Below are positions 1 to 64,000 of a stretch of 64,000 nucleotides of DNA, one piece after another. The notes beneath the pieces were generated by a model. That model worked only from the letters and a program-made list of their open reading frames with translations, had not been told where the DNA came from and ran no database searches. The translations under genes and the position numbers were made by a program. The stretch's first letter is position 1, and the number at the start of each line of letters is the position of its first letter. The DNA is from Escherichia phage OliverMaurmann_Bas86: sequence record PQ850622.1. The stretch is one strand, 5' to 3'.

Positions 1-1542
1 ATGTCATTAGATAAAGAGATTTACGAAGCTCTAACTGGAGATAAATTGAGTGTAGAGGAAAAGAAAGCTTTGCTCAATATGTTAAAAGAAAGGGACCAGT
101 GGAGAAAATATAATAAGATGTTAGCTTTTAAAGCTTACGATTTTCAGAAGAAATTCTATGCAGCAGGGTTGAAGCATCGCTTTCGATTCCTGTGCGCAGC
201 TAACCGTGTTGGTAAATCATACAGCGAGGCATACGAGTTTGCTTGTCATGTCACAGGTCGCTATCCAACTTGGTGGACAGGTTACAGATTTAATCGACCC
301 ATATTGGCTTGGGCGGTAGGGATTACAGGGGACTCTACAAGAAAGGTATTGCAAAAGGAATTGTTTGGAACACCTATCGGAAAGGATATGAATCTAATAG
401 GAACAGGTGTTATTCCTCGTGATGCTATCGTATTGGACACGATAGAACGAGATGGGAACAAATTACAGATTGTACAGATCAAGCATCAAAACGCGAGAGG
501 CGAGTTTGACGGTTTAAGTACACTGGAGTTCCGTTCTACCCAACAGGGTGAACATACATTGATGGGTGCTACGGTTGATTACATTTGGCTGGACGAAGAA
601 GATCCATACGAATCTATGGCAATCTTCTCTCAGTGTGTAACACGTACACTTACAACTAAAGGTTTAGTTACTATTACAGCTACACCAGAAAACGGTTTAA
701 CAGAGCTGGTGGATAAGTTTATGAAAGGTGAAGGAGACGAGAACACAGGTTCTCTGTATTTCCAGAACGCTTCTTGGTGGGATGCTCACGTAGATTTAGG
801 TGGACACATCACTGACCAAGATATTAAAGATATGACTGAAGGTATTCCAGCATGGCAGTTAGAGATGCGTTCAAAAGGTATGCCGTTGCTTGGTTCTGGT
901 TTAATTTATGATGTATCAGATGACATGGTTAAGTGCGATCCTTTCGAAATACCTGATACGTGGAAACGTGTTTGTGCTATTGATATTGGTATTGATCACC
1001 CGACCGCTGCTGTTTGGACAGCATATGATGCTAACACTGATACGATTTATGTTTATGACTGCTATAAAGAAGGTGGGTTTACTCCAGTGTATCATGCACC
1101 AGCTATTAATGGTCGTGGTCAGTGGATTCCAGTTATTCTTCCTCATGATGCCGATAACATTGAGAAGGGAAGTGGTTCATCTGTTGCTCAATTCTACAAG
1201 AATGCAGGAGTTAACGTACAGAGTGAGACCTTCTACAACAAGATTGGAATGGATGGTAAGAAGAACTTCTTTGTAGAGCCGGGAATTACTGATATTCGTG
1301 AACGTATGATGTCAGGTCGTTTCAAAATCTTTAACATTGCTTCGTGTGCTAAGCTCTTTGAAGAGAAAGCTCGCTATCACCGTAAGGTTGGCAAGATTGT
1401 TAAGGAACATGATGACTTGATGGATGCTATGCGATATTCAGCTTGTTCTGTAACACATCGTGGACGTAGTAAGCATGATGCTAGTTATGGTAGTTCATCG
1501 CTTTATCAAGACAATATTAACAGATGGAATCAGACCTACTAA
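1..1542 (+). CDS. terL: Terminase large subunit
   Basis: 513 aa; Walker A-like LCAANRVGKS near N-terminus; immediately upstream of portal-sized gene. ORF begins at window position 1, so the true 5' end may lie upstream. Confidence 0.8.
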   Translation: MSLDKEIYEALTGDKLSVEEKKALLNMLKERDQWRKYNKMLAFKAYDFQKKFYAAGLKHRFRFLCAANRVGKSYSEAYEFACHVTGRYPTWWTGYRFNRPILAWAVGITGDSTRKVLQKELFGTPIGKDMNLIGTGVIPRDAIVLDTIERDGNKLQIVQIKHQNARGEFDGLSTLEFRSTQQGEHTLMGATVDYIWLDEEDPYESMAIFSQCVTRTLTTKGLVTITATPENGLTELVDKFMKGEGDENTGSLYFQNASWWDAHVDLGGHITDQDIKDMTEGIPAWQLEMRSKGMPLLGSGLIYDVSDDMVKCDPFEIPDTWKRVCAIDIGIDHPTAAVWTAYDANTDTIYVYDCYKEGGFTPVYHAPAINGRGQWIPVILPHDADNIEKGSGSSVAQFYKNAGVNVQSETFYNKIGMDGKKNFFVEPGITDIRERMMSGRFKIFNIASCAKLFEEKARYHRKVGKIVKEHDDLMDAMRYSACSVTHRGRSKHDASYGSSSLYQDNINRWNQTY

Positions 1543-1548
1543 AAATAG

Positions 1549-1569
1549 GGGAGGCTTTGTCCTCCCTTT
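1549..1569 (+). terminator. Hairpin (GGGAGG / CCTCCC, 6-nt loop) followed by TTT; possible attenuator between terL and portal
   Basis: Inverted repeat read directly in sequence just after terL stop. Confidence 0.35.
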
Positions 1570-1607
1570 AGTAGTTCCTTCCAAGCTATCACCGAGGGAG
1601 AGATTAG

Positions 1608-3851
1608 ATGGCTAAGAAGAAATTTAGTGAAGATGTTTTGGATGAATTACGCGTTGACCTTCAACGTCGATTCAACTATGCTCAAGGTTATGTAGACTTA
1701 GCTGTAAAAGGCTATGCTCGTGAAGCTTGGGAATACTTCTACGGGAACCTTCCTGCTCCAGTTACTGCTGGTAGCTCTAGTTGGGTAGACCGTACGGTAT
1801 GGGAATCAGTGAATGGTACGCTCCAAGATATCATTAACGTGTTCTGTTCTGGTGACGAAGCGGTAACTTTCGTAGCCGATAACCAAGAAGATAGTGATGC
1901 TGCTGATGTAGCCACTAAACTTGTCAATCAAATTTTGTTACGTGATAATCCGGGATACAATATTATCTCTTCAGCGGCACAAGAGTGTCTGGTTACACGT
2001 AACTCTTTTATTAAATACTATTGGGATGAACAGACTTCTACTCAAACAGAAGAAGCAGAGGGTGTTCCTCCGGAAGCTTTGGCTGCATATGTCCAAGGTT
2101 TAGAAGCTGGTGGGCTTCAAGATTTAGAAATTTTTACCACTGACAATGAAGATGGTACAGTGGACGTTAAAGTAACTTACAAACAAACAGTAAAACGTGT
2201 TAAAGTAGAATATGTTCCTTCAGAGCAGATATTTGTTGATGAACATGCTACCTCTTTTGCAGATGCTCAGTATTTCTGTCATCGCACACGTAAATCTAAA
2301 GAAGATTTGGTTGCTATGGGCTTCCCTAAAGATGAAATCGAAGCTTTTAACGACTGGACTGACACAATGGACACCACTCAGTCTACTGTTGCATGGTCAC
2401 GTACTGACTGGAGACAGGACACTGATGCTGATATCGGTGTTGATACTGATGATATTGCAAGTATGGTATGGGTTTATGAACACTATATCCGTACTGGTGT
2501 ACTTGATAAGAATAAAGAATCAAAACTCTACCAAGTCATTCAAGCAGGTGAGCATATTCTCTCTTGTGAGGAAGTAACTAGTATTCCTTTTGTAACTTTC
2601 TGCCCTTATCCTATTCCGGGTTCATTCTACGGACAGTCGGTTTATGATATTACTAAAGATATTCAGGATTTACGTACCGCTTTGGTCCGTGGTTACATTG
2701 ATAACGTAAATAACGCTAACTATGGTCGATACAAGGCGCTTGTAGGCGCGTATGACCGTCGTTCTTTGCTAGACAACCGTCCGGGTGGTGTAGTAGAAAT
2801 GGAGCGTCAGGATGCGATTGATCTCTTCCCATACCACAATTTACCTCAAGGTATCGATGGCTTGCTGGGAATGTCTGATGAGTTGAAAGAAACTCGTACT
2901 GGTGTTACTAAACTCGGTATGGGTATTAACCCTGATGTGTTTAAGAATGACAACGCGTATGCAACCGTTGGGTTGATGATGAATGCTGCTCAGAACCGTC
3001 TCCGTATGGTCTGTCGTAACATTGCTCACAACGGTATGGTTGAATTGATGCGTGGTATTTATAATTTAGTCCGAGAAAATGGTGAAGTTCCTTTACAGGT
3101 ACAAACCCCTCGTGGTATGGTTCAGGTTCACCCTAAACAATTACCTGCTCGTCATAACTTAGAAGTAGTTGTAGCCATCTCTCCTAGCGAGAAGTCAGAA
3201 CGTGCACAGAAACTCATTAGCCTGAAGCAATTGATTGCTGCTGATGCTCAGTTAGCACCTCTGTTTACTCTGGAACAGGATCGTTATATGACTGCACAGA
3301 TCTTCGAGTTGATGGGAATTAAAGATACTCACAAATACTTGATGCCTCTGGAACAGTATCAACCTCCAGAACCTTCTCCGATGGAAATCCTCCAGCTTGA
3401 GATGACTAAAGCACAGGTTGAGAACGTACAGGCTTCTTCTCAGAAGATGATTGCTGATGCATTCGACCAGCGTGAACGCACTACGTTTGAACAGCAGAAA
3501 GCTGCGGACGAGTTTAGCTTACGTCAAGAAGAACTGCAATTTAAGCAAGAGAATGCTGCTGATCAGATGACTCTGGAGAATCGTAAAGAAGATAACAGTG
3601 CTACACTTGAACAAGCTAAGCATAAGTTGGCTTTACTCCAGCAACAGGTCCGTCAGTATGAATCTGTACTTAAAGAATTGCAGATGACTCTTAATCATCA
3701 GGTCGATGTTGAGAAAGTTGCAAATCAGGCTAAAATTCAAGATAAGACTTTGGAACTCCAAAAGAAAGAAGCAAATGAAACTAAGAAAGAACAGCAAAGT
3801 TCAATCAAAGATTCACGGATTCCTAACCGTCGTCTTGGTAGTAGAAAATAA
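1608..3851 (+). CDS. Portal protein (putative)
   Basis: 747 aa ORF directly after terL and before scaffold/capsid; C-terminal Q/E/K-rich coiled-coil tail. Assignment by gene order and size. Confidence 0.65.
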   Translation: MAKKKFSEDVLDELRVDLQRRFNYAQGYVDLAVKGYAREAWEYFYGNLPAPVTAGSSSWVDRTVWESVNGTLQDIINVFCSGDEAVTFVADNQEDSDAADVATKLVNQILLRDNPGYNIISSAAQECLVTRNSFIKYYWDEQTSTQTEEAEGVPPEALAAYVQGLEAGGLQDLEIFTTDNEDGTVDVKVTYKQTVKRVKVEYVPSEQIFVDEHATSFADAQYFCHRTRKSKEDLVAMGFPKDEIEAFNDWTDTMDTTQSTVAWSRTDWRQDTDADIGVDTDDIASMVWVYEHYIRTGVLDKNKESKLYQVIQAGEHILSCEEVTSIPFVTFCPYPIPGSFYGQSVYDITKDIQDLRTALVRGYIDNVNNANYGRYKALVGAYDRRSLLDNRPGGVVEMERQDAIDLFPYHNLPQGIDGLLGMSDELKETRTGVTKLGMGINPDVFKNDNAYATVGLMMNAAQNRLRMVCRNIAHNGMVELMRGIYNLVRENGEVPLQVQTPRGMVQVHPKQLPARHNLEVVVAISPSEKSERAQKLISLKQLIAADAQLAPLFTLEQDRYMTAQIFELMGIKDTHKYLMPLEQYQPPEPSPMEILQLEMTKAQVENVQASSQKMIADAFDQRERTTFEQQKAADEFSLRQEELQFKQENAADQMTLENRKEDNSATLEQAKHKLALLQQQVRQYESVLKELQMTLNHQVDVEKVANQAKIQDKTLELQKKEANETKKEQQSSIKDSRIPNRRLGSRK

Positions 3852-3860
3852 GGATACTGA

Positions 3861-4097
3861 ATGAATACAAGACAGCAATTCAATAAAGAGCACGCCGCCG
3901 CTTTGGCGGCTCTCAATCACAACGGCATTCTTGACGCAGCATTAGAGGCATTGAAAGAAACCCTCATGAAAGATATCGTACTAACCGAGGCTCATGAGAA
4001 TAAGAAACGCGAAGAGTGTTATCAAAAGTATAAAATGGTTGGTAGCTTAAAAGAGGTCATAAAAGCTGCTATCAATAATGCAGGAGATAATTCCTAA
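3861..4097 (+). CDS. Small hypothetical head-module protein
   Basis: 78 aa ORF with RBS, between portal and scaffold. Confidence 0.4.
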   Translation: MNTRQQFNKEHAAALAALNHNGILDAALEALKETLMKDIVLTEAHENKKREECYQKYKMVGSLKEVIKAAINNAGDNS

Positions 4098-5179
4098 TGG
4101 CAAATGATTATATTGACCCGAACGATTTTAAATCTTTCCTCCAACTAGACGACTTAAAAGGTTCCTTCAAAGAAGAGCTTAGTCAATTAGAATCAGAACG
4201 TGAACCAGAAGTGAACATTGATGATGAATTCCCAGAACAGTCTGAGACTTTTGATCTTGATGCTTCCGACCTTCTCGGTGATGACGATACGTTAGCGTTC
4301 GAAGATGAAGATGGTTGGGAAGATCGTGAAGAGGAAGGCGAAGAAGAAGAGGAAGAGTCTGAGTTCTCTGATGAAGAAGATGAAGAAGATGATTCCGGTG
4401 AAGCAGGTCACGATGAAGCTGCTAACAGTGATGAAGATGGCGAAGAAGGCGAAGTCTTTGACGTAGATTACGAAACTGTTATCACCCTTCCTGATGGTCG
4501 TGAGATGACTATTGAAGAGTTGTCTAATGGCTATCTGACTGGTGCAGAAATGTCCGAACGTGAGACTACTTTGCAGCGTCATGTTGAAGCTTTTGAAGAA
4601 CGTGTTTCTGGTTTGGGTGATGTATTAGAACTAGCTGCCCTAGAAGCAGACCGAGTAATTGAAGATTACAACGGTTTTGATTGGGACAAACTCGCACAAG
4701 AAGATCCTCAAGCTTATGTAGAAAACAAACGTTTCTTAGAAAAGTATACAGCTCGTCGCCAACAGCTTGAACAAGCTCAGCTTAAAATCAAGCAGGAAGC
4801 ACAAGCAAAAGAACAACAGCTCTTCCAAGCTAAATGTACCGAATGTGTAAGCGTACTTAAACGTGAGATTCCTAATTGGGATGACAACTTGTATCAGAAC
4901 CTGATGCAGTATGCAATCGACTTAGGTGCTACAGAAGAAGAAGTGCTGAAAGAGAACCGTCCGTCAATTTTCCTAGCTCTGCACAAAGCATACCAATTTG
5001 ATAAAGGTAAGCAGCAAGTGATGGCTAAGATTAAACGTCCCGGCTCTCCACGCAAGGTTGTGAAGTCCGATGCTTCTAAGTCTCGTTCTTCCAATACGCC
5101 AGACAACGCTAAGGTTGCCAAGGCATTCTCAGAGGGTCGCATTCGTCACGAAGACGCATTTAAGTATCTCGTAGATTAA
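4097..5179 (+). CDS. Scaffolding protein (putative)
   Basis: 360 aa, strongly acidic (long E/D runs), helical/coiled-coil C-terminal half, immediately upstream of major capsid gene. Confidence 0.6.
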   Translation: MANDYIDPNDFKSFLQLDDLKGSFKEELSQLESEREPEVNIDDEFPEQSETFDLDASDLLGDDDTLAFEDEDGWEDREEEGEEEEEESEFSDEEDEEDDSGEAGHDEAANSDEDGEEGEVFDVDYETVITLPDGREMTIEELSNGYLTGAEMSERETTLQRHVEAFEERVSGLGDVLELAALEADRVIEDYNGFDWDKLAQEDPQAYVENKRFLEKYTARRQQLEQAQLKIKQEAQAKEQQLFQAKCTECVSVLKREIPNWDDNLYQNLMQYAIDLGATEEEVLKENRPSIFLALHKAYQFDKGKQQVMAKIKRPGSPRKVVKSDASKSRSSNTPDNAKVAKAFSEGRIRHEDAFKYLVD

Positions 5180-5219
5180 TCGACAAATTTATTTTTAATA
5201 GTATAGGAGCTAATATAAC

Positions 5220-6278
5220 ATGGCAAATCCAACTTTATTTGTATCGTACGACCAGAATGGTAAAAAACTTTCTTTTGCTAACTGGATTTCTGTCCTGTCT
5301 CCGCAAGACACTCCGTTTGTGTCTATGACTGGTAAAGAGTCTATTAACCAGACTATTTTCAGCTGGCAGACCGATGCTCTGGCGAGCGTAGATGCTAACA
5401 ACGCCCACGTCGAAGGCTCTCGTGCTGAAGACGGTGAAATGAAACCGACTGTAATCAAGTCCAACGTTACTCAGATTCTGCGTAAAGTTGTTCGTGTTTC
5501 TGATACTGCTAACACCACCGCTAACTACGGTCGTGGTCGTGAGCTGATGTATCAGCTGGAGAAGAAAGGTAAAGAGATTAAGCGTGACCTCGAGAAAATC
5601 TTGCTGTCCGGTCAGGCTCGTACCGACATTCTGGCAGACCAGTATCTGACTAACTCTGCAACTGATCCTGCTGTTGTAGGTCAGAACGATACTTCAGCTG
5701 CACGTAAGACTGGTGCTTTCCAGTTCCTGTGTGCACACAATGGTGTTGCTGGTGGTGTTGTTAAGAAAGAAGATGGTCCTGCTGACCCGGATACCGGTGC
5801 AGTAACTGTTAAAGTTGCACAGAATGCTTCTAACCCGACTTCTAACATCGGTTTTGATGAAGCTGACATCTTTGATATGACTCTGCAATTGTATACCGCT
5901 GGTTCTGAAGCAGACATCATCATGATTAACCCTGCTCACGCTAATATCTTTGCTAAGCTTCAGGAAAACTCTGTTGGTTCTCGTCAGCGTATCTTTGAGA
6001 ACACCAAACAGTTCATCTATGAAGTTAACAGCATCACTGACCCGCTGGGCCAGAGCTATAAAATCATCGTTAACCGTTGGATGCCTGCTGATGCAGTTTA
6101 CTTCTTCCGCAGCTCTGACTGGACTCAGATGGTTCTTCGTGCTCCGAAACGTACTGAACTGGCGAAAGATGGTTCTTACGAGAAATGGATGATCGAAATG
6201 GAAGTTGGTCTGCGTCACCGCAACCCGTATGCTTCCGGTGTACTGTTCACCGCTGCGGGAAAGGTGGAAGCGGCGTAA
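5220..6278 (+). CDS. Major capsid protein
   Basis: 352 aa ORF following scaffold; strong RBS (TAGGAGC); size and position typical of HK97-fold capsid protein. Confidence 0.8.
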   Translation: MANPTLFVSYDQNGKKLSFANWISVLSPQDTPFVSMTGKESINQTIFSWQTDALASVDANNAHVEGSRAEDGEMKPTVIKSNVTQILRKVVRVSDTANTTANYGRGRELMYQLEKKGKEIKRDLEKILLSGQARTDILADQYLTNSATDPAVVGQNDTSAARKTGAFQFLCAHNGVAGGVVKKEDGPADPDTGAVTVKVAQNASNPTSNIGFDEADIFDMTLQLYTAGSEADIIMINPAHANIFAKLQENSVGSRQRIFENTKQFIYEVNSITDPLGQSYKIIVNRWMPADAVYFFRSSDWTQMVLRAPKRTELAKDGSYEKWMIEMEVGLRHRNPYASGVLFTAAGKVEAA

Positions 6279-7642
6279 CAGTAGATTCCGTAACTGTTAG
6301 TCCTTCGTCGGTTGCAAGCCTTCCGACGGGGGCTACTCAGCAGTTTACAGCTACAGCAGAAATGAGCGACGGCTCCACAAGCACAACCGGATTTAATTGG
6401 TCCGTTGAAGGCGGTGGGGCTGTTTCTGTTTCTGGGCTATATACTGCACCGAGTGCGTCGCAAGAAACCCCAGCAACTATTACGGCAACTAAGGGCAGTA
6501 AAACAGGTACTGCTACAGTTCAATCTGTTTTTGAACCTGCTACTATCGAAGCTAAAGCCAACATCACAGGCAAGGTTGGTGGAAGCACTACAGCCTTTAC
6601 TACAATGTTCACATCAACTAATTCTTCGGCAGAAGATTATTCTTTTGTTGTGTCTCCAACATCAGCAGGAACTGTCAGTGCAGCAGGAGTTTTAACTTTG
6701 AGTAACAATGCAACAGGTACAGTTACTGTTAAAGCTACCCATAAAACTCAATCAGGAGTTGAAGCCACTGTAACCTTTACAGGTGTTGTTGCCAAAGCGG
6801 CTATTACTGGAAAAACAGTCACGGGTAAAATTGGGGGCGATACTGTTGCGTTTGCTGATCTATTTACAGCAACAAACTCTTCCGCAGCCAATTACAACTT
6901 CGTAGCTAACCCTTCTGGGATGACTACCTCTATCAACACTAACACTGGACTTGTTACTTTATCGGCTAATGCTACAGGTGATGTAACAATTACAGCTACC
7001 CACAAAACTCAAACCTCAGTTACTGCTACAGGGACCATCAGTGGTGTAGTCCCTAAAGCCACTATCACAGGTAAATCTCTTACCGGTAAAGTTGGTGGTG
7101 ATGTGATTCCTTTCGCGGACATGTTCACCAGTAACAAACCAGCATCAGAATTCAACTACGTGTTGACTCCGACTGGTGATGTAGGTGAAATTAACACTAC
7201 TACAGGTGCACTGACTCTCTTAGATGCTCCTACAGATGAGCTTATTAGTGTTAAAGCTACCCATAAAACTCAAACTTCTGTAACGGCAACCGCTACAATC
7301 ACAGCTACTCCGAAACTTACGGGCCTCGTTGCTTCTAGTGTTTCTAATACTGTGGTCGTAGGTGCTCCAGAGAACCCTCTTGCTACAGACTCCATCACAA
7401 TCACTGACTCTACTCAACCGGGTGTAGTTCGTTTTGATGGTGTACCTCAGGGTTCAGTAGTTGGTGCTCTGTCTTATGACGCAGAAGGTACTGATGTGGG
7501 TTTGATGGAAGTTGATTTAACAGGTCAGGTGTTGACAATCACTTTATCAGCTCCGATTACCAGTGAAGATACTAAAATCTCAATCAGAACTAACCCAGCC
7601 TCTACAATATTCCGTACTTATGTTGTCAAGTCTGGTGCTTAA
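5220..7642 (+). CDS. Capsid protein with C-terminal Ig-like (Big_2-type) extension, predicted product of -1 programmed ribosomal frameshift at GGGAAAG (6257-6263)
   Basis: Slippery heptamer G_GGA_AAG lies in the capsid frame 5 codons before its stop; the -1 frame is open to 7642 and encodes Ig-like repeats (VTVDSVTVSPSSV...TGATQQFTATAEMSDG...). Confidence 0.5.
6550..7320 (+). repeat. Three tandem coding repeats (~80-87 codons each) inside the Ig-like extension
   Basis: Protein repeats each ending ...ATHKTQ(S/T)(G/S)V(E/T)AT... and beginning (A/P)KA.ITGK...; in-frame, not CRISPR-like. Confidence 0.6.
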
Positions 7643-7647
7643 AACTA

Positions 7648-7675
7648 AGGCTGCCTTCGGGTGGCCTTTTCTCAT
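7648..7675 (+). terminator. Rho-independent terminator (UUCG tetraloop hairpin + T-run)
   Basis: AGGCTGCC-TTCG-GGTGGCCT followed by TTTTCTCATTTT, just after the Ig-extension stop. Confidence 0.55.
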
Positions 7676-7742
7676 TTTAAGACCCTTATAAGGAGATATG
7701 TAATGTATTCTCTTTGTCTATACACAACTAGGAGGACAAGTT

Positions 7743-8255
7743 ATGGCAATGCCTGACTTAAAGGGTGTTTTTACTTATAACCAAGACACTGGACACCTCT
7801 TTTGGTCTATGAGTAATGTTTATAATAAGAAGAAAGGACAGAGAGCTGGTTGCATTAATAACAAAGGCTACAGAGTTCTGACCTTTAAAAATAAATCTTA
7901 TTTAGAGCACAGAATCATTGCAGAGTTATTCTTACCTAAAGTGGAAGGAAAGAATCAGATTAATCATAAGAATGGGATTAAGGATGACAACCGCCTAGAA
8001 AACTTAGAATGGTGCACAGGTAGTGAGAACTGCTTACATGCTATTAGTATAGGTCTTAGAGAAGTGAAAAGTTTAGAGGAAAATCCAAACGCTAAACTTT
8101 CTAAAGAGGATGCTCTATTCTGTCTTCAGAACTATAAGCCTAGAAGCCGTCAGTTCGGAGCTAGAGCATTGGGTCGAAGATTTGGAGTATCTAAAAGTAC
8201 AATCAGCCTTCTTGTGAAAGGCGAAAACTGGAAGGAGTTATTATATGATGCCTGA
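7743..8255 (+). CDS. HNH homing endonuclease (HNH_3-type with N-terminal Y..DTG.L.W motif)
   Basis: 170 aa; motifs GYRVLTF...HRIIAELF...INHKNGIKDDNRLENLEW; preceded ~40 nt upstream by TAATGTATT. Confidence 0.8.
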   Translation: MAMPDLKGVFTYNQDTGHLFWSMSNVYNKKKGQRAGCINNKGYRVLTFKNKSYLEHRIIAELFLPKVEGKNQINHKNGIKDDNRLENLEWCTGSENCLHAISIGLREVKSLEENPNAKLSKEDALFCLQNYKPRSRQFGARALGRRFGVSKSTISLLVKGENWKELLYDA

Positions 8256-8988
8256 TGTTCAATATCCCATCAATACCTACGGATGGCTCAAGAAAGCTGT
8301 GTCCCTCTGGGCTGACAGGGATGATGATGAATTTGTTAATCAGATTCCAAACTTTATTAACTTTGCAGAGAAAGAAATCTATCGTAACTTACGAATTCCT
8401 CCTCTGGAAAAAGAAGTATATTTAGATATTAAAGATGGTGTGGCTTTTATTCCACCAGACTACTTAGAAGCTCAGTGGATGATGAGAGCAAGTAATGGAC
8501 ATATGTTCCGAGTAACTTCTCCAGAAGAGTTAGATTGGCTGAAAAGAAATAACTCAGTAAACCCAACTAACTGGAATCAGGGAGAAGTGAGTTTTACTAG
8601 GTTGGGAAGTCGGTTCCTGTTCTACCCAGCCATCAATGCTGATACTCCGGTCTACCCTGATGATGGAAGCCCTCTTATTCCAGCGGAGAATTCGGTAATT
8701 CTTAGCTATTATGCAGACCCTCCGGAGTTTCATGAGGATTCTGATACAAGTGCAATTTTAACAATAGCTCCAGAGCTTCTTCTATATTTCACATTACGTC
8801 ATGCAAGCTTATTTGTCCAAGATGATAATGGGGTTCAGAAGTGGTCTGCTTTAGGGAAAGCTATTCTAGATGAGGTAGTTGAGCAGAGTAAGAAAGCTGA
8901 ATACTCAGGCTCTCCTCTAGTTATTCCTAGAACTATTGACCGTCTTCACAGCTCTCGTGAGTTGTATGGAATCAAACACTACAGTTAA
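8245..8988 (+). CDS. Virion structural protein (function unassigned)
   Basis: 247 aa ORF with GAAGGAG RBS, between HNH insert and tail fiber genes. Confidence 0.45.
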   Translation: MMPDVQYPINTYGWLKKAVSLWADRDDDEFVNQIPNFINFAEKEIYRNLRIPPLEKEVYLDIKDGVAFIPPDYLEAQWMMRASNGHMFRVTSPEELDWLKRNNSVNPTNWNQGEVSFTRLGSRFLFYPAINADTPVYPDDGSPLIPAENSVILSYYADPPEFHEDSDTSAILTIAPELLLYFTLRHASLFVQDDNGVQKWSALGKAILDEVVEQSKKAEYSGSPLVIPRTIDRLHSSRELYGIKHYS

Positions 8989-8997
8989 GGAGAGATT

Positions 8998-11568
8998 ATG
9001 ATCGTTTATAACAACCAAGCACCAGCTAATCCTAATAATGTTGGTCAGTTTGGTGCTACAGAAGGCTCTATCGGAGCCTATAAACAAGCAGCGGAATATG
9101 CTGCTGATTCTAAATATTGGGCACTTTTAGCAGAATCTAAGTTTGGGACAATTGATGACCTGATTGCACAGGTAGAGCGTCTATACCAACAAGGTGTTTT
9201 ACTCCGAGAAGATATTGAAGATCTGAAGCAGGATTTTGCTGCTCAAGACGTTCGCTTAATGAACCTGATTGCTCAAACAAACGCTGCTGTTGCAGATGCC
9301 AATAACTCAGTTGCACTTATTGATCAAAAGATTGTAGAAGTCCAGAAGCAATTGGATATTCTAATGGATATGAAGGTTACTGTCACTACCCTGCCTCCGG
9401 GTTCTCAAGCTACTGGCTCTTTTGATAACCAAACTGGTGAGATTAAGCTGGGAATTCCTGAGGGTGAAAAAGGTGCAGATGGCTCTGTAACTGACTTATC
9501 AACAGTATCTTCTGGGGTTCCCGAGTTAGGGGATTTAGGTTTTTATGTAGACAAAGATAATAACACTGTACATAAAACCACTCTAGAAAACATTGCTAAC
9601 CTGATTCCTTCTGTTCGCTCTATCTCTGTCAATGGTGGAGAGGCTCAGGATGGTGACGTTGCTTTGGATATTAATAAAACCACAGTGGGTTTAGGTAATG
9701 TTCTTAACGTAGCTCAATACAGTCGTCAAGAGATTAATGATAAGTTTGACAAACCTGTTAAGATTTATCAATCCAAAGCAGAAGCAGATGCAAATGCCCA
9801 ATATCGTCAAGAGGGTGAATCTGTTTTAGTTTGGGAAGATACTCGGTATGTGTTCTACACTGTTGCTGCGAATAAAACCTTAACTCCGGTTAAGTCGGAA
9901 AGTCGTATCTTGACAGTAAACTCAAGATCACCTGACTCTACAGGTAATATTGATATTACAATACCTACAGGGAACCCTTCTCTATATTTGGGTGAAATGG
10001 TAATGTTTCCATATGATCCTAATAAAACTGTATCATACCCCGGTGTGTTACCTGCTGATGGTCGGTTGGTTTCTAAAGAAAACGCCTCTGATTTAGGTCC
10101 ATCTCTTGTCAGTGGACAATTACCAGTAGTTAGCGAGACTGAATGGCAAGCTGGTGCTAAGCAGTATTTCTCTTGGGGTAAATTAGCTGATGGCGTTACT
10201 GATGCGGATTCTACTAACTACATCAATATTCGACTTCCTGATTGGACTGGAGGGGAGGCAATAAGAGCACCAGATTCTGATAAAGATTCTCAGTACAATG
10301 GGGCTGTACAAGCTCAGAAACCTTATGTTGTCACGGTAAATAACCAAACTCCTGATGAGATTACAGGGAACGTAAACCTCTCCAGATCTATCTTAGGAGC
10401 GGCTTCTTCTGGTGCAAACTCCGACATTACATCTTTATCTGGACTCACAACGCCGTTATCCATCTCTCAAGGCGGGACTGGATCTACAACCGTAGACGGG
10501 ATTCGTAATGCTTTAAAAATAACCCCATTTACCAGTGAAAATAATCACGCATTTATCTTCTCACCGAACTTGTTAAACAGGGCTGTGTTGAGGGATGATG
10601 GGTACTTTATCATACAAGAGAGAAGCAGTACCTCATCTGATAGCTGGGAGCCTAATCCGATATCTATAGAAGCGGGTGGTACTGGAGCATCTACAGCCAG
10701 TGAGGCACTTGTTAATCTTGGTTTAGGTCCAACAGCTACTCTCAACGTCATACCGGTTGCCAATGGCGGTACTGGAGCAACTAATGCTGCTGGCGCTCGT
10801 TATAATTTAGGATTGGGGAGCGTTTCTACTCTTGATAATGTACCAATCGCCAGCGGTGGTACAGGTGCTGGGGATGCCGCTGGTGCCCTAGGCAACCTTG
10901 GAGCATTGAGTAACACTCCAGCAAATACAGGTACAGGTGGTACTGGTGCGCGAGTCCAACATGCCGCCGGAAGTGGCCTGTTTACTTTAGACATGTTTAA
11001 CTGCTACTGGTATATGCAGCCAGAGGATACTAACTTCTGGGTTGCCCACGGTGTGTCATATGCAGGAGCTGGTGGCGAAGCCTCAGGTTATGGTCGTATA
11101 TCTTACGCAATAAAGATTGCAGATGGAACAACAAAATATGTCCATTGTCTTACAAACAAAAACACTATTATTGATACAGGCGGGTTTATCAAAGCGGCAT
11201 CTCCGGTAGTTAATATTTATGCCAACGGTCAATATGAAACGAATGATGAATCTGAGGGGGTTAGTGTCATCCGGCAGGGTATTGGTGAATATCTGATTAC
11301 TGGTTGCCTCGGTCTTAACTCTGATGCAAGATGGGGTGGGGTGGATGGTGGGTTTGAAATCCCAACAGATCGCAATAAGCAGCCTAGGATTTGGCTGGAC
11401 TATGAGGTTAAAGAAGATGGTTCTATTTCAGTTAAAACCTATCACAGAACTCACCCAACCTCTCCAGTTTTTGCTAGAAATGAGATAGAAGGTTTTGCTG
11501 ATGGAGACCCTATTGATATTCCAAGTGATGCTTTTATCTCTGTTCGTGTAGAGATGCCATCCAAATAA
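8998..11568 (+). CDS. Tail fiber protein with Gly-rich phage-fiber repeats
   Basis: 856 aa; N-terminal coiled coil; repeated (A/S)xGGTGA..A....NLG(L)G motifs in residues ~470-640. Confidence 0.65.
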   Translation: MIVYNNQAPANPNNVGQFGATEGSIGAYKQAAEYAADSKYWALLAESKFGTIDDLIAQVERLYQQGVLLREDIEDLKQDFAAQDVRLMNLIAQTNAAVADANNSVALIDQKIVEVQKQLDILMDMKVTVTTLPPGSQATGSFDNQTGEIKLGIPEGEKGADGSVTDLSTVSSGVPELGDLGFYVDKDNNTVHKTTLENIANLIPSVRSISVNGGEAQDGDVALDINKTTVGLGNVLNVAQYSRQEINDKFDKPVKIYQSKAEADANAQYRQEGESVLVWEDTRYVFYTVAANKTLTPVKSESRILTVNSRSPDSTGNIDITIPTGNPSLYLGEMVMFPYDPNKTVSYPGVLPADGRLVSKENASDLGPSLVSGQLPVVSETEWQAGAKQYFSWGKLADGVTDADSTNYINIRLPDWTGGEAIRAPDSDKDSQYNGAVQAQKPYVVTVNNQTPDEITGNVNLSRSILGAASSGANSDITSLSGLTTPLSISQGGTGSTTVDGIRNALKITPFTSENNHAFIFSPNLLNRAVLRDDGYFIIQERSSTSSDSWEPNPISIEAGGTGASTASEALVNLGLGPTATLNVIPVANGGTGATNAAGARYNLGLGSVSTLDNVPIASGGTGAGDAAGALGNLGALSNTPANTGTGGTGARVQHAAGSGLFTLDMFNCYWYMQPEDTNFWVAHGVSYAGAGGEASGYGRISYAIKIADGTTKYVHCLTNKNTIIDTGGFIKAASPVVNIYANGQYETNDESEGVSVIRQGIGEYLITGCLGLNSDARWGGVDGGFEIPTDRNKQPRIWLDYEVKEDGSISVKTYHRTHPTSPVFARNEIEGFADGDPIDIPSDAFISVRVEMPSK

Positions 11569-11578
11569 ATTTAAGAAT

Positions 11579-11598
11579 GCCCTCTTCGGAGGGCTTTA
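11579..11598 (+). terminator. Hairpin GCCCTC-TTCG-GAGGGC followed by TTTAT
   Basis: Read directly; lies between tail fiber genes. Confidence 0.5.
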
Positions 11599-11611
11599 TG
11601 GAGGATTATAA

Positions 11612-13759
11612 ATGTCTAGAGAATTAATGCCCAAATCTGGGATAATGATGCCTCACGTGGTAGTTACTAGAGATGCCGCAGTAGTGGGTGTATCTACTGT
11701 AGATGGGGCCGCTGGTGCTATCAACTTAACAGAAAAATACCTTCAGAAATCTGACGCTGAAGCAACCTATCAAACGAAAGCAGAAGGGGCTACTAAGCAA
11801 TATGTAACCGATGCTATTAACCCCATTATGACGAATGCTCTTTTTAAAGATGACCCCTTTGTCAATAATGACACACCTATCCGCTCCGGTGGTGGTAATG
11901 GTGTTGAATCGGTAGATATGATTAAAGTCACCCCTGAGAACACCATCAAACTAGGGAGCTATGCTTCTTCTGTTCAGGGGGTTGAGATTCATTCTGCTGG
12001 TCGTCTTCAGGTTGTTGATCAGAACGATTCTGGAGTCGAAACTAAATATCCGGTATACTCCAAAAGATATCGCCCAGAAGTTGAGGATTTACCTTTCGCT
12101 TCAATCGGTTCCTACGTCAAAGATTCCAAAGGACGCACTATTGGTGTAACTCGTACTGGTATCAACTCTGATATCAAACAGTTTACGCAGAAGGTAACTT
12201 TCCAGCAACCTGTTACTGTTCCTGATGCTGTAGGTGATTATGATGCAGTTACACTGAGACAGCTTCGTAACAGTAGTGGAGGTTCTGGTGGTCCTACCAT
12301 GAGCGGTATCTCCAACTTTGGTATTGGCGATTTCCATCTTCGTGATAGTCGTGCTTTTATCCCAGCTTTTGAAGTTTTGTCTGACGGGCAGCTTCTGAAT
12401 CGTGCTGACTACCCAGATCTGTGGGCTTATGCACAATTATTGTCACCTATAGAGGATTCAGAGTGGGTAGATGACATTTACCAACGAGGTAAATACTCTA
12501 AAGGAGATGGCTCCACTACTTTCCGTGTTCCAGACCGAAATGGTATTCAGCTTAACTCCCTTCCGGCGCTTTATGGACGAGGTGATGGTGGAGCTTCGGC
12601 TGCTAATGGTCTAATATTTGATGCTGCTGCTCCTAATATTTATGGGGATATTGGTGGTGTTGTTGCTTATGGTCAGACTGGAGCTATCGCCAGAGGGCAG
12701 GAAGAAACGGCTCTCGCCCCTCAACCTAGCACTGGTAATGGTGTCTTGAGGGTTAGTTTAAATGCCTCACTAGTCAGTCCTGTTTATGGTCGTTCCACTG
12801 ATGAAATCCTAACCCGTAACTTTGTAGGCGTTTGGACTATTCGTGCGCATGGTGGTTTTACTGCTGCTAATACTTCTTGGTCAGTTATTAATAGTGATGC
12901 AAACCGTCCTGCTGGTGGAACTCGAGCAACTAGTGGTTCTATTATTGCTGAATATAAAATTGGTTCAGAAGTAGAGGCTTCTACTACGCTCCAAACTGAT
13001 GCTTATATCGACGGAGCTTACTATGGGGTTATCAATGTTTATAATAAAACCAAAGGAGTTACCAAGCAACTATCTTTTGACGATTCTGGAACCCTGAACT
13101 CTGATAGATATGCTGCTCGGTTTGGGACATTGATGACTTGGAGCGAAACAGGAAGTCGCAGAGGTACTTTTTCTATAGACAACCAAGGGATAGGGACTAA
13201 CTTCTCCTTCAACTCCATACTAAGTGCCTCTCAAGCAACTAGTGGGGGGTACAAAACTACCACCCATGTTGGCATGATTCACAACGATACTGGATCTTTT
13301 GCTGATTCCTGCTGGCATGTTGCAGGGGATGAAGACAACAAATACGGTTGTCGTTTAACCCTTAGACCAAGCAGGAATGAGATTTATTACTACACTTGGC
13401 AGCCCGGCTCCACTGGAACTTACACTCTTGCTATGAATCCTGTGTCAGATGAAAGGTTGAAACACAACATTCAAGACCTCTCGCCTGATGAAGCAATTCG
13501 TGCGATTAAAGGTTTGGACTTCAAATCGTTTGTGTACAACAATGATAATCAAGGAAGAACTCGTCGTGGTATCATTGCACAGCAGGCAGAGAAAGTTGAA
13601 CCTCTTTATGTTAAAACTCGTAAATTCCATGACAACGATGGGGTAGAGCAGGAACAGAAAGAGTTGGATGCAACTCCAATGCTTTTAGATACCATGCAGG
13701 TTGTTCAAGATCTGCTGAAGCGTATTGAAGTTCTAGAAGCGAAGTTAGCAGAGAAGTGA
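11612..13759 (+). CDS. Tail fiber/spike protein with C-terminal intramolecular chaperone (peptidase S74-like) domain
   Basis: 715 aa; C-terminal ...NPVSDERLKHNIQDL...GLDFKSFVYN...GIIAQQAEKVEPLYV... resembles the auto-cleaving chaperone domain of endosialidase-type fibers. Confidence 0.7.
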   Translation: MSRELMPKSGIMMPHVVVTRDAAVVGVSTVDGAAGAINLTEKYLQKSDAEATYQTKAEGATKQYVTDAINPIMTNALFKDDPFVNNDTPIRSGGGNGVESVDMIKVTPENTIKLGSYASSVQGVEIHSAGRLQVVDQNDSGVETKYPVYSKRYRPEVEDLPFASIGSYVKDSKGRTIGVTRTGINSDIKQFTQKVTFQQPVTVPDAVGDYDAVTLRQLRNSSGGSGGPTMSGISNFGIGDFHLRDSRAFIPAFEVLSDGQLLNRADYPDLWAYAQLLSPIEDSEWVDDIYQRGKYSKGDGSTTFRVPDRNGIQLNSLPALYGRGDGGASAANGLIFDAAAPNIYGDIGGVVAYGQTGAIARGQEETALAPQPSTGNGVLRVSLNASLVSPVYGRSTDEILTRNFVGVWTIRAHGGFTAANTSWSVINSDANRPAGGTRATSGSIIAEYKIGSEVEASTTLQTDAYIDGAYYGVINVYNKTKGVTKQLSFDDSGTLNSDRYAARFGTLMTWSETGSRRGTFSIDNQGIGTNFSFNSILSASQATSGGYKTTTHVGMIHNDTGSFADSCWHVAGDEDNKYGCRLTLRPSRNEIYYYTWQPGSTGTYTLAMNPVSDERLKHNIQDLSPDEAIRAIKGLDFKSFVYNNDNQGRTRRGIIAQQAEKVEPLYVKTRKFHDNDGVEQEQKELDATPMLLDTMQVVQDLLKRIEVLEAKLAEK

Positions 13760-13763
13760 GATA

Positions 13764-13783
13764 AGCCCCTTCGGGGGCTTTTA
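13764..13783 (+). terminator. Rho-independent terminator (GCCCC-TTCG-GGGGC + TTTT)
   Basis: Read directly after tail fiber stop. Confidence 0.6.
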
Positions 13784-13848
13784 GGAGTGAAACTGGTGAA
13801 TAAGTAATGAAACTACTATATCCAAAAGGAAAATGAAAGGAGAAGAAA

Positions 13849-14067
13849 ATGAAAATGATGAAACAGGTAACTTATGGTCTAGCTTGCTTAGGGACAGGTT
13901 TTGTGATTTCCACAGCAGTACCTGTAAATGCAGTAGGCTCTCATTCTATTATAGAAGCTCCTGTAGAGAAGCTTAGTTCTCAATGTAAACAAAGGACCAT
14001 TCAAAATAATTTGGTTGTTATTTGCCCAGACGCTCAATCTTCAGCTCTGAGAAAAATTCTTCCTTAA
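13849..14067 (+). CDS. Small protein with one N-terminal hydrophobic segment; holin candidate or secreted periplasmic protein
   Basis: 72 aa; MKMMKQ then ~20 hydrophobic residues, possible cleavage at VNA/VG; two Cys in C-terminal part; directly upstream of lysozyme gene. Confidence 0.4.
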   Translation: MKMMKQVTYGLACLGTGFVISTAVPVNAVGSHSIIEAPVEKLSSQCKQRTIQNNLVVICPDAQSSALRKILP

Positions 14068-14100
14068 TTGACCTAAAATAACAACAAAAGGAGGTCAAAG

Positions 14101-14592
14101 ATGGACGCTATCGCATTGCCGCCTGTACAGATGAGCCTAAGTCCGGCTGGTATGGAGTTTATCATGAAGCATGAAGGCATGAGAACTAAAGCCTATAAAG
14201 ACTCCGCTGGAATCTGGACTATATGTGTAGGGGCTACGCGCGATATGAATGGGTATCCAGTAAGACAAGGATTAACGTATTCTATAGAGGATTGTCTAGC
14301 TCTGCTAGATAGAGACACACAAGACTCTGTTCGTGCTACTCAGAAAAACATAAGAGTTCCTATGCTAGCTCATGAATTTGATGCTGTCACTTCTTTCAAC
14401 TTTAATGTTGGTGGTGGTGCTTTGTCAGCTTCAAAACTTAGGAAAGTGATCAACGGAGATGTGAAGGGTGATGTTTACTCAGAGTTCTTACGTTGGGATA
14501 AGATAACTGTTAAAGGTGTAAAGCAGCGGAGTCCGGGACTTCACAATCGCAGGGTTGCAGAAGCAAATCTATACACTACAGGAAAATATTAA
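14101..14592 (+). CDS. Endolysin, T4-type lysozyme (GH24-like)
   Basis: 163 aa; FIMKHEGMRTKAYKDSAGIWTICVG matches the E...G...Y.D..G..TIG.G lysozyme signature; no N-terminal hydrophobic segment. Confidence 0.85.
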   Translation: MDAIALPPVQMSLSPAGMEFIMKHEGMRTKAYKDSAGIWTICVGATRDMNGYPVRQGLTYSIEDCLALLDRDTQDSVRATQKNIRVPMLAHEFDAVTSFNFNVGGGALSASKLRKVINGDVKGDVYSEFLRWDKITVKGVKQRSPGLHNRRVAEANLYTTGKY

Positions 14593-14604
14593 TGGAGGTG
14601 CCTT

Positions 14605-15408
14605 TTGGCTATCGAAACAACTGCGGTAGTTACTACCGATTTAAACCCCCTATACCCACGGGACAGGGACTACCTTTATGAAGGGGCTGCCCAGATACGA
14701 CTGGTCAAACAAGTCTTAATTAACACTTTCCCTAACATCACAGAGCCGGTTCAACTTGACTCAGATTCTTTCAACATCCTAGCAAACAAGGTCTCTTTTA
14801 CTGGAGACTCTATGGACGTTGGTGGTTTGATGATTAAGAACCTAACTCCGGGAACTGGTGATAAAGATGCTGTAACCAAAGGTCAGATGGAAGCTTTCAT
14901 GTTGAATTGGATGCAAAATAAACTATACCGTATTGGTTCTTATTACATCACTGAGGAAGATATTAATCCGGGAGACTCCAGCTCTCTTGGCTTCGGTTCT
15001 TGGGCTAAAGTAACTGGTGTTGTTATGGGTACTGGTGTTGTTAACCCTGACGGTTCTGTTCCTAACGCCCAGCGTGTGGAATTCCAAGCAGGTGGTACAG
15101 GAGGTCGTGTATTCAACACAATCCGTGCTGATAATATGCCTCTTACTACAATCAATGGTTCTAGTTTCCAAGTCAGTTCTTATTCCCACTCGCACAACAT
15201 CACGATGGGTCGAGGTGATGCTAGTGGTCACAATAGCAGCCCTAATTGGTATAGTCCGGGTGGTGGTTACACTCAGGTAACTGACACCAACACTCACTCC
15301 CACTCAATCACAGGTTCTGTTAGTTTTGGGCGTGATGATGTATCAAGACAACCTATCAACACTTTGCCGCCTTTCAGAGCAGCGCATATTTGGAGACGTA
15401 TTAGCTAA
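14605..15408 (+). CDS. Tail fiber-like protein with HxH motifs (putative receptor-binding tip)
   Basis: 267 aa; apparent TTG start with GGAGG 7 nt upstream; two HSH motifs (SYSHSHNIT, THSHSITG). Confidence 0.45.
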   Translation: MAIETTAVVTTDLNPLYPRDRDYLYEGAAQIRLVKQVLINTFPNITEPVQLDSDSFNILANKVSFTGDSMDVGGLMIKNLTPGTGDKDAVTKGQMEAFMLNWMQNKLYRIGSYYITEEDINPGDSSSLGFGSWAKVTGVVMGTGVVNPDGSVPNAQRVEFQAGGTGGRVFNTIRADNMPLTTINGSSFQVSSYSHSHNITMGRGDASGHNSSPNWYSPGGGYTQVTDTNTHSHSITGSVSFGRDDVSRQPINTLPPFRAAHIWRRIS

Positions 15409-15417
15409 GGAGGAATC

Positions 15418-18400
15418 ATGGCGCTTTATCCAATAAAATCTTTAGGGGCTGTAGGGGTTATTGCTGACCAAGCTCCAACTGATTTAGCACCTAATGCTTT
15501 CACTAATGCTATCAATGCCCGCTTTGTAGAGCAAAGAGTTTTTAAGACGGGGGGCAATGCCCCTCTTTCTTATGTAGAAGAAGATAAAGAGATTACACCA
15601 CTCTCTTTTATCTCAATGCCTTTTGACTACTACAGTGCAGGTAATAGCTTTCTGGTTGTTGGTACAGACAAAAAGCTATATAAGTTGACAGATGAAAGCT
15701 TGACAGATATCAGCCGTAAGGTTGCCACTGTCACAAAAAGAGCTTCTGCTTCTATTAAGATTTATCCGGTTGTTTCTCAGATTGTTCCTAAAGAGACTTC
15801 CATTTCAATGAATTTCAACCAAACTAAAACTTTGGAAGTTTCTGTTCTTCCGGAAGATGCTAATAATACATCTCTGGTTTGGGAAGTCAGTAATTCCTCT
15901 TATGGTAAGGTAGAGGTTGATCCTAGTAATCCTAAAATTGCAACTCTAACTTCTTATGAAAGAGAGGGGAATTTAGTAGTCACTGTATCAACAGCCGATG
16001 AATCTATCAGCGCTCAGATTGCAGTAAACATTATAGATGGTGATTCTGGTATCTTCTTAAGCCAAGACACAATAACCGTTCGTAAAGGTGGTAACACTAC
16101 AATAACTGCTGTTACTGGAAAAACCCCTGTAACTTGGACTTCTAGTAACAATTCAATCCTCTCCATCACACCGAACACTAACACACTAACGGCATCCTTA
16201 TTTGCAAATGGAGAAGGCAGTGTTACTGTAACAGCGGATAATGGCGTGAAGAGTGCTTCGTGCCAAGTTAATGTTATACCACAGATTGACAGCATCACTC
16301 TAAGTCAGACTGATGTCCAAATGAGCAGAGGTACTCAGTACGTCCTGACTGCTACAGTTAATCCTTCAGATGCTCCTAATAAGACGATAACTTGGACTTC
16401 CTCTAACCCTAATATTGCTACAGTTTCCGGAAACAGTACAGAAGCAGTAATCACTGGACTACTTGCTGGGTTTACTGAAATCACAGCTGTTACCCAAGAA
16501 GGAAATAGAGCAGCAACTTGTACGGTAAGGGTAGACCTAGGTGGAAGAATGATGCGAACTTCTGCAATGTCTTTTTCGGAACCTATGGTTAAGGAGGTAC
16601 AGTCAGAGGTTGACAATACCTATGCCCCTGCTGAAACAGAAGAGGTTTTGTATTTTGTAAGTGAGCCTTCTGGTATAGACACTTCAGGTATGTACGAAGG
16701 GAACAACTTCTACGACTACTCAAACGTCAATGACATGGAAGGTTTTGCACGGGCTGCACTTTTGGCTAACGATGCTCCTTTACAGTCGCTCTCTTTAGAT
16801 ATTATTAATGCATCCCTTGATGTTGGAGAAGACATTGTAATCACAGCTAATGCTTTACCTGAGGGAGAGTATTTCTACCAGTGGACAGTAGACAAAGCAG
16901 GTTATGTTTCAACTACATCTACTACTGGAAAATCTCTAAAACTGACAGCTATTCGTAAAGGTGAGATCAAAGTTACTTGTACTGCTAGTCAAATGACTCA
17001 GAAAGATTATGATGCTTTTGACGACTATCCTTGGTATCACACCATAATCTCTAACTGTGCAGTGGCTACCACTCATTATGAAACACCACAGGTCAAAGAG
17101 TTTGAATCTGAGTATTTCGTAGATCTTCCGGGATGGGGTGAGCAAACAGTCGTTGATAATGATGGCAATCCTTCTGTTAAGAAATTTAACTGGAAGTGTG
17201 AGCGTATTCGTGCATTCAACAACAGACTTTTTGCTCTGAATATGAGGGAATCTAATGCATCTGGTGTAACTACTCACTACCCTCTAAGACTTCGGTGGTC
17301 GAATTTCGCTAACGAAAACAAAGCTCCATCTCTTTGGGATGATTATGCTTATGATCGTTTAACAACTTCAGACCTATCAGCAAACATTGTTGGTCAAACT
17401 GAGGCTTTGGAAAATGGGTACGCTGGGTATATAGATTTAGCAGATTCTAACGGAAGTTTGATTGATGTACTTCCTCTGAAAGATTACCTTTTTGTTTACA
17501 CGGAGTTCGAAACCTACATTGGTTCTCCAACCAATAACACATATCAGCCCCTTATGTTTAAGAAGCTGTTTAATGACTCTGGCATACTTGCTCCTGAGTG
17601 TGCAGTTGAAGTCGAAGGTGGACACTTCGTAGTAACTCAAAATGATGTGATCTTACATAATGGTGCATCTAAAAAATCTATAGCATCTAACCGAGTCAAG
17701 AATCTTCTCATTAATGAGATCTGTCTAGTAAACCCTCTAGCTACTAGAGTTCACCTACACCAAGACAAGAAAGAGGTTTGGGTTTTATATGTAGGTCCGG
17801 GAGAGCCTAAAGAGAGTTTTGCTTGTAATAAAGCCGCTGTTTGGAATTATGAGTTTGACACTTGGTCTTTCCGTACAATACCATATGCTCAGTGTATTGG
17901 GTTAGTCGATCCACCAGTTCTTGAGAGAGGTCCAATCTGGGCAGATTTTCAAGAGATCACTTGGGATGATCCCTCTATTAACCAATTAGTCTGGAGAAAG
18001 GATGCTAATAACTTCCGTCAAAGGATTACAATAGTTGGCTCTTTCCTGAAGGGATTCTATCAAGTGGATGTTGGTGCTCTGGACTACATCTATGATAGAA
18101 CCAATGATAGGATTATAGAAAAACCTTTAGAAATGAGGCTAGAAAGAACTGGTATTGATTTTGATAATGTCACTAATGAGTGGAATCAAAAACATATTAA
18201 TAGATTTAGACCTCAAGTTACTGGTACAGGTACTTATACTTTTGAAGTCGGTGGAAGTCAATTCTCAAACGAGTATGGACACAATCACTCAACTAAAGAG
18301 TTTAGGGTAGGCTCAGATCGTCATGTATCCGTGAGACTGAACCATCCATACCTATTCTATAATGTTATAGATAATGATGTTAACAGTAATGCTTCTATGA

Positions 18401-18441
18401 ATGGTTTAACCATAGAGTTTAGTGTTGGCGGTCGAAGATAA
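15418..18441 (+). CDS. Large tail structural protein with Ig-like (Big_2) domains
   Basis: 1007 aa; residues ~120-370 contain tandem Ig-like segments. Confidence 0.55.
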   Translation: MALYPIKSLGAVGVIADQAPTDLAPNAFTNAINARFVEQRVFKTGGNAPLSYVEEDKEITPLSFISMPFDYYSAGNSFLVVGTDKKLYKLTDESLTDISRKVATVTKRASASIKIYPVVSQIVPKETSISMNFNQTKTLEVSVLPEDANNTSLVWEVSNSSYGKVEVDPSNPKIATLTSYEREGNLVVTVSTADESISAQIAVNIIDGDSGIFLSQDTITVRKGGNTTITAVTGKTPVTWTSSNNSILSITPNTNTLTASLFANGEGSVTVTADNGVKSASCQVNVIPQIDSITLSQTDVQMSRGTQYVLTATVNPSDAPNKTITWTSSNPNIATVSGNSTEAVITGLLAGFTEITAVTQEGNRAATCTVRVDLGGRMMRTSAMSFSEPMVKEVQSEVDNTYAPAETEEVLYFVSEPSGIDTSGMYEGNNFYDYSNVNDMEGFARAALLANDAPLQSLSLDIINASLDVGEDIVITANALPEGEYFYQWTVDKAGYVSTTSTTGKSLKLTAIRKGEIKVTCTASQMTQKDYDAFDDYPWYHTIISNCAVATTHYETPQVKEFESEYFVDLPGWGEQTVVDNDGNPSVKKFNWKCERIRAFNNRLFALNMRESNASGVTTHYPLRLRWSNFANENKAPSLWDDYAYDRLTTSDLSANIVGQTEALENGYAGYIDLADSNGSLIDVLPLKDYLFVYTEFETYIGSPTNNTYQPLMFKKLFNDSGILAPECAVEVEGGHFVVTQNDVILHNGASKKSIASNRVKNLLINEICLVNPLATRVHLHQDKKEVWVLYVGPGEPKESFACNKAAVWNYEFDTWSFRTIPYAQCIGLVDPPVLERGPIWADFQEITWDDPSINQLVWRKDANNFRQRITIVGSFLKGFYQVDVGALDYIYDRTNDRIIEKPLEMRLERTGIDFDNVTNEWNQKHINRFRPQVTGTGTYTFEVGGSQFSNEYGHNHSTKEFRVGSDRHVSVRLNHPYLFYNVIDNDVNSNASMNGLTIEFSVGGRR

Positions 18442-18447
18442 CAAATA

Positions 18448-18475
18448 GGGGCTTCGGCCCCTTTTATTGTTTTTA
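18448..18475 (+). terminator. Rho-independent terminator (GGGGC-TTCG-GCCCC + TTTTATTGTTTTT)
   Basis: Read directly after 1007-aa gene stop. Confidence 0.6.
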
Positions 18476-18488
18476 ATTGGAGGTACTT

Positions 18489-19457
18489 ATGGGTGCTGGA
18501 GGTTTTCGAAAGAATACTGGTAGAAACAACACCACACTTCCGTACAATGTTGGTTTTCTAAACAATGTGCAGGATACAGAAACTTACAACGTTGCCGTCT
18601 ATGATGAACTACAAAAAGTTAGTACAGCAACTAATCAGATGTTTCAAGCCATTGATGAAATACATGAAGAAATTGATGTTAGGATTAAAGCTCTTAATGC
18701 AATGAATCTTCAATTTGATGAACTTGAAAACAGAATTACTACAGAGATCGAAACAGCTATTGCTGACATTCAAACACAGATGGGCAATCTGTCCACTGAA
18801 GATATTTGGGATAATTCAGTACAACCGCCAGTTAAGCTAGAAAGTTCTATGGCAGGGTTTAAAACTTCTATAGAAGGTAATGAGGTTAAGATACAGTCTG
18901 TTGAGGGAATCGTAAACCAGCAGGGAGAGGAAATTGGCTTAGTTCAAACAGAGATCTCCAACATTAACAGCAGTCTATCTTCTTATATGAAGCTATCTGA
19001 CTACGAAGCTACGTGGGGAATTAACTCAAACGTCAACGGCAGGTATGCTGGTGTCAAACTAACTAACAACGGCACGAATAGTCAGTTCCAAGTTACAGCT
19101 GATAAGTTTGTTGTAGGTGATGGTAACTCGGGTAATACACCTTTTGTGTTTGAAGGAGGTCGAGCTAAGATAGAGTTTGCTGATATTAAGAACGTCAATA
19201 TCACAACTGCTCAAATTGCTAATGCTCGTATTCAGTTTGCTCAAATAGATAACGTGTGGATTACTGATGGTCAGATTGCCAATCTTACAGCTAACAAGAT
19301 CACTGCTGGCTCTATGAGTGGTTCAAACTGGAGACTTACTGTTGGTGGGGATTTTGTGATGGGTGGCACAGGTGGGGCACAGCTCTGGATGAATGGTAAT
19401 AGAATTGATTTCTATGATGGGAGCGGTGCACTGAGAATCAGAATAGGGAGTTGGTAA
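18489..19457 (+). CDS. Virion structural protein (putative tail component)
   Basis: ORF track starts at TTG 18477; ATG at 18489 has GGAGG 5 nt upstream, so the ATG start is preferred; N-terminal coiled coil. Confidence 0.5.
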   Translation: MGAGGFRKNTGRNNTTLPYNVGFLNNVQDTETYNVAVYDELQKVSTATNQMFQAIDEIHEEIDVRIKALNAMNLQFDELENRITTEIETAIADIQTQMGNLSTEDIWDNSVQPPVKLESSMAGFKTSIEGNEVKIQSVEGIVNQQGEEIGLVQTEISNINSSLSSYMKLSDYEATWGINSNVNGRYAGVKLTNNGTNSQFQVTADKFVVGDGNSGNTPFVFEGGRAKIEFADIKNVNITTAQIANARIQFAQIDNVWITDGQIANLTANKITAGSMSGSNWRLTVGGDFVMGGTGGAQLWMNGNRIDFYDGSGALRIRIGSW

Positions 19458-19458
19458 T

Positions 19459-20490
19459 ATGGCTTATGGAATATGGTGTCAACCTGTAGGACCGGGACCA
19501 GCTTCCCCAGCTCCTCTCTTTATTGATAGCGGAAGCACTTTTCCTCAAATAAAAAATTCAATAAGTGGGAGTTTCAACTTTAACGGGGCTGGTAGATCTT
19601 TTCCTATTAGTGGGTGGGATGGGAGTGGTCAAATAGTGATTGTACCAACAGGCTCTCTTTGTTGGCAATGGGAGGTTCCTCCTAATTTAGTTCCTGATGT
19701 ATATTGTGTCAACAATATCTATGTAGAGAATAACACATCATTCAGGGTTACATTAAACCAAAACCCGGGAAGCAACCCTTTGTTTGACTGTGGTTTCAAT
19801 GTATATCAAATCTACCCAAGAGCTGATAGGAACTATGGAATAACCTTCTCTAATACAGCTGATTATTTCTCTATCTCAGATGCTGGGATTGTGGGTCAAT
19901 GCATCTGGGCTTGGCAAGGAACTATAAACAACGCTCTACAGATACCTGATATTGGTGGTTTCTATATGCCTAATGCTGTAGTTTTTGCTAACTGGTCTGA
20001 TGGTGGTGTTGGTTTATCTTATACATCAGGAGATAGGGTGATTCGAGTTTATCAAAACAGGTCTTATAACAATGGCAACACTAATGAAGGTGGTTCTGTG
20101 TTTGCTAGGGTTGCTGTATTTTGTAATGGTGCTGGGGTTCCTGAACACAACGGCGGTTTAAATATATACTCTCCCGGAACTACTCAGTGCGTATTCTCTA
20201 CTTATAGGTCTCCTTTTACAGTAGACACTTTCGTAGGCTCAGCAGGTGGAAATACTGGCTTAGCTTATCCTATGATTCCTCTGTCTTCTGGAGTTGGAGC
20301 TATCAGAGGAAGTGGGAGTGGTTGGTATTATCAACAAATGCGTTCTCATACCATGTCAGGGTCTTCAATAGGAACTGGATATGGTAGATATATGTTCCAA
20401 TGGTCTAATAGTTATGACTTAGGTTCTAATGCTGCTGTTAATATCTCCATCCCTGTAATCAACGCTGCTAAGATTTTTGCAGGTTTATGA
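19459..20490 (+). CDS. Virion structural protein, Gly/Ser/Asn-rich
   Basis: 343 aa ORF tightly packed after the previous gene. Confidence 0.45.
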   Translation: MAYGIWCQPVGPGPASPAPLFIDSGSTFPQIKNSISGSFNFNGAGRSFPISGWDGSGQIVIVPTGSLCWQWEVPPNLVPDVYCVNNIYVENNTSFRVTLNQNPGSNPLFDCGFNVYQIYPRADRNYGITFSNTADYFSISDAGIVGQCIWAWQGTINNALQIPDIGGFYMPNAVVFANWSDGGVGLSYTSGDRVIRVYQNRSYNNGNTNEGGSVFARVAVFCNGAGVPEHNGGLNIYSPGTTQCVFSTYRSPFTVDTFVGSAGGNTGLAYPMIPLSSGVGAIRGSGSGWYYQQMRSHTMSGSSIGTGYGRYMFQWSNSYDLGSNAAVNISIPVINAAKIFAGL

Positions 20491-20502
20491 TAAGGAGTTT
20501 TT

Positions 20503-21300
20503 ATGACAAAAATAATGGGAGTGTCAGAGCTTGACCCTTTGGTCCAACAAGCTTCTAAGAAATATGGCATTCCTGCTGCTCTTATACATGCAGTGATTCA
20601 GAGAGAGTCTAATGGAAGACCTTCTGTTGAATCTGGTACAGGACCAGTAGGTTTAATGCAAATCAGTAAGGGGTTGGCTAAAGATTATGGATATAAACTT
20701 GAAGATAGGTTAGACCCTGCAAAGAATATTGACATGGGTGCTAGATATTTAAGAGATAACCTGAAAGCTTTTGATGGTGATGTGAGGAAGGCTTTGGTGG
20801 GGTATTCAGAAGGAACTGGTGGTGCTAAGCAAATGTTTGCTGGTAAGAGAGGGTTTACACCTCAAGCTTTAGATTCAATGAATAATAAGCTGTTCCTACC
20901 ATTCTTTGATAAGAACACAGCAGCGGCACAAGTGGCTAATCCTGTAGGTGCTTTGAAAGCAGTTCAGCCTGTGGACCAGTTTGATTCTAATACGCTGACT
21001 AGAGAAGGTGCTGCAAACGCTCCTACTCAAGCAGAGATAGCTGCAAGCAAGGCTGGAGCTTTAGGTGGTCGTCCTGTAGAGTTTTACTCTGATGAACAAT
21101 CTACTGGGGAAAATCAAAAACCTCAACAGAACTTTGGAAATGCTGTATTGGCAGCTGCTTCTATGCTTGCAGGAAAACAGCCTAACTCTCAAACCGTACA
21201 GAGAGCACATGCCCCTACTCAAGCAGGTTCTCGATACAGTCCACAAACACAAGCCGTGCTGAGACGTTTGTCTAGCATAGGTACTGATATTTACAGATAA
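20503..21300 (+). CDS. Virion-associated lytic transglycosylase (SLT domain) protein
   Basis: 265 aa; RESNGRPSVESGTGPVGLMQI matches the SLT catalytic region (ES...G.MQ). Confidence 0.8.
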   Translation: MTKIMGVSELDPLVQQASKKYGIPAALIHAVIQRESNGRPSVESGTGPVGLMQISKGLAKDYGYKLEDRLDPAKNIDMGARYLRDNLKAFDGDVRKALVGYSEGTGGAKQMFAGKRGFTPQALDSMNNKLFLPFFDKNTAAAQVANPVGALKAVQPVDQFDSNTLTREGAANAPTQAEIAASKAGALGGRPVEFYSDEQSTGENQKPQQNFGNAVLAAASMLAGKQPNSQTVQRAHAPTQAGSRYSPQTQAVLRRLSSIGTDIYR

Positions 21301-21309
21301 GGAGGACGT

Positions 21310-22362
21310 ATGTCTCTTTTCGGTTCTGCTCCTAAATCTAAGACTACGGTAGCTCCGTCTTCTCAGGTTGATGCTCTTCTGAAACAGATTGTAGCAAATG
21401 CTCAGGCTATGAATCAAAACGATCAAGGTTTTATTGGTCGTAACGTAGCGGGTTTTAATGAAAACCAAACAGCAGCTCTTTCTAATTTAGCAAATTCTAA
21501 CACACTCAACCAACTCAGTCAGATGTACACCCCTAGAACTCAACAAGGGTTGGACCAGATGAATGAGTTGGCTCAGAAATATCAAAACCTAGTTAATAAA
21601 GGTGGTATCACTGCTCAGGATGTTAATAATTTTAGCTCTGGATTGAATAGCTCTGCTTTAGCTAAGTCTACAGGTAAAGCTGCTGCTAATGTATCTCTTG
21701 GTAATGGTTCTGATTCAGGTTCTCTTAGACGTGCTGCTGCTCAAGGTGCTGCTCTTTCTTCAGCGAACACTAATCTCTCTCGCTCTATTCAGGGTAAAAA
21801 TATGGGTGTTAACACTCTTCTGAATAACAACTCTTATCAGCAAGGTTTGCTAAACGCTCAATCTGGTTTAGCAGGTCAGAACTTGAATCTAGGTGCTGCT
21901 GGAGTACAAGCTGGTCAACAGGCAATACAGAATCAGCTTACTGCTGGTAATCTTCAACAACAGCAAGATCAACTCCAAGCTAACAACAATTGGGAGAATG
22001 CTATTGGCAATCAACAGTACGGTTGGAATCAGCTTAACAATCAGCTTAATGTATTAAACTCAGTAAGCCCTATGGCTGGATACACTATTACTAATAAAGG
22101 TGCTGCCCCTAGTGCTTCGCAACAAATCCTTGGTGCTGGCGTTACAGGTCTTGGTATTGCTGGTCGTTTAGGTGCTTTTACCCCTAACCAGCAAACTACT
22201 AATGCTTGGAACTCATACAATGCTTCTGGAGGTCAAGCCGGATTGGCTGGTCCTATGATTGGTGGCTCAAACCTGTCTCAACAGAATGGTCAGAGCAACT
22301 GGTTATCTACCGCAGGAAGTAATATCTTAGGTGGTGTTCTAGGAGCCTTTGGAGCAAATTAA
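21310..22362 (+). CDS. Gln/Asn-rich low-complexity virion protein
   Basis: 350 aa, very Q/N/G/S/A-rich; N-terminus MSLFGSAPKSKTT parallels the next gene. Confidence 0.5.
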   Translation: MSLFGSAPKSKTTVAPSSQVDALLKQIVANAQAMNQNDQGFIGRNVAGFNENQTAALSNLANSNTLNQLSQMYTPRTQQGLDQMNELAQKYQNLVNKGGITAQDVNNFSSGLNSSALAKSTGKAAANVSLGNGSDSGSLRRAAAQGAALSSANTNLSRSIQGKNMGVNTLLNNNSYQQGLLNAQSGLAGQNLNLGAAGVQAGQQAIQNQLTAGNLQQQQDQLQANNNWENAIGNQQYGWNQLNNQLNVLNSVSPMAGYTITNKGAAPSASQQILGAGVTGLGIAGRLGAFTPNQQTTNAWNSYNASGGQAGLAGPMIGGSNLSQQNGQSNWLSTAGSNILGGVLGAFGAN

Positions 22363-22371
22363 GGAGGAGCT

Positions 22372-23340
22372 ATGGCTTTATTCGGTGGTGGGAGTAGCAA
22401 GACTACTTCTAAAATGACAAGACCTGACTACATTCAGTCCTATATTGATCAGTTGGTCAATCAGGTTAATAACACTAGTTCAGGCGATTATGTGTATCGA
22501 GAAAATGTTGGACTTAATCAAAACCAGCAAGAAGCTCTGAACAATCTATCACAATCTGGTGCATTAGGTGCACTTTCTTCTCAGTATATGGATGCTGCTC
22601 AATCTGGCTTAGGTTATCTAGATAATGCATACTCTGGATATAACAACCTGTCTAACTCTGGTCAAATCACTGGGGAACAGATTGGTGCTCTTGCAGGCCA
22701 GCTCTATGACGATGAGGCTGTGCAAGCAGCTATTGCAGCGAATAATGAACAAACCCAACAGAGTTTGGCTAGGAATGCACTTCCTCAAATCTCTCAGCAG
22801 TTTGCTGGTCAGCAAGGTTCTGGTGCACGTATGGCTAAATCTTTTGCTCAAGGTGATGCTCTGAACCAGATGCAGAACACAGCAACCAATATTACTAATA
22901 GTGCTTATGACTCCGCTCTAACTCAAGCACAGAACATTCTTTCTGGTAATAGACAAACACAAGCATCTGCTTTGGGTGGTTTATCTAACATTGGCTCCAA
23001 TCTTGCTAATCTAGGAAACCAAGCTGGTCAGTTATCACAACAGCAAATGATGAATCAGTGGAATGCAGGACTGCAACAGCAGCAACAACAGCAGTCTGAT
23101 TTGAACAATGCTTATGAGAATGCTCAGAATGCCGCTAATTGGGGTTGGCAGGATATTAACAATCAACTAGGTGCTGCTGGGGTTCTTAATGGAGCTTTAG
23201 GGACAACCACAACTACTAAAACATCTGGTGGTAGTGGAGGCTTCCTAGGTGGTGCTGCTAGCGGTGCTGCTGCTGGCTCAGCTTTTGGCCCTTGGGGTGC
23301 TTTAGCTGGCGGTGTTATCGGTGGCTTAGCTAGCTCTTAA
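22372..23340 (+). CDS. Gln/Asn-rich low-complexity virion protein (paralog of 21310-22362)
   Basis: 322 aa; N-terminus MALFGGGSSKTTS; Q-rich with a poly-Q stretch; Gly-rich C-terminus. Confidence 0.5.
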   Translation: MALFGGGSSKTTSKMTRPDYIQSYIDQLVNQVNNTSSGDYVYRENVGLNQNQQEALNNLSQSGALGALSSQYMDAAQSGLGYLDNAYSGYNNLSNSGQITGEQIGALAGQLYDDEAVQAAIAANNEQTQQSLARNALPQISQQFAGQQGSGARMAKSFAQGDALNQMQNTATNITNSAYDSALTQAQNILSGNRQTQASALGGLSNIGSNLANLGNQAGQLSQQQMMNQWNAGLQQQQQQQSDLNNAYENAQNAANWGWQDINNQLGAAGVLNGALGTTTTTKTSGGSGGFLGGAASGAAAGSAFGPWGALAGGVIGGLASS

Positions 23341-23354
23341 TTAGGAGAATAATT

Positions 23355-25022
23355 ATGCAACAAACTTCTTATGCGTATCTTCGCAGTCAAGACCCAAGAA
23401 ATCAGATTTATGGTGTTAAACAAGGGGCCGCTTCGGCCTCTCCATACATGGCAAGACCTGCTTACCCAGCTGCTGATGTTTCAATGTATAGTCAGAGACC
23501 TCCTGCCTCTCCTGTAGGTTTATCCTCTCTTGTTGCTACTGCTCAAGAAGACCAAGAAGCTATGTTAAATCCGGGATTTAGGCAGCGCCTTATGGAAGCA
23601 GAGAATCAAGGGACTCCTACAAGCCTTCAGGGTATTGATATTGGCGAACCAGCTCCTGCTATGAATAACCCAGATCTATCCTCTGATGAGGGTCTACAAG
23701 CTGCTGGGTTGATGCCTAGTGACCCACTTCCTGTTACTCCTCCTCGTAAACCTCTGGAAGAAACAGATAAAGAGTTCTCTCCAGTTCAGGTGGAACAGGC
23801 TCAGAATGTTATTAACACTTTAGCTAATAGTAATCCAGCTCCTGAAGGTATGGCTGGTGCAACTCGTGCTAAAGACCAAGAACGTATTAATAATGATATT
23901 ATGGAAGTAGCTAAAGCTAAAGATCCAGCACAAGCTTGGAATGAGCTTCAGAAGCAACCGTTCTACCAGAAGTCTAGTTTCTATACTGGCTTAATGGGTG
24001 TTGGTCTTTCTATCATGTCAGGTAAATCCCCTATTGAAGCTTTCCAGATTGGTTCTGGCTTAGCTGCTCAGGATGAAACTAAACAACAACTAGAAGCCAA
24101 CCGTGATGCTCTGTTAGAACAAGGCTATTCTCAAGATTCAGTTGCTGCTGCAATTGCTTCGGGAGATCCCTCCCTTCTCAAAATGCGTCAGATTAGTCCT
24201 CAGGAGAAGATGGCTCTTGCTGCTCAGGATGAAGAACGTGCTAATCGTGAGTGGGATAGACGTCAACAGATTCAAGAGAATTCGATGCGGGAACGTGCTG
24301 CTGAAACTCGTCGTGCTGCTGAAGAACGTGCTAATGCTCAGTTCGAGAAACAGAAAGAACTTATTGGATATCGTGATCAAGTTAAAGCAGAGCGTGCAGA
24401 GAAGGCTGCTCAGAGCTTTACTTTCAACCCTAAAGAAGTTCGTCTGGCTCAGAACACAGCAGAAGGTACAGTTGCTAAGCAGTGGGCAGAGAAAGCAGGT
24501 CTGTTCAACCAGTCTCATAAGGACTTGGATTTAGCAGACAAAGCTGTTAAGGATAAGGATTACCAAACTGCTCGTTCTGCTTACATGCAGGCTATTATGA
24601 ACTCCGCAAGGGCAGAAATTGGTGCTAACCGTTCTCTCCAAGCTGATGACTTGGCTCACTTTGCAGAAGACCCGTCAATCTTCGTTAAGGTTGGTAATAC
24701 TTGGTCCCTTAAAGCAGGCTATCGTCCTTCTGATGCTGCTCTGTCATATGCTCGTAAGCAGGCAACTGTTGGTGCTACTTCCGCTGAGAAAGGTGTGAAG
24801 GATGCTAAGAAAGCAACAATTGAGGCATATATCGGTTCTGGTATGGATAAGAAAAGAGCTACAGCTCTTGTCAACCGTGCTATCCCATCTGCTGGTTTCT
24901 ATGACCCATTCGGTACGTTTGAGAGTGAAGCTGAAGCAGCTGTTGGTGGAGATACTACAAATCCTCGCTTAACAGGTGCTCTTTCTTCTTCAGCGGCAGA
25001 TACGAGTTGGATGTTCCAGTAA
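23355..25022 (+). CDS. Internal virion protein (putative)
   Basis: 555 aa ORF in late block; Pro/Ala-rich N-terminus, charged helical middle. Confidence 0.45.
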   Translation: MQQTSYAYLRSQDPRNQIYGVKQGAASASPYMARPAYPAADVSMYSQRPPASPVGLSSLVATAQEDQEAMLNPGFRQRLMEAENQGTPTSLQGIDIGEPAPAMNNPDLSSDEGLQAAGLMPSDPLPVTPPRKPLEETDKEFSPVQVEQAQNVINTLANSNPAPEGMAGATRAKDQERINNDIMEVAKAKDPAQAWNELQKQPFYQKSSFYTGLMGVGLSIMSGKSPIEAFQIGSGLAAQDETKQQLEANRDALLEQGYSQDSVAAAIASGDPSLLKMRQISPQEKMALAAQDEERANREWDRRQQIQENSMRERAAETRRAAEERANAQFEKQKELIGYRDQVKAERAEKAAQSFTFNPKEVRLAQNTAEGTVAKQWAEKAGLFNQSHKDLDLADKAVKDKDYQTARSAYMQAIMNSARAEIGANRSLQADDLAHFAEDPSIFVKVGNTWSLKAGYRPSDAALSYARKQATVGATSAEKGVKDAKKATIEAYIGSGMDKKRATALVNRAIPSAGFYDPFGTFESEAEAAVGGDTTNPRLTGALSSSAADTSWMFQ

Positions 25023-25047
25023 TCTAAGACCTAAGTCCTATCTCTTA

Positions 25048-25056
25048 TAATGTATA
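25048..25056 (+). promoter_or_regulatory. TAATGTATA motif, candidate phage sigma-dependent promoter element
   Basis: Exact 9-mer ~37 nt upstream of the 25093 ATG; reverse complement also found upstream of the SSB gene. Confidence 0.35.
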
Positions 25057-25092
25057 TAGGAGGTAGGACATTTTTATTTATAAGGAGACGTT

Positions 25093-28000
25093 ATGGCTAA
25101 TTTAAAATCGTGGGAAGAAGCTTCCAAAGCTCCTGCGTATCTGAATGCCTCTCCAGAGCAACAGGCTCAAATGAGAGAACAATACAAGGCAGCAGGGGGC
25201 ACTATTCCTGAGACTCAACCACAAGAGCAACCACAACAAGAAGAACGAGGTGTTATTGGGGAGTTTGCTCAAGGTGTGTCTAACGCTCTTCAATCAGGTG
25301 GTGCTAACATTGCAGCTAGTGCTGCTAAAGGTTTAGGTGGGCTGGTAGAGATTGGTGAAAACCTAACTGGTTCGGAAACAAGCTATGGTAAGCGCATTCA
25401 AGAGAACTCTAAGCAATTGCTGGAAGAACGCTTATCCAAGATAGAAGATGGTTTTGGTAAAACAGCTGGTCAGTATGCTGGTGTTGCTGCTGATATTGGT
25501 TTGACAGTTGCAAACCCTGCTGTTGCTGCTGCTGTTATCGCAGCTCGTGAAACAGGTCGTGCTTATGCTGATCAAACTCCTAAAGAAGATGAAGATAAGT
25601 CAATCTTAGATGCTGCTCTTGTTGGTGGTGCTAACTACGCTGCTCAGAAGATACTTCCGGGCATGACTGGTACAGCTTCTACTACTCTAGGTCGTGTAGG
25701 ACAAAGCGTAGCCTCTAACGCGGTTGCTGGTGCTAAGGGTGGTGCTATTGTTGGTGCTGCTGAAGCTCAGAACAAATATGGAGATGATACTACTCTAGCT
25801 AATGTCTTAGAAGGGGCTATTGAAGAAGGTGCACTCGGTGCCGCTTATGGTGGGGCGATTGGTGGGGTTCATGGGTTAATAAGTCGTCCTAGTCCTCAAG
25901 TGTTTGATCGTACTCCTGAGCATGTTAAGACTGACATTGCTGCTGAAGATGAGGCTATTCGTAAAGCTGCTAACGCTGATGAACTTCGTGAAGCCTATGC
26001 TAAAGCTGAGAATGCTAATGCTGCCTCTGCTTTAAACCTTCTGGATGAAAATGGTTTCCGAATCACAGATGCAGTTGCTATGGACTCTCCTGCTGTTCAA
26101 CGTATATTAAATACAGATCAAAATCGTGCAGAGAAGGCTGCTACGGTTCAGAAAGATAGTTCTAACGTTCCCGGTCTTAATCCTTTAGCTTCTCCTAAGA
26201 AGACTCAAGGTAAAGCTTTTGCTGACAATGAGTACAACCAGAAACAAGCTGTGGCAATGAAAGATGCAATGGCTGACTACACTAAAGATAACACCAAAGC
26301 CCTTACTGATGTTCTAGACAATCTAGACCGAGAGTTAGTAGCTCTGAGAGCAAGTGGTGATTTTACTGGTAGTGCTATTGACATTAAAAACCGTACTCAA
26401 GCTGATCGTGATTTTATTGATGCTTATAAAACTTTTTACAGTGAAGCTAATCGTTTCAAAGCTCGTGATGGTGAAGACCTAAACAACTTCATTGATAAAG
26501 CTACTCAGTTGCAGAAGCTCTCTGAAAATGTTTCTCCAGAAATGAAGAAGGCCATTGGTGGATTAAAGAAACTAAAAGGTATGCCTGAAGGTTTTAACCC
26601 TATCCAAGATGCTTTCACTCTGAATAATACAGCTAAGTTCATGAGTAACCAAGACCGTGGTTGGACCTCTCTGACTGATGACGGTTTTCGTGAAGCTCCG
26701 GCTCCTGTGTTAGTTAAGAATCCTCTCGGTGCAGCCAAGTATGTACTTAACCGCTTTACTTCCGATCGTGCTCGTGCTCAACGTGAGAAGCAACAGTCAG
26801 CTAATAGCGAAGCTATCCGCTCTTTGGCTAGGGCTGATTTAGAAGTACAACGAGCTAGGACTCAGGCTGAAGAAGCAAGAGCAAAAATGGAAGAAGAACC
26901 AACCACAGAAGACATCAAATTCCGTACTCAAAATGATGCACCTTCCGAACCGGTTCGTGAGGAGCCTTCTGCTACTACTGTGACAGAAGAAATTCCTTCC
27001 TCTCCAGCTCCAACTGAAACACCTCTTACTGCGAGGGATCTAGTTGCTCAAAGACGTGCTCTCCAACAAGCAGAGCTTAGACGTCAAGAAACTGAAGCTG
27101 CTCAGGCTCAAGAAAGTGCTACACCAGAACCTGAACCACAGCAAGAAGCTCTTACAGCTAGAGAATTAGTAGCTCAGCGTAGGGCTGTAGCAGAGGCTAA
27201 GAAACGTCAAGAGGCAGAGGAAGCAGAACGTGCTAAAGAAGCTCCTGAGGAGGCCGTAGAAGAGCCTAAAGAGAAACCTGAGCCATTACCTGCTCGTGCT
27301 CCTAAAGCTCCTGAGAAGGCTCCTGAGCCTGTTAAACCATCACTCGGTGTAGAGCGTCTGGCTTCTATGTCAACTGCTGCCCGTCAGGCAACAAAAGATC
27401 GTGCTGACCGATTTGCTCGTTCTTTGTATTCGGCTGCTGCTAAAGCTAAAGCTACTGCGGAAAACTTCCTTTCTTATAAAGGAGACCCTAAAGAGCTTAT
27501 GCGTCGTATCCGTCAGGAAGACCAAGCAAACAACACACAGCGTCATGAAGAGATGGCTAGAAATCAACTGGCTTCCCAGCAAGGCATTGCTTCTGCTAAA
27601 TCTCAACATGTTCGTGCCTCTTTTGCTGATTGGGTAAAAGAACGTGGGTTGCCTTCTGATATCGCTACTAAAGCCTTACGGGCTGAAGAGAAAGGTTTAG
27701 GTGGGAACGTCACAAGCCTAGATTCACTGAAACGAAGAGCTGAACGTTTATATCAGAAACAGAGAGATGATGAATTTGACCGTCTCTATCGAGAGGCTCT
27801 GGAAGAGAATAAAGCGTTTGACAAGAAAGATGCTCCTAAACTGGTAGATCAGAAGAAAGAACTTCAGGATGAAATTGGTACACTGCTTGATGCAGAACCT
27901 TTACGTCCTGCTCAGAAAGATGCTATGCGTAAGATCATGGAAGACTTTGTGGAGAGTAAGTTTAAATCTTCAGAGAAAGCTGGAAGGGTTGAGGCTTTGG

Positions 28001-29538
28001 AAGTTGGTCAAATGAAGGATGTGTGGGATGGGTTTATTAATACCTATAACCGAGAAGTTAACATGTTCAACAAGGCTAACAAGAACTCTCAATACGAAGC
28101 AGCGGCTAAACACTTGCAAGCACGTCAAGAACGTCTTGAGACGCTCCGTAACAGAGCTAAGGCTCGTAATGATGCCAAGGCAGCTATGGAAGCTGAAAAG
28201 CAGTCATTGGAAGCTATAGCGGCTCAGAAATCCGAGATGGAGAAGATGTTCAAAGAGTTGCCTGAAAGTGTCAGAGAAGCTCAGGAAGGTCGTACTTTGA
28301 AACAGCTTGCTGCTCACCACGATAAAAACTCTCCAGTACCACCAGAGCGTTTCCGTAGTATTATTGAACGTATTCACAACGCTGAGAGTGATTACCTCGA
28401 TCGCAAACGTCGTTTGACCGAAGCAGAGGAAGATGCTCGTGAGGCTAAGTGGAATAGGATGTATGAACAGGCTGAGGAAATGAACCGTAGGTTTGATATT
28501 GATTCTAGAGTGAAGAGAGACAAGGCTCTGAAAGAAGCTCAGGAACGAGAGAATGACCTAATGGCAGTTCAACGTCAACGTGATGACATTCATAAACGTT
28601 TAGTCAACACTCTGGAAGAGAAGGGGGTTTCTAGAGAGGATGCTGAAGCGTATGCTGGTTCTTATATGGACAATCGGTATGCTTTGTTAGAGAAACCTAT
28701 GACTCCAGTGGAACATCAGAATGCTCGTGCTCGTATCGAATCTGACGTAGAGAAGTTTGTTAAGAAGTATGAAACAGCTACTCCAATCGAAAGAGAGATT
28801 GCTAAGGCAACTGGTGATGCAGATGGGAAAGCTTCTGACCTTGATGCAGAAACAGCAAAAGCTATCGAAGATGCTCGTAAAGTTGATTCTGATTTTAAGA
28901 AACTTTTAGATGAAGAGAAAGAAATGGAGAAGATTCGTTCGGCTCTACCTGAGGATGAAAGATCTCAGGCTAACTCTGATATTCTTGAAAGTATTAAGAA
29001 GCAGGAAGATGACTTTGCTAACAAAGCAGAGAAAGCTTTTATTGAAGGGAAAGACTTGCAGGAGTTGGCGAGTGTTGCAGAGGTTCTAGATAGGGTTCAT
29101 GGTGCAGATAAGGCTGGTAACAACCGTCGATTTGTACGTGCTCTACAGACTGCTGCTGAGAACAAGAAACGTTATGGAGATAATCCAGTGGCTTGGTTTA
29201 GTGCTGATGATTATTCTGCTATTGCGAAACTTGGTGCTGCTTCGGCAGGTGGTAACAAATCTCGAGCACTTGAGAAAATCTTTGGTTCTACAGCAGAACA
29301 AGCTAAAGGGAAACTTTTAGGGAGGGATGATGTAGCTAAGATTAGACGTGTGATTGAAGCGAATCCTAATGCTAAGATTCCTTCTTACAAGACAACTACT
29401 CGACAAGAGTATTTACAGTTCTTGGAGAAGTATAATGATGAGGGAGAGTTGAAAGTCAAACGTGGTTCTCTGTCTGACAAGTTAGAAAGGGGTAAGCGTC
29501 AAGCTAAACTTCGTGTTAGAGTTCGAGCTAAGGAGTAA
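25093..29538 (+). CDS. Large internal virion/ejection protein (putative)
   Basis: 1481 aa; Gly/Ala-rich N-terminal region, long E/K/A/R-rich coiled-coil middle; last gene of + strand block. Confidence 0.5.
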   Translation: MANLKSWEEASKAPAYLNASPEQQAQMREQYKAAGGTIPETQPQEQPQQEERGVIGEFAQGVSNALQSGGANIAASAAKGLGGLVEIGENLTGSETSYGKRIQENSKQLLEERLSKIEDGFGKTAGQYAGVAADIGLTVANPAVAAAVIAARETGRAYADQTPKEDEDKSILDAALVGGANYAAQKILPGMTGTASTTLGRVGQSVASNAVAGAKGGAIVGAAEAQNKYGDDTTLANVLEGAIEEGALGAAYGGAIGGVHGLISRPSPQVFDRTPEHVKTDIAAEDEAIRKAANADELREAYAKAENANAASALNLLDENGFRITDAVAMDSPAVQRILNTDQNRAEKAATVQKDSSNVPGLNPLASPKKTQGKAFADNEYNQKQAVAMKDAMADYTKDNTKALTDVLDNLDRELVALRASGDFTGSAIDIKNRTQADRDFIDAYKTFYSEANRFKARDGEDLNNFIDKATQLQKLSENVSPEMKKAIGGLKKLKGMPEGFNPIQDAFTLNNTAKFMSNQDRGWTSLTDDGFREAPAPVLVKNPLGAAKYVLNRFTSDRARAQREKQQSANSEAIRSLARADLEVQRARTQAEEARAKMEEEPTTEDIKFRTQNDAPSEPVREEPSATTVTEEIPSSPAPTETPLTARDLVAQRRALQQAELRRQETEAAQAQESATPEPEPQQEALTARELVAQRRAVAEAKKRQEAEEAERAKEAPEEAVEEPKEKPEPLPARAPKAPEKAPEPVKPSLGVERLASMSTAARQATKDRADRFARSLYSAAAKAKATAENFLSYKGDPKELMRRIRQEDQANNTQRHEEMARNQLASQQGIASAKSQHVRASFADWVKERGLPSDIATKALRAEEKGLGGNVTSLDSLKRRAERLYQKQRDDEFDRLYREALEENKAFDKKDAPKLVDQKKELQDEIGTLLDAEPLRPAQKDAMRKIMEDFVESKFKSSEKAGRVEALEVGQMKDVWDGFINTYNREVNMFNKANKNSQYEAAAKHLQARQERLETLRNRAKARNDAKAAMEAEKQSLEAIAAQKSEMEKMFKELPESVREAQEGRTLKQLAAHHDKNSPVPPERFRSIIERIHNAESDYLDRKRRLTEAEEDAREAKWNRMYEQAEEMNRRFDIDSRVKRDKALKEAQERENDLMAVQRQRDDIHKRLVNTLEEKGVSREDAEAYAGSYMDNRYALLEKPMTPVEHQNARARIESDVEKFVKKYETATPIEREIAKATGDADGKASDLDAETAKAIEDARKVDSDFKKLLDEEKEMEKIRSALPEDERSQANSDILESIKKQEDDFANKAEKAFIEGKDLQELASVAEVLDRVHGADKAGNNRRFVRALQTAAENKKRYGDNPVAWFSADDYSAIAKLGAASAGGNKSRALEKIFGSTAEQAKGKLLGRDDVAKIRRVIEANPNAKIPSYKTTTRQEYLQFLEKYNDEGELKVKRGSLSDKLERGKRQAKLRVRVRAKE

Positions 29539-29546
29539 ACAAGAAA

Positions 29547-29584
29547 AGCCCCCAACCTGAAAAGGAAGGGGGCTTCTTTATTTC
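29547..29584. terminator. Candidate bidirectional terminator between convergent + and - gene blocks
   Basis: GCCCCC ... GGGGGC inverted repeat with T-rich tracts on both strands. Confidence 0.4.
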
Positions 29585-29635
29585 TAGATGTTAGAATCCA
29601 TCGAATTCATCATACATCCCAATTTTCTTCTTCAA

Positions 29636-29902
29636 TCACAAGACCTCCCAATCATCTGCAAACAAATCACCCTGAGATGGAACCCATCCGGGTTGCATAA
29701 TACCCTGAGCATTCTTTAAGTCTAAATGAGGGGCGATGACGAATCGACCAGTGATGCCAGCTTTTTCATAATCAGAACCCGGTCGAGCTTCTTCTACTTC
29801 ATATCCACCTTCTTTGATGATGAACTGATTTGCACCATTCCAACCAGAGCGAGCAATCCTCTTCCCTTCTTTTACTTTAATAAGCGCTGAACTGAAATCC
29901 AT
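29636..29902 (-). CDS. DUF2829-like small protein (possible Tad2-type anti-defense sponge)
   Basis: 88 aa; N-terminal FSSALIKVKEGKRIARSGWNG and C-terminal DWEVL resemble the family as recalled from memory. Confidence 0.4.
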   Translation of the reverse strand: MDFSSALIKVKEGKRIARSGWNGANQFIIKEGGYEVEEARPGSDYEKAGITGRFVIAPHLDLKNAQGIMQPGWVPSQGDLFADDWEVL

Positions 29903-29910
29903 TTGTTCTC

Positions 29911-30213
29911 CTAGATTAAATCGTAATACTTAATAATATCAGAGAGCTTAAACTCTCGAATGTCATTCTTATCATTGTCCCAAGCGGTCATTATCCAACA
30001 AGGTTTGCCCCCATTATGATAACGGGAAGAAGCAACTGAGGTTCGTAAAGGAATAACGGAGCGGTCTGCAATCTCGCCTCTCCAATTACGATAGCTAAAG
30101 CGAAGAACTTGTTTCGTAGATACTTGATCATGTGTGTTTTCCTTGTTCATAGATTCAAAGATTTCCCTTTCTTCAGGAGTCTCTAGATTTTTTAAATTCG
30201 CGTCTTGCATCAT
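29911..30213 (-). CDS. Hypothetical protein
   Basis: 100 aa ORF; no recognised motif. Confidence 0.4.
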   Translation of the reverse strand: MMQDANLKNLETPEEREIFESMNKENTHDQVSTKQVLRFSYRNWRGEIADRSVIPLRTSVASSRYHNGGKPCWIMTAWDNDKNDIREFKLSDIIKYYDLI

Positions 30214-30577
30214 TCTCTTCCTTAGTTTTTATCTTATGGCAAGGCTCTTTGCATAAGACTTGAAAACCATCTTTCTCAACTAAAGCCCTCTCGATGATTT
30301 CATCCCAAGTAGCTTCATGGTCCACTGGGACAATAGGCTCTATATGGTCTACTGCTACGTCTTTAAGAGGAGAATCATTACCACACATAGCACACTTATA
30401 GTGCATTGCCAGTTTGCCAGTTTTAGGGTTGATTTTACGTTCTGTCTGAGCCTCTTTGAGAGAATCAAACATAGGTTTCCATTTCCTAGTCAGAGAACGA
30501 ATCCCTGACTTAATGAAGGAGTTATAACGTGCTTCAGTCCACTGACCAGAGCATCTTGTCTTCTCAGCTTTCGCCAT
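30173..30577 (-). CDS. HNH endonuclease
   Basis: 134 aa; CAMCGN...VDHIEPIVPVDHEATWD...LCKEPCHKIKT. Confidence 0.7.
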   Translation of the reverse strand: MAKAEKTRCSGQWTEARYNSFIKSGIRSLTRKWKPMFDSLKEAQTERKINPKTGKLAMHYKCAMCGNDSPLKDVAVDHIEPIVPVDHEATWDEIIERALVEKDGFQVLCKEPCHKIKTKEENDARREFKKSRDS

Positions 30578-30755
30578 AACCTACATCCATATCAGCGTCT
30601 TCCCAAATGCGTTTATTGACTCGGTGTGATTCTTTATCAGCACGAGGGATACGACCTGTGCGACGATCAAATGCTTGGTGCTTAATCTTTTGATCTTTAC
30701 GAGATTCACGAGTAGAGGAGTTTTCATCATACGAACGATAGTCAAATTTACCCAT
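30564..30755 (-). CDS. Small basic hypothetical protein
   Basis: 63 aa, Arg/Lys-rich. Confidence 0.3.
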   Translation of the reverse strand: MGKFDYRSYDENSSTRESRKDQKIKHQAFDRRTGRIPRADKESHRVNKRIWEDADMDVGYGES

Positions 30756-30768
30756 TATAATATCCTTA

Positions 30769-31587
30769 TTACCAAGTTTTATCTAACCATGACCAATCAA
30801 AGAGGTCACCTTCAGCTTGTCCAACGAAGAGCAATCGAGCATTTTCTAACATCTTAGCTTCTGCTTCTTCCTCGAACCTTTTATAGTATTCCATTCGTAT
30901 AATATGATAAAGAGTCCACTTATCGAATACCTTCTCAATAAGTTTGATTGCAGCCTTACTACCAATGCCTTTACGACGCATTACTAGATTGCCACCCCAC
31001 ATCATTTCAACCTTCTCACCGCATCCGGGAATGTTATCTGTGCTATCCCCGATCAGCATCTGGTAGAAGAAGTTCTGCCATGCTACTTCTTCTGATACAT
31101 AGTGAGGAGGTACTTCTTTCTGTCTCTCCCCGCAAGCCCAACGGTAATGCCATCCGGGAGTGATTAACAAGTCTTTATCACGGGTGCAAATGATAGTGTT
31201 CTTATCACGTCTCTGTCTTTCAGCTAGGGCATCATCCGCCTCTCTCCCAAAAACTTCTACGTATTCGTAATTCTCTTTAATGTAATCACTGACATTTTGC
31301 CAGTGGTGAGGTCTTTCTCCCGGTGGTCGATTAGCTTTATAACCTTGCTGCTTAGCAATATCAAACCGAAAATTACCACCTTCGCTGAAGTAAAAGATTG
31401 TTTTCTCACAACCAGACCTTGCAATGATTACATCTATTTTATGTTGAAGTCGTTCAATCAAGAATCCATAATCAACTGGAACACGACCTGTGTCTAGAAA
31501 AGGATGCTCTTGTGTAAGAGCACCGACTTCATATCGCAGAACATCTGCATCCACAATTGCTACTTCAGGATAGATTACATCAGACAT
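30769..31587 (-). CDS. 5'-3' exonuclease / flap endonuclease
   Basis: H3TH-type motif LIGDSTDNIPG; ORF track begins at TTG 31611, but ATG 31587 (MSDVIYPEVAIVDADVL) has a GGAGAG RBS and is preferred. Confidence 0.8.
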   Translation of the reverse strand: MSDVIYPEVAIVDADVLRYEVGALTQEHPFLDTGRVPVDYGFLIERLQHKIDVIIARSGCEKTIFYFSEGGNFRFDIAKQQGYKANRPPGERPHHWQNVSDYIKENYEYVEVFGREADDALAERQRRDKNTIICTRDKDLLITPGWHYRWACGERQKEVPPHYVSEEVAWQNFFYQMLIGDSTDNIPGCGEKVEMMWGGNLVMRRKGIGSKAAIKLIEKVFDKWTLYHIIRMEYYKRFEEEAEAKMLENARLLFVGQAEGDLFDWSWLDKTW

Positions 31588-32176
31588 AGAGATCTCTCCG
31601 TGTCTCTTCAATAATCCACTCTAAATCATCAACTGCCTCTTCTACAGAACGGTCATTAAAGAGGAGGTAGGTTGGTAGGTTTGTTCCTTCAATATAAGAA
31701 CGGGAGTCCCCTTCAAAGGAGCAGCCATCTCGGAGAATCTGAACTACTCGAACATAGAAGTGTTTCTCTAGTTCTTCAACTTCAGCTTTGAACCCACCAT
31801 CAGAGAAGACGATAACATCATTCTGTGATGGGATACGTTGTTGAATACTGCTAACAGCAAGTTTACCCATGCAGGTCTCACCAAACATAGGTTTCAGATA
31901 ATCCTCACTAGTTGCAATCATCAAGTCTCGAACTGACTTACCGCCCCATTCAGGACGGATATGTTCTTTCCACTCACGGTCGTTGTACAGCTCCATGAAC
32001 TTATAAAGAGGGAGACCTAATGCAGCAGCAGCCACCCGATACATAGGCTCCTTAAAAGCCTTTACATGCGGTCTAAACTCAGTGTTACCAGCGGTCTTCT
32101 CTAACCAAGCATTAGCGATTGTATCTTTACCACAACCCGGAGGTCCATTTAGAATTACTACTAATGGTTTACTCAT
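31580..32176 (-). CDS. P-loop nucleotide kinase (dNMP kinase-like)
   Basis: 198 aa; Walker A VVILNGPPGCGKDT near N-terminus, resembling phage dNMP kinases. Confidence 0.55.
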   Translation of the reverse strand: MSKPLVVILNGPPGCGKDTIANAWLEKTAGNTEFRPHVKAFKEPMYRVAAAALGLPLYKFMELYNDREWKEHIRPEWGGKSVRDLMIATSEDYLKPMFGETCMGKLAVSSIQQRIPSQNDVIVFSDGGFKAEVEELEKHFYVRVVQILRDGCSFEGDSRSYIEGTNLPTYLLFNDRSVEEAVDDLEWIIEETRRDLYV

Positions 32177-32826
32177 TATTGAATCATCCCTTGAAGATCT
32201 TCTTTATCAAAGTGCTTCTCTACTACCGCTTCATACAGATCACGATTCTCCGAATAACGGCGATAGAAGGTTCCGTGTGAAATTCCCAGCTCTTGTTGGA
32301 TGTGATCATGAGGAATACCGAGGAAGAGCATTGAGAACATACTTGCCATCTTGCGGTTTTCCATAATATCACTTAGGTCTTGGAAGAAGAAAAAGATTCT
32401 AGATTCCAAGAATGGGTCTCCAGTAGAATCATGCTTATCCATAGCAATCTCTAAAGGACTTTCCCATGAATTCATCTCGGGAGGTCTAAACATATCAGCC
32501 TCTGGAATAGAATAGATACGTCTGTCTCCAACTGTCTGACGATTAGAACGAATCGACCAGATGATATTCTTCACACGATAAGTCATGTGTTCAATATCTT
32601 TTTCATCGGTAAGCAGTAGTTCTTCTTGCTTTGCAAATACAAAACGCCAAGAGTTCAGTAACACTTCCTGAGCAACATCCTCTGCTTCGTGATAATCTTT
32701 AATGTCGTACATAAAATACTTATGCACAACTTTCCAATTCTCTCGATAGAATTCATCGAAGGTTGGGTAGTACTTAATAGGTATGCCATGAATACGATAG
32801 CGTGTGGGTGTTGTCTTTTTCTTCAT
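32176..32826 (-). CDS. Phage-encoded sigma-70-family sigma factor
   Basis: 216 aa; region-2-like [12 protein letters not shown] and C-terminal HTH-like [16 protein letters not shown]. Confidence 0.7.
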
Positions 32827-32850
32827 AAGTCATCCTTAACTTACTTTACA

Positions 32851-33075
32851 TTAAACTACACAGAATAAATACATTGCTGTTTCAGGGGAAGGTATGTGGT
32901 CACTAGGATATCTAACCCTAATCCACTCATCATCTTCTGCTACATAATAAGCCCAATAAGACCCATTTTCATTAATAAAGAACTTGAAGGTACAACCAAA
33001 GATTTGGTTATTGTGTTCCCATACTGCATGAAACTGAGTAACACCTTCTGGTATTGTAAGTTCCGCTCTGATCAT
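32851..33075 (-). CDS. Hypothetical protein
   Basis: 74 aa ORF. Confidence 0.35.
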   Translation of the reverse strand: MIRAELTIPEGVTQFHAVWEHNNQIFGCTFKFFINENGSYWAYYVAEDDEWIRVRYPSDHIPSPETAMYLFCVV

Positions 33076-33371
33076 TGTATTCCTCTCTCCTTTAGAGCTT
33101 TAAGCAAACCGTTGTGGTTAGCGGCACAGGTTGTATAATTGTCCTGATACCACTCGAGTGTTGTTGCAAGTGCTACTCCCTGTCCACTCTGAAGTAAAGG
33201 GAGGTCTACATCACATTCAGCTTTTAGGTTTGTTGGTAAGGGCATTAGCTGCCTGCTGTTGTCGCTCGTTGAACAAGCCATCAAACTAGAAGCGAGCAAA
33301 ATCACCAAACAACTCTTTTGCTTTTTCTTTGTAAGCATTTTCTGCACCTTCTTGAGTGCTATGATAACCAA
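33072..33371 (-). CDS. Lipoprotein (o-spanin candidate); true start probably the internal Met (MLTKKKQK...)
   Basis: Signal peptide with lipobox L-M-A-C (KKKQKSCLVILLASSLMAC); small mature domain with 3 Cys. Confidence 0.4.
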   Translation of the reverse strand: MVIIALKKVQKMLTKKKQKSCLVILLASSLMACSTSDNSRQLMPLPTNLKAECDVDLPLLQSGQGVALATTLEWYQDNYTTCAANHNGLLKALKERGIQ

Positions 33372-33780
33372 GCCAAATTACTTTGTTTTGATATCCGATA
33401 CGAGCACTCCATTTATTAATATCTGACCTGTATCCTACACCTTTTATTCCAGTTAAAGAGTTCTTTTGAACTATTTTATTGGCATTGTTGAGGACAGGTG
33501 TTGCTTTTCTTAGATTGCTCCAAGAGTTATTAGACTTATCTAAATCTTTATGGTCTATTTGGAAATCGGGAATTTCTCCAGTTTTTATATACCAAGCAAC
33601 TCGGTGAGCTTTGTATGTCTTTCTCTGAAAATTCAATGTTACATAACCAGCTTTTGTTTTACACCCTGCAACCTTTCCTGCGAGTCTTGAGTTCCACTGA
33701 GCGCTCTTATCTTTAGAATGTTTCCAGTACAGAAGACCGGAAGCCTCGTCATAAGACAGATATTTAATTAATTCTTTAAT
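33286..33780 (-). CDS. HNH homing endonuclease (HNH_3 + AP2-like), predicted ATT start
   Basis: ORF track starts at TTG 33636, but the frame stays open upstream and encodes the conserved N-terminal YLSYDEASGLLYW module; only candidate initiator is ATT 33780-33778, 7 nt after GGAGG. Confidence 0.55.
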   Translation of the reverse strand: MKELIKYLSYDEASGLLYWKHSKDKSAQWNSRLAGKVAGCKTKAGYVTLNFQRKTYKAHRVAWYIKTGEIPDFQIDHKDLDKSNNSWSNLRKATPVLNNANKIVQKNSLTGIKGVGYRSDINKWSARIGYQNKVIWLGYHSTQEGAENAYKEKAKELFGDFARF

Positions 33781-34109
33781 TTCAGTGCCTCCGCTGCTTG
33801 TTGTTGTCGTTCATTGAAAAGTCCTACATACTCATCACTAGCACACACATTGTAAAAAACTGGCTTAGTCTTTTCATAATGCATCTCTTTGTAAATAGTT
33901 TCCGTGTTCTTCTTCCAGTTAGATAAACCAGTCAGAACTTTCTGAGCCACTTCATCAGCAGCCTTAGCTCTCTCAACCTCAATCTCTTGCTGTTTCTTCT
34001 CTTGGTCAAGAGCATTACTATCACTTCTGTATTGCTCAAACTTGACACCACCAAAGAAAACCAGAGCTGTGAAGATTAAAAAACCTATATTGTTTTGAAG
34101 CTTTTCCAT
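33768..34109 (-). CDS. Membrane-anchored coiled-coil protein (i-spanin candidate)
   Basis: N-terminal TM segment IGFLIFTALVFFGG then charged coiled coil; ATG 34109 with GGAG RBS preferred over the GTG 34133 of the ORF track, which lies inside a terminator hairpin. Confidence 0.45.
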   Translation of the reverse strand: MEKLQNNIGFLIFTALVFFGGVKFEQYRSDSNALDQEKKQQEIEVERAKAADEVAQKVLTGLSNWKKNTETIYKEMHYEKTKPVFYNVCASDEYVGLFNERQQQAAEALKLKN

Positions 34110-34122
34110 TTTAACTCCAACG

Positions 34123-34145
34123 AAAAAAGCCACCCGAAGGTGGCT
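34123..34145 (-). terminator. Rho-independent terminator after SSB gene (AGCCACC-UUCG-GGUGGCU + U6 on - strand)
   Basis: Read directly; near-identical hairpin recurs at 37031-37054. Confidence 0.6.
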
Positions 34146-34167
34146 AAGCTATTACAAGGAGAGATTC

Positions 34168-34908
34168 TTAGAATGGGCTATCATCTTCTTCAAAGGTTGA
34201 TTGCGGCTCTTCGTTAATGGTAGGAATACTTGGAGTAGCATCTTTCTGTTCAGTGTCAGAAGCTTTAGTAACTTCACGACCAGCCAGAGGGATATTCTTA
34301 GCATCGTTAGCTTGAGTCAAGAGGTTACGTTGGAATGGGAAGATTGCTTGATAAGCAGCTAAGTTAGCGTCAGTCTCAGCATACGGTTCGAAGAAGATCA
34401 ACTCACTACGAGGAGCACCTACCGCGTCACGATATTTAGTCGGGATTGGAGTGATGCTTTTAATGGAGTTTTTCTTCTCACCAGCTTTATTGGTGTAAGA
34501 GTTAACCAGAATGTTAACAGGCTGACCTAACAGCATATCTTTAAACCAACCCAAATCACCTTTCAGTGCTTGAACACTTGGGTCGATCATTTTAATCAGA
34601 TTTAGAATACCAGAGTTCTTAGCTCGTGGGTTTACATCAAAAGATTTAAACTGGCAAGCAGGACGAGGGTCCAGAGGTTTGCCTTCATTATCAGTCCCTG
34701 TTGCATCTACGCCAATCAGCTCAAAAGCTAAGTCCATACGGAAAGCTGGGTTCTTAGGAGTAACTGCTTTGGTTTTAGGGTCAATCCAAGGGTCACGATT
34801 GTGAACACCCAAACCTACAACACGAACAATACGTGCTTCGTACTCACCATCAGGGATTACATCGTAGTTGGATTTACGGGATACAGACAGTTCAGGGATC
34901 ATAGACAT
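34168..34908 (-). CDS. ssb: Single-stranded DNA-binding protein
   Basis: 246 aa; acidic C-terminal tail ending EEDDSPF, like the SSB C-terminal DDDIPF-type interaction tail. Confidence 0.65.
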   Translation of the reverse strand: MSMIPELSVSRKSNYDVIPDGEYEARIVRVVGLGVHNRDPWIDPKTKAVTPKNPAFRMDLAFELIGVDATGTDNEGKPLDPRPACQFKSFDVNPRAKNSGILNLIKMIDPSVQALKGDLGWFKDMLLGQPVNILVNSYTNKAGEKKNSIKSITPIPTKYRDAVGAPRSELIFFEPYAETDANLAAYQAIFPFQRNLLTQANDAKNIPLAGREVTKASDTEQKDATPSIPTINEEPQSTFEEDDSPF

Positions 34909-34967
34909 ATTAATATTTCCTTATATAGATTTAAGATTGTTGCTCTCTTTGAGCGGTTTGTATACTA

Positions 34968-34976
34968 TATACATTA
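34968..34976 (-). promoter_or_regulatory. TAATGTATA motif (on - strand), candidate promoter element for SSB
   Basis: Exact 9-mer in coding orientation ~60 nt upstream of SSB ATG. Confidence 0.35.
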
Positions 34977-35243
34977 CACTTATACAGATAAGGTTCTATT
35001 ATACTATAACCTTTTTGGTAGTAGATAATGACAAGTAGTAATGTATATATGGTATAGCTAGTAAAGCTATTGCAGGCTTGTATATTGGGCAATCATTGTA
35101 ACCCTTGCAAGTACCGAAGGGCAGGAGACACCTGCGAGATAAAAATAGAGAATTAAGGAATCCTTGATTTAGGTTGTGGGGACTCCTAGGGACTTTGATT
35201 CTCTATTAAAATCAAAAGAAAACTTAACTTAAAACAATAACTT

Positions 35244-35882
35244 CTACCATTCTAAAAGACCTTTAAAACTAGTTTGTTCTACTGTTCTCTGATAAGGTAA
35301 GTTAGATTCTGCTTGTTTGCTTAGCATCTCTTGTACTTTATCAGTAATTGGATAATCTTTTTGTAATAAAGAAGCTACCCACTCTTTCCTACTTTCCAGC
35401 TCTTTTCTAATTTCTTGCAGAGACACAGCTCTGTAATCAATTTGTTCCATAGAGGTACAAAAATATCTCCAATCTTTGATAGTAGAATTATGAGTATGAG
35501 CATAGATATTATACTTTCCTCTCATTTCATCAGAGTGAATAGGGATATGAGTTACCCAAAATTCTTTGTATTTATAATCACCACTGATGTGTCTAAAGAC
35601 TTTCATCATATCAGGTAGAAGTTCTAATCTATCATGGTTCCCTAAGACAAGATGTTTCTCTCCCTTTATTTCAGCGATAATATCAAGTGCATACTTCTCA
35701 AACACCCAGTCACCTGTAAAGAAAGTTTTATCACGTTTAGTAACATGATCAAACGCTGCTAAGATAGCTTTATCATGTTCTTCAATACTACTAAACTTCT
35801 TCCTAAAGTTACAGATATTACGATGGCCTAGGTGACCATCACCTGCAAAATAAACTTCAGCCACTTTCGTATGTGTCCTCAT
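35244..35882 (-). CDS. Calcineurin-like metallophosphoesterase
   Basis: 212 aa; motifs GDGHLGH, TGDWV, LGNHD, HTHN. Confidence 0.8.
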   Translation of the reverse strand: MRTHTKVAEVYFAGDGHLGHRNICNFRKKFSSIEEHDKAILAAFDHVTKRDKTFFTGDWVFEKYALDIIAEIKGEKHLVLGNHDRLELLPDMMKVFRHISGDYKYKEFWVTHIPIHSDEMRGKYNIYAHTHNSTIKDWRYFCTSMEQIDYRAVSLQEIRKELESRKEWVASLLQKDYPITDKVQEMLSKQAESNLPYQRTVEQTSFKGLLEW

Positions 35883-36007
35883 AATATGAGTAGTTGAAGG
35901 ATTCAGCTTTCGTTTCAGCCTCCTCCATATCGTCTGTTTCCAGAATCACTCTCCAGCCAGAGCCGTTAGGGTATTCAGCTCCCTCATCTAGCCAGACTTT
36001 GTATCGT

Positions 36008-36211
36008 TTAGATTGTGCAACCATCGCAGATGTAATCTCCACTGAGAGACTCTTGTAGGAGTCGAGATTGCTCATCGGCATACAGAGCATCAATTTCTTC
36101 CTTGAGCTTTGCAAGTTCTACGAAGTTTATCAATTGACCATAATCCGTCGCATCAGTGACGAATTGAAACAAACCTTTACCTTCAGCTTTAATAATATAC
36201 TCTTTAGACAT
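36008..36211 (-). CDS. Hypothetical protein
   Basis: 67 aa ORF. Confidence 0.3.
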   Translation of the reverse strand: MSKEYIIKAEGKGLFQFVTDATDYGQLINFVELAKLKEEIDALYADEQSRLLQESLSGDYICDGCTI

Positions 36212-36435
36212 TATAAGATCTCCCTTTGTTTGCTGTTAATGACTGTCATCGCTGTGACTGGATTGTTTGTTCCAAGATATTCTAGAACAGGGACACCCTT
36301 AGTCGGTTTATCAGCCTCTATGTAATTCTTAACCTTGCCACCAAGAACCGCTAGAGAAGCCTGAGCTTCCGCTTCATCATAATGAATTCGGTCAACTGTT
36401 TTCTTTCCAATCTTATAAGTGTGAACGTAAATCAT
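36211..36435 (-). CDS. Hypothetical protein
   Basis: Start refined to the internal ATG (MIYVHTYKIGKK...) with AAGGA RBS; the longer ORF-track start overlaps the upstream small ORF. Confidence 0.4.
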   Translation of the reverse strand: MIYVHTYKIGKKTVDRIHYDEAEAQASLAVLGGKVKNYIEADKPTKGVPVLEYLGTNNPVTAMTVINSKQREIL

Positions 36436-36446
36436 TTTAATCCTTA

Positions 36447-36626
36447 TTAACGAGTTGTAGTACGACTCCAACCTTCAACATAGCAATGACCGCCTACAAA
36501 CTTAGTAGGTGCATTAAATTCTTTTGATATTCGTGTCTCACAATCTTCTTTGCTGAAGTCTCCAAAAATATCTATTACCCAAAGAAACAAAGCAAAAGCG
36601 ACAGCCCAGCATATAAACTTCTTCAT
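36447..36626 (-). CDS. Small membrane protein (59 aa), absent from ORF track
   Basis: MKKFICWAVAFALFLWVIDIFG... ; start overlaps the stop of the upstream gene in an ATGA arrangement. Confidence 0.35.
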   Translation of the reverse strand: MKKFICWAVAFALFLWVIDIFGDFSKEDCETRISKEFNAPTKFVGGHCYVEGWSRTTTR

Positions 36627-37015
36627 CGTATCACCAGAGGCTCTTCAGAGTACACAGGAGAGGCTATTTCTACCGGAGGTGCTGCTCTAAGGTCATTAAG
36701 CCTTACGCCCTTCAGCATACCATCTAGGTGGTCCATTTTAGGGATACCGACAGGGAAGTCATCAATCCAAACATCCACAAAGAAACCCAAGCTCTGAGTG
36801 ACAGAATCCTTCTGAACACCGTTGCAAAAGATAACAGGAATATCTAGACTTGCTGCATCTGCTAGAAGCTCTTCATTTGAATACCCATTGGGCTGAGCAA
36901 AACGATAAGTGACAATACGAACATCGTGTCCACGAGATTTCATAAGACCTACAATGTGGGTCCACATCTCCTTGTCCACTGTAAAAGTGTCATCATAATC
37001 TAAACCAATATTCAT
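36623..37015 (-). CDS. HAD-like phosphatase (putative)
   Basis: 130 aa; N-terminal IGLDYDDTF (DxDxT-like) and later VWIDDFP. Confidence 0.45.
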   Translation of the reverse strand: MNIGLDYDDTFTVDKEMWTHIVGLMKSRGHDVRIVTYRFAQPNGYSNEELLADAASLDIPVIFCNGVQKDSVTQSLGFFVDVWIDDFPVGIPKMDHLDGMLKGVRLNDLRAAPPVEIASPVYSEEPLVIR

Positions 37016-37030
37016 ACTAGCCTCTTAGAC

Positions 37031-37054
37031 AAGAAAAGCCACCCGAAGGTAGCT
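37031..37054 (-). terminator. Rho-independent terminator (AGCUACC-UUCG-GGUGGCU + U-run on - strand)
   Basis: Read directly. Confidence 0.5.
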
Positions 37055-37296
37055 TATTTATTCTGTGTTTCCAGTTCACTGATACGAACTTTCAAACCAT
37101 TAATTTCAGCCTGAGCGGCTTCTAGCTTAATTAGGGCTTCTTCAGCGTCAGCTTCTGTTTGAAGAACCACAGTAGTTAGTTCATACAAAGCCTGACGTAG
37201 TGAATCTTTGCCCATAGAATGAATCTGTGCAACAAAGAATTGCTTACCTTCAGTTGTTTCTAGAGTCTCTTTCAATTCTTTAGATGTTAAAGTCAT
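37054..37296 (-). CDS. Coiled-coil hypothetical protein
   Basis: 80 aa, helical heptad-like sequence. Confidence 0.4.
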   Translation of the reverse strand: MTLTSKELKETLETTEGKQFFVAQIHSMGKDSLRQALYELTTVVLQTEADAEEALIKLEAAQAEINGLKVRISELETQNK

Positions 37297-37654
37297 TATT
37301 ACTCCCTTTCATAAATTTTGAGAACTGTACCACCATCCGCTTTAATCTGAGCAGCGACTTCATCGCGTTCTTCATTAGAATAAACCAGTTGGTTGTGAAA
37401 TTTTCCTGTAGCATCTTGGAAATATACATTCCATTTTGGAGCAGGTTTACGAATCAAATCCATCATTGATCTTTCTCCTCTCGTTCAACCCATGTATGAA
37501 AAAGCTCCCCATACACTTTGGCATCATCAAAACGTCCTTCTTCCTGTGCGAGTTTTTGTTGCTTCAAGCACCATTCAGAACTTTTTACTTCTTCCACTTC
37601 CTTGTCTCCTTAAAAAGAACTAATCAATAAGACTAGTTCATTTCGTAATACGAT

Positions 37655-37846
37655 TCAGCTCTTCCACGGGAGGTTGATGGTTAAATTCTTAATAGAGAAA
37701 TCTTTATCAGGAAACTCTTCCATTAACTCAGCCGCTTCTTGAATAGCTTTTCTTTCTGTGTTATAGATGCAGAAATGTCCATTACAGCAAACAATTGCAT
37801 CTTTTGCTCCCGTAATGGCCCATGTTTCATGTACATGTCTAGTCAT
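37655..37846 (-). CDS. Hypothetical protein
   Basis: 63 aa ORF immediately upstream of DNA polymerase gene. Confidence 0.4.
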   Translation of the reverse strand: MTRHVHETWAITGAKDAIVCCNGHFCIYNTERKAIQEAAELMEEFPDKDFSIKNLTINLPWKS

Positions 37847-37863
37847 TATTCCTCCACTACAAA

Positions 37864-39708
37864 TTAGTGAGTGTGATTCCAGTTTAACCCAATCTTACAA
37901 TCAGATGCAAGAGGACATTCCATTTTGAGGTATTCACCTGCTTTACGAACACACTCTTCAGTGAGGGTACGAAGTTTGTTAACATCGTCACGATGTACAG
38001 TGAACTGGCCTTCATCATGCATGTCAATAACCTTCGCACAACGAACACCATCACGCTCAATCCATTTATTAAGGAATAGCATTGCATACTTCATAACAAT
38101 CGCCCCAGCGCTCTGTAAGAGAGTGTTTAAGGCTTTATGAACCATAACCTTTCCAGTTGCATCTCTTCTCATTGTAATACGACGTCCATCCACACCGTAG
38201 ATGTATCCACTTTGTGCTTTCTCTGTCATACGTTCAATAAGAATTGCAATACAAGGATTCTCTGCTAAGAATCTTGCCCTCATGACAGCCCCTTCATCAG
38301 AGCCACCACCTACGATGCTTCCTAACTTAGCGTCACCAGCTCCGTAGTTGAATGCATAGATAAACGTTTTAGCATTATCACGAGTAGGAAGGCCAGCAAG
38401 TTTTTGGTTATGTGAGTGAATATCTCCTTCTAAAAGAATATCTCTGTACATAACAGCAGAAGCTAGACCGCGTTCAGCTTCTCGTTTCTTAGCTGGGTTG
38501 TTTTCCTGCTCTGCTTCAGCGAGCATCTCACGACATTCTTTGATAAGGTAATGAGCAAGCATCCTCAGCTCAAGACCAGAGCCATCGTAACCTAAGAAGA
38601 TTTCACGACCAGCAGGTACATAAAATTTATAAGCACCTATTGGTTTGTCTTTCTTGCCCGGTTTTCCCATTTCGTAGATAATGTTAGTACCCTTTCGTAC
38701 GTAACACCCATCAGGGATATGGTTGGTAATGATGAAAGGATGGTTATGACTATCGTCTGAGGAATAGTCAGATTGAAAAAGACTGCGGCACTCGTGACCA
38801 AACAAACCGCGAGAAGGAATATTAACAACAATGCGATGTTTAAAACGAAATGTCGGAGTAGCGCAGCTATTAGCTTCGGCGGACAACTTACCATCTTTAC
38901 GTTCCTTGTCGATAAGCCCGCTAATCAAACCTAGCCTGTGAGCCGCTACAACGCGTCTCTTAAGCAAACTTCCTACACCCCCTAGCTCACCCCCAAGCCC
39001 CTCTTCAAGAGTCTCCTCAAGGTTTGTAGGGGCTGTAGGCCACTTGTTTGATGTAGCCAAAGCTTTTTTGATTTCATCAAAGGTTACAGGCTTCTTCCTA
39101 TTAGGGTTGAGACCTAAACCGCTGACATAGGCTTTCATATAATTGACAGTGTGATAACGGAAGTGCTTATCCAAAAACCTTCGGATATCAGCATCTATCA
39201 TCTCTGCTGTCTGTTTCTCTTTAGCGTTACCTCGAATCCAAGCAGAATACCATGCAGAGTATGTACCATACTTCTTCATAGCTTTACGAATTTCAAAAGT
39301 ATTCCAAGGTTTCTTAGAATAATTCCACTCTGGAGGTATAAAACCTTCATCCATCAAGGCTTCTTTGATACGTGCATCTTTTGATGGGTCAAAGTCTACA
39401 TACTCAACGCAAGTAAACGCCCCACCGATATCTTCTCTTTTAAGACCAACCCTATCACAATAGAGTTGAGGCCACTTCTGCAAAGCACCGGACTTCTTAA
39501 AAGGTTTAGAATAAGTTGAACCATCCACCCGCATTTTGGGGAGGAGAGGAATCAGTTCTTTATCAATATTGACAATAATCTCTTTGAGAAGATGAACAAA
39601 CCACCGAGCGTTTCTTCTGTTGAAGTTGACTCCATGCTTCGCCTGTTTTGAGATTATATCAGCGACTGTCATCTCCGTTATGAAAGGTAACTTATCAGGG
39701 TTATCCAT
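37864..39708 (-). CDS. DNA polymerase, family A
   Basis: Motif A DGSGLELRMLAH, motif B RDNAKTFIYAFNYGAG, motif C MHDEGQF; ATG 39708 with GGAG RBS preferred over the GTG 39711 of the ORF track. Confidence 0.9.
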   Translation of the reverse strand: MDNPDKLPFITEMTVADIISKQAKHGVNFNRRNARWFVHLLKEIIVNIDKELIPLLPKMRVDGSTYSKPFKKSGALQKWPQLYCDRVGLKREDIGGAFTCVEYVDFDPSKDARIKEALMDEGFIPPEWNYSKKPWNTFEIRKAMKKYGTYSAWYSAWIRGNAKEKQTAEMIDADIRRFLDKHFRYHTVNYMKAYVSGLGLNPNRKKPVTFDEIKKALATSNKWPTAPTNLEETLEEGLGGELGGVGSLLKRRVVAAHRLGLISGLIDKERKDGKLSAEANSCATPTFRFKHRIVVNIPSRGLFGHECRSLFQSDYSSDDSHNHPFIITNHIPDGCYVRKGTNIIYEMGKPGKKDKPIGAYKFYVPAGREIFLGYDGSGLELRMLAHYLIKECREMLAEAEQENNPAKKREAERGLASAVMYRDILLEGDIHSHNQKLAGLPTRDNAKTFIYAFNYGAGDAKLGSIVGGGSDEGAVMRARFLAENPCIAILIERMTEKAQSGYIYGVDGRRITMRRDATGKVMVHKALNTLLQSAGAIVMKYAMLFLNKWIERDGVRCAKVIDMHDEGQFTVHRDDVNKLRTLTEECVRKAGEYLKMECPLASDCKIGLNWNHTH

Positions 39709-39724
39709 CACCCACTCCTTATAG

Positions 39725-40078
39725 TTATTGGTATATTAAATCTGTGAATGCTTGGTTGTCTTCAACAATATCTAAAGCTTCATATGAATCAGCCAATTCA
39801 TCCACATAAAAGACTGCTGGAACATCTTCTGCTCGCTGTCTACGAGCTTCTCTCTGTTCATTACTATCCCTCTGAACCTGTGCTAGTTTCATCCCCCACA
39901 CCTGCTCATACAGCTCTGGATACTTATCGCTAACCACCACAAAGTTTCGAGCTGGTTGGTTTCGGTTAATCTTCGCTGTCAATTCGATAAACTGACGAAA
40001 CTCTTGAATAGAGAGGTTATCATGGATATTGTCCCACTTGAGAACGCAGTGTCGTTCTAGGCGTTGAGGTACTGGCAT
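39725..40078 (-). CDS. Hypothetical protein
   Basis: 117 aa ORF. Confidence 0.45.
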   Translation of the reverse strand: MPVPQRLERHCVLKWDNIHDNLSIQEFRQFIELTAKINRNQPARNFVVVSDKYPELYEQVWGMKLAQVQRDSNEQREARRQRAEDVPAVFYVDELADSYEALDIVEDNQAFTDLIYQ

Positions 40079-40081
40079 AAC

Positions 40082-40351
40082 TTACTCCACTGTCGGGAAA
40101 GGTTTCAAATTATTCATAGCTGTACGAACAATAGCACAGATTTCAGGGTCACGATAAGAGAGGAATTTTCCATCCTTGCCACGAATCATTACATTAGTTC
40201 GCGCTGTTTTGTTAGGTAATAAAGAGATCCCTCCAAGCAGGTGGTTGGTAGGATGTTGTCCTTGATTAACTTTGTAATCATGAGTGTGAGCCTCACCATT
40301 AAAGAGATGATCACGGATTTGAATTAAACTGATTTTCATATTATGCACCAA
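40082..40351 (-). CDS. Small protein, paralog pair member (shared TARTNV..RG..GKF.S.RD...NLKPFP)
   Basis: 89 aa; clear similarity to the adjacent 83-aa ORF. Confidence 0.5.
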   Translation of the reverse strand: MVHNMKISLIQIRDHLFNGEAHTHDYKVNQGQHPTNHLLGGISLLPNKTARTNVMIRGKDGKFLSYRDPEICAIVRTAMNNLKPFPTVE

Positions 40352-40592
40352 AGTTAGGGAAAGGTTTCAGGTTTTCAATGGACTTAGCGATACGCTTAGG
40401 GACACTCTTATCGCGGAAGGAGATGAATTTGCCATTAGCACCACGAAGGGCTACGTTAGTACGAGCTGTTGTTGGATTAAACTGAATCATCTCAACAGAG
40501 CCTGTAATGTTTTCTACAGGGAAAGTGTAGCTCTCAGTTGCATTCATAGAAGGAAGGAAATCAGTTACAGTGATATAAGTTACTTTAGACAT
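40341..40592 (-). CDS. Small protein, paralog pair member
   Basis: 83 aa; see 40082-40351. Confidence 0.5.
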   Translation of the reverse strand: MSKVTYITVTDFLPSMNATESYTFPVENITGSVEMIQFNPTTARTNVALRGANGKFISFRDKSVPKRIAKSIENLKPFPNFGA

Positions 40593-40612
40593 ATTTATTA
40601 CCTTAGATTATA

Positions 40613-40643
40613 TAAAAGAAAAGGCCACCCGAAATGGGTAGCC
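40613..40643 (-). terminator. Rho-independent terminator (8-bp stem + UUUUCUUUU on - strand)
   Basis: Read directly. Confidence 0.5.
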
Positions 40644-40648
40644 TTATA

Positions 40649-40963
40649 TTAACTAGAGCTTAAAGCTCCTTTGCGACCGCCTGCTGATTTTCCAGCACGA
40701 TCTCCACTTTTGCCGCCGTTCGAGCGATTTCGAGAGACTGATTCAACACGTAAGTTACTTGACGCATTAGAACCTCCCGACTTGATTGATCGTTTATGTC
40801 CAACGTCTTTACCTCGGACAGCAGCTTTTCCATCGCGCTTTTCAACGATGCGACGTGCACGGTGGCGCTGAGCATCTCCGCTCTTGCTACCAACACCTGT
40901 CTCCCCACGTTTGATTGCGGTACGTCTTTCTTGCTCATAATCTCTTTTCGCCTTATCCGTCAT
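40649..40963 (-). CDS. Highly basic Gly/Ser/Lys/Arg-rich small protein
   Basis: 104 aa; GAGGA RBS 9 nt upstream of ATG. A 92-aa helical ORF (40660-40938) overlaps on the same strand in another frame. Confidence 0.4.
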   Translation of the reverse strand: MTDKAKRDYEQERRTAIKRGETGVGSKSGDAQRHRARRIVEKRDGKAAVRGKDVGHKRSIKSGGSNASSNLRVESVSRNRSNGGKSGDRAGKSAGGRKGALSSS

Positions 40964-41333
40964 TGTTAGTTATCCTCTGATTGAAAGTGTGAATTGCGTG
41001 GCAGTTAGCGCAGAGGATTCTGCACTTCTTCATCTCTGCCTTCACTTGAGAAATTGATCTCGTGTGACCTTGAGATAGCTCAAAGGATTTTTCAGAGGGG
41101 TTAATATGGTCAAACTGGAGAGCAGAAGCGTGTTCTTTATAGCCACACAGAGAGCATCCGTAAAAGGTTTTAACTCTTCTGATGAATACTAATTGTCGAT
41201 TTCTTCTCTCTTCATTGTAAAGCCTACGCTTCTCCCTATTAGCTGGGTCCGCGTACCTGCACCTGTCTGAACAGTATTTTTGAAATACAAACCTCTTCTC
41301 AAATACTTCTTGACAAGTAGGACAAACATCCAT
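40953..41333 (-). CDS. HNH endonuclease (zinc-binding)
   Basis: 126 aa; CPTC...C..C, then FDHINPSEK...CANCHAIH; preceded ~45 nt upstream by TAATGTACT. Confidence 0.7.
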   Translation of the reverse strand: MDVCPTCQEVFEKRFVFQKYCSDRCRYADPANREKRRLYNEERRNRQLVFIRRVKTFYGCSLCGYKEHASALQFDHINPSEKSFELSQGHTRSISQVKAEMKKCRILCANCHAIHTFNQRITNNDG

Positions 41334-41408
41334 GTTACTAACTCCTCCTTAAAATCCTTATAGGTAAGTACATTACATAGCATCAAGCACAGCTATCATA
41401 TGCTACTT

Positions 41409-42146
41409 TCATGATTTTTCAGATTCCATTGCTTTAACAATAGCTTTACAGAAACCTGAACGAACAATATCGTCTGATTCACCATCTACTAGAGCGGCAA
41501 ATTCAAATAAATTGTGACGGTATATGAAATCAGTAGCCCAATCTAGACCACTCTCACCACGCATGTCGTGCTGATTAGTGTCCCCCATACAGAACATCTG
41601 AGAGGTTTCACCAAGACGTGTCATGATTGAATATGCTTCATCAGGAGTAGTATTCTGGAACTCATCAACAATTACAATAGAATCGTTGAATGAGCGACCA
41701 CGGAGATATTCCAGAGGTACGAACTCAATGTTACCGTTGCCAATTTGACACTCATAGAAGCCTTTACCATAACGCTGAGTGATAACATCAACAATAGGCA
41801 TTAAGTATGGTTCAAACTTCTCACGAAGCCCACCGGGAAGTAATCCAAGACTGTTACCCATACCAACAGCAGGTCGGCTTAGGATAATCTTCTCAATCTT
41901 CCCACTTTTCAGAGCATCAATAACAGTTGTTGTGATAACATAAGTCTTACCACAGCCAGCAGGAGCATCTGTGAATACAACCTGTTTGGTTTTAATTGCA
42001 TCAAGCAGCTCACTCTGGAATTGGTTCTGAGGTACTACCGGCTTAGCAAGAACTACTTCTTCAAATTCCCGCTTTCCTTTCTTGGTGACGAGAGCTTCAC
42101 GACGTAATTCTCTCCGTGATGCTTTCCGAGATTCTCTACGACTCAT
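41409..42146 (-). CDS. phoH: PhoH-like ATPase
   Basis: 245 aa; Walker A FTDAPAGCGKTYV; strong GGAGG RBS. Confidence 0.85.
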   Translation of the reverse strand: MSRRESRKASRRELRREALVTKKGKREFEEVVLAKPVVPQNQFQSELLDAIKTKQVVFTDAPAGCGKTYVITTTVIDALKSGKIEKIILSRPAVGMGNSLGLLPGGLREKFEPYLMPIVDVITQRYGKGFYECQIGNGNIEFVPLEYLRGRSFNDSIVIVDEFQNTTPDEAYSIMTRLGETSQMFCMGDTNQHDMRGESGLDWATDFIYRHNLFEFAALVDGESDDIVRSGFCKAIVKAMESEKS

Positions 42147-42324
42147 TTCCTACCTCCGTGTTCTTCATATAAGAAGCTACAGGATTTACACTCTGAGCAA
42201 TGGATACCTATAACCTTAATTTCGACAAACTTCTTATTCTTCCCTTTAGTCGGGGAGCCTTTGGCAAGCTCCCGTATTACTTTCGAGTCCAAATGGAGAA
42301 GAGTTGATTCACATTTAAAACATT

Positions 42325-42645
42325 TCAGATTGATTTGTCCTTATGTAAACGGTATACTTCAGTAGTCATACAAGCTATACGCTCGTCATGTGGGAGATGC
42401 ATACCAGTAGAGCCGTTCCATCCTTCGAACTCTGAATCAAAGAATCCAATAGGCTCGGGATACATCTCTTGCAAGGTGGTTAAGTCATCAGCCACTTGTT
42501 GCCACTTATCGTCAGACCAGATTGGGTCATCCAACCAATAATACAAATAGGAGTGGATAAGCATCTGTGTTCTGTGTCGTTTAATCACTTCAGCAGGACT
42601 GATTTCATTTCCGTTACCAGTCCTAAATGTACTATCGTTGATCAT
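42325..42645 (-). CDS. Small protein resembling the N-terminal Ia domain of NAD-dependent DNA ligase
   Basis: 106 aa; HSYLYYWLDDPIWSDDKWQQVADDLTTLQEMYPE parallels E. coli LigA [35 protein letters not shown] (from memory). Confidence 0.4.
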   Translation of the reverse strand: MINDSTFRTGNGNEISPAEVIKRHRTQMLIHSYLYYWLDDPIWSDDKWQQVADDLTTLQEMYPEPIGFFDSEFEGWNGSTGMHLPHDERIACMTTEVYRLHKDKSI

Positions 42646-42831
42646 TTAGATAACCTTGTGCTCGTAGATGCTGGGGTTGAAATAATGCAACCAGTTTATA
42701 TATTGTTTCTGTTCAAGGTAGTGTCTGCAATCATGACAAAAAGCATGACCCAAACCTGTTTCCTCGTTCAGCTTGAAGTTGATAAGAAGCTTCTGCTTTT
42801 GACAGAAGCTACATGTTTTGTATAAGTCCAC
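42646..42831 (-). CDS. Small zinc-ribbon protein
   Basis: 61 aa; CSFC ... CHDC. Confidence 0.4.
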   Translation of the reverse strand: MDLYKTCSFCQKQKLLINFKLNEETGLGHAFCHDCRHYLEQKQYINWLHYFNPSIYEHKVI

Positions 42832-42976
42832 AGTTTTACCTATTCATCTGAATTGTGACTACAACAATACTCACAAACTCCGCAGCAAGGACAAATCTCT
42901 ACTGTAGGGTCGTAAGCATCATCAACTGTCATACCGCACCGTGTACAGAAAACATCATCATCGTTTTCTTCCAAAA

Positions 42977-43624
42977 TTAACTCTCCAAAGTTTTCTTCAA
43001 AGCTGCCCATGAGATTGGATAGAGTTTAGCCATCTCTTCATCTAATGACTGAGCAAATAGTCGAACTTCATATTGAGCATGGGATGATAGTCGTTGACGA
43101 CACAATTCAAACCAGCCATACAAGCTACCAGTCCAGTACCAAGTAGTTACCATACCTTGAGGTAAAACAAATCTAGCTTGTTCAGGAGCTACGAACTTAA
43201 TCAATTCGTCATAACTAGCAAGAGATGCCTCGTACGCAGAGTTAAACAAAGCTAAAGCTTTTGCCTCTTCCTCCCCTTCAAGAAGTATTCCAGAACCAGA
43301 ATGTAGATCATCTGGACGGGAGAAGATTTCTTTAGGTATGAAAATATCCACTGCTCCATCTTTATATCTACGACTCATCTCGTTCCAAGAAAAACCAACT
43401 TGATGCTTCTGTAACTGTCGTGCAATTGCTATAGGAGCTTCGCATCTGAAGCTCGCTTGTGGGTGACGAAAAGGACTTACGTGTCGTTCCCGAGCTAGAA
43501 AATTTATTAGACGAGTGTCACTTTCTTTTAATTCTTCCCTTTCTACCCCCATAGTTACACGAGCAGCATTGACTACTGTAAGATCTGAACCGAAGTTATC
43601 AATTAATGAAGCTTTGATTGTCAT
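42977..43624 (-). CDS. thyX: Flavin-dependent thymidylate synthase (ThyX)-like protein, divergent signature
   Basis: 215 aa; collinear with ThyX but the RHR....S motif reads KHQVGFSWNEMSRRY. Confidence 0.7.
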   Translation of the reverse strand: MTIKASLIDNFGSDLTVVNAARVTMGVEREELKESDTRLINFLARERHVSPFRHPQASFRCEAPIAIARQLQKHQVGFSWNEMSRRYKDGAVDIFIPKEIFSRPDDLHSGSGILLEGEEEAKALALFNSAYEASLASYDELIKFVAPEQARFVLPQGMVTTWYWTGSLYGWFELCRQRLSSHAQYEVRLFAQSLDEEMAKLYPISWAALKKTLES

Positions 43625-44090
43625 TTATGTAAGTCTCCTTGACTTTATTATATTCCCTAGAGGCTTCTTCTATGGTTGAGAAGAGTCCTATGTGCTTAGA
43701 TTTAAATACCGCCCGGTAAGCAATAGAGCCACTTTTCCTTCTATGGACAGTCACTCCAATCACTCCGGTTGATAAATTATTACTCTGAGCTACTTTGTTT
43801 AGGCCATTTCCTGATCTAGTAGTCCCCCTAAGATTCTCTCTTTTGTTGTTTATCCTGTTGCGGTCTATGTGATCTACTTCTTCAGGAAGCAATCCAGTGT
43901 CCCACCAGTAAGCAAGTCGATGAGCGTAGTATCTAGCACCTTTATAAACGATTCTCAAATACCCATTGGTATTTACAGAACCAGCTATAGACCCTTTGTG
44001 TCCTTTTCCATAAGTTTTAACCCATCGGAAATCTCCAGTCAAAGGGTCGTAATCAAGAGCTTCTTTTATTGACGGGTCAATATCATTCAT
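43599..44090 (-). CDS. HNH homing endonuclease (HNH_3 + AP2-like)
   Basis: 163 aa; YDPLTGDFRW, GYLRIVYKGARYYAHRLAYWW...VDHIDRNRINN. Confidence 0.75.
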   Translation of the reverse strand: MNDIDPSIKEALDYDPLTGDFRWVKTYGKGHKGSIAGSVNTNGYLRIVYKGARYYAHRLAYWWDTGLLPEEVDHIDRNRINNKRENLRGTTRSGNGLNKVAQSNNLSTGVIGVTVHRRKSGSIAYRAVFKSKHIGLFSTIEEASREYNKVKETYINDNQSFIN

Positions 44091-44105
44091 CCGTGAATAC
44101 CCTTA

Positions 44106-44381
44106 TTATTTATTGCCTAGAGCTGTATCCAAAAATGCTTTCAGGTTTGCTTCAGTCTGCATACCGGAGAGGCTGTAGTGTGCACCACTGTTACGGTCAG
44201 GCACAACGAAAGCAGGGATACTTCGTACACCATACTTAACAGCTTGTTCACGACCATCACCTTCAAGGATGTTAATCTCTTCCACTTCTACATCAAACTC
44301 CTTAACAACCTTCTCAAAGGTAGGAGCCATTGCTTTACATGGAGCACATGAATTACTATAAAATTTAATTACTTTACTCAT
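44106..44381 (-). CDS. Thioredoxin/glutaredoxin-like protein (CAPC active site)
   Basis: Start refined to the internal ATG (MSKVIKFYSNSCAPCK) with AAGGA RBS; CxxC in thioredoxin-fold context. Confidence 0.65.
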   Translation of the reverse strand: MSKVIKFYSNSCAPCKAMAPTFEKVVKEFDVEVEEINILEGDGREQAVKYGVRSIPAFVVPDRNSGAHYSLSGMQTEANLKAFLDTALGNK

Positions 44382-44571
44382 TCTATTCCTTGTTAATAAA
44401 CAGATTGATATGGCGCTGAGTAGCAGGGACAACAATAAAAGATTTATACTGCCCTTTTGCTAAATCATGAGCAATCTTCTTTGTCTGACCAAGACCCATT
44501 ACACAGCCACTAACAATAATGGCATGTGCTTGTAATTCTTCAGGGAGGTTTAATTTCACTCTTTGGATTCC

Positions 44572-44757
44572 TTACAGCATAACAAGAACGATAATAAGAG
44601 GTAGTGTTATAGCAAAATGTACCAGAACAACACTACCTAGCTTGATAGCTTTAACATCCTCTTCTGCTGGGTTTTCTTTAATTGCTAAATTTCGAGCTTT
44701 ATAGATAATAGTACCAACTATTAACGACCACACGGCCCACACAACCAATGAAATCAT
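44572..44757 (-). CDS. Small two-TM membrane protein
   Basis: 61 aa; two hydrophobic segments separated by a charged loop. Confidence 0.45.
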   Translation of the reverse strand: MISLVVWAVWSLIVGTIIYKARNLAIKENPAEEDVKAIKLGSVVLVHFAITLPLIIVLVML

Positions 44758-44766
44758 ATCAAACCC

Positions 44767-44946
44767 TTATGCAGTCAGAAGGTGAAGCAGGAATGGGATA
44801 ACAACAGCTACGACAACCATGATGGTTGATGCTGTTTGAATCTCACCTTTCTTGTCAGGGGTTTCTTCAATAAGCTTACCAGAAGCCCAATAGATACCAC
44901 CGCCAATAAAGATAGCCCAAATACCCCATACGATTGCTGATAACAT
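44767..44946 (-). CDS. Small two-TM membrane protein (59 aa), paralog of 44572-44757; absent from ORF track
   Basis: MLSAIVWGIWAIFIGGGIYWASGK... parallels MISLVVWAVWSLIVGTIIYKARN... Confidence 0.4.
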   Translation of the reverse strand: MLSAIVWGIWAIFIGGGIYWASGKLIEETPDKKGEIQTASTIMVVVAVVIPFLLHLLTA

Positions 44947-45007
44947 ATATCTATATCCTTATAAATGAGTTCGCCCCACCTCGGGTTAGGAGACAGGGCG
45001 GAGGTTT

Positions 45008-45583
45008 TTAGTAAGACACATCACCACTTGAGTGGGACATGTTGCTCTTGACGAAGTAACAGAACTTGCCAAGACCTTCATTAATTTCTTGAAGCATACT
45101 CTGGTCCACTGGATAGGTGCACAAGTCTGAATCAAACTCATCCATCTTCTCAATGATACACATAAGAGTCATGCACATGTCGGAAAGCATACCGTCCATG
45201 TCGAGATCAGCGTTACCTTCTCGGAACCAAGCATGGCCTAAATAATTACTAGCAGTAGCATCCACTTTAACACAATGAAAGCGCATACGCTCTGCTATTC
45301 GGTCGCCTGCCTCACGAGCATAATCTTCTAGTTCATCGAACATACCATGAACACCTTGGAAACCAGCTCCAGAGACGTTCCAGTGGTAGTTCTTTGCTTT
45401 GATGTGTAGAAGTTCAAGGTTAGCTTGCACACCACACAAGATGTGTTCTAAGCTGTTACCGCTAATCAGTTTATTCATTCCCTCAAGACGAGAGATAGAA
45501 GAGTCAGTAGTAGAGAATGGGTTGCTAGAACCCACTCGTGTTAGTTCTGGTAAGTCGAAGACATTATTATGCATTAGGTGCAT
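45008..45583 (-). CDS. Dps/ferritin-like protein
   Basis: 191 aa; KNYHWNVSGAGFQGVHGMFDELEDYAREAGDRIAERM matches the Dps ferroxidase-region pattern. Confidence 0.5.
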   Translation of the reverse strand: MHLMHNNVFDLPELTRVGSSNPFSTTDSSISRLEGMNKLISGNSLEHILCGVQANLELLHIKAKNYHWNVSGAGFQGVHGMFDELEDYAREAGDRIAERMRFHCVKVDATASNYLGHAWFREGNADLDMDGMLSDMCMTLMCIIEKMDEFDSDLCTYPVDQSMLQEINEGLGKFCYFVKSNMSHSSGDVSY

Positions 45584-45914
45584 CCCCTTCTAAGTTAGTT
45601 GAATTAGCTACATTACGAGCAATGTTATCCATGACCTGCTGGGTAATAACAATGCAATTCTGTGGGTCTACAGACTTAGAACGCCCCATTTCAGGGTCAT
45701 AAACCTTAACACGCTTGGCTGTTGAGCCAGTAACTTGCAACACTTTGAGAAGATAACCTTGGTTTCCAATAGACCATGCAACAACATCACGATTCTTGAT
45801 ATAACGACCAAGCATATCACGATGATAGAACTGCTGCATAACTTTAGCTTTGCTAATCTCTTCAGATGGCGGGGCCACTTTACTCAAATCTAACATAACT
45901 CTCTCCTGTTTCAT
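45567..45914 (-). CDS. Hypothetical protein
   Basis: 115 aa ORF. Confidence 0.4.
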   Translation of the reverse strand: MKQERVMLDLSKVAPPSEEISKAKVMQQFYHRDMLGRYIKNRDVVAWSIGNQGYLLKVLQVTGSTAKRVKVYDPEMGRSKSVDPQNCIVITQQVMDNIARNVANSTNLEGDAPNA

Positions 45915-45966
45915 ACAATATTCTTATACTGTATATACATTTGAGAGTTATCATATCTACTACCAA

Positions 45967-46173
45967 CTAGTAGTGGACCTTGCTAGTCAAGGACCCAGCA
46001 CTGTTATTATCATTTTGAAACCAGCGATGAATCTCCACTTTTTCAGCGAGTCCTAAAGCTTTTGTAGCTTTCTTAGCAAGACGAGCTTCTTGTCGTGTGT
46101 CGAATAATTTAAGACAGTCACCACCGAGATCTTTGTTAGCCCATTTAACACGAACTGCCCATAATTTAACCAT
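45967..46173 (-). CDS. Small protein, paralog pair member (W.VRV.W...TRQEAR..KK...KVHY)
   Basis: 68 aa; similar to the adjacent 71-aa ORF. Confidence 0.45.
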   Translation of the reverse strand: MVKLWAVRVKWANKDLGGDCLKLFDTRQEARLAKKATKALGLAEKVEIHRWFQNDNNSAGSLTSKVHY

Positions 46174-46388
46174 TAGTAATGTACCTTTCCGCTGATATAG
46201 AAACGACCTGATTTAAAGTCCTGAGCTTTGTGGATAGTGATCTTGTCAATAGTACTTTCGCAGCTTAATAAGAACTTCTTATGAGCGCGAGCTTCTTGAC
46301 GAGTGTTTCTGATACCCATTGACTCTGTACCACTGCTCCAGTGAACGCGGACTACCCAACGTCTTTTCATTGTTCCAAACTCCATCAA
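46173..46388 (-). CDS. Small protein, paralog pair member
   Basis: 71 aa; see 45967-46173. Confidence 0.45.
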   Translation of the reverse strand: MMEFGTMKRRWVVRVHWSSGTESMGIRNTRQEARAHKKFLLSCESTIDKITIHKAQDFKSGRFYISGKVHY

Positions 46389-46922
46389 TTATACGCCTTT
46401 AGAAGCAACAACCCCATCAGAGTTATTGTAACGACCCTTCACTGCATAGGAATCATCACCAGCGTGAGAGTGTTCAAACATAACCATTTGACCAACACGC
46501 ATCCCAGCACGAACTCGTAAGCTGTGATTGTGGGTAACGTTATGGAACTCAAAGGTTAGCTTACTGCTGTTAAACCCTGCATCAGCCCACCCAGCATGTA
46601 AGTGGTTCAAACCACAACGAGCCATTGAGGAGCGAAGTACAAACAGACTTGAGATGTTATCTGGAAGGTTAAACTCTTCCATTGAGTGCGCTAAGAAGAA
46701 TTGTCCCGGAGTGATGACAATACCATCTTCAGGGATTTTCACCTCTTTCCACTTGAGGTTTTCTTTAGCATCAATGTCAACAATGCCGTCAGCCTGTTCT
46801 TCAACAAGGATAGTATCACCAATACGGATATCCACACTAGCAGCGTTAACATATTTATGCTCCGCATCTAAAAAGCCATTATCAATAACACTGTGTAATT
46901 CTTGAGAACCTAAAAGACTCAT
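46389..46922 (-). CDS. dcd: dCTP deaminase family protein
   Basis: 177 aa; AGWADAGFNSSKLTFEFHN resembles the Dcd/dUTPase-fold GW.D.GF.G....E motif. Confidence 0.75.
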   Translation of the reverse strand: MSLLGSQELHSVIDNGFLDAEHKYVNAASVDIRIGDTILVEEQADGIVDIDAKENLKWKEVKIPEDGIVITPGQFFLAHSMEEFNLPDNISSLFVLRSSMARCGLNHLHAGWADAGFNSSKLTFEFHNVTHNHSLRVRAGMRVGQMVMFEHSHAGDDSYAVKGRYNNSDGVVASKGV

Positions 46923-48367
46923 GAGTTTCTGTTTCCTTGTACAGATGATGCCAAATTGTTAATCATGTTACGAGCTGTTTCACGAGTCAGCGTAACACCT
47001 GCTAAGTTACTATCAAGTTCACCAACTAATTCACGAGCTGTTGCTCGGAGTTCTGCACCAAGTGTAGTGTTAGAATGAGCCAGACCATTACGACGACCGA
47101 CAGGTCGAGGAGTATTGTTAGCATCATTAGCTAAAGATGCAAAACCAATACGAGCAGCTTCACGAGCGGCTATAGCTGCTACCCGATCTTCCGTAGGGGT
47201 TGGCAAATCACCAACTTCTACACGTTCTATATCACTAGAACGTAGACCCTGAACAACAGAGCTAACTGTTTCCCATGAACGACGGGAGCGCTGCAAATCA
47301 CCCATAGATGGAGAAGAAGCAGGTCGAACAGTTACTCCACCTGTATCATGAGTGACGTGCCATGTACGAGTACCCATTCCAGAAGAACGGGCACTACCAA
47401 AACTACCAGTGAAAGTATCACGAGGTGCCTCTGTAGCAGGTGCTGCGAATCTTGTCTGTTGCCAAGAGTCACGTCTGTCAGTTCCCGGAGTCCAAGGCTG
47501 CGTAATTGCTTCAGCACCTATAGTGGTTAATCCGCTAGACCATTCTGTCTGTAGATTAACTTCCTCGTCCAGATAACTACGACCCCTTTCCTGAGGAATG
47601 TTTAATATAGTTTCCATCATCTTCAGGGTATAATGATGACGCTGATTCTGATATAAATTTACACCAGCCATAGGTCCAACTAAATCACTAATCAGGTGAA
47701 CTTCTGGCTCACCGAAAGCTCCCATTGCAAGGTGCATGTATTCAGTAGAACTGCTATAAACTGCAACAGTTGCTTCAGGCCACTTCTTGTGAACATACTT
47801 CATTTCACGACTAGATACCACAGGAATGTCACGAGTGTATGACATTGCAAACAAACCTTCGTTTGACACATACAGATTACCAAGAGTCATAAACCCTTGA
47901 CAGATCATAGGAAAGCGACGGCTTAAAGTATCCATATCCAAAGGTAGATTAATCATCATCTGGATTTTAACTTGATCAATCTCAATTTCCAGAATCTCTT
48001 GGAAAGTGAAAAGCGCTTCAGCATAGGTTGTCCCGTTAACAGGCTGAATTAGTCGAGATGTAACCTGAAGCCCCTTACTTTCTGTCCAAGATAAGAAGTT
48101 GTCAAGGAATAGTGCAGCATTACCTACGTTAGCAGGGCTGTTTTCTTGACGAGTGTTCCAACGAAGCCCTCCTTGAACTAGGAAGATATCAACATCATTC
48201 GGAGTTCTATTTTGAAAGAACGTATCACGGATAGCACCACCTGCAATAACAGGATAGATGCCATCAGGGACTACGTTATCTCTGATCAAATTACGAATCA
48301 GGTCAAGCCCTACACTGAGGGCTTCTCCTTCTTGAAGGTTCAATTCAGATAGTGGAATCTTAATCAT
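46919..48367 (-). CDS. Pol-beta superfamily nucleotidyltransferase (CCA-adding/poly(A) polymerase-like head motif) with Arg/Ser/Thr-rich C-terminal tail
   Basis: 482 aa; VIAGGAIRDTFFQNRTPNDVDIF matches the GG.(V/I)RD...D.D motif; last ~200 aa low-complexity. Confidence 0.55.
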   Translation of the reverse strand: MIKIPLSELNLQEGEALSVGLDLIRNLIRDNVVPDGIYPVIAGGAIRDTFFQNRTPNDVDIFLVQGGLRWNTRQENSPANVGNAALFLDNFLSWTESKGLQVTSRLIQPVNGTTYAEALFTFQEILEIEIDQVKIQMMINLPLDMDTLSRRFPMICQGFMTLGNLYVSNEGLFAMSYTRDIPVVSSREMKYVHKKWPEATVAVYSSSTEYMHLAMGAFGEPEVHLISDLVGPMAGVNLYQNQRHHYTLKMMETILNIPQERGRSYLDEEVNLQTEWSSGLTTIGAEAITQPWTPGTDRRDSWQQTRFAAPATEAPRDTFTGSFGSARSSGMGTRTWHVTHDTGGVTVRPASSPSMGDLQRSRRSWETVSSVVQGLRSSDIERVEVGDLPTPTEDRVAAIAAREAARIGFASLANDANNTPRPVGRRNGLAHSNTTLGAELRATARELVGELDSNLAGVTLTRETARNMINNLASSVQGNRNS

Positions 48368-48369
48368 TT

Positions 48370-48918
48370 CTACATTTTCCAGTTGAGAGATGGGGGATTC
48401 TTATAATCAAATCCAGCCATTTGGCAAAGACACATGTAAACCTTAACTGTCAAGTTAACGTCTTGTTCACAATACGTGAACATGTCTTCAGTGAAAGCAT
48501 CCCATGCTTCTTCCTGTTCACCATAGTCACCCTTCAGCTCTCCCAGAAATTCGCCCCATTGCTTGAGGCCATGACCGCGAGGTCCGTGTCTAGGGTCGCC
48601 TTTGGGATATTCTGGACTGTCACCAATACGGTCAGGCTTGAGGTATCGACTCAGGCACAGGGTATCAAAGACATTAAAACGAAAAGGTATCACATGAGAG
48701 TAGAATTTAAACAAAGCAGGAAGGTCAAAATCAATAATATTGTGACCTATTACTACATCAGCTTCTTTCAGTTTGTGTAGTGCTTCTTCAATTTGGTGAG
48801 GGCGATACCCCCACCGTTCTCCAGACAGTACATCAAATATCCATATACACCAGACATTCTGAATACCATCATAGAGGTTATCACCTTCAATATCAAACGC
48901 ATACAGTTTCTTTACCAC
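48370..48918 (-). CDS. DnaQ-like 3'-5' exonuclease (stand-alone)
   Basis: 182 aa; Exo I FDIEGDN, Exo II HNIIDFD, Exo III YCEQDV; GTG start with AAGGGGAGG RBS. Confidence 0.75.
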
Positions 48919-50702
48919 GGACGTGCCTCCCCTTCTTGTGAAAGTAAGGAAGCTGCATCTTCTCCGTTGGTGACTGTAAACGGATTATCTTCATCAACTT
49001 CATGATCTTCTCGTTCCACAAGACGACCTGTTTCGTTAATGTATTTGGTATAGCAAACCCCTGTCTGTCCATAGTTACGCTCTTTGAGCAGACGTATGAT
49101 TGACAAGTTTTTACCTAACCCATCCGCTTGTTTATTACGTTCGAAACCGATAATACATTGACACCAGCGCATTAATGAACGTGAGCCAGTAAACTGTACT
49201 TCTTTAACCTGACCACCTTCTTCGTGAGGGGCACCGCCCGCCGGAGCATTCAAGTGAGATAACACAAAAGCAGTGAAGTCTAATTCCTTACACATACCAG
49301 CAAGCTCTGAAGCAATCTTACTGATTTCTGTATTCACTTCGGATGGAGTTAAGTGAGATACCAATGCAGTGATGTTATCAAGAATGATAAATTTACACTG
49401 ATTCTCAACTACCCAAAAGCGAATACACTGCTTAATGTCTTCCCATTCGTTCTGCCCAAAGTTGTCATACAAGAAAAACTTATCAGCGTATCGAAGTGCT
49501 TCATCTCGTAGCTGGCTTTCTTCGTACTCAACATCTGGTCGGTGGAAAGGTACAGATGCTGACTTACCTGCAATGTTCTTAACAGACATGCCTACCTTCT
49601 CTTCCAAGAAGAAGCCACCACCATTAAAACCATGCTCAAGGCAAAGCCATGCTACCAGTTCGTGTGCGATTAAGGTTTTACCTGAACCAACACCACCGCC
49701 GATTGCAACCATCTCTCCCCAACGAATACCGAAAGTCATGTCGTTAAGAGTTTTCCACGGATAAGGGATACCCCACTCCGCTTTCTTCAGAGCATCTTCA
49801 AGGCAATCAAAAACTGTAACAGCGCCGGCAGGAGATTCCCGCTTAGCTGAATATTTCAGATTGTTGAAAAGCTCTTGACCTCTCCCTGCAAGTAACATGT
49901 CGTTTGCATCTTTGATTTCCTTTTCTTGTCCGTTATAAGTGAACGTACCTTTTGGAATTCTTGCAAACTTGACATGTGGGTACAGAGAACGACCTTTAGT
50001 CAATGCAATCTCTCCTGCATCATCATTGTCCATGCAGAGTACAATCTCCTCGAAACCATTAATAAAATCACGATTTCTTGACAACACAGAAGAGATTGAA
50101 CCTGCACCGAACGGAAGAGAGACACAAGCAGGTTTGATATTAGTTGCGTTTGTGAACGCAGTAAGTACGTGGAATCCAGACATACAAGAGAGTGGGTCTT
50201 CGAAGATGAAGAGCTTCTTATTGTAAACATCGCCACGTTGTGCTTGAGCCATACCAAATAAGTCGGCTTCTTTCACATTACCTACATAATAGAACTTCTT
50301 GCTGTCTAGAAGTTTTACTTCATATCCAACAATATTCCCATCACGTTCACGAGGGAAGAAGTAGCTGTCAGGAGTTTGACCGTCTGTTTGACTTAAACCA
50401 ATACGGCATCCATAACGTTCAGATACAGCTTTAGGAATTAAGCGACGAGTCAATTCTCCCTGAGGAAGCTCTAAGCAATCGTCTAAGACTTCTCGGAGTT
50501 CTTCAGGGGACAGCTCTTTCTTTTCATTAGGGGTGGGCGTCGTTCCTTTCTCGAAGATTTCATACGCACCACATCTGTTACATGAACCCCACTCCTCACC
50601 GGACTCTTCATTTCGGAAGAGAATCATGTGATTGCGGGTCTTATCACGACCATGAGAGATACACTCTTTACAGCCCGTGTCTCCCAAAATGATCTTTGAC
50701 AT
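48912..50702 (-). CDS. Primase-helicase (zinc-finger + TOPRIM primase + DnaB-like helicase)
   Basis: 596 aa; N-terminal Cys4 finger, C-terminal Walker [10 protein letters not shown]; GGAGG RBS. Confidence 0.9.
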
Positions 50703-50737
50703 GCTCTATCCTCCTTGGAATTCCTTGAGCAATCTTC

Positions 50738-50944
50738 TTAGTAAAACGATCGTATTTCTTCCCACACATCATCTTGCAAGTTTCTAAAACCCTGCAAGGT
50801 TTGCTTTGTTCTGTGAATAAATTCTTCAGAGTGCTTATCAGGTGTGAGCATACTGACAAACTTTTCATAGCGATTAATCTTCCACCGCATCTTCAAGTAG
50901 TCAGATTCCAGCTTTCTTAACTTCTGCCTGTCAGTTACTGTCAT
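50738..50944 (-). CDS. Hypothetical small protein
   Basis: Start refined to the internal ATG (MTVTDRQ...) just after the upstream stop. Confidence 0.3.
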   Translation of the reverse strand: MTVTDRQKLRKLESDYLKMRWKINRYEKFVSMLTPDKHSEEFIHRTKQTLQGFRNLQDDVWEEIRSFY

Positions 50945-51362
50945 CCTTCTCACCTGCCAGATATGCTGTCCAGTCACCAGATTCAACCAGAACATCTTGT
51001 TCTTCGTCGATGTGATAAATCCACGCTTCCACAGTTTCACCGCTGTCCAATAATACTGGAATCAGCGTACGCTTATAAAAGGTGTATGGGTTATCATTGC
51101 CACGGTGACCTTCCAGACCGTCATATGGGCCTTCCAGACCAGCTTGGGTTGTTTCAAAGACTTCTACACGAACAGGCTTACCATTGCTGTCATGCTCCAA
51201 AGATACACTTGGGAAGTATGCTGTGCAATACTGATACAGGTTACAGTTGTTTACTGTCCACCCTTCACCAATAGACACACCACCTGCACGAGCATTGATA
51301 GCATGGTTGTGTTGACCTTTTCTCAAGCTTCCGTAAGTTGCAACTAGTACTTTATCAGACAT
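50931..51362 (-). CDS. Gamma-glutamyl cyclotransferase-like (AIG2/GGCT fold) protein
   Basis: 143 aa; N-terminal VATYGSLRKG (YGSL hallmark) and later acidic residues. Confidence 0.65.
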   Translation of the reverse strand: MSDKVLVATYGSLRKGQHNHAINARAGGVSIGEGWTVNNCNLYQYCTAYFPSVSLEHDSNGKPVRVEVFETTQAGLEGPYDGLEGHRGNDNPYTFYKRTLIPVLLDSGETVEAWIYHIDEEQDVLVESGDWTAYLAGEKDDSN

Positions 51363-51428
51363 TATATTACCTTTTAGTGTTTCAGTTAAATTCGAACTAG
51401 CCTCCTCTTTCGAAGAGGCTAAAGCAAA

Positions 51429-51614
51429 TTATTCTACTTCGAAGTGTTTGATCACACCAGTCAACACATCAGATTGGAATGTACCCACTAGCTCTGTACC
51501 TCGGAAGAAGTTAACACTTGTTCCAAGTGATTCAAAGCGATCTGCTTGAATGTCCAGAGATTGAATATTTCCTTCTGCTGACATTGTACGAAACATGATT
51601 GTGTATTTATTCAC
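51429..51614 (-). CDS. Hypothetical small protein
   Basis: 61 aa ORF. Confidence 0.3.
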   Translation of the reverse strand: MNKYTIMFRTMSAEGNIQSLDIQADRFESLGTSVNFFRGTELVGTFQSDVLTGVIKHFEVE

Positions 51615-51853
51615 AGACTTGTTACTCCCTTATCTGCTTGTGCAATTGCGATGATACGCTCAGCACATTCCATTGAATATTTATCACCTCGTTTGAGGAA
51701 GGTGATGATTGCAGAGAACTGATTACCAATCATTCTCTTATTTGTGATACCGAACTCTTCACAGAGTTGGTTGATAGCTTTACGAGAGCCTACAATCAGA
51801 GGCTCTTTTTCTTCGGTCATTCCACGGCTGATCAAATCTTCGATAGACAACAT
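51611..51853 (-). CDS. Hypothetical protein
   Basis: 80 aa ORF. Confidence 0.4.
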   Translation of the reverse strand: MLSIEDLISRGMTEEKEPLIVGSRKAINQLCEEFGITNKRMIGNQFSAIITFLKRGDKYSMECAERIIAIAQADKGVTSL

Positions 51854-51879
51854 TACAAATTCCTTTTTGTTTAATTTAA

Positions 51880-53115
51880 TTACAGAGTTACTGCTACTTC
51901 GCTACCTTCAACATTGACAGACTCTAACTTGCGAGGGTTATGAATCTGTACCGGATTAACCGGAACGTTCCAACCACTACGGTAGAAGTTACGACCATCA
52001 CAGAACAAAATGACATTGGCAGACATTGCATTCGGTTGCAGGTTGTTATGGACATGACGGATATCTGCAATCCAATAACCACGAGACAAAGTGTAACCAG
52101 TAGGTGCATTACGAATAGTTTGAGTATTCATCTGACCTTCCAGTTGCATCTCTTCAGGAACTACATCTACCGAATCAACTGGCTGTGCTACCTGATCTTC
52201 CAGTGCAAAGTTTTCATCATTAGCGCTTTCGCTGTCATCTACCAACTCACCGTCTCCATCTTCAATCGGAGTCTGGTAAACCACTTTATACTGAGGAGTA
52301 TAGAGAGGGTTCTGAGCTTTAACAAACTCAAGGATGTTATGGCGGTAGGTATCCAGAGTTGTACCAGTCAGGCCCGGTGCTGTATTAACTTCCAGTACCC
52401 ACGCTTCTTGACCTTTGGTGATAATATCAACTGCACCGAAATCCAGACCCATTGATTCAACAGCTTTCACCGCATTGATCAGAGAGGCGTCATTCGGAGC
52501 ATCTGTGAAGGAGCTTGAGTAAACCCAGCCAGTGTGGTGATTACGAATATCTTCACGATAGTTAGGGTCTTCGCGATAACCATTGCGACGAATCTTCTTC
52601 TGAACATAGGTGATTACACCTTTGAACACATGAACACGCCACTCACGACGTGGGCCTTGAATGCCTTTAGTGTACAGTTCAGCTCGACCAAGACCATCAC
52701 CCGGTTCTACAACAACAATACCCGAACCAGAGTGACCAGTCAGCTCATGGCGCTCATACACAATATTACCAGTGTTTGACCACTCCTGAGCAGTCTCTTG
52801 AACATCTGTGTATTCCACAGTTTTAACACCTGCTTGGTCCATCACACTGAAAGCACGACGTTTGTTCGCTGCCATATATAAGGCTGCGGTACGGTTAAGG
52901 ACGGTTGCAGAACCAAAGAATGATTCAGGATAGCGACGGTTCCCGTAGTTAACAACCACATCACCTTCACGAGAACGCCAGCGGCTATTCTCTGAAAGAA
53001 GACCCATCACGTTAGCATTGATGCGTTCATCACGGATAGTATCACTGATAGCAGATACTAGAGCGTTAACAGAATCAGACGGGCCATACGGAAGAACACG
53101 GATACGAGTAGTCAT
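51880..53115 (-). CDS. ATP-grasp enzyme (RimK-like ligase) with extra C-terminal domain
   Basis: 411 aa; ELTGHSGSGIVVV, EWRVHVFKG, WVLEVNTAPGL; acidic linker then ~120-aa C-terminal region. Confidence 0.85.
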   Translation of the reverse strand: MTTRIRVLPYGPSDSVNALVSAISDTIRDERINANVMGLLSENSRWRSREGDVVVNYGNRRYPESFFGSATVLNRTAALYMAANKRRAFSVMDQAGVKTVEYTDVQETAQEWSNTGNIVYERHELTGHSGSGIVVVEPGDGLGRAELYTKGIQGPRREWRVHVFKGVITYVQKKIRRNGYREDPNYREDIRNHHTGWVYSSSFTDAPNDASLINAVKAVESMGLDFGAVDIITKGQEAWVLEVNTAPGLTGTTLDTYRHNILEFVKAQNPLYTPQYKVVYQTPIEDGDGELVDDSESANDENFALEDQVAQPVDSVDVVPEEMQLEGQMNTQTIRNAPTGYTLSRGYWIADIRHVHNNLQPNAMSANVILFCDGRNFYRSGWNVPVNPVQIHNPRKLESVNVEGSEVAVTL

Positions 53116-53117
53116 TT

Positions 53118-53348
53118 TTAGATACCTTTTAGTTTAAGAATTTCGTTACGACAGGATTGAATTTTAGCTTCGATTGCCCAATACTCAGCGAACATTTCGT
53201 CTTCTTGGGCATCGCTTGGAGAGTCAATTAAGTTAAAAGCAAACGGATACAGCTTTCGCTGCTCCGTTACCAGTTGTTGAAGTCGGAGTTGTTGATACTC
53301 CAGCATTGTCAGGTGAGGCTTAGCTCCCTTGCTTGACATGAGGCTCAA
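53118..53348 (-). CDS. Hypothetical small protein
   Basis: 76 aa ORF. Confidence 0.35.
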   Translation of the reverse strand: MSLMSSKGAKPHLTMLEYQQLRLQQLVTEQRKLYPFAFNLIDSPSDAQEDEMFAEYWAIEAKIQSCRNEILKLKGI

Positions 53349-53553
53349 CTTTAATCCCCTTCATTTTAACATAGTCAGCCAACACGTTATTGATAACGGT
53401 TGGAAAAGGGATTTCTACTGGAGAGTCAACCAGCTTCCCAATACCTTCTTGCATCCACTTCTGGATTGCTCGGAGGTTATCACATCCTGTGCTTGTCATC
53501 GGAATACGGCGGGTAGTTACCACGTTATCCAACATCAGTTTACGAACTTCCAT
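53320..53553 (-). CDS. Hypothetical small protein
   Basis: 77 aa ORF. Confidence 0.35.
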   Translation of the reverse strand: MEVRKLMLDNVVTTRRIPMTSTGCDNLRAIQKWMQEGIGKLVDSPVEIPFPTVINNVLADYVKMKGIKVEPHVKQGS

Positions 53554-53564
53554 AACTATACCTC

Positions 53565-55598
53565 TTAGTGTTTACCTTTACAGTAATCTGAATTACAGAT
53601 CACCCTGTTTTCTTTGTTCAGTGAGCAAGTTTCTGCATCACGCCACGGAATTTGTTTATAACAGACTGCACAAAACCCAATTGAAGTCCAGAGGGCTTTT
53701 GTAAACTCAGCTGTTCGTTGTCCATCGTAACTGACAACTGTTTTTCGGAGAGAGGTTGACTTTTCTGGAAATGTCTCCGCTTTCTCAGCGGGTACCTCCT
53801 TTGGGGCATTCTTTGGACCATAAACAGAGATGGCATAAGTATCACCACCACGTTTTTCCAAATACGAATTAGGAACATCTGCAAGTGTGATGTCCCCTGA
53901 ACGTTTTGCTGAGCTGACCATTACAATCATACGGCTAAGCATACGTTCATCAACACGAACAGCTACTTCAGGACGACGTGGGTTGGTTGTGTCTACTGCT
54001 TTAGTCCAAATATAACCTTCAGATAGAGTAACATTCTTTACTTTATCTTTGATTTCTTTGGAGCAGATATAACAAACGTCTTCACCACGAAGTTTACTCA
54101 TTTCGTTGTCAAACTCGAAATCAGTCTTGACTTCACCACAGATAGCACATACACCCAAAGGCACATCTTCTTCCTCTTCAGAGGTTTTAGATAACGCTTC
54201 GAAGCATTCTGGATGCCAGTATGCCTGATAAGCAAACACAGCCTTACGAGCATCTTTCCAGTCAATGTGCTTATCACAACCACCACAGTCACCATGAGAG
54301 TGAGATTCCCAGAACTTACGAGTGACTTCTACACCATTCTTAGTGATGAAGGAGTCCTCTGCATCAAAAGGGATATCATCATCAAAATCAGCAGTAGTGC
54401 TTTGAGGCTCCTTATCTGTAGCATCAACAAACAGCCCTGAAGTTAGTACGAGGCGAATCATACTGTCCACTTCGGAGATACAAGCGATTGTCCCGCGATA
54501 TACTACCTTTGGGTTTTCAAGAGCCTTAAGATATTCATCTTTGGCTACGTTGTGAACATCCCCTTCGACATACTCTTGGGCTTTATCATCGTAGATGTAA
54601 CCAACCATCTTACCACGATCTGTGTTGTTATAAGCATGGAACTCGTGAGGAGTAATATCCACACGACCATCACGACGATAAGGAAGACCACGATCGGCAG
54701 CCAGTTTGTTCTGGTCTTCAATCGCTTTACGACGACGAATGTCTCCGCTTGTCACGCCGGGCTTGTCGTCTTTGTTTCCGTAAATGTCGCTTGTGCTGCT
54801 GCTTGGTTTGTTTGTCTGTTGGTTCTGATAAAGAGAGGAGTTCGAGTAATAGCCGCCCCAGCGACTCGTTACCGTAAAAACCGGAAGCTTGTGCTCCACC
54901 TCTTGAACCAGAGTCATACGACTGTTAGACACATCAAAGATATACTCAGTTCCCACTTTACACTCGAAGTGGTCATTGATACGGTTCTTGTGGGATTTAG
55001 AACGCTCTAAAATCCACATAAGCATAGCTTCTTCAGAAGCCCCAAACCAATCCAAACCACAGCGGGCTAGGTGGAAAGGACGCTCATCATTACGGATAAT
55101 GTGAAGCGTGTTGTCTTTAGCATCATGCCAAATCAAAGTGAATGCACCATCCAGTTTTTGGATAGTCTCTGCTGCTCCAATGGTGTTAATTGAGTGGCAG
55201 ATGTTTTCACTATCAACTTCGAAACGCTTACTGTCAGGAAGGAGATCTTGATCTAACAGGGTTCCATTATGAACCAGAGTAATATCCCCGTGAGTAAATG
55301 GGTGAGCATTTCGAGCATTGACAGCCCCACGAGTGGCATGTCGGCTGTGACCAACAATCCACGAAGGAGGAACTACGTAGTTCGTAAGCCCTTTGGTAAT
55401 ATTTGTATATTCTGTCTGGAGCATAAAAGCATAAGAAGGAAGAGCTTCTTTATAAGAGAAGACTTGCTTTTCACCTTTACGCTGACCAAACACACCAGTT
55501 GAGTGCTGTCCACGGAAAACACCAGCATACAGAAGTTGGTTGAAAATGTCCAAATCTGCTGAGGTCATGTTGCCGCCAGCTAATACGATACCACAAAT
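53565..55598 (-). CDS. Class-II (Ntn-type) glutamine amidotransferase domain protein with Cys-rich C-terminal region; predicted ATT start
   Basis: IVGHSRHATRGAVNARNAHPF resembles the GlmS-type motif. Frame is open 10 codons upstream of the ATG, encoding (start)-CGIVLAGGN; ATT at 55598-55596 sits 7 nt after AGGTGGA. Confidence 0.75.
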   Translation of the reverse strand: MCGIVLAGGNMTSADLDIFNQLLYAGVFRGQHSTGVFGQRKGEKQVFSYKEALPSYAFMLQTEYTNITKGLTNYVVPPSWIVGHSRHATRGAVNARNAHPFTHGDITLVHNGTLLDQDLLPDSKRFEVDSENICHSINTIGAAETIQKLDGAFTLIWHDAKDNTLHIIRNDERPFHLARCGLDWFGASEEAMLMWILERSKSHKNRINDHFECKVGTEYIFDVSNSRMTLVQEVEHKLPVFTVTSRWGGYYSNSSLYQNQQTNKPSSSTSDIYGNKDDKPGVTSGDIRRRKAIEDQNKLAADRGLPYRRDGRVDITPHEFHAYNNTDRGKMVGYIYDDKAQEYVEGDVHNVAKDEYLKALENPKVVYRGTIACISEVDSMIRLVLTSGLFVDATDKEPQSTTADFDDDIPFDAEDSFITKNGVEVTRKFWESHSHGDCGGCDKHIDWKDARKAVFAYQAYWHPECFEALSKTSEEEEDVPLGVCAICGEVKTDFEFDNEMSKLRGEDVCYICSKEIKDKVKNVTLSEGYIWTKAVDTTNPRRPEVAVRVDERMLSRMIVMVSSAKRSGDITLADVPNSYLEKRGGDTYAISVYGPKNAPKEVPAEKAETFPEKSTSLRKTVVSYDGQRTAEFTKALWTSIGFCAVCYKQIPWRDAETCSLNKENRVICNSDYCKGKH

Positions 55599-55675
55599 TT
55601 TCTAATCCACCTGAAGGGTAAACCCTTTCATCTAATTAACCTTTAAATGCGCCCTGTATAAGAGCGCCCGTTGTG

Positions 55676-56776
55676 TTACAGCAGTCGTTCTAATTGCATT
55701 TCCAGAAGGTCTGGAATATAACCAGTGACGTTATCATCACTGCTACCTGATTCACGCATCAATGCAAACATGTGACGAATTTCACGAACCGTTGCGATTC
55801 GAGTGCTTTCAATCTGAGGGGTGTAGTAGGTCATGATCTCTTCGTAGACACTGTTGGCATTACCGCGCACATATCCCAAGAAACCATAGAAGTCATTCAT
55901 ATCACGTAAGTTGATAAGGACTTCACCATCAGGGCCAGTCTGTTGCACACGAACACGACCAACCAAAGTCACAGATTGCTCACGACAGAAGAGAATATCA
56001 CGAGCAAGACGATACCCTTCAGTGAGATCACTGTCTCTTGGAGTATAGTCTAGGGGTAGATGTTGAATCATAGGAGCGAAGCGCAGCTCATTCAACTTCT
56101 CAACATAAGCTTCATTGTCTAAATCTGCATATTCAACAGCCAGTTTCTTGAGAACCAAGAAGCGGTTGACCAGATTCAGAAGTTGGCTCTTTTTCCACTT
56201 CGGCTCTGAGATACGGAACTCAACAGAACCAAATTGAGATAGAGGCAAAAGATTAAGGGAGGTATATTTATCCCAGCTATTAACAAGAGAGTGGAAGAAA
56301 GCTTCCCCGTCTCGGTTGAACGCTGACGAAGCATTCATAACTTGTGCTTGAACGACAGCAAAAGCTGGACAGAAGTTGCTACGATAGCGATGGTATCCAG
56401 AACATTTGAACATCATCTTTTCATAGAACGTCCATCCAAGAATAACTTTCTTAAGGATGTTACTATCAGCGTCACGCATATCCATATGAACATGAGTGGA
56501 GCAGCGCCAAGTTCCCTCGGCTCCAGAATCCTGTACTGCTTCACTCAGATTGTTAATAGCACGAAGTAATTCTTCACCGTTGTAAGGTCGTGCACATACT
56601 AATTCACAACCATCACGAAGAGAGCCATCTTCAGTACAAACCCACATATCAGCGTCAATGTCAGTTGTACCTTCGACTTCTAACTCAATACCAACACCAC
56701 ACTGAAAAGCAATACTTGGATGCGGTTCAGATAAGCGAGGGTTACGGTATCCAAAAACTTGTGCTACGGTTGTCAT
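55676..56776 (-). CDS. Glutamine synthetase-like amidoligase (carboxylate-amine ligase)
   Basis: 366 aa; GIELEVEG, STHVHMDM, GSVEFRISEP. Confidence 0.55.
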   Translation of the reverse strand: MTTVAQVFGYRNPRLSEPHPSIAFQCGVGIELEVEGTTDIDADMWVCTEDGSLRDGCELVCARPYNGEELLRAINNLSEAVQDSGAEGTWRCSTHVHMDMRDADSNILKKVILGWTFYEKMMFKCSGYHRYRSNFCPAFAVVQAQVMNASSAFNRDGEAFFHSLVNSWDKYTSLNLLPLSQFGSVEFRISEPKWKKSQLLNLVNRFLVLKKLAVEYADLDNEAYVEKLNELRFAPMIQHLPLDYTPRDSDLTEGYRLARDILFCREQSVTLVGRVRVQQTGPDGEVLINLRDMNDFYGFLGYVRGNANSVYEEIMTYYTPQIESTRIATVREIRHMFALMRESGSSDDNVTGYIPDLLEMQLERLL

Positions 56777-57399
56777 AATGATTCCACCAACTCTACATTA
56801 TATGATGACAGGTCTGAAGAAATATGCTTGAACTTCTCCAGAAGGTTTAAAGATTGACGACCATTGTCGCCATAACCAGCTTCAAGAAGCACGTTTCCAA
56901 CGTAAGCCCCTTTGTAATAAACTTTTCCATCGACAGGATTGATATAGATGAAACGAGTAACCAACCCTTCAAACTCTGGATTAAACAGGTTGTACACCAA
57001 TTCACCCGGAATCGAACGACCGAGAGAAGGAGGTGCACCGCGAAGTTTGTTTCCCATCAAACCTTTAGCTCTCTGACGAACAGGGTTGATATGGGTCCAG
57101 CTCACCATGTTATTGCCATGCTGAAGGTATCCTACATCTGGAGATTCCAGAATAAGGCTGTGATCAAACACTGGTATATTGCTAACAATCTGACGTTCAA
57201 ACTGACCTTCAGAGTTTTTAGTCCAACGTTCTGCCTCAAACACTAAAGACATTTCAGCGTCGTGTGAGTAGTCGTCGATATCAAAGTTACCTTGCTGACG
57301 AACATCAAGCACATATAGAGGGAGGTTTTTACCATCAGGTGATCGCTGAGCAATCCATGTTCCACAATAATAGTGTTGAAAATCTCTTAACAAGCTCAC
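56773..57399 (-). CDS. Hypothetical protein within amidoligase cluster
   Basis: 208 aa; GTG start with AAGGTGA RBS. Confidence 0.45.
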   Translation of the reverse strand: MSLLRDFQHYYCGTWIAQRSPDGKNLPLYVLDVRQQGNFDIDDYSHDAEMSLVFEAERWTKNSEGQFERQIVSNIPVFDHSLILESPDVGYLQHGNNMVSWTHINPVRQRAKGLMGNKLRGAPPSLGRSIPGELVYNLFNPEFEGLVTRFIYINPVDGKVYYKGAYVGNVLLEAGYGDNGRQSLNLLEKFKHISSDLSSYNVELVESL

Positions 57400-57408
57400 A
57401 ATATCACC

Positions 57409-58218
57409 TTATACAATCTGGAGTTTAGAGGAGAATTTATCCGCTTCTTTAACATCGTTGCTGTTGATGATGTTATGAAGCTTTTCGATTGGAAGACGAG
57501 AGTGAAGTGACATCAACACTTCCATATCACAGCCTTGAACAACCTTATCCACTTGCTCATAAACAAACTTGCGGGTTGACTTCTCACCAATCCAGAAGTT
57601 AGAAAGAGAACGATATTCAATACCGTAGTCCTTGTAACGAATAGCAGAAGCCTTTCCGTACAACTCTTTACGACGAGTGTCTTTATCCATGATTACAGCT
57701 GGCAAGGACAGGAAGTAATCACACAGCACACCCAACATCATTTGAGTTTGTCGATTGATCTCCAAAGTTCCAGAGACACCGAGGTGCACATGGCCCCCAG
57801 CAGTACGCAAACCTTTATCGGTTGCGACTGGTGAAGGGTTCTTTTGTCCAGTGAAGGCGTTGAAATCAGGAGTACAGCCAAATACAAAAGCTGACGGATG
57901 GAATGATTCAAGCTCTTCTGAAGTGAACACATGAGAGCTAATCCCAAGCGCTGCTTCCAGACCACGATCATTCAGGATTTTGTTAGTCAGATCAATACCG
58001 CGCTGAATATTATCATCAAACGCTTCAAACCCTTTCTGTGGGTTAATATCAAACTCAGCCAGAACGTTGTCTTCTTGAAGACGAACATCAGGAGCCAGAT
58101 CAATTTTGTTATCTTTAGAACATCCCAGCTTACCAGCCACAGAGGTGATAATACCGGAAGCAGTACGAACAAACATTTCCGGATCCGACCCTATTAAGAA
58201 TTTACGTTTAGTAGTCAT
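57409..58218 (-). CDS. Second GS-like COOH-NH2 ligase (phage amidoligase type)
   Basis: 269 aa; GSDPEMF and GGHVHLG. Confidence 0.5.
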   Translation of the reverse strand: MTTKRKFLIGSDPEMFVRTASGIITSVAGKLGCSKDNKIDLAPDVRLQEDNVLAEFDINPQKGFEAFDDNIQRGIDLTNKILNDRGLEAALGISSHVFTSEELESFHPSAFVFGCTPDFNAFTGQKNPSPVATDKGLRTAGGHVHLGVSGTLEINRQTQMMLGVLCDYFLSLPAVIMDKDTRRKELYGKASAIRYKDYGIEYRSLSNFWIGEKSTRKFVYEQVDKVVQGCDMEVLMSLHSRLPIEKLHNIINSNDVKEADKFSSKLQIV

Positions 58219-58685
58219 GCTTTAGTCCAACCTTTATGAGATAGATAGTTTTTAAATCTGCCACTGTGCACAGCGCCCATGTGGCCTTGATGTAAGTCGT
58301 TGCTTCTACAGAAGTCTCTAAGATTGTATATTGTTACAACCTCGCCATCTGGAGATCTAAACTTCCAAAATCTAGCATTCCCTTTCACAGCGTTTTCTTC
58401 ACTGGTCAGAAGTTGGAAATTACTTGGGTGGTTATTAAGTTTATCGCCATCGATGTGATCAACAGTCATACCATCCGGAATAGGCCCAATAAACAATTCA
58501 TACATAAGTCTATGTAATAAAAAGTTCCTTGTTATCTTTTCAGGAGCCTGAACTGTTGTAAACTTAAGATAACCATCTTTATCAGGAAACAGTTTCCTCT
58601 GTTTCCCTGTTCTTGCATGGAATATACTACCGTCTTCGAACACCAAGAAGGTAGCAACTCCGACTACTAACTCCCTAAATTCCAT
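58215..58685 (-). CDS. HNH homing endonuclease inserted in amidoligase cluster
   Basis: 156 aa; HRLMYELFIGPIPDGMTVDHIDGDKLNNHPSNFQLLTSEEN. Confidence 0.75.
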   Translation of the reverse strand: MEFRELVVGVATFLVFEDGSIFHARTGKQRKLFPDKDGYLKFTTVQAPEKITRNFLLHRLMYELFIGPIPDGMTVDHIDGDKLNNHPSNFQLLTSEENAVKGNARFWKFRSPDGEVVTIYNLRDFCRSNDLHQGHMGAVHSGRFKNYLSHKGWTKA

Positions 58686-58709
58686 AGAGAGCCAATAAGG
58701 AAAGCACGC

Positions 58710-59660
58710 TTAGTCATTGTAATACTCCACGAGTTCATCAAAAAGGGAAACAACACGAGCACCAGCTTCTTCTGGTGTCATTGAGGAAGGTACTGCTTGC
58801 ATCAGTCGTTCGATAAAACTGCGAACAGTGATTCTGTCCATACGCTGATCTAATACTTCTCGCTTGTGACCTGCACAAGTTGACCAGAGACGCAACCACT
58901 CACTCATACTTTCATAATGGTCAGGGTCTTGGTCACGACGGCGTGCCATACGACGGAGAACTCCATCATTATGGTTTCGTACATAACCATCTCGGTTATC
59001 ATCAACACCGAACACATTCTGAACCCATACGTTTTCAGAAAATTCATCAGTGGTGCAAATTAGTGGCAGAAATGCAATTGCACTCATGTCACCATCAAAA
59101 TAAGTCGCTGCTGACTCATCGGTTGAGTCTACGTCATTACTATAACACCAGCGACCAAAGAAGTTACGACTTAAACCAGCTAAGCGTAGAGCTAAACCGA
59201 TTCGTTGTCGCTTAAGCAACTCTTCCTTGTCTTGTACGCCTTCCTGAAGGAACTCCATTCCATTAAAATCACCATCCAAATAGCTACGGATGGTCATTAG
59301 TCCAGTAAACACCTTGTCTGCTGGATGGTTTCGAAGGTTCACGGCAATGGAGTTCACCGAAGTGACAGAGAACATATCTTTATAGCAAGACATTGAGTTA
59401 AAAATGTCTGTTGCTTCAACTAAAGCTCTTTCGATATCTTTAGCCGGCACGCCATAAAAATTGTGAGGCCAGAAGTTAATAACTTCAATTTCTGAAGTTC
59501 TGTCACGAAGGCTTGTTCGGTTACGACTTTCACCGTTAATGTCTGTAACAGAATACATGTGCATACAGTTAAAAGTACCAAAGCAAGCTCTTCCTTTGAA
59601 CACTGACTCACCGAAATCCTCTGCCGGTGTTACCGGAGCAATCGATGCGGAGATTGACAT
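58710..59660 (-). CDS. Hypothetical protein within amidoligase cluster
   Basis: 316 aa ORF. Confidence 0.45.
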   Translation of the reverse strand: MSISASIAPVTPAEDFGESVFKGRACFGTFNCMHMYSVTDINGESRNRTSLRDRTSEIEVINFWPHNFYGVPAKDIERALVEATDIFNSMSCYKDMFSVTSVNSIAVNLRNHPADKVFTGLMTIRSYLDGDFNGMEFLQEGVQDKEELLKRQRIGLALRLAGLSRNFFGRWCYSNDVDSTDESAATYFDGDMSAIAFLPLICTTDEFSENVWVQNVFGVDDNRDGYVRNHNDGVLRRMARRRDQDPDHYESMSEWLRLWSTCAGHKREVLDQRMDRITVRSFIERLMQAVPSSMTPEEAGARVVSLFDELVEYYND

Positions 59661-59668
59661 ATTCGCCT

Positions 59669-60886
59669 CTATTTATTAAAGAATAATTTTTCCATAATGG
59701 TTTCCCACTCTTCTGAGGGGAGGGTTGAGAACCCGTTTCCGTGAAGCCTGTTTGTCATGCAACTAATAATATTGTACATGTTGTAGCTTCGGGTGGATTC
59801 TGTTCCATTGTTCCAGTTATAACCGAAAACAATTTTATCGAAGGAGGTTTTATCCGTAGTTACTTCTCGGATGAACTCAACCAAGAGCGATTTCTCTGTG
59901 ATGACCGCACGTTCACCATCTGGCAGATTACAATACTGAGGAAGAAGGATTGGTAAGAACATCGAATTGTTCACTCGACAATCGCGCACACCTTCACTGC
60001 GATAGATTAGGCTTGAGAAGTCTTCATCACGCAGGTGTCCTTCACCTTCAGTGTATTCACACTGTCGCCATTTGGTCTGGCGAGGTTCAACCATTGTACT
60101 ACCAACGCCTACTGTATACAGAGACGCTTGGAAGATACATGAATCGTAATCATTCCCTGTTAAAGCAACTTGCTCATTGCCGAACACATCCACTGAAGAG
60201 TTGATCAGTCGGCTGAATGCAAGAGAGGCTAAAGGGGACCAACCTTTCTTATACATCTTGTTCAACATTTCATACACAGCAGATTTTTCATCATCTGTAT
60301 AGAATGTACGATTCAGCATCAGATAGAACAGAGCGCGATCAGCAGGACAACCATCAGTACAAACACCCATGAATCCTACTTCATGCCATACCAGACATGA
60401 GTCAGAATCCTTATCCATGAATGCTTCAAAGGCTTCCATTACAGCCCTGTCAGTAACATCAGGACGGTTGTTTTCTTCTGCCCATGTTTCTACATGAGAA
60501 GGAGGACGAGGGTCTCCATTCTCCACCCCTTCGCGGAAATATTGAGTGGTAATAGGCTTTTTATCACCATAACGTTTTACACCATAAGCGGGAAGGTGTG
60601 TACCAGAGTTCCAGATGTACTTAATTTCGGACATAGGCATCATGTTTTCAAGAACGTTCTCTTCAGCAGTGCCTTGACGAACCATCATATTTTCACTCCA
60701 CACCTTAATGCGGATATTCCAGCCGTAGTTGCTGTCATACGTGTTATAATAATCAGGATCACCATCTTCATCTTCATCATAATCACCACCCTGATAGTAA
60801 CCTGCTTTCAGGAAACCATAACAAGGAGGCCAGATGGTTACAACATCATCTGATTCTTTCCAGCTTTGAAGTGTTACAGGGAACAT
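59669..60886 (-). CDS. Hypothetical protein within amidoligase cluster
   Basis: 405 aa; acidic DYDEDEDGDPDYY stretch near N-terminus. Confidence 0.45.
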   Translation of the reverse strand: MFPVTLQSWKESDDVVTIWPPCYGFLKAGYYQGGDYDEDEDGDPDYYNTYDSNYGWNIRIKVWSENMMVRQGTAEENVLENMMPMSEIKYIWNSGTHLPAYGVKRYGDKKPITTQYFREGVENGDPRPPSHVETWAEENNRPDVTDRAVMEAFEAFMDKDSDSCLVWHEVGFMGVCTDGCPADRALFYLMLNRTFYTDDEKSAVYEMLNKMYKKGWSPLASLAFSRLINSSVDVFGNEQVALTGNDYDSCIFQASLYTVGVGSTMVEPRQTKWRQCEYTEGEGHLRDEDFSSLIYRSEGVRDCRVNNSMFLPILLPQYCNLPDGERAVITEKSLLVEFIREVTTDKTSFDKIVFGYNWNNGTESTRSYNMYNIISCMTNRLHGNGFSTLPSEEWETIMEKLFFNK

Positions 60887-60897
60887 CTTTTACCTCT

Positions 60898-61260
60898 TTA
60901 CTCTGCTACCAAAAGGCTCAGAGATTTGCGAATGTAGTCAATACTACGGAAGTTTCGATAGTTCTCTTGGAAGCGCATTTTTTCAAACTCTGCTTCCTGA
61001 AGCTCTACCTCTGCTGCTTTATATCCTGATAAAGCTAAACTTACCACATCCTGAGGTAAGGTATTACGACGGCGAATAAGATATTTATTCGCTTTTAGTT
61101 TACCTTGTGCACGAGCCATTTTGGCCTTTGCCGCCTTGATACCATGAGAAATCCAAAGCAGTTGCTGTTTCAGATCTTCCTCATCCATACCACCTAAATC
61201 ATTTGCTACTTTATGAAGCGTAGACAGGTTCACATGGCCTTTAATGGGGCGTAGGTTCAT
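60898..61260 (-). CDS. Hypothetical protein
   Basis: 120 aa, helical/basic. Confidence 0.45.
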   Translation of the reverse strand: MNLRPIKGHVNLSTLHKVANDLGGMDEEDLKQQLLWISHGIKAAKAKMARAQGKLKANKYLIRRRNTLPQDVVSLALSGYKAAEVELQEAEFEKMRFQENYRNFRSIDYIRKSLSLLVAE

Positions 61261-61424
61261 AACTTCTCCTGTTTGTCACATTGATTGGTTAGCCAGTTGT
61301 AAGACCCTCTGTTATTCTTGCTTAACTCGCAAGATGCAAAAGAGTACATCCTGACAAACCCCACAGTGGCTAAGCAAATAAAGATTGCTGCCAATAAGAA
61401 TTTAGCTTTCAACTTATTATCCAT
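61257..61424 (-). CDS. Small membrane/lipoprotein-like protein (55 aa), absent from ORF track
   Basis: MDNKLKAKFLLAAIFICLATVGF...; stop overlaps the next gene's ATG (ATGA); GAAGAGG RBS. Confidence 0.3.
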   Translation of the reverse strand: MDNKLKAKFLLAAIFICLATVGFVRMYSFASCELSKNNRGSYNWLTNQCDKQEKL

Positions 61425-61448
61425 ACAACCTCTTCTTTGAACTTAAAA

Positions 61449-61472
61449 AAGGACTCTCATAAGAGAGCCAAG
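61449..61472 (-). terminator. Hairpin + U6 on - strand (early-region terminator); shares a 16-nt motif with 63535-63555
   Basis: Read directly. Confidence 0.45.
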
Positions 61473-61665
61473 CTTTAAGGCCAATTAAATAGATATCACC
61501 CAATATCTGTGGATAACCTGCTCTTAAAATATTCTATCCGACGGATGTTCGAGGATTATTCCTCTCCCTAGCATCGGCCCCATACGGGAAAGATTAAATT
61601 AAGATTAGGTTAGTTGAGCCAGAATAGCTCACATAGCCCTCTGATACTCACGAGGGCTATAGATG

Positions 61666-61917
61666 TTACTCTGTATCTCCGTCGAAGCGGAGGATTGCTG
61701 TCGGAACAGGAATAACTGCCATGTCAATCTCTAAACGGAAGAGATGACCTGTGCTCAACTGAACTGCTGTTACCGGCTTAGCGATACCAGCAACAGAGGC
61801 AGAAGGGATTCGGATAAAGAATTCCCCCGGATATTCAACCGAACGAAACACATCTCCCGGTGTCATATCTTTTACTTGAACAGTAGGCTCAGGAGGTGTT
61901 TTATTGGAAATTTGCAT
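61666..61917 (-). CDS. Small early hypothetical protein
   Basis: 83 aa ORF; loosely resembles the ORFs at 62770 and 63037. Confidence 0.4.
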   Translation of the reverse strand: MQISNKTPPEPTVQVKDMTPGDVFRSVEYPGEFFIRIPSASVAGIAKPVTAVQLSTGHLFRLEIDMAVIPVPTAILRFDGDTE

Positions 61918-62150
61918 TACAAACCTTTCTTAGCACGATCTTTGGCAGTCTTGCCAGTGCGAATACGGTGGGAAACATTAACCAGTTCGCCGCCTTCGAC
62001 GATGGTTACGCTTTTATTTTTCGCAATATCGAATACAGTCTTCTCTGTACCGCCCAGACGAATCTGTTTAGGTTCGCTGTGGGTCTGAGTTGATTTAGAC
62101 TGGAACTGGAACGGCTGACGGATGGCATCAATTGCGCTAACTTTAGACAT
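61917..62150 (-). CDS. Small basic early hypothetical protein
   Basis: 77 aa ORF. Confidence 0.4.
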   Translation of the reverse strand: MSKVSAIDAIRQPFQFQSKSTQTHSEPKQIRLGGTEKTVFDIAKNKSVTIVEGGELVNVSHRIRTGKTAKDRAKKGL

Positions 62151-62177
62151 GCTTTATTACCTTACATTAAAGAGAGA

Positions 62178-62606
62178 TTAAACAACAAATTGGAACGCTT
62201 CGTATCCAAACTTGTATGAGAAGTCATGCTTGAATTTCACTACACGACCACGATCACGGAAAGATTTCAGACGACTAATAAAGCCAGCCATCGGCTCAGG
62301 GTCAATAGGGCTACGAATCTTCATAGCTACAGAGTGCAGCTTGAAGCGTTTACCAGTGCTACAGGCCATCATCACATACTCCATACGAGTAGTCCAGATG
62401 TTGAGCACCATGCTTGTTTTCTCCGCTGACCAACCAGTCTTGCGGGCGATTTCTTTATGGACATTAAGCTCCAAAGGAAGAGGGAATTGCTTGTTGAATG
62501 AAGCCGGATATAGCTTGACCAGAAGGTCAATGTTTTCTTTATACGTTAAGTAAGCCAATTTCTTGCTTACGTTAGGGAATTTCCCAGACATTTTTTGAAG
62601 CTCCAA
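62178..62606 (-). CDS. ProQ/FinO-domain-like protein (possible RNA chaperone)
   Basis: 142 aa; LVKLYPASFNKQFPLPLEL...GWS...VLNIWT...GKRFKL loosely follows the ProQ N-terminal pattern as recalled. Confidence 0.35.
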   Translation of the reverse strand: MELQKMSGKFPNVSKKLAYLTYKENIDLLVKLYPASFNKQFPLPLELNVHKEIARKTGWSAEKTSMVLNIWTTRMEYVMMACSTGKRFKLHSVAMKIRSPIDPEPMAGFISRLKSFRDRGRVVKFKHDFSYKFGYEAFQFVV

Positions 62607-62769
62607 AACAGCGCCGAAAAGAGAGGCGTCATAGTAGCTAAAGGGAGGAGAGAAGAGGGCTTATTTACTTGCCTTTTTCTGTCCGTTAATGTACCAGAGA
62701 ACTGAGCCATCAGGCTGTCGCTGACCGAAGCCTTTCAGGTTAACCATTTCTTCTTCAGAGTAGGCACGT

Positions 62770-63033
62770 TTATTCACTGATCTTCTCCACTAAATCCAGA
62801 GTTGCCGATTCAAACACAACACCAACTGGCATACTAGGTGCCATATTACGAACGTATCCACTCTGCATAGACACGGCTCGAGAGTATTCAGAACCGTTAG
62901 AGCTTTTGTTTACCTTCATGTAAAGGGTTTGTTCTTTATCTTCTTTCAGAGTAAAGAAAGAGCCGGGAAGAAGCCCCTGAACAGTCAGAGGGATATCTGC
63001 AACATGAGTCTTATTGATAGTAAGAACTGTCAT
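62770..63033 (-). CDS. Small early hypothetical protein
   Basis: 87 aa ORF. Confidence 0.4.
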   Translation of the reverse strand: MTVLTINKTHVADIPLTVQGLLPGSFFTLKEDKEQTLYMKVNKSSNGSEYSRAVSMQSGYVRNMAPSMPVGVVFESATLDLVEKISE

Positions 63034-63036
63034 TGC

Positions 63037-63291
63037 TTATTCCTTAATAGTTGCTTCAGCTTTAATAGGAATAACAGCAACATCTTTACGAGGTGCTGTC
63101 GCTCGGCCCGTATTAAGACAGGCTACAAGTCTGTGCTCATCCGCACCCTTAATACAGAGTCGAGTAGAGAACTCGGTAGACAATAAGATGTACAAATCAT
63201 CATCTTCACTATTAGGGAACATGAAGCAATCCCCGAGTCGTAAAGCACTGAGAGGTATTGCATTCTTACCTGCTGGTTTGTTAACTTTCAT
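63037..63291 (-). CDS. Small early hypothetical protein
   Basis: 84 aa; AAGGTGG RBS. Confidence 0.4.
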   Translation of the reverse strand: MKVNKPAGKNAIPLSALRLGDCFMFPNSEDDDLYILLSTEFSTRLCIKGADEHRLVACLNTGRATAPRKDVAVIPIKAEATIKE

Positions 63292-63534
63292 TTAACCACC
63301 TTTAGTTATGGACCGATTTATGAGAGAACTCTTGGAAGAATGCTTTCATAAATAGGGGGAGGGGACGAATCCTCCCATATCCTATTAATTAATATTGCAT
63401 GTAAGATCTAACAATTCGATGCTGTAGTGGATAGCGTAAAACGCTTACCGGCATTAAACCCAGCCCATGAGGGGCTTATGTGAATAAAATGCTCAACATT
63501 GAGCGGTTAGTTGATAGGAGATCTGAAGTCCTAT

Positions 63535-63555
63535 CTCAAAGGACTCTCGTAAGAA
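63535..63555 (-). terminator. Hairpin (7-bp stem, 4-nt loop) + UUU on - strand
   Basis: Read directly; shares AAGGACTCTC(G/A)TAAGA with 61449-61465. Confidence 0.35.
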
Positions 63556-63567
63556 TCCTTCACGATA

Positions 63568-63834
63568 TTACTTAGTAACAAAGACTGTCACCTTATCCAT
63601 TACCCAGCCTATCAACATAAGTAAAGGTAAGAAGAGGATAAAGATCAGCATAAAAGGCCAGAAGAATATCACCGTCCAAATAGAGTATTCATCAGGCTTA
63701 CCACTCCACGAGGAATGGAAGAAGTTGTAGAGTGTATTGGTTTTGAAGCACCACTTAACTACAATGGCTGCCAACCACCAACCAATAACATAAATCAGGA
63801 GGACATACGCTGCTGTAACCATTGACCGTTCCAT
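63568..63834 (-). CDS. Small two-TM membrane protein
   Basis: 88 aa with two long hydrophobic segments. Confidence 0.4.
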   Translation of the reverse strand: MERSMVTAAYVLLIYVIGWWLAAIVVKWCFKTNTLYNFFHSSWSGKPDEYSIWTVIFFWPFMLIFILFLPLLMLIGWVMDKVTVFVTK

Positions 63835-64000
63835 TGATAGTTGCGAGTGACCACGTTTCCGTGGATAAGAAAGTGCTGTCGACGAAGGGTATCTTTAACG
63901 TTGTAATAGGCAGCGTTTCCAAGATGGCCTTCTTTGATAAGCCAACGCAGGTTGCGAATACCAACTAACAACATAAGTACTTGTTGCTTGTATGAAGTTT

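Follow-up and report, generated by a model that had tools for sequence, protein, structure and literature searches.

The closest described relative of the gene studied here is CDS67 of phage SU10, which was reported in 2014 as a DPS-domain protein among the middle genes and was conserved in all five C3 phages sequenced by then (PMC4281155). That the protein is made has been established in the literature: mass spectrometry in SU10 detected CDS67 at 35.8% coverage together with its partner CDS68, the ortholog of phrog_10984, in a sample which also contained the DNA polymerase, PhoH, a sigma factor and thioredoxin (PMC4281155). In 2021, a Dps homolog was detected in CsCl-purified virions of phage Privateer, and the homologs in Kuravirus were noted in the same paper (PMC7881722). 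A cryo-EM and mass spectrometry study of SU10 assigned only gp20-24 as ejection proteins and leaves the Dps protein unmentioned, so that a role as structural component of the virion is not supported by that work (PMC9509320); taken as a whole, the evidence for virion association is weak. Lactobacillus phages, 'Gratiaviridae' and other gut phages are also described as carrying Dps genes, and papers on the Dps genes of other phages propose the management of iron and peroxide. In our search of the literature, no phage Dps turned out to have been studied by biochemistry or genetics. The presence of such a gene is already known, as the Kuravirus Dps gene was described in print in 2014 and identical proteins are deposited in GenBank.

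In the present study we analysed a window of 64,000 nucleotides from Escherichia phage OliverMaurmann_Bas86 (PQ850622.1), in which the first-pass annotation had placed a Dps/ferritin-like protein at 45008-45583 with its strand missing. The open reading frame is real and lies on the minus strand; its longest form (45008..45583) begins with ATG and encodes 191 amino acids. The window comes from a Kuravirus-like podophage of E. coli: the 10-kb region round the gene is 89-96% identical to phages of this kind, such as PAS59, SU7, Bas87 and ECBP2, and a protein of 100% identity is found in Bas87 (XPK40323.1, labelled 'DNA binding protein') and in vB_EcoP_HC-25922.

Regarding the gene start, the true initiation codon is probably that of Met4 (ATG at 45574..45572), which gives a probable coding sequence at 45008..45574 on the minus strand with 188 amino acids, about 21.1 kDa, a pI of 4.8 and a net charge of -14. 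The equivalent methionine is the start in every gene call of the database homologs, and the M4 column is invariant in the alignment. A Shine-Dalgarno-like AGAAGGGG, read from the sequence at 45584..45591 (minus strand) within the 3' end of the upstream gene, directly touches the first ATG but stands 9 nt upstream of Met4. The Met4 start is thus favoured because the homologs start there and the ribosome-binding spacing of AGAAGGGG fits it.

The gene belongs to a long operon on the minus strand. On this strand no sigma-70-like promoter was detected, and the sole terminator-like match lies inside the coding region, in a count at chance level. In the 61-nt spacer past the stop codon (44947..45007, minus strand) an 11-bp hairpin with no T-run after it is possible, and the 76-nt segment 44940..45015 folds with a minimum free energy of -18.9 kcal/mol; the value is not significant (z = -1.74; 13 of 200 shuffled sequences fold equally well), and the hairpin is probably not meaningful. 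As a separate observation, TAATGTAG occurs at 45608..45615 on the minus strand inside the partner gene, 25-32 nt upstream of the first ATG and 34-41 nt upstream of Met4. It is like tAATGTAt, an 8-mer which with one mismatch is expected many times by chance in 64 kb. The SU10 paper gives tAATGTAt as the motif of late promoters for the phage sigma factor (PMC4281155).

Membership in the Dps family (PF00210, superfamily IPR002177) is confirmed by matches far beyond chance. The Pfam model PF00210 (Ferritin) matches at E=7.3e-8 and scores 32.9 bits, above its gathering cut-off of 24.5, only residues 59-102 being aligned, and the same assignment is precomputed for all 38 of the 38 database homologs. 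With PHROG 3636, which bears the label 'DNA binding protein', residues 40-184 align to profile positions 3-149 of 149 at E=9.8e-53. Searched alone against the PDB, the protein matches about 50 solved structures of Dps; the best is M. smegmatis Dps2 at E of about 1e-9, and most of that match falls in helices A and B. An alignment was then built from 27 sequences of the phage clade, ranging from 98% down to 26% identity, and its profile matches B. anthracis Dlp-2 (1jig) at E=3.2e-27 from end to end, with profile positions 27-164 covering chain residues 3-142 of 146. Among the 60 matches listed in this search, about 50 are Dps proteins. The NCBIfam Dps equivalogs were all below cut-off, namely NF006975 (34.7 bits against 114), NF041388 (31.1 against 170) and NF052461 (17.4 against 300). 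By these scores the phage protein is a divergent member of the Dps family and not an ortholog of E. coli Dps.

The fold prediction agrees with this assignment. An AlphaFold2 monomer model, built on the 27-homolog alignment, has a mean pLDDT of 83, with the core mostly at 86-98. The Dps core, as delimited from the model, Foldseek and the profile comparison with the PDB, comprises residues 49-180 (45044..45439, minus strand), and the model helices are A (45-69), B (76-102), BC (111-116), C (129-149) and D (158-180). The predicted topology is that of Dps, a four-helix bundle whose long B-C loop carries a short BC helix and which lacks an E helix as a fifth. In Foldseek against the PDB the best 50 matches are all Dps subunits, with target-normalised TM scores of 0.72-0.92, the leading ones lying at 0.80-0.92, and rmsd mostly of 1.2-2.4 A. 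The Dps/ferritin-like identity proposed in the first-pass annotation is therefore borne out by Pfam Ferritin, PHROG 3636, the PDB Dps profile matches and the AlphaFold model; that annotation had named two findings which would speak against it, a lack of match to Dps profiles and a lack of a predicted ferritin-like fold, and the searches gave the opposite in both cases. Apart from this, the Foldseek search of BFVD returned three entries of uncultured Caudovirales named 'prohead protease' (A0A6J7XDU5, A0A6J7WPK9 and A0A6J7WIS1; 333-763 aa), in which a Dps-fold region is matched at E=2e-5 to 1.5e-3, and several entries named 'DNA-binding protein Dps' there have lengths of 290-680 aa. Such long proteins could carry capsid-targeted ferritin-like domains, reminiscent of encapsulin cargo.

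The ferroxidase centre of Dps is an inter-subunit site: one subunit supplies two histidines, from its helices A and B, and the two-fold partner supplies an aspartate and a glutamate from helix B, together with a neighbouring aspartate and a tryptophan. The peptide YHWNVSGAGFQGVHGMFDELEDYAREAGDRIAERM, earlier read as the ferroxidase-centre region, covers exactly this part of the phage protein (residues 66-100; 45284..45388, minus strand): the ligands H67, H79, D83, D94 and E98 and the residue W68 all lie within it. These six residues align to H51, H63, D67, D78, E82 and W52 of E. coli Dps and to H31, H43, D47, D58, E62 and W32 of Listeria innocua Dps, in the same order of H67, H79, D83, D94, E98 and W68; the register of both reference sequences agrees with the published numbering. 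Among the 27 homologs, with identity down to 26%, H67, H79, D94, E98 and W68 are present in all and D83 in 26, so the ferroxidase centre is, to judge by its residues, intact. The gene is under strong purifying selection, with a pairwise dN/dS between Kuravirus subgroups of about 0.06 overall and of 0.22-0.24 in the N-terminal extension. A degenerate or non-catalytic ferritin fold is rejected in view of the invariant ligands and the dN/dS of about 0.06.

In other respects the protein departs from the textbook Dps. As to charge, the N-terminal 48 residues have a net charge of -2 (one Lys and two Arg against two Asp and three Glu) and the C-terminal tail, with no K or R at all, of -1, within a whole protein of net -14. 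The Lys/Arg-rich tail of DNA-binding Dps of the E. coli type is thus absent, in composition, from both ends of the protein, and on that basis binding of DNA by a lysine-rich tail, as in E. coli Dps, is improbable. Since that tail is lacking, the 'DNA-binding protein' label which is common for this gene in phages is unsupported.

The pore is altered as well. We take D121, D126 and D130 of Listeria Dps to form the acidic three-fold 'ferritin-like' iron-entry pore, which is typical of the family and not strictly defining. At the start of helix D in the phage protein, P158-V-D-Q-S162 (45098..45112, minus strand), the acidic residues are replaced: the column of Listeria D126 holds Pro in 22 of 27 homologs, that of D130 holds Asn in 17, Ser in 9 and Asp in 1, and D121 aligns to a column which is variable in the phage clade. 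The nearby D160 and E165 might substitute for the lost acids, and with the canonical residues replaced the uptake of iron could be slower or differently routed.

Moreover, the protein has an N-terminal extension of about 45 amino acids (residues 4-48; 45440..45574, minus strand), for which the model is mostly of low confidence and predicts a single helix, at 29-41. It is restricted, in the 27-homolog alignment, to the Kuravirus-like subclade, and within it the motifs MHNNxFDLP and SxxRL[ED]xM are conserved. There are six cysteines in the protein and as many as ten in some of its homologs.

The genomic neighbourhood is that of replication and nucleotide metabolism. The minus-strand middle operon runs through a gamma-glutamyl cyclotransferase, a primase/helicase, the exonuclease subunit of the polymerase, a nucleotidyltransferase and a dCTP deaminase to four small ORFs, the last of which is the partner phrog_10984, then to Dps, three small ORFs and thioredoxin, and then to two more small ORFs, an HNH endonuclease, ThyX and eventually the DNA polymerase. 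The position of the Dps gene in this replication module is the same in Kuravirus, Privateervirus and Libingvirus, and Proteus phage Privateer and Aeromonas phage BUCT695, both of Grimontviridae, have the same module with Dps at the same place. Directly after the Dps gene, BUCT695 carries a full-length nrdD, the gene of anaerobic ribonucleotide reductase (L003:5471-7948), in addition to GrcA, and Privateer carries an nrdD remnant of 297 nt (L002:5398-5694), which suggests an ancestral link between Dps and this oxygen-sensitive enzyme. In the Kuraviruses nrdD is absent, and no other annotated iron enzyme was found there that would indicate a specific need.

The gene directly upstream, phrog_10984 (45567..45914, minus strand; probable start Met7 at 45896), has a stop which overlaps the Met4 start of Dps by 8 nt (ATGCATAA), an arrangement that suggests translational coupling of the two genes. 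Its homologs stand at the same place in the relatives with 34-38% identity (L002:4639-4923 and L003:4702-4971). Over the 13 C3-podophage loci compared, phrog_10984 is upstream of Dps in all and abuts or overlaps the Dps start in 11, the other two being Salmonella-type loci (L011 and L012) in which it lies about 1.1-1.35 kb upstream; beside the unrelated phage Dps genes (loci L014-L020) it is absent. The two genes may form a functional pair. The partner protein has no Pfam match, and its AlphaFold2 model from 17 homologs is unusable (pLDDT 44.5, pTM 0.26). A link with defence or anti-defence was also considered and is rejected, as PADLOC gave no match for either the Dps protein or phrog_10984.

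Two further features of the module were observed in passing. Directly downstream of Dps there are two tandem paralogous ORFs of about 60 aa (44767..44946 and 44572..44757, both on the minus strand), which match phrog_9296 (E=4e-34 and 1e-28); both are hydrophobic, which suggests small membrane proteins. Between thyX and thioredoxin, an HNH endonuclease ORF of 163 aa (43599..44090, minus strand) overlaps the start of thyX, and more HNH genes are scattered across the related Bas87 genome; these genes look like homing-endonuclease insertions in the replication module.

At the level of phage genomes at large, tblastn found the subfamily in 133 of 50,697 records, namely 92 from Escherichia, 11 from Aeromonas, 8 from Proteus, 7 from Salmonella, 6 from Cronobacter, 3 from Shigella and 2 from Synechococcus phages and 4 named only 'phage', and at E<=1e-10 only 12 representative clusters were found among 1.84 billion proteins, which leaves it isolated in sequence space. 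A probe with E. coli Dps reached about 130 further phage records with other Dps genes, mostly from phages of Streptomyces, Lactobacillus and Clostridium. The earlier remark that a Dps is unusual in a phage is thus right in so far as the subfamily is confined to those 133 records, but about as many again carry other Dps genes, and within its own lineage the gene belongs to the core set and has been in print since 2014.

As to its origin, the identity to Dps of the host E. coli is 39% over 41 aa only, which rules out a recent capture of the host dps; such a capture is also contradicted by the best solved relatives, which are Dps proteins of Actinobacteria and Firmicutes at 24-26%. These comparisons make it an old lineage-specific gene rather than a recent acquisition from the host. 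We also observed that the ortholog is annotated as 'integrase' in several Kuravirus records (such as IME267, E20-1, EcoN5, DE5, XT73 and EC.W14-3) and in UniRef. This label is a propagated mis-annotation and is wrong, because the protein is a Dps-fold four-helix bundle.

What the protein does for the phage can be proposed from these data. The first-pass annotation had suggested that it could shield replicating DNA against oxidative damage or manage iron. We consider it reasonably probable that it forms a Dps-type cage for detoxification of Fe2+ and H2O2 during phage replication. The subunits would assemble into a hollow cage, presumably a dodecamer, and Fe2+ would be oxidised, preferentially by H2O2, at the ferroxidase centres between two-fold-related subunits; the oxidised iron would be stored as a ferric core inside the cage, and both Fenton reagents would in this way be removed while the phage DNA is replicated. 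The benefit may be to make up for a host which is unable to induce its own Dps/OxyR response after the phage has taken over transcription. We count in favour of detoxification, besides the fold, the conserved ligands and the purifying selection, the thioredoxin gene nearby, the adjacency to nrdD in Grimontviridae and the kept position in the module, and we count against it the replaced pore residues and the lack of another annotated iron enzyme in the Kuraviruses. Each of the three rival explanations is less well supported. That the protein is mainly one for binding or condensing DNA, coating or compacting the replicating phage DNA or the host nucleoid and so giving it physical protection, with iron chemistry as a secondary matter, seems unlikely. 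Some cellular Dps proteins do bind DNA, the gene is placed in the replication module, and PHROG 3636 and most GenBank records read 'DNA binding protein'; these labels, however, are carried over from the family name. The Dps proteins known to bind DNA do so by way of basic tails or a basic surface, whereas the phage protein is strongly acidic (net -14), with one Lys in its N-terminal 48 residues and none in its C-terminal tail, and a coating of DNA would not need the strict conservation of ferroxidase ligands. An iron store or buffer for the metallo-enzymes of nucleotide synthesis, with anaerobic ribonucleotide reductase as the candidate client, would account for Dps adjoining nrdD in BUCT695, which also has GrcA, and the nrdD remnant in Privateer, and the gene would then be a leftover in the Kuraviruses lacking nrdD. 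Those phages nevertheless keep Dps under strong purifying selection, Dps cages are poor donors of iron compared with ferritins, and adjacency within a collinear module is weak evidence, for which reasons we regard this explanation as unlikely.

It is likewise improbable that the cage or its subunits are cargo of the virion, enclosed in the head or travelling with the particle and delivered at infection, where they would shield the entering DNA or bring in iron. The detection in CsCl-purified Privateer virions (PMC7881722), the joint detection with CDS68 in SU10 preparations (PMC4281155) and the Dps-like folds among 'prohead protease' proteins of uncultured phages in BFVD can all be cited for it. 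Against this, the polymerase, PhoH, sigma factor and thioredoxin in the same SU10 preparation speak for carry-over of abundant non-structural proteins, an iron-loaded cage of about 250 kDa plausibly co-purifies with phage particles, the gene is a middle and not a late one (PMC4281155), and gp20-24 are the only ejection proteins assigned in the cryo-EM and mass spectrometry study (PMC9509320). A more speculative thought, to which we give little credence, is that of a remodelled nanocage, in which the catalytic centre is kept, the acidic pore is lost, and an extension with the look of a docking element (MHNNxFDLP ... SxxRLExM) would act with the coupled phrog_10984 in a two-component or virion-carried device; the idea arises because mass spectrometry found both SU10 proteins and the Privateer homolog, which could suggest such an arrangement.

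For the annotation of these genomes, our analysis mainly confirms and tidies what exists, and 'Dps-family ferroxidase (mini-ferritin)' would be a better-fitting name than those in use. What is more general is that a lineage of virulent coliphages keeps a Dps with a predicted intact catalytic centre, under strong selection and across two phage families, which suggests that iron and peroxide stress genuinely constrains the replication of phages. The remaining interest lies in the altered pore, the N-terminal extension and the conserved, translationally coupled partner gene. Experimental work on a phage Dps is now practical, as the BASEL phage collection of E. coli isolates includes Bas87, which encodes the identical protein.

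Compared with the known systems, the locus is nearest to SU10 CDS67 and the other phiEco32-like (Kuravirus) orthologs, which are the same gene at the same position with 82-100% identity; the predicted structure of CDS67 is also the same (BFVD A0A0B4N267, E=5e-22), and there is no difference of substance. The copy in the window belongs to the subgroup of ECBP2, KBNP1711 and Bas87, which is about 84% identical to that of SU10 and NJ01, and the differences between the two subgroups are mostly in the N-terminal extension. The cellular proteins with which we compared it are M. smegmatis Dps2 (2z90/4m35), B. anthracis Dlp-2 (1jig), S. aureus Dps (2d5k), L. innocua Dps (1qgh) and E. coli Dps (1dps). 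The phage protein shares with them the four-helix bundle with its BC helix and the inter-subunit H/H/D/D/E ligands with Trp, at TM scores of 0.8-0.9. It is no more than 20-26% identical to them and, unlike them, is encoded by a virulent phage; Pro and Asn or Ser stand in place of the pore Asp residues, and it has six Cys and a non-basic N-terminal extension of about 45 aa without a Lys-rich tail. Among phages, Privateer, 7-11, SE131 and the Aeromonas LAh group carry a Dps of the same clade, and the homologs of Grimontviridae, at 34-43% identity, lack the extension and adjoin nrdD. Other clades are found in the Lactobacillus plantarum myophages, the Streptomyces phages of about 130 kb, Clostridium phages and the 'Gratiaviridae' gut phages. 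As a query, the window protein finds almost none of the Dps genes known from phages of Streptomyces, Lactobacillus or Clostridium, which suggests that these were acquired separately; common to all of the phage Dps genes compared is a place near the genes of replication.

Follow-up and report, generated by a model that had tools for sequence, protein, structure and literature searches.

The nucleotidyltransferase gene and its operon

In the window analysed here (the whole stretch of 64,000 nucleotides from Escherichia phage OliverMaurmann_Bas86, PQ850622.1), the complete coding sequence of a nucleotidyltransferase (NTase) lies in a compact block of replication genes:

48912..50702, minus strand: T7 gp4-like DNA primase/helicase, the first gene in the NTase block, overlapping the exonuclease gene
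48370..48918, minus strand: PolA 3'-5' exonuclease subunit (DNA polymerase A), the upstream gene, with its stop 2 nt ahead of the NTase ATG
46919..48367, minus strand: NTase, with an ATG start and 482 aa plus stop; ortholog of Bas87_0069 'nucleotidyltransferase', phrog_12715
46389..46922, minus strand: dCTP deaminase, the downstream gene, with its start overlapping the NTase stop (TCATGA)

The protein matches the profile of phrog_12715, the Gordonclarkvirinae 'nucleotidyltransferase', over its full length (E 6.9e-169; residues 1-475 against profile positions 1-456 of 457), and the C-terminal tail by itself matches the same profile at 6.6e-31. Throughout the subfamily, and also in distant relatives from metagenomes, the gene keeps its place in the replisome operon. 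The phage also encodes ThyX and a tRNA-Arg gene that carries an encoded CCA, and no RNA ligase or PNK partners for the NTase were found in its gene content. An amidoligase cluster neighbours the NTase region.

A class II-type head domain

Six features were delineated along the protein, from the N-terminus onwards:

47933..48367, minus strand: NTase head, class II-type Pol-beta, alpha/beta, plus an N-terminal strand/helix (residues 1-145)
48182..48241, minus strand: motif A, GGAIRD-x9-DVDIF, with metal-binding D58 and D60, invariant in the family and aligned to solved class II enzymes (residues 43-62)
47939..48004, minus strand: beta-hairpin with invariably acidic D/E124, invariant I125 and invariant Q136, from column counts (residues 122-143)
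47723..47932, minus strand: degenerate motif B ('RRFPMIC', invariant P153), a beta-hairpin and a remodelled first neck helix 'IPVVSSREMKYVHKKWP', from hhalign against Gad2 and from conservation (residues 146-215)
47516..47722, minus strand: helical segment, specific to the family, that completes the globular part and closes with a conserved W-S-x-G-L-T (residues 216-284; AF2 pLDDT 64-91)
46922..47515, minus strand: Arg/Ser/Thr/Ala/Gly-rich, Lys-free tail, predicted to be disordered with a few short predicted helices (residues 285-482; pLDDT <50)

A preliminary description of this DNA had recognised GGAIRD...NDVDIF near the N-terminus as the signature of class II tRNA nucleotidyltransferases and poly(A) polymerases. 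Both elements are present (residues 43-48 and 57-62, respectively), and the class assignment is borne out by the family profile, which aligns residue by residue with motif A of solved CCA-adding enzymes ('IaGGaVRDvlfknrephDiDI' in class II versus 'IVGGAVRDLLLGKTPHDVDV' in the NTase; E 0.004). G43, G44, R47, D48, D58, D60 and F62 are invariant in all 26 diverse family representatives, and the class II head-domain fold is present. Only approximately 140-170 of the 286 globular residues superpose. Searches of Pfam, NCBIfam and PDB sequences with the single sequence or a shallow profile returned nothing useful, and a word-indexed homolog search recovered close relatives only. The Pfam model of the PolyA_pol head (PF01743) gives no match to the window protein at E<=1, and its orthologs, at 19-22 bits, miss the gathering threshold of 23. 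The catalytic core is acidic, with a pI of 4.5-5.1.

Beyond motif A, the hallmarks of the class II enzymes disappear. None of the 26 representatives contains motif B (ribose recognition, RRDFTxN) or motif C, both of which were recovered from E. coli Cca and PcnB as controls; the equivalent of motif B is 'x-F-P-x-x-C' with an invariant Pro. No regex match to the EDxxR templating residues of motif D was obtained in family members. The motif D helix itself is kept, with R187, D/E188, Y191 and K195 conserved, and when followed through the Gad2 alignment its Glu-Asp is deleted and its Arg changed to Ser; the alignment of Gad2 with class II enzymes pairs 'PIVSLLRVQKY' with 'EDPLRVLRVARF'. Direct hhalign comparison of the family with 2, then 82, class II sequences gave marginal scores only, and the register past motif A was discarded because a helix predicted with confidence fell on strands of the class II enzymes. 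Pfam and PDB hold no family match for residues 146-482.

Residues 1 to about 215 comprise a class II head followed by one remodelled neck helix. The earlier statement that no obvious neck, body or HD domain follows the head was therefore nearly right: the body, tail and HD domains are missing, while this one neck helix has been kept. As judged from conserved motifs, the NTP/Mg-binding elements (GGxxRD, DxD) are retained, and the residues that give class II enzymes their CCA- or A-specificity and tRNA-specificity are lost. It would be wrong to read the database label 'class II CCA-adding enzyme domain' as evidence of tRNA CCA addition.

The hairpin carries a further peculiarity. Q136 is invariant (26/26) and Gln stands at the matching position in 8 of 9 Gad2 homologs, whereas the two bridge sequences, P0095 and LKD16 ORF16, carry Glu and Asp there. 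Profile alignments are unreliable around this site; from hairpin register and the bridge sequences, not from coordinates, we infer that Q136 occupies the canonical third-carboxylate position (E119 of 'IIEVATF' in PcnB as translated here). D/E124 was also considered as the third carboxylate and was dropped, since strand-face reasoning and the bridge sequences favour position 136. A probable Asp-Asp-Gln variant of the active site would be common to two phage NTase families, and the conserved Gln at this putative site, common with Gad2, suggests a chemistry unlike standard two-metal primer extension.

The C-terminal tail

The preliminary description had also reported some 200 residues of Arg/Ser/Thr/Ala-rich sequence at the C-terminus, in agreement with the composition of the last 198 residues (A 12.1, R 11.6, T 11.1, S 10.1 and G 8.6%). 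The tail contains no Lys, Cys or Tyr, its hydrophobic content is 20.7% versus 38.7% in the head, and its net charge is approximately zero (23 R versus 21 D+E); Arg far exceeds Lys in tails throughout the family. AlphaFold modelling of the full-length protein from a two-clade alignment reached a pLDDT of 41 and was unusable.

Tail dN/dS values of 0.20-0.42, versus 0.07-0.11 for residues 1-284, indicate purifying but relaxed selection. Across nine Suseptimavirus orthologs, every indel preserves the frame and falls within the tail, whose last approximately 25 residues are invariant within the genus, and no other open frame runs across it. Purifying selection, in-frame indels and the lack of an alternative frame argue that the tail is not an annotation artefact. 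Tails of different clades are mostly unalignable. The tail holds no DNA tandem repeat and no significant internal protein repeats (score 32 versus a null of 31+-5). A short linear motif common to all tails was unsupported, as only the pairs window-P0070 (z 5.4) and P0071-P0072 (z 3.3) beat composition. The stretch 'EDRVAAIAAREAAR', which resembles motif D, was judged coincidental; it is out of register and a 4-residue deletion is tolerated there in one ortholog.

Relationship to Gad2

By profile comparison, the nearest studied relative of the NTase is Gad2 (Gabija anti-defence 2, PF26128), a 400-aa protein of Bacillus phage SPbetaL7 that disables bacterial Gabija; the homology is remote. The region of collinear similarity spans residues 35-197 (hhalign 85.5%, E 5.7e-6); null comparisons were clean and HMM matches reciprocal. 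The Gad2 profile comprised nine sequences only. The precomputed PF26128 match is graded 'weak' on Kuravirus orthologs and is absent for the window-type protein. A Gad2 match in the 79-kb Escherichia phage 18-1-2 was rejected as a Gordonclarkvirinae paralog, that sequence being a partial Vequintavirinae genome.

Inhibition of Gabija in vivo has been demonstrated for SPbetaL7 Gad2 and one Brevibacillus homolog only. The authors of the Gad2 study propose an enzymatic mechanism, in contrast to the binding of the Gabija complex by Gad1, and a review of February 2026 still gives the mechanism of Gad2 as unknown; the homology consequently carries over a phenotype, not a mechanism. Gabija is not part of the BASEL defence panel, and no functional study of the NTase family or of the small podophage NTases was found in the literature searched.

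Possible functions

The favoured explanation, with a probability of roughly 35%, is that the NTase is a class II-derived, Gad2-related nucleotidyltransferase and a fixed member of the replisome operon that shields phage DNA from host nucleases. Early in infection, motif A would bind an NTP or dNTP, and the nucleotide would be transferred to an acceptor made by phage DNA replication. Replication intermediates or phage DNA 3' ends are the likeliest acceptors, with a host sensor protein as the alternative. Host nucleases that sense ends or nucleotides, such as Gabija, would thereby go untriggered or be unable to act. The Arg-rich, Lys-free disordered tail may stand in for the lost body/tail domains, flexibly tethering the enzyme to nucleic acid, the replisome or a host partner, and its fast divergence may reflect co-evolution with that partner. 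Several features weigh against this explanation. An acidic core is unusual in a nucleic-acid enzyme, and a transferase with Gln at the putative third-carboxylate site and an invariant Pro in place of the motif B Asp might be weak or inactive. Genes against host defences mostly belong to the variable accessory set, and a strictly conserved, syntenic NTase argues for a housekeeping replication or nucleotide role against an anti-defence one. A bolder generalisation, that Gad2-type NTases are native replisome accessory enzymes which chemically cap or extend replication intermediates or phage DNA 3' ends through the unusual Asp-Asp-Gln site and so hide the DNA from end-sensing nucleases (Gabija, perhaps others), is decidedly unlikely.

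That housekeeping role, in replication or the nucleotide pool and possibly in DNA modification, alongside dCTP deaminase and the replisome, is itself fairly unlikely. The NTase is strictly syntenic and translationally coupled with the PolA exonuclease and dCTP deaminase genes, and a modifying enzyme would explain the resistance of Gordonclarkvirinae to RM, which the BASEL authors described as remarkable and without known modification when they pointed to this locus (PMC11990801). Restriction sites in the window are near expected numbers (EcoRI 14, EcoRV 21, EcoKI 8, EcoP1 102), so that avoidance does not account for resistance to those enzymes. However, class II-type NTases are not known to take part in any DNA modification pathway, no DNA modification has been reported in Gordonclarkvirinae phages, the ThyX encoded by the phage argues against the suggested dU-DNA, and restriction inhibitors could instead come from the many uncharacterised early genes.

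It is unlikely that the protein is an NTP-binding pseudo-enzyme or scaffold, in which nucleotide binding was kept and efficient catalysis lost and which serves as a nucleotide-sensing or structural replisome subunit with the tail as an interaction hub. Such a role would fit Q136, invariant where bridge relatives carry an acidic residue, the degenerate motif B with its invariant P153, the acidic core, the operon coupling to replisome subunits and the partner-like, predicted disorder of the tail. Known pseudo-NTases, however, usually lose DxD, which is invariant in this family; the third-carboxylate assignment depends on hairpin register alone, D/E124 and D/E188, both invariably acidic, could provide the missing ligand, and SPbetaL7 Gad2 is biologically active with 'KLQMI', Gln being the rule among Gad2 homologs.

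The preliminary description, whose interpretation is partly supported overall, had offered tRNA 3'-end repair or tailing of host RNA among its candidate roles. The NTase would mend defence-damaged tRNAs or polyadenylate host RNA for faster decay, with the Arg-rich tail as the RNA-binding module, a function ascribed in E. coli PAP I to its basic C-terminus. This is very improbable: motifs B and C, the motif D templating residues and the tRNA-binding body/tail are missing in the family, the phage tRNA-Arg already encodes its CCA, RNA ligase and PNK partners are lacking, the tail has almost no net charge, and the gene is located in a DNA-replication operon. Least probable of all is the transfer of AMP or UMP to a host protein (GajA/GajB, for instance, or some other factor of defence or repair) or to Ser/Thr of the tail itself, by analogy with the MntA-type NTases that neutralise HEPN toxins: the loss of nucleic-acid-specific motifs with NTP-binding residues kept, a core ill-suited to nucleic acid, the Ser/Thr-rich tail and the enzymatic, non-Gad1 mechanism proposed for Gad2 by its authors are in its favour, but the protein resembles MNT/GlnE-type protein NTases in neither sequence nor structure beyond the general fold, and the defence-system NTase models gave no match to it.

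A validated anti-Gabija protein is now linked to a conserved, syntenic replisome-operon gene of a common group of E. coli phages, which the BASEL collection makes available on E. coli K-12 as a genetically tractable system. Two questions become addressable there, namely the role of Gad2-like enzymes and the restriction resistance of Gordonclarkvirinae without known DNA modification. Capping or extension of 3' ends, if true, would supply a mechanism for Gad2 and help to explain how broad that resistance is.

Comparison with known systems

Class II tRNA nucleotidyltransferases and bacterial poly(A) polymerase I (PF01743 head; 3AQL, 1MIV, 4WBY) share motif A with the NTase. Unlike them, the NTase has no RRD motif B, no motif C, no EDxxR templating residues and none of the remaining neck, body, tail and HD domains; it carries Gln at the putative site of their third-carboxylate Glu and is encoded in a DNA-replication operon.

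The small stand-alone 'PolyA-polymerase head domain' NTases of podophages (phrog_1614-like; Pseudomonas phage LKD16 ORF16, 199 aa) have the same motif A and match the NTase structurally across almost their entire length (BFVD, TM 0.5-0.6 normalised to target), although sequence similarity is confined to motif A. The LKD16 order of helicase, NTase, ligase and DNA polymerase is a T7-type replisome module, as for the NTase. These proteins are shorter (approximately 165-230 aa) and have no extended C-terminal subdomain or long tail, and LKD16 has Asp at the Q136 position.

Gad2, like the NTase, is phage-encoded and combines a class II-derived N-terminal core of approximately 200 aa with a variable C-terminal half. 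In both, the second strand of the hairpin bears a Gln, motif B is remodelled ('FDFTxC' in Gad2, 'FPxxC' in the NTase family) and the neck helix lacks the templating Glu-Asp/Arg ('PIVSLLRVQKY' and 'PVVSSREMKY', respectively), and several Gad2 homologs also sit among replication or recombination genes. They differ in that Gad2 has 'GGAITS' where the NTase family keeps the class II 'GGAxRD', and retains the Asp-Phe-Thr of motif B where the family has its invariant Pro. Furthermore, the C-terminal half of Gad2 is Lys/Asp/Glu-rich (24 K, 4 R) and folded-looking, whereas the NTase tail is Arg-rich, Lys-free and predicted to be disordered, and Gad2 resides in a variable anti-defence locus, whereas the NTase is a fixed gene of the replisome operon.

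Gene identity and genomic context

The basic finding was already known, because the gene carries an annotation as a nucleotidyltransferase (NTase) with a class II CCA-type domain; new here are the exclusion of CCA addition, a controlled link to Gad2, a probable Asp-Asp-Gln active site and the tail properties common to the family. The ORF lies at exactly the bounds assigned in the preliminary description and begins with ATG. Over this region, identity to Escherichia phage AnnaHegner_Bas87 is 99.5%. Bas87 is a podophage of C3 morphotype in the subfamily Gordonclarkvirinae, with near relatives placed in the genus Suseptimavirus, and the gene's counterpart there, Bas87_0069, is annotated 'nucleotidyltransferase'. 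The match to phrog_12715 spans the protein end to end (residues 1-475, E 6.9e-169); its C-terminal tail is therefore part of a conserved phage protein.

The gene is a member of a replisome operon, in which the order primase/helicase, PolA 3'-5' exonuclease subunit, NTase and dCTP deaminase is the same in Bas87, SU10 and metagenomic relatives (~23% identity). In the window, 2 nt separate the exonuclease stop from the NTase ATG, the dCTP deaminase start overlaps the NTase stop (TCATGA), and no terminator-like sites were found on the minus strand between these genes. The family A DNA polymerase is divided between two genes, with a stand-alone exonuclease subunit adjoining the primase/helicase.

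Features in the window
46919-48367, minus strand: NTase, 482 aa
48370-48918, minus strand: 3'-5' exonuclease subunit of the family A DNA polymerase, 182 aa
~37307-39151, minus strand: family A polymerase gene, ~9 kb downstream of the exonuclease gene, with about 25 small genes between
45008-45583, minus strand: 191-aa 'DNA binding protein' with a ferritin-like (Dps-type) domain match (PF00210, E 7e-8), positionally conserved in distant relatives
~50931-56776, minus strand: orthologs of Bas87_0073 to Bas87_0080, immediately upstream of the replisome operon

The last of these is annotated with gamma-glutamyl cyclotransferase, RimK-like ATP-grasp ('ribosomal protein S6 glutaminyl transferase'), class II glutamine amidotransferase (as GlmS) and amidoligase functions. 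These functions suggest a system that forms peptide or amide bonds, and the cluster is kept in SU10 and one distant metagenomic relative.

A class II head without CCA addition

A profile of the globular part, run exhaustively with HMMER against 1.84 billion cluster representatives, matched only 33 proteins at E<=1e-3, with no canonical class II enzyme among them; many relatives are 275-320 aa long and short-tailed. AlphaFold gave a pLDDT of 41 for the full-length protein with a shallow alignment, and 85.4 (pTM 0.85) for residues 1-286 with a 31-sequence family alignment. Foldseek matches of the latter model in the PDB are nearly all class II CCA-, CC- and A-adding enzymes plus 3aqk/3aql/3aqm (E 4e-5 to 1e-3), and the model also matches many stand-alone 'PolyA-polymerase head' podophage proteins of 165-230 aa. 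Among PDB sequences, CCA-adding enzymes are the only near-significant matches to the family profile, exactly on motif A, while Pfam PolyA_pol scores slightly below threshold on Kuravirus orthologs. These three lines of evidence establish that the class II-type head proposed from sequence was the right structural call. The GGAIRD...NDVDIF signature occupies residues 43-62 (GGAIRD-x9-DVDIF), and motif A, for NTP/Mg binding, is intact.

The determinants of CCA and tRNA specificity have been lost. In a motif scan that used E. coli Cca and PcnB as positive controls, all 26 family representatives carry motif A, and motif B (RRDFTxN), motif C and motif D EDxxR occur in 0/26. The suggested lack of neck, body and HD domains largely held: the HD domain is absent and neither the middle region nor the tail has a Pfam or PDB family match, but the first neck helix is retained in remodelled form. 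The sole phage tRNA, Arg(TCT), lies ~300 nt past the window end, in the adjoining Bas87 stretch (L015 1902-1977; Bas87 64904-64976), and its 3'-CCA is already genome-encoded. No tRNA genes were found within the window, and no RNA ligase or kinase-phosphatase annotations near the NTase gene. E. coli possesses its own Cca. A CCA-adding enzyme is rejected on the missing motifs and HD domain and the encoded tRNA CCA, and the proposed tRNA-repair role becomes improbable; the original observation is confirmed and its interpretation partly supported.

Remote homology to Gad2

Bacillus phage SPbetaL7 encodes Gad2, a protein of 400 aa whose knockout makes the phage Gabija-sensitive; a homolog supplied in trans abolishes Gabija defence, and AlphaFold predicts a nucleotidyltransferase domain (bioRxiv 10.1101/2023.05.01.538930). 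According to a review of February 2026, how Gad2 works is still unknown, and Gabija is a system that senses DNA ends (PMC12904381). PF26128, the precomputed Pfam family on most Kuravirus orthologs, is named Gad2. Its matches there are no more than 'weak', and it has no match on the window-type protein, so the relationship is classed as remote homology rather than PF26128 membership.

Gad2 (OQ921347.1 109563-110765) and eight diverse homologs were compared locally. The family-Gad2 score was 44.2; column shuffling gave a null of 12.4+-2.1 (maximum 19.3), and the reversed control reached 3.4% probability.

hhalign comparisons (probability; E; aligned columns)
Family vs Gad2: 85.5%; 5.7e-6; 127
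Gad2 vs class II (80 Cca plus E. coli Cca and PcnB): 81.4%; 1.2e-5; 172
Family vs class II: 37.8%; 3.4e-4; 88

Run on a decoy set of 266 sequences, the Gad2 HMM matched 26/26 family representatives (7.6e-6 to 0.11), ranking them above class II and above all window ORFs other than the NTase. With the family HMM, Gad2 homologs ranked higher, at 4.8e-7 for the best of them, than class II enzymes, whose best value was 0.079. A metagenomic bridge protein was matched by both the Gad2 and family HMMs (3.7e-7 and 2e-8).

L099 7001-7936: bridge protein P0095, 311 aa, metagenomic contig

The contig of P0095 is phage-like (ClpP, PhoH, family B DNA polymerase), and P0095 does not lie in an operon of the Gordonclarkvirinae type.

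The disordered tail

As initially described, the protein ends in ~200 Arg/Ser/Thr/Ala-rich residues: A+R+T+S+G make up 53% of the last 198, which contain no Lys, Cys or Tyr, and hydrophobic residues account for 20.7% versus 38.7% in the remainder. Neither a DNA tandem repeat nor a significant internal protein repeat was found. In a codon alignment of nine Suseptimavirus orthologs, dN/dS was 0.07 for residues 1-150, 0.11 for 151-284, and 0.42, 0.30 and 0.20 across three consecutive tail segments; indels were in-frame without exception and confined to the tail, and no alternative frame is open. The C-terminal ~25 residues do not vary within the genus. Among early products, mass spectrometry identified the Kuravirus ortholog, SU10 CDS74 (50.9 kDa), by a single peptide (PMC4281155). 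From the dN/dS pattern, the indels and this peptide, it follows that the disordered tail is translated and selected, yet fast-evolving.

Across genera the tail is practically unalignable: the tblastn alignment ends at residue 283, and 2/28 cross-clade pairs exceed composition-matched shuffles. Its character is constant family-wide: small or polar residues make up 45-55%, and Arg is the cationic residue (as many as 26, against 0-2 Lys). Almost every member has an acidic catalytic core, with a pI of 4.5-5.1. Many short-tailed members have an aromatic C-terminus (...REVW, ...RWQW, ...GGWTF, ...TWDW, ...RRFNF, ...RSEW, ...EYDF), which the window NTase lacks. Such endings resemble the aromatic docking peptides at the C-termini of SSB and of T7 gp2.5 and gp4.

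Possible functions

The preferred reading, held tentatively at a probability of about 0.35, is a Gad2-type enzyme that would transfer a nucleotide to phage DNA ends, replication intermediates or a host sensor, and so dampen defences, such as Gabija, that sense ends or nucleotides; the tail may tether the enzyme to nucleic acid or a partner.

A housekeeping nucleotide or DNA-modification role is unlikely, although the BASEL paper reports remarkable restriction-modification (RM) resistance without known modification and indicates this locus (PMC11990801). Sites depleted in the window are CCWGG, the Dcm/EcoRII site (0 vs ~103 expected, z -12.5), GATC (126 vs 286), PstI (0 vs 22), BamHI (1 vs 11) and, taken together, the 6-bp palindromes (603 vs 950, z -12.8). 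Counts for EcoRI (14), EcoRV (21), EcoKI (8) and EcoP1 AGACC (102) are near expectation, so avoidance is selective and cannot account for the reported resistance to these RM systems. The phage encodes ThyX, which argues against dU-DNA, and no evidence here connects the NTase to modification. An NTP-binding pseudo-enzyme or scaffold is rather improbable, RNA or tRNA tailing by a protein stripped of tRNA specificity determinants quite improbable, and protein nucleotidylylation the least credible. Both the Gad2 mechanism and Gordonclarkvirinae restriction resistance become testable in an E. coli K-12 system.

Comparison with Gad2, class II enzymes and other phage NTases

Minimal class II-derived NTases look like a recurring, unexplained theme of phage DNA replication or recombination modules, as indicated by the neighbours of Gad2 homologs and, in the one such genome examined, of Pseudomonas phage LKD16 ORF16.

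L018 9703-10302: LKD16 ORF16, 199 aa, head-only class II-like NTase (GGAARD...PRDIDL)

ORF16 has the same motif A, overlaps the DNA helicase gene end and is followed by ligase and DNA polymerase; it is labelled only hypothetical protein and has no Pfam match. Gad2 homologs are flanked by nuclease and SSB genes in S. thermophilus phages and by repair protein and exonuclease genes in a Sulfitobacter phage, and one adjoins DNA ligase in DLP_6.

The NTase and Gad2 share a Gln-bearing strand ('KIQMMI' and 'KLQMI'). Q136 is Gln in 26/26 family representatives and 8/9 Gad2 homologs; the matching hairpin position holds Glu in P0095, Asp in LKD16 ORF16 and Glu in PcnB (E119 as translated here). P0095 also has a motif B remnant, 'LRDFDIGLC'. 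By hairpin register, used because profile alignments are unreliable there, we infer that Q136 occupies the canonical third-carboxylate site, giving a probable Asp-Asp-Gln active site. D/E124 and D/E188, acidic in every representative, could compensate for the Gln.

Motif B is remodelled to 'FPMIC' in the NTase and 'FDFTVC' in Gad2, against 'RRDFTINA' in class II. The first neck helix is kept in all three ('PVVSSREMKY', 'PIVSLLRVQKY' and 'EDPLRVLRVARF', respectively), but relative to class II the templating Glu-Asp is deleted and Arg is replaced by Ser. The family retains 'GGAxRD' where Gad2 has 'GGAITS', whereas Gad2 retains the motif B Asp, which is Pro in the family. The NTase tail is Arg-rich and disordered, while the C-terminal half of Gad2 is Lys-rich and apparently folded; the NTase resides in a fixed operon, and Gad2 in a variable anti-defence locus.

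Follow-up and report, generated by a model that had tools for sequence, protein, structure and literature searches.

The cluster at positions 50,738 to 60,886 of the analysed Escherichia phage OliverMaurmann_Bas86 DNA (PQ850622.1; a stretch of 64,000 nucleotides, hereafter the window) is an instance of the phiEco32-type amidoligase cassette, conserved and confined to viruses, whose product is a matter of prediction. The finding is a re-discovery of a described cassette and not a new system. Iyer et al. 2009 (Mol Biosyst) and Hardies et al. 2013 (J Virol), as cited by later papers, describe the phiEco32/LUZ24/RIO-1 cassette computationally, and the literature to 2026 cites just these predictions, in line with an earlier reading made from the DNA letters (the sequence-only reading), which had noted computational mentions only. 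The published hypothesis for the cassette is peptidoglycan side-chain modification or superinfection exclusion; it was missing from the sequence-only reading. New here are an ATT start codon in the amidotransferase gene, the paralogy of two proteins (X1 and X2) within a phage-only family, the near-exclusion between this X family and peptidase C26, and the recognition of a third phage-only protein (Y) as a core component.

The source phage is a Gordonclarkvirinae podophage of E. coli with 97-99% DNA identity to SU7 and Bas87, the latter being 99% identical throughout the cassette region. Every cassette ORF lies on the minus strand, placed as in the sequence-only reading, and this lytic phage carries co-linear genes for an ATP-grasp protein (AG), an Amidoligase_2 protein (L1), a COOH-NH2_lig type 2 protein (L2) and a class-II GATase (GAT), plus an AIG2/GGCT protein. 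Describing this as a rare gene set for a phage was an overstatement, as a search of 50,697 phage records located the marker ligase L2 in 311, and at least 568 IMG/VR viral contigs also carry it. The cassette was found on no bona fide bacterial chromosome, and a search for bacterial counterparts of L2, X and Y found none. In a set of 88 loci drawn from at least six phage lineages, L2 and L1 were never missing, 86 loci had GAT, 84 had Y and 82 had AG, and the order X-L2-Y-L1-GAT-AG-(GGCT) was nearly fixed. Carriers of the conserved order include Gordonclarkvirinae, Grimontviridae, LUZ24-like, Zobellviridae, rhizobial and crAss-like phages, and the hosts listed for cassette phages are Gram-negative. 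The cassette usually sits upstream of primase/helicase and spans 8 to 10 kb, up to one fifth of some 45-kb genomes. In almost all lineages it is placed amid replication and nucleotide-metabolism genes, with genes for RNR, ThyX and dCMP deaminase adjoining it in many loci. No transmembrane-like segments were seen in any cassette protein, PADLOC gave no matches for them, and NCBIfam matches were limited to the amidotransferase and the ATP-grasp gene. A promoter motif for the phage sigma factor, TAATGTATA, was absent from the cluster, and scans of the cluster for consensus promoters and terminators gave no useful enrichment.

Profile searches (Pfam, PHROG and NCBIfam) place the ORFs in the folds originally assigned to them, namely ATP-grasp, Ntn amidotransferase, two GS-like ligases and GGCT. 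L2 (57409..58218, minus strand, 269 aa) is a phiEco32-like COOH-NH2 ligase type 2 of the GS/GCS fold, scoring 33.8 bits against the Pfam COOH-NH2_lig cut-off of 25. Its motifs Q..D....E, GC.PD.N, R....H.H.G and YG.E.R are invariant in eight lineages; the N-terminal DPE is conserved in most lineages, not invariant. L1 (55676..56776, minus strand, 366 aa) is a GS-like Amidoligase_2 protein (Pfam 34.2 against a cut-off of 22) with the residues E.E, S, E, H.H, R, FC, N and E.R invariant in eight lineages. Both ligases therefore combine Pfam membership with conserved acidic, His and Arg residues of the metal- and phosphate-site kind, and sequence and profile searches of the PDB found no solved relative of either. 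The ATP-grasp ligase (51880..53115, minus strand, 411 aa) matches PHROG 2599 (E 6e-169) and carries an LEVN Mg-ATP motif, followed by a variable C-terminal extension. It scores 19.6 bits against Pfam RimK, just under the cut-off of 21, and 0.0024 against PDB RimK; its NCBIfam matches to MptN (6e-9) and the RimK family (3e-6) are both far under the equivalog cut-offs, and weak similarity to D-Ala-D-Ala ligase is also present. As judged from these scores, the protein has the ATP-grasp fold and appears to be kin to the RimK/MptN/CofF alpha-L-glutamate ligases without being a RimK ortholog.

The class-II (Ntn) glutamine amidotransferase (53565..55598, minus strand, 677 aa) scores 53.8 against the Pfam GATase_6 cut-off of 27. 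The sequence-only reading correctly described an Ntn-type enzyme with a Cys-rich tail but started the ORF at ATG 55568, whereas the start is ATT 55598. Only from the ATT start is the Ntn cysteine (MCGIVLAGG...) encoded, as residue 1 after Met removal, so that the catalytic cysteine is intact. A stop codon lies two codons upstream of the ATT and an SD-like GGTGGA 7 nt upstream; the ATT start is kept in all Gordonclarkvirinae loci examined, and an N-terminal cysteine of the MCGIVLAGG type is found in all homologs. The Ntn enzyme type is that of PurF/GlmS, not GGT, and the match to EgtC is weak (NCBIfam 0.0063). The C-terminal part contains three CxxC zinc-finger-like motifs, which are lacking in the marine and crAss-like amidotransferases; apart from one sub-threshold LIM match, its ~440 aa have no match in Pfam, NCBIfam or the PDB, and no synthase or acceptor domain was recognisable, either fused to the amidotransferase or as its partner. 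The AIG2/GGACT-type gamma-glutamyl cyclotransferase (GGCT; 50931..51362, minus strand, 143 aa) scores 59 bits against the Pfam GGACT/AIG2 cut-off of 22.8 and shows YGSL at residues 10-13 and a VEVFE segment with the conserved Glu. The gene is accessory and was seen in 43 of the 88 loci. Peptidase C26, to which PuuD and gamma-glutamyl hydrolase belong, occurs in 44 of 87 loci, exclusively in other lineages, and is almost mutually exclusive with the X family; 86 of the 87 have X, peptidase C26, GGCT or a combination of them. Both C26 and GGCT are types of enzyme that cleave gamma-glutamyl groups.

The three sizeable proteins of 405, 316 and 208 aa that had been left as unknowns are X1 (59669..60886), X2 (58710..59660) and Y (56773..57399), all on the minus strand, and indeed have no Pfam, NCBIfam, PADLOC or PDB sequence or profile match. 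X1 is a phage-only paralog of X2, which belongs to the widespread X family; in many lineages a member of this family is encoded directly upstream of the type-2 ligase. The homology became evident only once the X2 family had been widened with the 88 loci; with narrow family alignments, hhalign aligned 16 columns at a probability of 0.8%. For the ~300-aa upstream ORFs of LUZ24/tf type (tf_17, tf_18) and of crAss type, hhalign gave no link to the X family. Structure predictions gave confident models of X1 and X2 without a solved structural relative. Y, a phage-only core protein (84/88 loci), always lies between the two GS-like ligases, its stop overlapping the L1 start, and forms 34 representative clusters in 1.84 billion proteins.

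Between X2 and L2, an HNH_3 homing endonuclease gene (58215..58685, minus strand; Pfam 62.5 bits) is a mobile insertion outside the pathway, confirming the insertion noted in the sequence-only reading: SU7 has it (100% coverage), and in Bas87 it is missing and the flanking genes abut. The smaller ORFs, likewise on the minus strand, vary in conservation. A 77-aa protein after the amidotransferase (53320..53553) is conserved in four lineages except at its C-terminus and looks like a ribbon-helix-helix protein in its sequence pattern. Directly upstream of the cassette, a 120-aa ORF (phrog_11370; 60898..61260) is co-conserved with it in Gordonclarkvirinae and in two further loci (L013 and L014). 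A 76-aa ORF (53118..53348) and two small ORFs of 80 and 61 aa (51429..51853) are clade-specific, and another small ORF, of 68 aa according to the Bas87 annotation, lies between GGCT and primase/helicase (50738..50944).

From this gene content we infer which reactions occur, their order and, most of all, the acceptor, and favor, at a probability of about 0.35, a soluble cytoplasmic pathway that would assemble, amidate and trim a Glu/Gln-type adduct on a non-DNA acceptor in middle infection, with a peptidoglycan precursor as the first candidate. The three ligases, two of the GS/GCS fold and one RimK/MptN-like ATP-grasp, would perform ATP-dependent carboxylate-amine ligation. The Ntn amidotransferase may supply ammonia to amidate an activated carboxylate or act as an EgtC-like gamma-glutamyl amidohydrolase, and GGCT here, or peptidase C26 in other lineages, would provide a gamma-glutamyl-removing step. 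X1/X2 and Y probably serve in acceptor recognition or scaffolding. The predicted product is a short glutamate/glutamine-type adduct (gamma-glutamyl or isopeptide) that would be built, amidated and trimmed, first choice of acceptor being the cytoplasmic peptidoglycan stem-peptide precursor and second a host or phage protein. The proposal draws on the enzyme families, the intact Ntn cysteine, the invariant residues, the fixed order, the absence of transmembrane segments and the Gram-negative hosts. The D-Ala-D-Ala ligase similarity, the occurrence of X, C26 or GGCT in 86 of 87 loci and the literature hypothesis were also counted in its favor. The peptidoglycan idea is predicted by analogy, and the cassette's lack of a Mur ligase, transpeptidase or membrane component counts against it. 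The absence of bacterial counterparts of L2, X and Y would be odd if the chemistry copied a cellular cell-wall pathway, and the replication and nucleotide-metabolism setting would suit a DNA-related role equally well. Across acceptors, a peptidoglycan precursor is a tentative leading choice, a free metabolite is possible, a protein is doubtful, some other acceptor is unlikely, and DNA or a nucleotide is improbable. Also in favor of the proposal, in a directed-evolution study of a Pseudomonas phage two evolved lines (after 15 and 30 rounds) had missense mutations in the amidoligase and amidotransferase, suggesting an effect of the cassette on fitness in the hosts.

A free small molecule, which we consider a minority possibility, could be a glutathione-like gamma-glutamyl peptide, a conjugate of a polyamine or an amino acid, or a cofactor tail bearing glutamate, and might be used in nucleotide metabolism, DNA packaging or counter-defence. 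The set of folds (GCS-fold ligase, ATP-grasp, Ntn hydrolase and GGCT) parallels that of the gamma-glutamyl cycle and of glutathione synthesis, the ATP-grasp gene finds its top NCBIfam matches among alpha-glutamate ligases of cofactors (MptN and CofF), and both the C26 peptidases and the neighboring RNR, ThyX and dCMP deaminase genes are in keeping with such a product. However, glutathione and polyamines are already made by the host, the phage-only, non-enzyme-like X1, X2 and Y are hard to fit in a simple metabolite pathway, and the cassette encodes no transporter or thiol-dependent partner. Pup-like or RimK-like tagging, by which host or phage proteins would receive a poly-Glu tail or a small protein as a tag, appears unlikely. 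PafA and Dop belong to the GS-fold ligases, the ATP-grasp gene is closest to the S6 glutamate ligase RimK, and several small ORFs lie inside the cassette. Nevertheless, a Pup-like tag was rejected because none of the small ORFs ends in a conserved GG[QE] (the ends are QGS, KGI, TSL and EVE). The sole broadly conserved small ORF, of 77 aa, has variable termini as well as its RHH-like pattern, the remaining ones are clade-specific, and three ligases with an amidotransferase exceed what tagging requires.

Decoration of DNA or of a dNTP precursor with an amino-acid-derived group, put forward in the sequence-only reading beside protein tagging, is disfavored, albeit possible, and we consider it improbable. 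It would explain why Gordonclarkvirinae were found to be unusually resistant to restriction-modification systems with no DNA-modification pathway known for the group (2025 BASEL paper), a resistance that was also counted against the adduct proposal. The cassette lies inside the replication module of Gordonclarkvirinae, LUZ24-like, Zobellviridae and crAss-like phages, some viral contigs carry Pfam amidoligase and amidotransferase genes together with genes for thymidine hypermodification (Lee et al. 2022), and the zinc-finger-like motifs of the amidotransferase are followed by the RHH-like protein. The X proteins, given a fold without solved relative, could be a new class of base-modifying transferase placing an amino-acid or peptide adduct on DNA or dNTPs, which we likewise hold to be improbable. 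Against this, 11 of 16 restriction enzymes cut the DNA of U17, a LUZ24-like phage with the same cassette, and the literature met on cassette phages reports no sequencing or modification anomalies. The cassette and 20 other window ORFs gave no Pfam match to dUMP hydroxymethylase, TET/JBP, 5-HMUDK or aGPT-Pplase; since the unknown ORFs have no Pfam match at all, the latter two were not recognised. The ThyX that had been called divergent is canonical (Pfam Thy1, E 5e-43) and forms with dCTP deaminase an ordinary dTTP supply route, and the marine and crAss-like amidotransferases dispense with the zinc-finger motifs.

Solving the cassette would define a new virus-specific chemistry, be it cell-wall, protein, metabolite or DNA modification, and would show what at least two protein families of no known fold do. 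Because Bas87 is nearly identical in the region and grows on engineered E. coli K-12, the function is directly testable.

Comparison with known systems places the cassette apart from several partial analogs. Thymidine hypermodification clusters (5-HMUDK and aGPT-Pplase; Lee et al. 2022) are likewise multi-enzyme phage systems near replication genes, but their defining kinase, pyrophosphorylase and hydroxymethylase were not found among the cassette and 20 window ORFs. The peptidoglycan amidation systems MurT/GatD and AsnB/LtsA also combine ATP-dependent carboxylate activation with a glutamine amidotransferase, theirs acting on a cytoplasmic precursor; in contrast, the cassette has GS-fold and ATP-grasp ligases with no Mur-ligase domain or PP-loop synthetase, and a class-I GATase (peptidase C26) appears only in other lineages. 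By analogy, butirosin BtrJ/BtrG and ergothioneine EgtA/EgtC, for which gamma-glutamyl is a temporary handle, may offer a parallel in ATP-dependent gamma-glutamyl ligation and later removal by an AIG2-type cyclotransferase or a class-II amidotransferase-fold hydrolase, whereas the cassette lacks their carrier protein, PLP enzyme and sulfoxide synthase. The gamma-glutamyl cycle and glutathione synthesis (the GCS-fold ligase GshA, the ATP-grasp GshB, the Ntn hydrolase GGT, and GGCT) combine the same four enzyme fold classes, a likeness at the level of fold class; the cassette differs in its two GS-like ligases, extra phage-only proteins and PurF/GlmS-type Ntn enzyme. UFV-P2 and tf show the order found here, ORF-ORF-COOH-NH2_lig-ORF-Amidoligase_2-GATase-small-ATP-grasp-AIG2-primase/helicase. 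Local features relative to the phiEco32 type are two X paralogs instead of one, the HNH insertion, the zinc-finger-like extension of the amidotransferase tail and the ATT start. With the phiEco32/LUZ24/RIO-1 cassette, whose type example is in the same subfamily, the cluster shares the same families in the same order, without essential difference.

Over its full length, the 10-kb cassette region matched Escherichia phage vB_EcoP_SU7 at 97.3% identity. It matched BASEL phage Bas87 at 99% identity, and about 90 more Escherichia/Shigella podophages were lower-identity matches, indicating that the window is a Gordonclarkvirinae (phiEco32-like) genome. The cluster of named enzyme families proposed by the sequence-only reading is real, as every gene lies on the minus strand and five genes scored above Pfam curated thresholds: HNH_3, COOH-NH2_lig (PF14395, the type-2 ligase at 57409-58218), Amidoligase_2 (PF12224, the ligase at 55676-56776), GATase_6 and GGACT/AIG2. 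The ATP-grasp assignment fell just under the Pfam cut-off but was supported by a PHROG match over the full length, NCBIfam hits to MptN, RimK and CofF, and a hit to RimK in the PDB. Pfam, NCBIfam, PADLOC and PDB searches gave no match for the 405-aa (X1), 316-aa (X2) and 208-aa (Y) proteins, and no cassette protein showed a transmembrane-like segment. The HNH gene was correctly recognized as an insertion, being missing from Bas87, and the ThyX encoded elsewhere in the window, previously called divergent, proved canonical. Two HNH_3 homing-endonuclease genes are present in the window, at 58215-58685 between X2 and the type-2 ligase and at 43599-44090 adjoining ThyX. HNH insertions recur in other lineages (UFV-P2, Rhizobium phage) at differing points of the cassette.

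The description of a rare gene set did not hold, as relatives of the type-2 ligase were identified by tblastn in 311 phage records. The carriers include Gordonclarkvirinae, Grimontviridae (7-11, Vp_R1, Privateer), LUZ24-like and tf phages, Zobellviridae (CW02, K4/PA11), rhizobial phage, crAss-like phage and others, and relatives in IMG/VR numbered at least 568 by a pattern scan. Iterative HMMs were used to count components across 88 cassette-bearing loci, giving the type-2 ligase and the Amidoligase_2 ligase in all 88, the class-II glutamine amidotransferase in 86, Y in 84, the ATP-grasp ligase in 82, the gamma-glutamyl cyclotransferase (GGCT) in 43 and a small post-amidotransferase protein in 21. 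Gene order is near-invariant: X, type-2 ligase, Y, Amidoligase_2 ligase, amidotransferase, ATP-grasp and, where present, GGCT. One of the matched phage records, OP650935 ("Poriferisphaera phage ZRK32"), encodes a ligase about 40% identical to that of the window and ranks among LUZ24-like Pseudomonas phages in the match list; an eLife paper interpreted the cassette as putative nitrogen-metabolism auxiliary genes.

Primase/helicase, DNA polymerase and nucleotide-metabolism genes usually follow the cassette at a distance of a few kb. In the window, the cassette genes are followed by primase/helicase, exonuclease, nucleotidyltransferase and dCTP deaminase. The nucleotidyltransferase, a 482-aa protein at 46919-48367, owes its name to PHROGs only, has no Pfam match and adjoins a bona fide dCTP deaminase (46389-46922); the BASEL authors pointed to these two neighbours as a potential origin of a DNA modification. 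A 142-aa ORF at 62178-62606 came close to the threshold for a ProQ/FinO domain (25.9 bits, cut-off 27) and may be an RNA chaperone of the early region. In Salmonella phage 7-11 (L002 1990-4553), the cassette is preceded, at a distance of about 5 kb, by genes for ribose-phosphate pyrophosphokinase and nicotinamide phosphoribosyltransferase.

Among bacteria and archaea (100,044 species, one genome each), a pattern search turned up 14 loci in total, nearly all on contigs of metagenome-assembled genomes, plus one on a 1.1-kb scaffold that belongs to an isolate assembly. The contigs bearing the 14 loci are at most 68 kb long. Apart from the 1.1-kb scaffold, every one carries the same cassette, about half additionally include phage replication genes, and all 14 look like phage contigs. 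Within the sensitivity of the pattern scan, the cassette is apparently restricted to viruses. The L089/L090 set comprises a Kuravirus-like contig (ligase 79% identical) binned into a "Peptococcaceae" metagenome-assembled genome and a Herbiconiux daphne assembly with a 1.1-kb cassette fragment, both probably phage contamination of genome records.

As listed from ATG 55568, the amidotransferase ORF is without its N-terminal nucleophile. Ten codons 5' of this ATG lies ATT-TGT-GGT-ATC, with a stop two codons before it and GGTGGA 7 nt before it. Starting from the ATT (55596-55598, minus strand) yields MCGIVLAGG, and all amidotransferase homologs begin with MCG[IV]. Kuravirus-, KBNP1711- and ECBP2-type relatives, whose amidotransferases are just 68-70% identical, have exactly the same ATT and leader, which makes AUU initiation a conserved feature. 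For the Kuravirus- and KBNP1711-type proteins, ORF calling places the first canonical start about 50-110 codons downstream. The conserved ATT start and GGTGGA-N7 leader suggest translational control of the amidotransferase. In K4 (Zobellviridae) and Rhizobium phage, an ATT or ATC likewise stands just before the catalytic cysteine codon and the annotated starts truncate the cysteine; the ATT start of the amidotransferase was also located in loci L006 (about 8690) and L007 (about 8360).

Clustering of the ORFs upstream of the type-2 ligase in the 88 loci grouped X2 with 7-11 gp106 and gp107 and many marine proteins of about 310 aa. Matches to X2 in BFVD were solely uncharacterized proteins from other cassette phages (GAP52, LAh_8, CW02, CVT22, 4_4572, Vp_R1). 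The X2-cluster profile aligned with the X1 family over 114 columns (probability 95.1%, E 3e-8), and both families share the blocks PAD[RK]..F..LM..R and Q.....G[HY].R, making X1 and X2 paralogs in one widespread phage-only family, in which Cys, Asp, Arg and His residues are invariant; in X1 these are C22, D183, R184, H284 and R286. The X family was found in 34 loci versus 44 for a peptidase C26/class-I amidotransferase, each gene upstream of the type-2 ligase, and both occur together in one locus only. GGCT is present in 26 of the 34 X loci and absent from 36 of the 44 C26 loci. This pattern hints at analogous roles; it serves as a lead only, because the loci are not phylogenetically independent.

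Y lies between the two GS-like ligases, its stop overlapping the start of the Amidoligase_2 ligase. Its family is small, with 34 representative clusters in a set of 1.84 billion proteins, and sequence and profile searches against the PDB detected no relative. Directly 3' of the amidotransferase, a 77-aa protein (53320-53553) is shared by Gordonclarkvirinae, 7-11, Vp_R1 and tf. A strand (TRKVPMT) and then two helices make up its predicted pattern, similar to that of ribbon-helix-helix DNA-binding proteins. An unannotated family of about 245 aa without a Pfam match (L087 10797-11534 and 10 more loci) lies 3' of the ATP-grasp gene in several marine loci without GGCT and may be an alternative accessory component.

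Three ATP-dependent carboxylate-amine ligases are predicted to be the bond-forming part of a pathway to which a putative glutamine-hydrolysing Ntn enzyme would also belong, and at least one enzyme type is predicted to be specific for gamma-glutamyl amide cleavage. Amide or isopeptide bonds would be formed with glutamate, glutamine or ammonia, and the gamma-glutamyl group would then be trimmed. The families behind this reading are GS, GCS, PafA and PuuA; RimK, MptN, CofF, GshB and Ddl; PurF, GlmS, AsnB and EgtC; and GGCT, GGACT and BtrG. From knowledge of these families, the predicted parts list fits amide or isopeptide formation with gamma-glutamyl trimming.

The published idea for the cassette is modification of peptidoglycan side chains. 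As a candidate acceptor, these would be compatible with the Gram-negative hosts on the phage record list and with soluble enzymes, since peptidoglycan precursors are cytoplasmic. No cell-wall enzyme was found within the cassette, nor a Pup-like tag among its small ORFs. A role on DNA is suggested by the constant placement of the cassette among replication genes and by a restriction resistance of Gordonclarkvirinae that is without explanation. However, 11 of 16 restriction enzymes were active on the DNA of a LUZ24-like phage bearing the same cassette, Pfam scans of the cassette and of 20 other window ORFs found no known hypermodification enzymes, and the marine and crAss-like versions of the amidotransferase lack its zinc-finger-like motifs. 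In a directed evolution study of a Pseudomonas phage, both evolved lines (15 and 30 rounds) acquired missense changes in the amidoligase and amidotransferase, suggesting a contribution of the cassette to fitness on hosts.

The cassette is a sizeable and real part of phage biochemistry that would not surprise specialists. This analysis adds, modestly, that the AUU start of the amidotransferase is conserved, that Y belongs to the core of the cassette, that the X family is without a solved structural relative and nearly exclusive with peptidase C26, and that the cassette is apparently restricted to viruses. The cluster itself is the already known phiEco32-type cassette; computational descriptions of it date from 2009 and 2013, and it has been annotated routinely since.

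Follow-up and report, generated by a model that had tools for sequence, protein, structure and literature searches.

The window, by which we mean the whole 64,000-nt stretch of DNA analysed here, comes from a phiEco32-like coliphage. Its minus strand carries, at positions 53565..55598, an intact open reading frame of 677 codons, counted from an ATT and including the stop codon. This gene is set in a cluster of amidoligase, COOH-NH2 ligase and ATP-grasp genes, and its upstream neighbour on the same strand, an Amidoligase_2 gene (55676..56776), has its stop codon 77 nt before the ATT. The junction, read on the minus strand, runs ATG AAA GGG TTT ACC CTT CAG GTG GAT TAG AAA ATT TGT GGT ATC GTA TTA GCT GGC GGC AAC ATG ACC. 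It holds an in-frame TAG (55602..55604) that closes the frame upstream and, 3 nt further on, the ATT (55596..55598) that we take to be the probable initiation codon, read as AUU by initiator tRNA. These are followed by a TGT (55593..55595) for the predicted catalytic Cys1 and by the ATG (55566..55568) picked by ORF callers, which most likely encodes an internal Met11. The minus-strand location was absent from the preliminary description of this DNA, as were a 5-bp hairpin abutting the Shine-Dalgarno (SD) sequence and a 9-codon in-frame mini-ORF, both located in the leader.

Class-II glutamine amidotransferases hydrolyse glutamine at Cys1 once the methionine has been removed. Judged by its reading frame and translation, its Pfam content and its profile alignments, the 677-codon gene encodes an enzyme of this N-terminal nucleophile (Ntn) class. 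The product scores 53.7 bits against GATase_6 (cut-off 27) and 25.1 bits against GATase_7 (cut-off 25), and GATase_4, at 22 bits, falls under its cut-off of 23. Profile comparison with the PDB gave E=3e-13 to GlmS and aligned the cysteine encoded by the TGT with Cys1 of mature E. coli GlmS (1xff), of PurF (1ecb) and of 1jxa, the matches extending over the glutaminase domain only. In an alignment of 13 diverse homologues (A1), C2, R29-G30, H110-N111-G112 and D129-S130 are invariant and align with GlmS. The phage enzyme thus resembles GlmS, PurF and AsnB in its N-terminal Cys nucleophile, its R-G, H-N-G and D-S motifs and, by profile, its fold family, but differs from them in combining a stand-alone N-terminal glutaminase domain with a Cys-rich C-terminal extension of ~430 aa, for which Pfam returned only a sub-threshold LIM match. 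Since Pfam detected no sugar-isomerase (SIS) domain in the 677-aa protein, the RefSeq label 'L-glutamine-D-fructose-6-phosphate aminotransferase' (GlmS), also used in BASEL records, is unsupported. The Cys-first arrangement of class-II enzymes is obtained only if the ATT start is used.

No canonical start codon occurs in frame from the ATT back to the upstream stop, the TAG two codons up, and because only AAA and ATT separate this stop from the Cys codon, ATT is the sole near-cognate start that gives a Cys at position 1. The preliminary description had proposed an ATT-TGT-GGT start with AGGTGGA 7 nt upstream. Both elements are present as claimed, the start in the context TAG-AAA-ATT-TGT on the minus strand and the SD (55606..55612, minus strand) at exactly this spacing, with TTAGAAA as spacer and a duplex of -7.2 kcal/mol with the 16S 3' end. 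Its further statement that the ATG lacks an SD was nearly right and needs a small correction, as a weak GGCGG match lies 5 nt upstream of the ATG, at -4.8 versus -7.2 kcal/mol for the ATT site. Its central proposal, that ATT and not ATG is the true start, is favoured by every comparative test that was run, and none favours the ATG.

The comparison with related phages that had been suggested at the same time is informative. In eight orthologues that are 33–58% identical, drawn from phages of Proteus, Cronobacter, Vibrio, Salmonella, Aeromonas and Pantoea and from two IMG/VR contigs, ATG-TGY-GG stands exactly where the window has ATT-TGT-GG. Their N-termini read MCGIV..., and that of Cronobacter phage A24, MCGIVLAGGN, matches the ten codons upstream of the annotated ATG residue for residue. 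Among phiEco32-like phages, differences in codons 2–10 are nearly all synonymous third-position changes, and in codons 2–9 exclusively so, which argues that they are translated in the ATT frame. Codon 11, the annotated ATG, is not itself conserved, being CTG in phiEco32 and CTC in KBNP1711, neither of which has a nearby alternative start. Initiation at ATG 55568 would leave the ten codons untranslated and would yield MTSADLD..., a product without Cys1 that would either have no glutaminase activity or rely on another nucleophile. ATG is the canonical codon and the start given by ORF callers and in many GenBank records, and the GGCGG match could serve it; set against the CTG and CTC replacements, the orthologous N-termini and the family-wide invariance of the Cys, the Gly and the other catalytic motifs, this alternative appears highly improbable. 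That translation of the amidotransferase begins at the ATT rather than at the ORF-caller ATG is well supported by these sequence comparisons, and from them we infer that AUU is the codon actually used.

Conservation at the start site extends well beyond the codon. A 49-nt block comprising leader, ATT and TGTGG (TTAATTAGATGAAAGGGTTTACCCTTCAGGTGGATTAGAAAATTTGTGG) recurs with no less than 99% identity in 96 GenBank records of E. coli and Shigella phages, with a 100% match in 29/29 of those listed among the 96, and the ATT is kept in 96/96 Gordonclarkvirinae records and in BUCT695. Across 14 distinct phiEco32-like sequences, the 47 nt at 55599..55645 (minus strand) contain no polymorphic column (0/47). 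In the flanks of this leader block, 58% of columns vary in the 3' end of the upstream gene, and in the downstream coding sequence 123/147 third positions (84%) versus 21/147 second positions are polymorphic. Chance is contradicted, as is a sequencing error, which the preliminary description had named as grounds for abandoning its reading, by the identity of the 49-nt block in 96 independently sequenced records. The same evidence bears on the proposal that the gene is decaying and that its ATT stems from an assembly error or from a mutation that inactivated an ATG start, which would accord with the finding that AUU initiates at ~1–2% of the AUG level in reporter assays (bioRxiv 10.1101/063800). 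Besides the near-identity of the block, the excess of third- over second-position polymorphism indicates purifying selection, the 677-codon ORF is intact, ATT recurs with intact ORFs in other lineages, and the SU10 gp85 protein has been detected by MS (9 peptides and 23.7% coverage, in a table that reports coverage only; PMC4281155). We regard decay as so improbable as to be negligible.

The leader combines several small elements. Next to the SD region, AAGGG-TTTA-CCCTT is predicted to form a 5-bp hairpin (55614..55627, minus strand; RNAfold, -4.6 kcal/mol), the 3' end of which lies 15 nt before the ATT. A predicted mini-ORF (55602..55631, minus strand) would encode MKGFTLQVD* in nine codons, in frame with the amidotransferase and ending at the TAG; its own SD is weak (-3.8 kcal/mol), and in BUCT695 it is kept as MKGLTLQAD*, both changes being non-synonymous. 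Just past the amidoligase gene, RNAfold predicts a stem-loop, GCGCTCT-TATAC-AGGGCGC (55649..55667, minus strand), which is terminator-like but without a T-run, falls in a region that is variable among relatives and was not called by the terminator scan. In divergent relatives having the same block, the SD reads AGGAGGA. The 121-nt leader folded as a whole is no more stable than its shuffles (z=0.14), and only its local hairpins are notable. With permissive E-values, Rfam yielded no relevant family for the leader, glutamine riboswitch included, a scan for sigma-70 promoters and terminators called none in the leader, and the seven copies of the gp36 motif AATGTATA in the window all lie away from the amidotransferase gene. 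Stronger out-of-frame start codons, UUG at +2 and GUG at +4, overlap the ATT site within AUUUGUGG; they were rejected as real starts because they open ORFs of just 39 and 4 codons in other frames. The mini-ORF ATG was also considered as the ancestral start and rejected, the same TAGATGAAAGGA forming, in Cronobacter phage A24, the SD region upstream of the true ATG.

A comparable initiation region recurs across the viral family. Among 80 unselected viral homologues from IMG/VR, the start codon is ATG in 67, there too within ATG-TGY-GG, ATT in 11 and ATC in one, with one odd case and no GTG or TTG. In every non-ATG leader, a short hairpin abuts a strong SD, 11–15 nt ahead of the start, and hairpins of -3 kcal/mol or better are present in 17/17 dereplicated non-ATG leaders versus 5/67 ATG leaders. 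The two groups differ in hairpin energy (MWU p=4.6e-13) and in SD strength (median -9.4 kcal/mol for non-ATG versus -6.4 for ATG, p=0.0016), the sequences in both comparisons not being phylogenetically independent. The other non-ATG leaders have GGAGGA at a spacing of 6–8 nt, and relative to them the window SD is weaker. These per-sequence energies, compared with the ATG group, replaced a base-pair covariation count on alignment A2, which was dropped because the hairpins lie in different registers, with loops of 3–8 nt, and no single structure line fits them; two compensatory pairs distinguish the hairpins of loci L034 and L037.

Exact searches of IMG/VR with a longer stretch of the leader returned phiEco32-like contigs only, and a shorter pattern, CAGGNGGATTAGAAAATNTGYGG, was then used. 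All 13 of its metagenome matches have ATT, the third base being free in the pattern, and six of the 13 precede enzymes of three further lineages that are 30–42% identical to that of the window and to one another. Klebsiella phage KpnP_VR7901 provides a further cultured non-ATG example. Lineages without an ATG start are dispersed over the protein tree, and their closest neighbours in it are often ATG-start enzymes. Overall, the module, consisting of hairpin, strong SD, ~7 nt, AUU or AUC, and UGY GG, was found in at least ten separate lineages of this phage enzyme family. The ATT reading is not original, since the annotators of the phiEco32 (EU330206, 2008), SU10 and Bas87 records had already chosen ATT, although most other records do not; the family-wide pattern of hairpin, SD, recurring ATT and endonuclease link appears to be the new part.

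This endonuclease link rests on HNH genes found at the junction. HNH_3 ORFs lie immediately upstream of the amidotransferase in L030, L034 and L075, another HNH_3 is found at the junction in L038, and endonuclease remnants are present in L007, L036 and L074. In tblastn searches, these HNH ORFs matched non-ATG loci only, with 0 matches among ATG loci. When genes and remnants upstream are counted together, they occur in 5–6 of 14 non-ATG lineages versus 0 of ~60 ATG lineages (Fisher p 1e-4 to 2e-5, with lineages grouped by ourselves and sequences that are not phylogenetically independent). L030 and L032 carry the same enzyme with different endonucleases, L036 equals L038 with the endonuclease deleted, and in L032, L034 and L038 the TAG before the start is the stop codon of the HNH endonuclease ORF. 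In L074, the sequence 'gaggttaat ATG TGC GGA A' is kept 140 nt upstream, above the endonuclease remnant, and matches the endonuclease-free relative L103, which is 75% identical and has an ATG start. A scan for other ATGTGYGG relics upstream also gave matches in ATG loci, which lie inside upstream coding genes, and only the L074 relic is firm; the 8-mer ATGTGTGG of L034 and L038 lies only 2 nt after a sigma-70-like promoter (-10 box), so that its designation as a relic is uncertain.

Given that HNH genes occur at the junction only in module lineages and that L074 retains the old start, the module probably spread by endonuclease-associated recombination and was kept after endonuclease loss. For the window leader this origin is extrapolated, as the 77-nt gap between amidoligase and ATT contains neither an endonuclease nor a relic of an old start. 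The nearest HNH gene in the window (58215..58685) is 2.6 kb away, and in BUCT695 the endonuclease remnant precedes the shared leader instead of being flanked by a relic and the module. With respect to the window itself, we place such an origin at, or a little short of, an even chance.

The invariance of the 47-nt leader could also reflect a role outside translation, for example as a protein-binding operator, as the 5' end of a transcript or a phage promoter, or as a DNA site conferring immunity to a circulating homing endonuclease, with the ATT part of that site and merely tolerated as a start codon. All 47 nt are invariant, loop and spacer included, which exceeds the needs of a hairpin, an SD and a start codon. 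BUCT695 shares ~60 nt of the leader, yet its enzyme is nearer to that of an ATG-start phage (67% versus 57% identity), endonuclease genes cluster at the junction, and Grimontviridae leaders contain a AAATGTAAAT motif resembling the gp36 promoter tAATGTATAtA. The window version of this motif, however, is degenerate (AAAGGTTAATT), and the Rfam, promoter and terminator scans described above were negative for the leader. Moreover, the hairpin varies in sequence across lineages while its position is kept, which points to a role beside the SD at the RNA level. We consider a mainly non-translational role unlikely.

A variant of initiation at the AUU arises from the stop codon just upstream, in that the ribosomes using the AUU might for the most part be those finishing translation at the UAG, whether of the mini-ORF here or of an endonuclease ORF in relatives, so that expression would be coupled. 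The geometry is that of the thrS-infC junction, where the stop codon lies exactly 3 nt before the AUU (UAA GGU AUU, compared with UAG AAA AUU here) and about half of initiation has been ascribed to reinitiation (PMC3592434). The mini-ORF is conserved in the 96 genomes and in BUCT695, and the HNH ORFs of L032, L034 and L038 end at this same TAG. Nevertheless, L037 has the same 23-nt block although its TAG terminates no ORF, the TAG of the GGAGGATAGnnnnATT group falls in a different frame and in many cases is not the end of any ORF, and the mini-ORF combines a poor SD with non-synonymous substitutions in BUCT695. Reinitiation as the main route is, in our assessment, a rather unlikely variant.

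B. subtilis PurF removes an 11-residue propeptide, and self-processing is established for Ntn enzymes. By analogy, read-through of the TAG from the mini-ORF ATG might give a longer precursor from which Cys1 is freed by self-cleavage; the in-frame mini-ORF would supply a 12-residue pro-sequence, and the endonuclease ORFs are likewise in frame in L032, L034 and L038. The idea is weakened by a search for suppressors, which found no tRNA genes in the 64-kb window. In addition, L037, L055, L074, L082 and KpnP_VR7901 have in-frame stops and no upstream start codon, the SD spacing suits the AUU, and read-through as the only route would be very inefficient, all of which makes this pathway very improbable.

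Direct initiation at the AUU has few precedents. AUU starts are rare and in general poorly efficient, and only two AUU-initiated E. coli genes, infC (encoding IF3) and pcnB, are confirmed (PMC3592434; bioRxiv 10.1101/063800). The amidotransferase gene resembles these in having AUU as its start in the E. coli translation system together with an SD, but it is a phage gene of unrelated function, its hairpin abuts the SD, and its use of AUU is deduced from sequence. It also differs in that its initiation region recurs before highly diverged homologues and is linked to homing-endonuclease genes. For Enterococcus faecalis ebpA, an ATT start that had been mis-annotated at a downstream ATG is reported, the rare codon attenuating expression (PMC4447247). 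As in our case, the ATT was predicted in silico while databases give the downstream ATG; the ebpA start is reported to have been verified by experiment, whereas here it is the Cys1 requirement that fixes one codon.

Free-standing homing endonucleases offer a second comparison, namely mobE in Aeh1 nrdA, mobA at T4 gene 60 and seg43(25) in phage 25 gene 43, the last with an RNA hairpin 'immediately upstream of the RBS' that leaves the RBS unsequestered (PMC2988022). As in those systems, the HNH ORFs at the amidotransferase junction lie at conserved catalytic-site coding sequence, are present in some close relatives but not in others, and oblige the host gene to restart translation further downstream. 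In contrast to them, the insertion falls at codons 1–4, so that there is no functional 5' fragment, the restart takes place on AUU or AUC, and the hairpin-SD-AUU restart outlasts loss of the endonuclease, possibly so in the window too; homing is here putative. A tentative extension, which we judge possible but short of an even chance, is that a portable 'restart cassette' (hairpin, SD, stop, 3–4 nt, AUU) travels at the 3' edge of HNH genes invading the initial codons, ATG-TGY-GGN-A, of phage class-II amidotransferase genes, that it replaces the native ATG, and that it remains under strict purifying selection after endonuclease deletion, as in the phiEco32-like phages.

Taken as a whole, the explanation that we consider likely is that the gene encodes a class-II amidotransferase translated from an AUU at 55598-55596, within one copy of a recurrent module. 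The SD AGGUGGA, 7 nt upstream, would position the 30S subunit, the 5-bp hairpin just 5' of it would belong to the initiation region, and the initiator tRNA would decode the AUU as fMet. Deformylase and then methionine aminopeptidase would uncover the Cys1 nucleophile, and the ATG at 55568 would specify internal Met11. The AUU possibly gives low, IF3-sensitive expression, as in infC, and its use may be aided by ribosomes terminating at the UAG 3 nt upstream.

Gene finders do not permit ATT starts. Most of the 96 genomes of this phage group, together with others such as that of KpnP_VR7901, annotate a truncated protein without the catalytic cysteine, and predictions of function or structure made from such records begin with the wrong protein. 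Phages held in culture collections (phiEco32, SU10 and BASEL Bas87-94) offer a naturally selected, putative AUU initiation region in E. coli phages, and its accessory hairpin and natural variants form a system for examining how SD strength and an adjoining helix compensate for both IF3 proofreading and an inefficient start codon. If the restart cassette were confirmed, the enzyme would owe its rare AUU to a selfish element, one that possibly guards the locus against re-cleavage as well, and not to regulation, and the hairpin beside it would serve generally to let bacterial ribosomes initiate efficiently on AUU. More broadly, the link to homing endonucleases suggests that a selfish element can remodel the start codon and RBS of the gene it enters, and that the remodelled site can persist once the element is gone.

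The glutamine amidotransferase gene lies on the minus strand of the window, whose phage is a phiEco32-like coliphage (Gordonclarkvirinae, Suseptimavirus); over this region the window is 99.9% identical to vB_EcoP-101114UKE3, IME267 and MLP3. Read 5′ to 3′, the minus strand runs from the amidoligase stop TAA through ...GCGCTCT-TATAC-AGGGCGC ATTTAAAGGTTAATTAG ATG AAA GGG TTT ACC CTT CAG GTG GAT TAG and, directly after this TAG, AAA ATT TGT GGT ATC GTA TTA GCT GGC GGC AAC ATG ACC. The in-frame stop TAG occupies 55604-55602, the ATT 55598-55596, the Cys codon TGT 55595-55593 and the ATG selected by ORF callers (ATG11) 55568-55566, all on the minus strand, with a Shine-Dalgarno (SD) sequence, AGGTGGA (55612-55606, minus), 7 nt 5′ of the ATT. 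Since the in-frame stop and the Cys codon have just AAA and ATT between them, the layout proposed in the preliminary description, an ATT preceded by AGGTGGA and followed by the catalytic Cys, is borne out exactly by the coordinates. Absent from that description were the minus-strand orientation, a 5-bp hairpin abutting the SD (AAGGG-TTTA-CCCTT, minus) and a nine-codon in-frame mini-ORF closed by the TAG.

Pfam places the enzyme in amidotransferase class II (GATase_6, 53.7 bits). In a 13-sequence family profile, its Cys aligns with residue 1 of the mature E. coli GlmS and PurF chains, and C2, R29-G30, H110-N111-G112 and D129-S130 are invariant, in agreement with the class-II assignment and Cys nucleophile first suggested from the sequence; Cys1 is required for catalysis. 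Comparison with related phages, as the preliminary description had advised, located ATG-TGY-GG at the exact place of the window's ATT-TGT-GG in eight orthologues of 37-58% identity (Proteus phage Privateer, Cronobacter A24, Vibrio SJSY21, Salmonella SeKF_80, Aeromonas LAh_9, Pantoea TacPo2 and two IMG/VR contigs), establishing positional homology to start codons; the Cronobacter A24 protein begins MCGIVLAGGN. Translation from ATG11, as the ORF callers have it, is contradicted by these comparisons: the codon is unconserved, being CTG in phiEco32 and CTC in KBNP1711, neither with another start nearby, while the codons 5′ of it are conserved and evolve synonymously. Among phiEco32-like sequences, codons 2-9 show synonymous third-position differences only (TGT/TGC, GGT/GGC, GCT/GCA, GGC/GGT/GGG, GGC/GGT/GGA), a pattern that, at the sequence level, reads as the signature of a translated stretch. 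In addition, mass spectrometry has identified 9 peptides of the SU10 orthologue gp85 (PMC4281155). A pseudogene or a sequencing error, the latter raised at the outset as a possible objection, is excluded by this proteomic detection, by the conservation of 49 nt (leader, ATT and TGTGG) at ≥99% identity across 96 GenBank records and by selection, polymorphic second codon positions (21/147) being far fewer than third positions (123/147). Collectively, the orthologue starts, the unconserved ATG11, the synonymous evolution of codons 2-9 and the invariant motifs support initiation at ATT with Cys at position 1, and AUU is very probably the physiological start.

C-terminally, the amidotransferase is extended by ~430 aa containing many CxxC pairs (window 53565-54870, minus), and in this extension the sole Pfam signal is a sub-threshold LIM match. 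Pfam found no sugar-isomerase domain in the protein, and the RefSeq name ‘L-glutamine-D-fructose-6-phosphate aminotransferase’ therefore seems mistaken. In Escherichia phage 172-1 (NC_028903.1), tblastn matches the glutaminase domain in two separate pieces, which may reflect a frameshift or indel in that genome.

Conservation extends upstream of the start. Across 14 distinct phiEco32-like sequences, 0/47 leader columns (-47 to -1) are polymorphic and the ATT is invariant, compared with 58% variable columns at the 3′ end of the upstream gene and 84% variable third codon positions in the enzyme; the edges of the invariant block are sharp. Approximately 60 nt of this leader recur in Aeromonas phage BUCT695 (Grimontviridae, a different family) with two substitutions, one in the loop (TTTA to TTAA) and one in the SD (GGTGG to GGCGG), whereas the BUCT695 enzyme is more similar to that of Cronobacter A24, which starts at ATG (67%), than to that of the window (57%). 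The mini-ORF MKGFTLQVD* (window 55602-55631, minus) is in frame, overlaps the hairpin and SD and stops 3 nt 5′ of the ATT; it is preserved across 96 genomes and has a BUCT695 counterpart, MKGLTLQAD* (L007, the BUCT695 locus, 2520-2549). Both substitutions in the latter are non-synonymous, which suggests that the mini-ORF may be constrained as RNA more than as peptide. Out-of-frame canonical starts overlap AUU-UGU-GG (window 55592-55596, minus), namely UUG (+2, 39-codon ORF) and GUG (+4, 4 codons), and might draw initiating ribosomes away from the weak AUU.

Two other explanations concern this leader. Read-through of the TAG, yielding a precursor whose self-cleavage exposes Cys1, is highly improbable, given that no suppressor tRNA was found in the window and that other lineages have no upstream start. 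Conservation for another purpose, as an operator, a promoter or a means of endonuclease immunity, is unlikely; no Rfam family was found in the leader, and a scan called no promoter or terminator there. Grimontviridae orthologue leaders (L016, L044-L050, L007) contain TTTAAATGTAAAT ~25 nt before the ATG, resembling the phiEco32 gp36-dependent promoter motif tAATGTATAtA (PMC4281155), with the version AAATGTAATAT in BUCT695 and a degenerate AAAGGTTAATT at window 55640-55650 (minus). If this motif is active, transcripts would start near the 5′ base of the hairpin.

Hairpin, strong SD and AUU occur together well beyond the phiEco32-like phages. A metagenome scan for CAGGNGGATTAGAAAATNTGYGG with any base allowed at start-codon position 3 returned 13 matches, all with ATT. 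Six of them (L030, L032, L034, L036, L037, L038) precede very divergent enzymes and have a 23-nt block in common but not the sequence 5′ of it; the three enzymes comparable by length (L032, L036, L037) are 30-42% identical to the window's and to each other. Among 80 unselected IMG/VR homologues, the start codon was ATG in 67, ATT in 11, ATC in one and an odd case in one, with no GTG or TTG. One locus (L056, IMG/VR 3300025276_000050) reads ATG TGC TGT GGA (M-C-C-G), with an additional Cys codon before the conserved Cys-Gly. ATT/ATC loci outside the phiEco32 group (L055, L063, L074, L075, L082, L102, L113) carry hairpin-GGAGGATAGnnnn-ATT or near variants, and Klebsiella phage KpnP_VR7901 (L123) carries AAAGCC-ACA-GGCTTT-CGGAGGATAATACT-ATT-TGC-GGA. 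The hairpin is present in 17/17 dereplicated non-ATG leaders, its 3′ end 11-15 nt before the start (median -4.6 kcal/mol), and reaches -3 kcal/mol or better in 5/67 ATG leaders (Mann-Whitney p=4.6e-13); SD duplexes are likewise stronger in non-ATG than in ATG leaders (median -9.4 versus -6.4 kcal/mol, p=0.0016), although both p-values overstate the evidence because the leaders are phylogenetically non-independent. Across lineages, hairpin position is constant and sequence differs; L034 (CATGT-CAAGA-ACATG) and L037 (CCTGA-CAAGA-TCAGG) have the loop in common and differ by two compensatory pairs. Non-ATG lineages occupy at least 10 separate places in a neighbour-joining tree, and their nearest relatives are often ATG-started (L074/L103, 75%; L113/L070, 72%; L082/L059, 60%).

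The module is associated with homing endonucleases. HNH_3 ORFs lie directly 5′ of the block in L030 (HNH_3 and AP2), L034 and L075, with a homologue in L038, and in L032, L034 and L038 the endonuclease stop is the TAG preceding the ATT. A tblastn search with the endonuclease ORFs, covering 1200 nt 5′ of each locus, gave matches in non-ATG loci (L007/BUCT695, L030, L032, L034, L036, L038, L075) and none upstream of ATG loci; by lineage, under our own grouping, this corresponds to 5-6/14 non-ATG versus 0/~60 ATG (Fisher p 1e-4 to 2e-5). L036 equals L038 minus the endonuclease, whose last 18 codons remain, and L030 and L032 pair the same enzyme with different endonucleases. L074 retains ‘gaggttaat ATG TGC GGA ACT...TAA’ 140 nt upstream, which corresponds to the start in L103, a relative lacking the endonuclease (‘gaggttaact ATG TGT GGA ATC’); next come a helix-turn-helix-like remnant and, after it, the hairpin-SD-ATT-TGT-GG restart, direct evidence of an insertion in the first four codons that was mended by a new initiation region started at AUU. 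For the window's own leader the link is indirect. Neither an adjacent endonuclease nor a relic of an older start is present in the window; in BUCT695, an endonuclease remnant lies upstream of the leader common to both phages.

Upstream of the endonucleases, L034 (~-520 to -480) and L038 (~-530 to -490 from the ATT) have a good sigma-70-like promoter (TTGACA/TTGACT, 17 nt, TATAGT/TATACT), with ATGTGTGGTA 2 nt further on and the SD of the endonuclease itself after that. The element could be left over from the former amidotransferase start, or it could belong to the cassette of the endonuclease; the ATGTGTGG 8-mer lies 2 nt past the sigma-70-like -10 box and so is perhaps no relic. In the window, an HNH_3 gene (58215-58685, minus) sits between a COOH-NH2 ligase gene (57409-58218) and a 316-aa ORF (58710-59660). 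The window and SU7 have it, but Bas87, 99.7% identical, does not, and the two flanking genes abut there; a free-standing endonuclease is thus polymorphic for presence within the amidotransferase's gene cluster.

Under AUU initiation, the 30S subunit would bind via the SD with fMet-tRNA on the AUU, and Met would then be removed. By analogy with infC, output would be low and IF3-sensitive. Part of initiation might come from ribosomes reinitiating after the UAG that lies 3 nt 5′ of the AUU, the thrS-infC junction (UAA GGU AUU) having the same stop-3 nt-AUU geometry as the window (UAG AAA AUU) (PMC3592434); L037, in which the block is present without any ORF ending at the stop, counts against general reinitiation. 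The hairpin may act as a helper, for example by making the pairing of SD and anti-SD at the ribosome platform more stable; in seg43(25), a comparable hairpin lies ‘immediately upstream of the RBS’ and leaves the RBS unsequestered (PMC2988022).

The original phiEco32 record (EU330206, CDS phi32_83), SU10 and BASEL Bas87 already have the gene starting at ATT. ATG11 is used in SU7 and ECBP2, and the KBNP1711 start is placed still further downstream; the majority of public Gordonclarkvirinae records start at a downstream ATG or have no feature over the ATT, leaving a protein without its catalytic Cys, and the KpnP_VR7901 GenBank CDS begins 17 codons downstream of the ATT. A full-text search, whose coverage did not include the phiEco32 genome paper, found no paper discussing the ATT start. 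In E. coli, AUU starts are confirmed for infC and pcnB only, with reporter output ~1-2% of AUG (bioRxiv 10.1101/063800); in another system AUU is six- to eight-fold below AUG (PMC3592434). AUU initiation is of a known kind, and the window gene is a further, already annotated, putative member of this small class. What is added is a family-wide hairpin-SD-AUU module tied to homing endonucleases, for which we found no earlier description and which is open to direct test in available coliphages.
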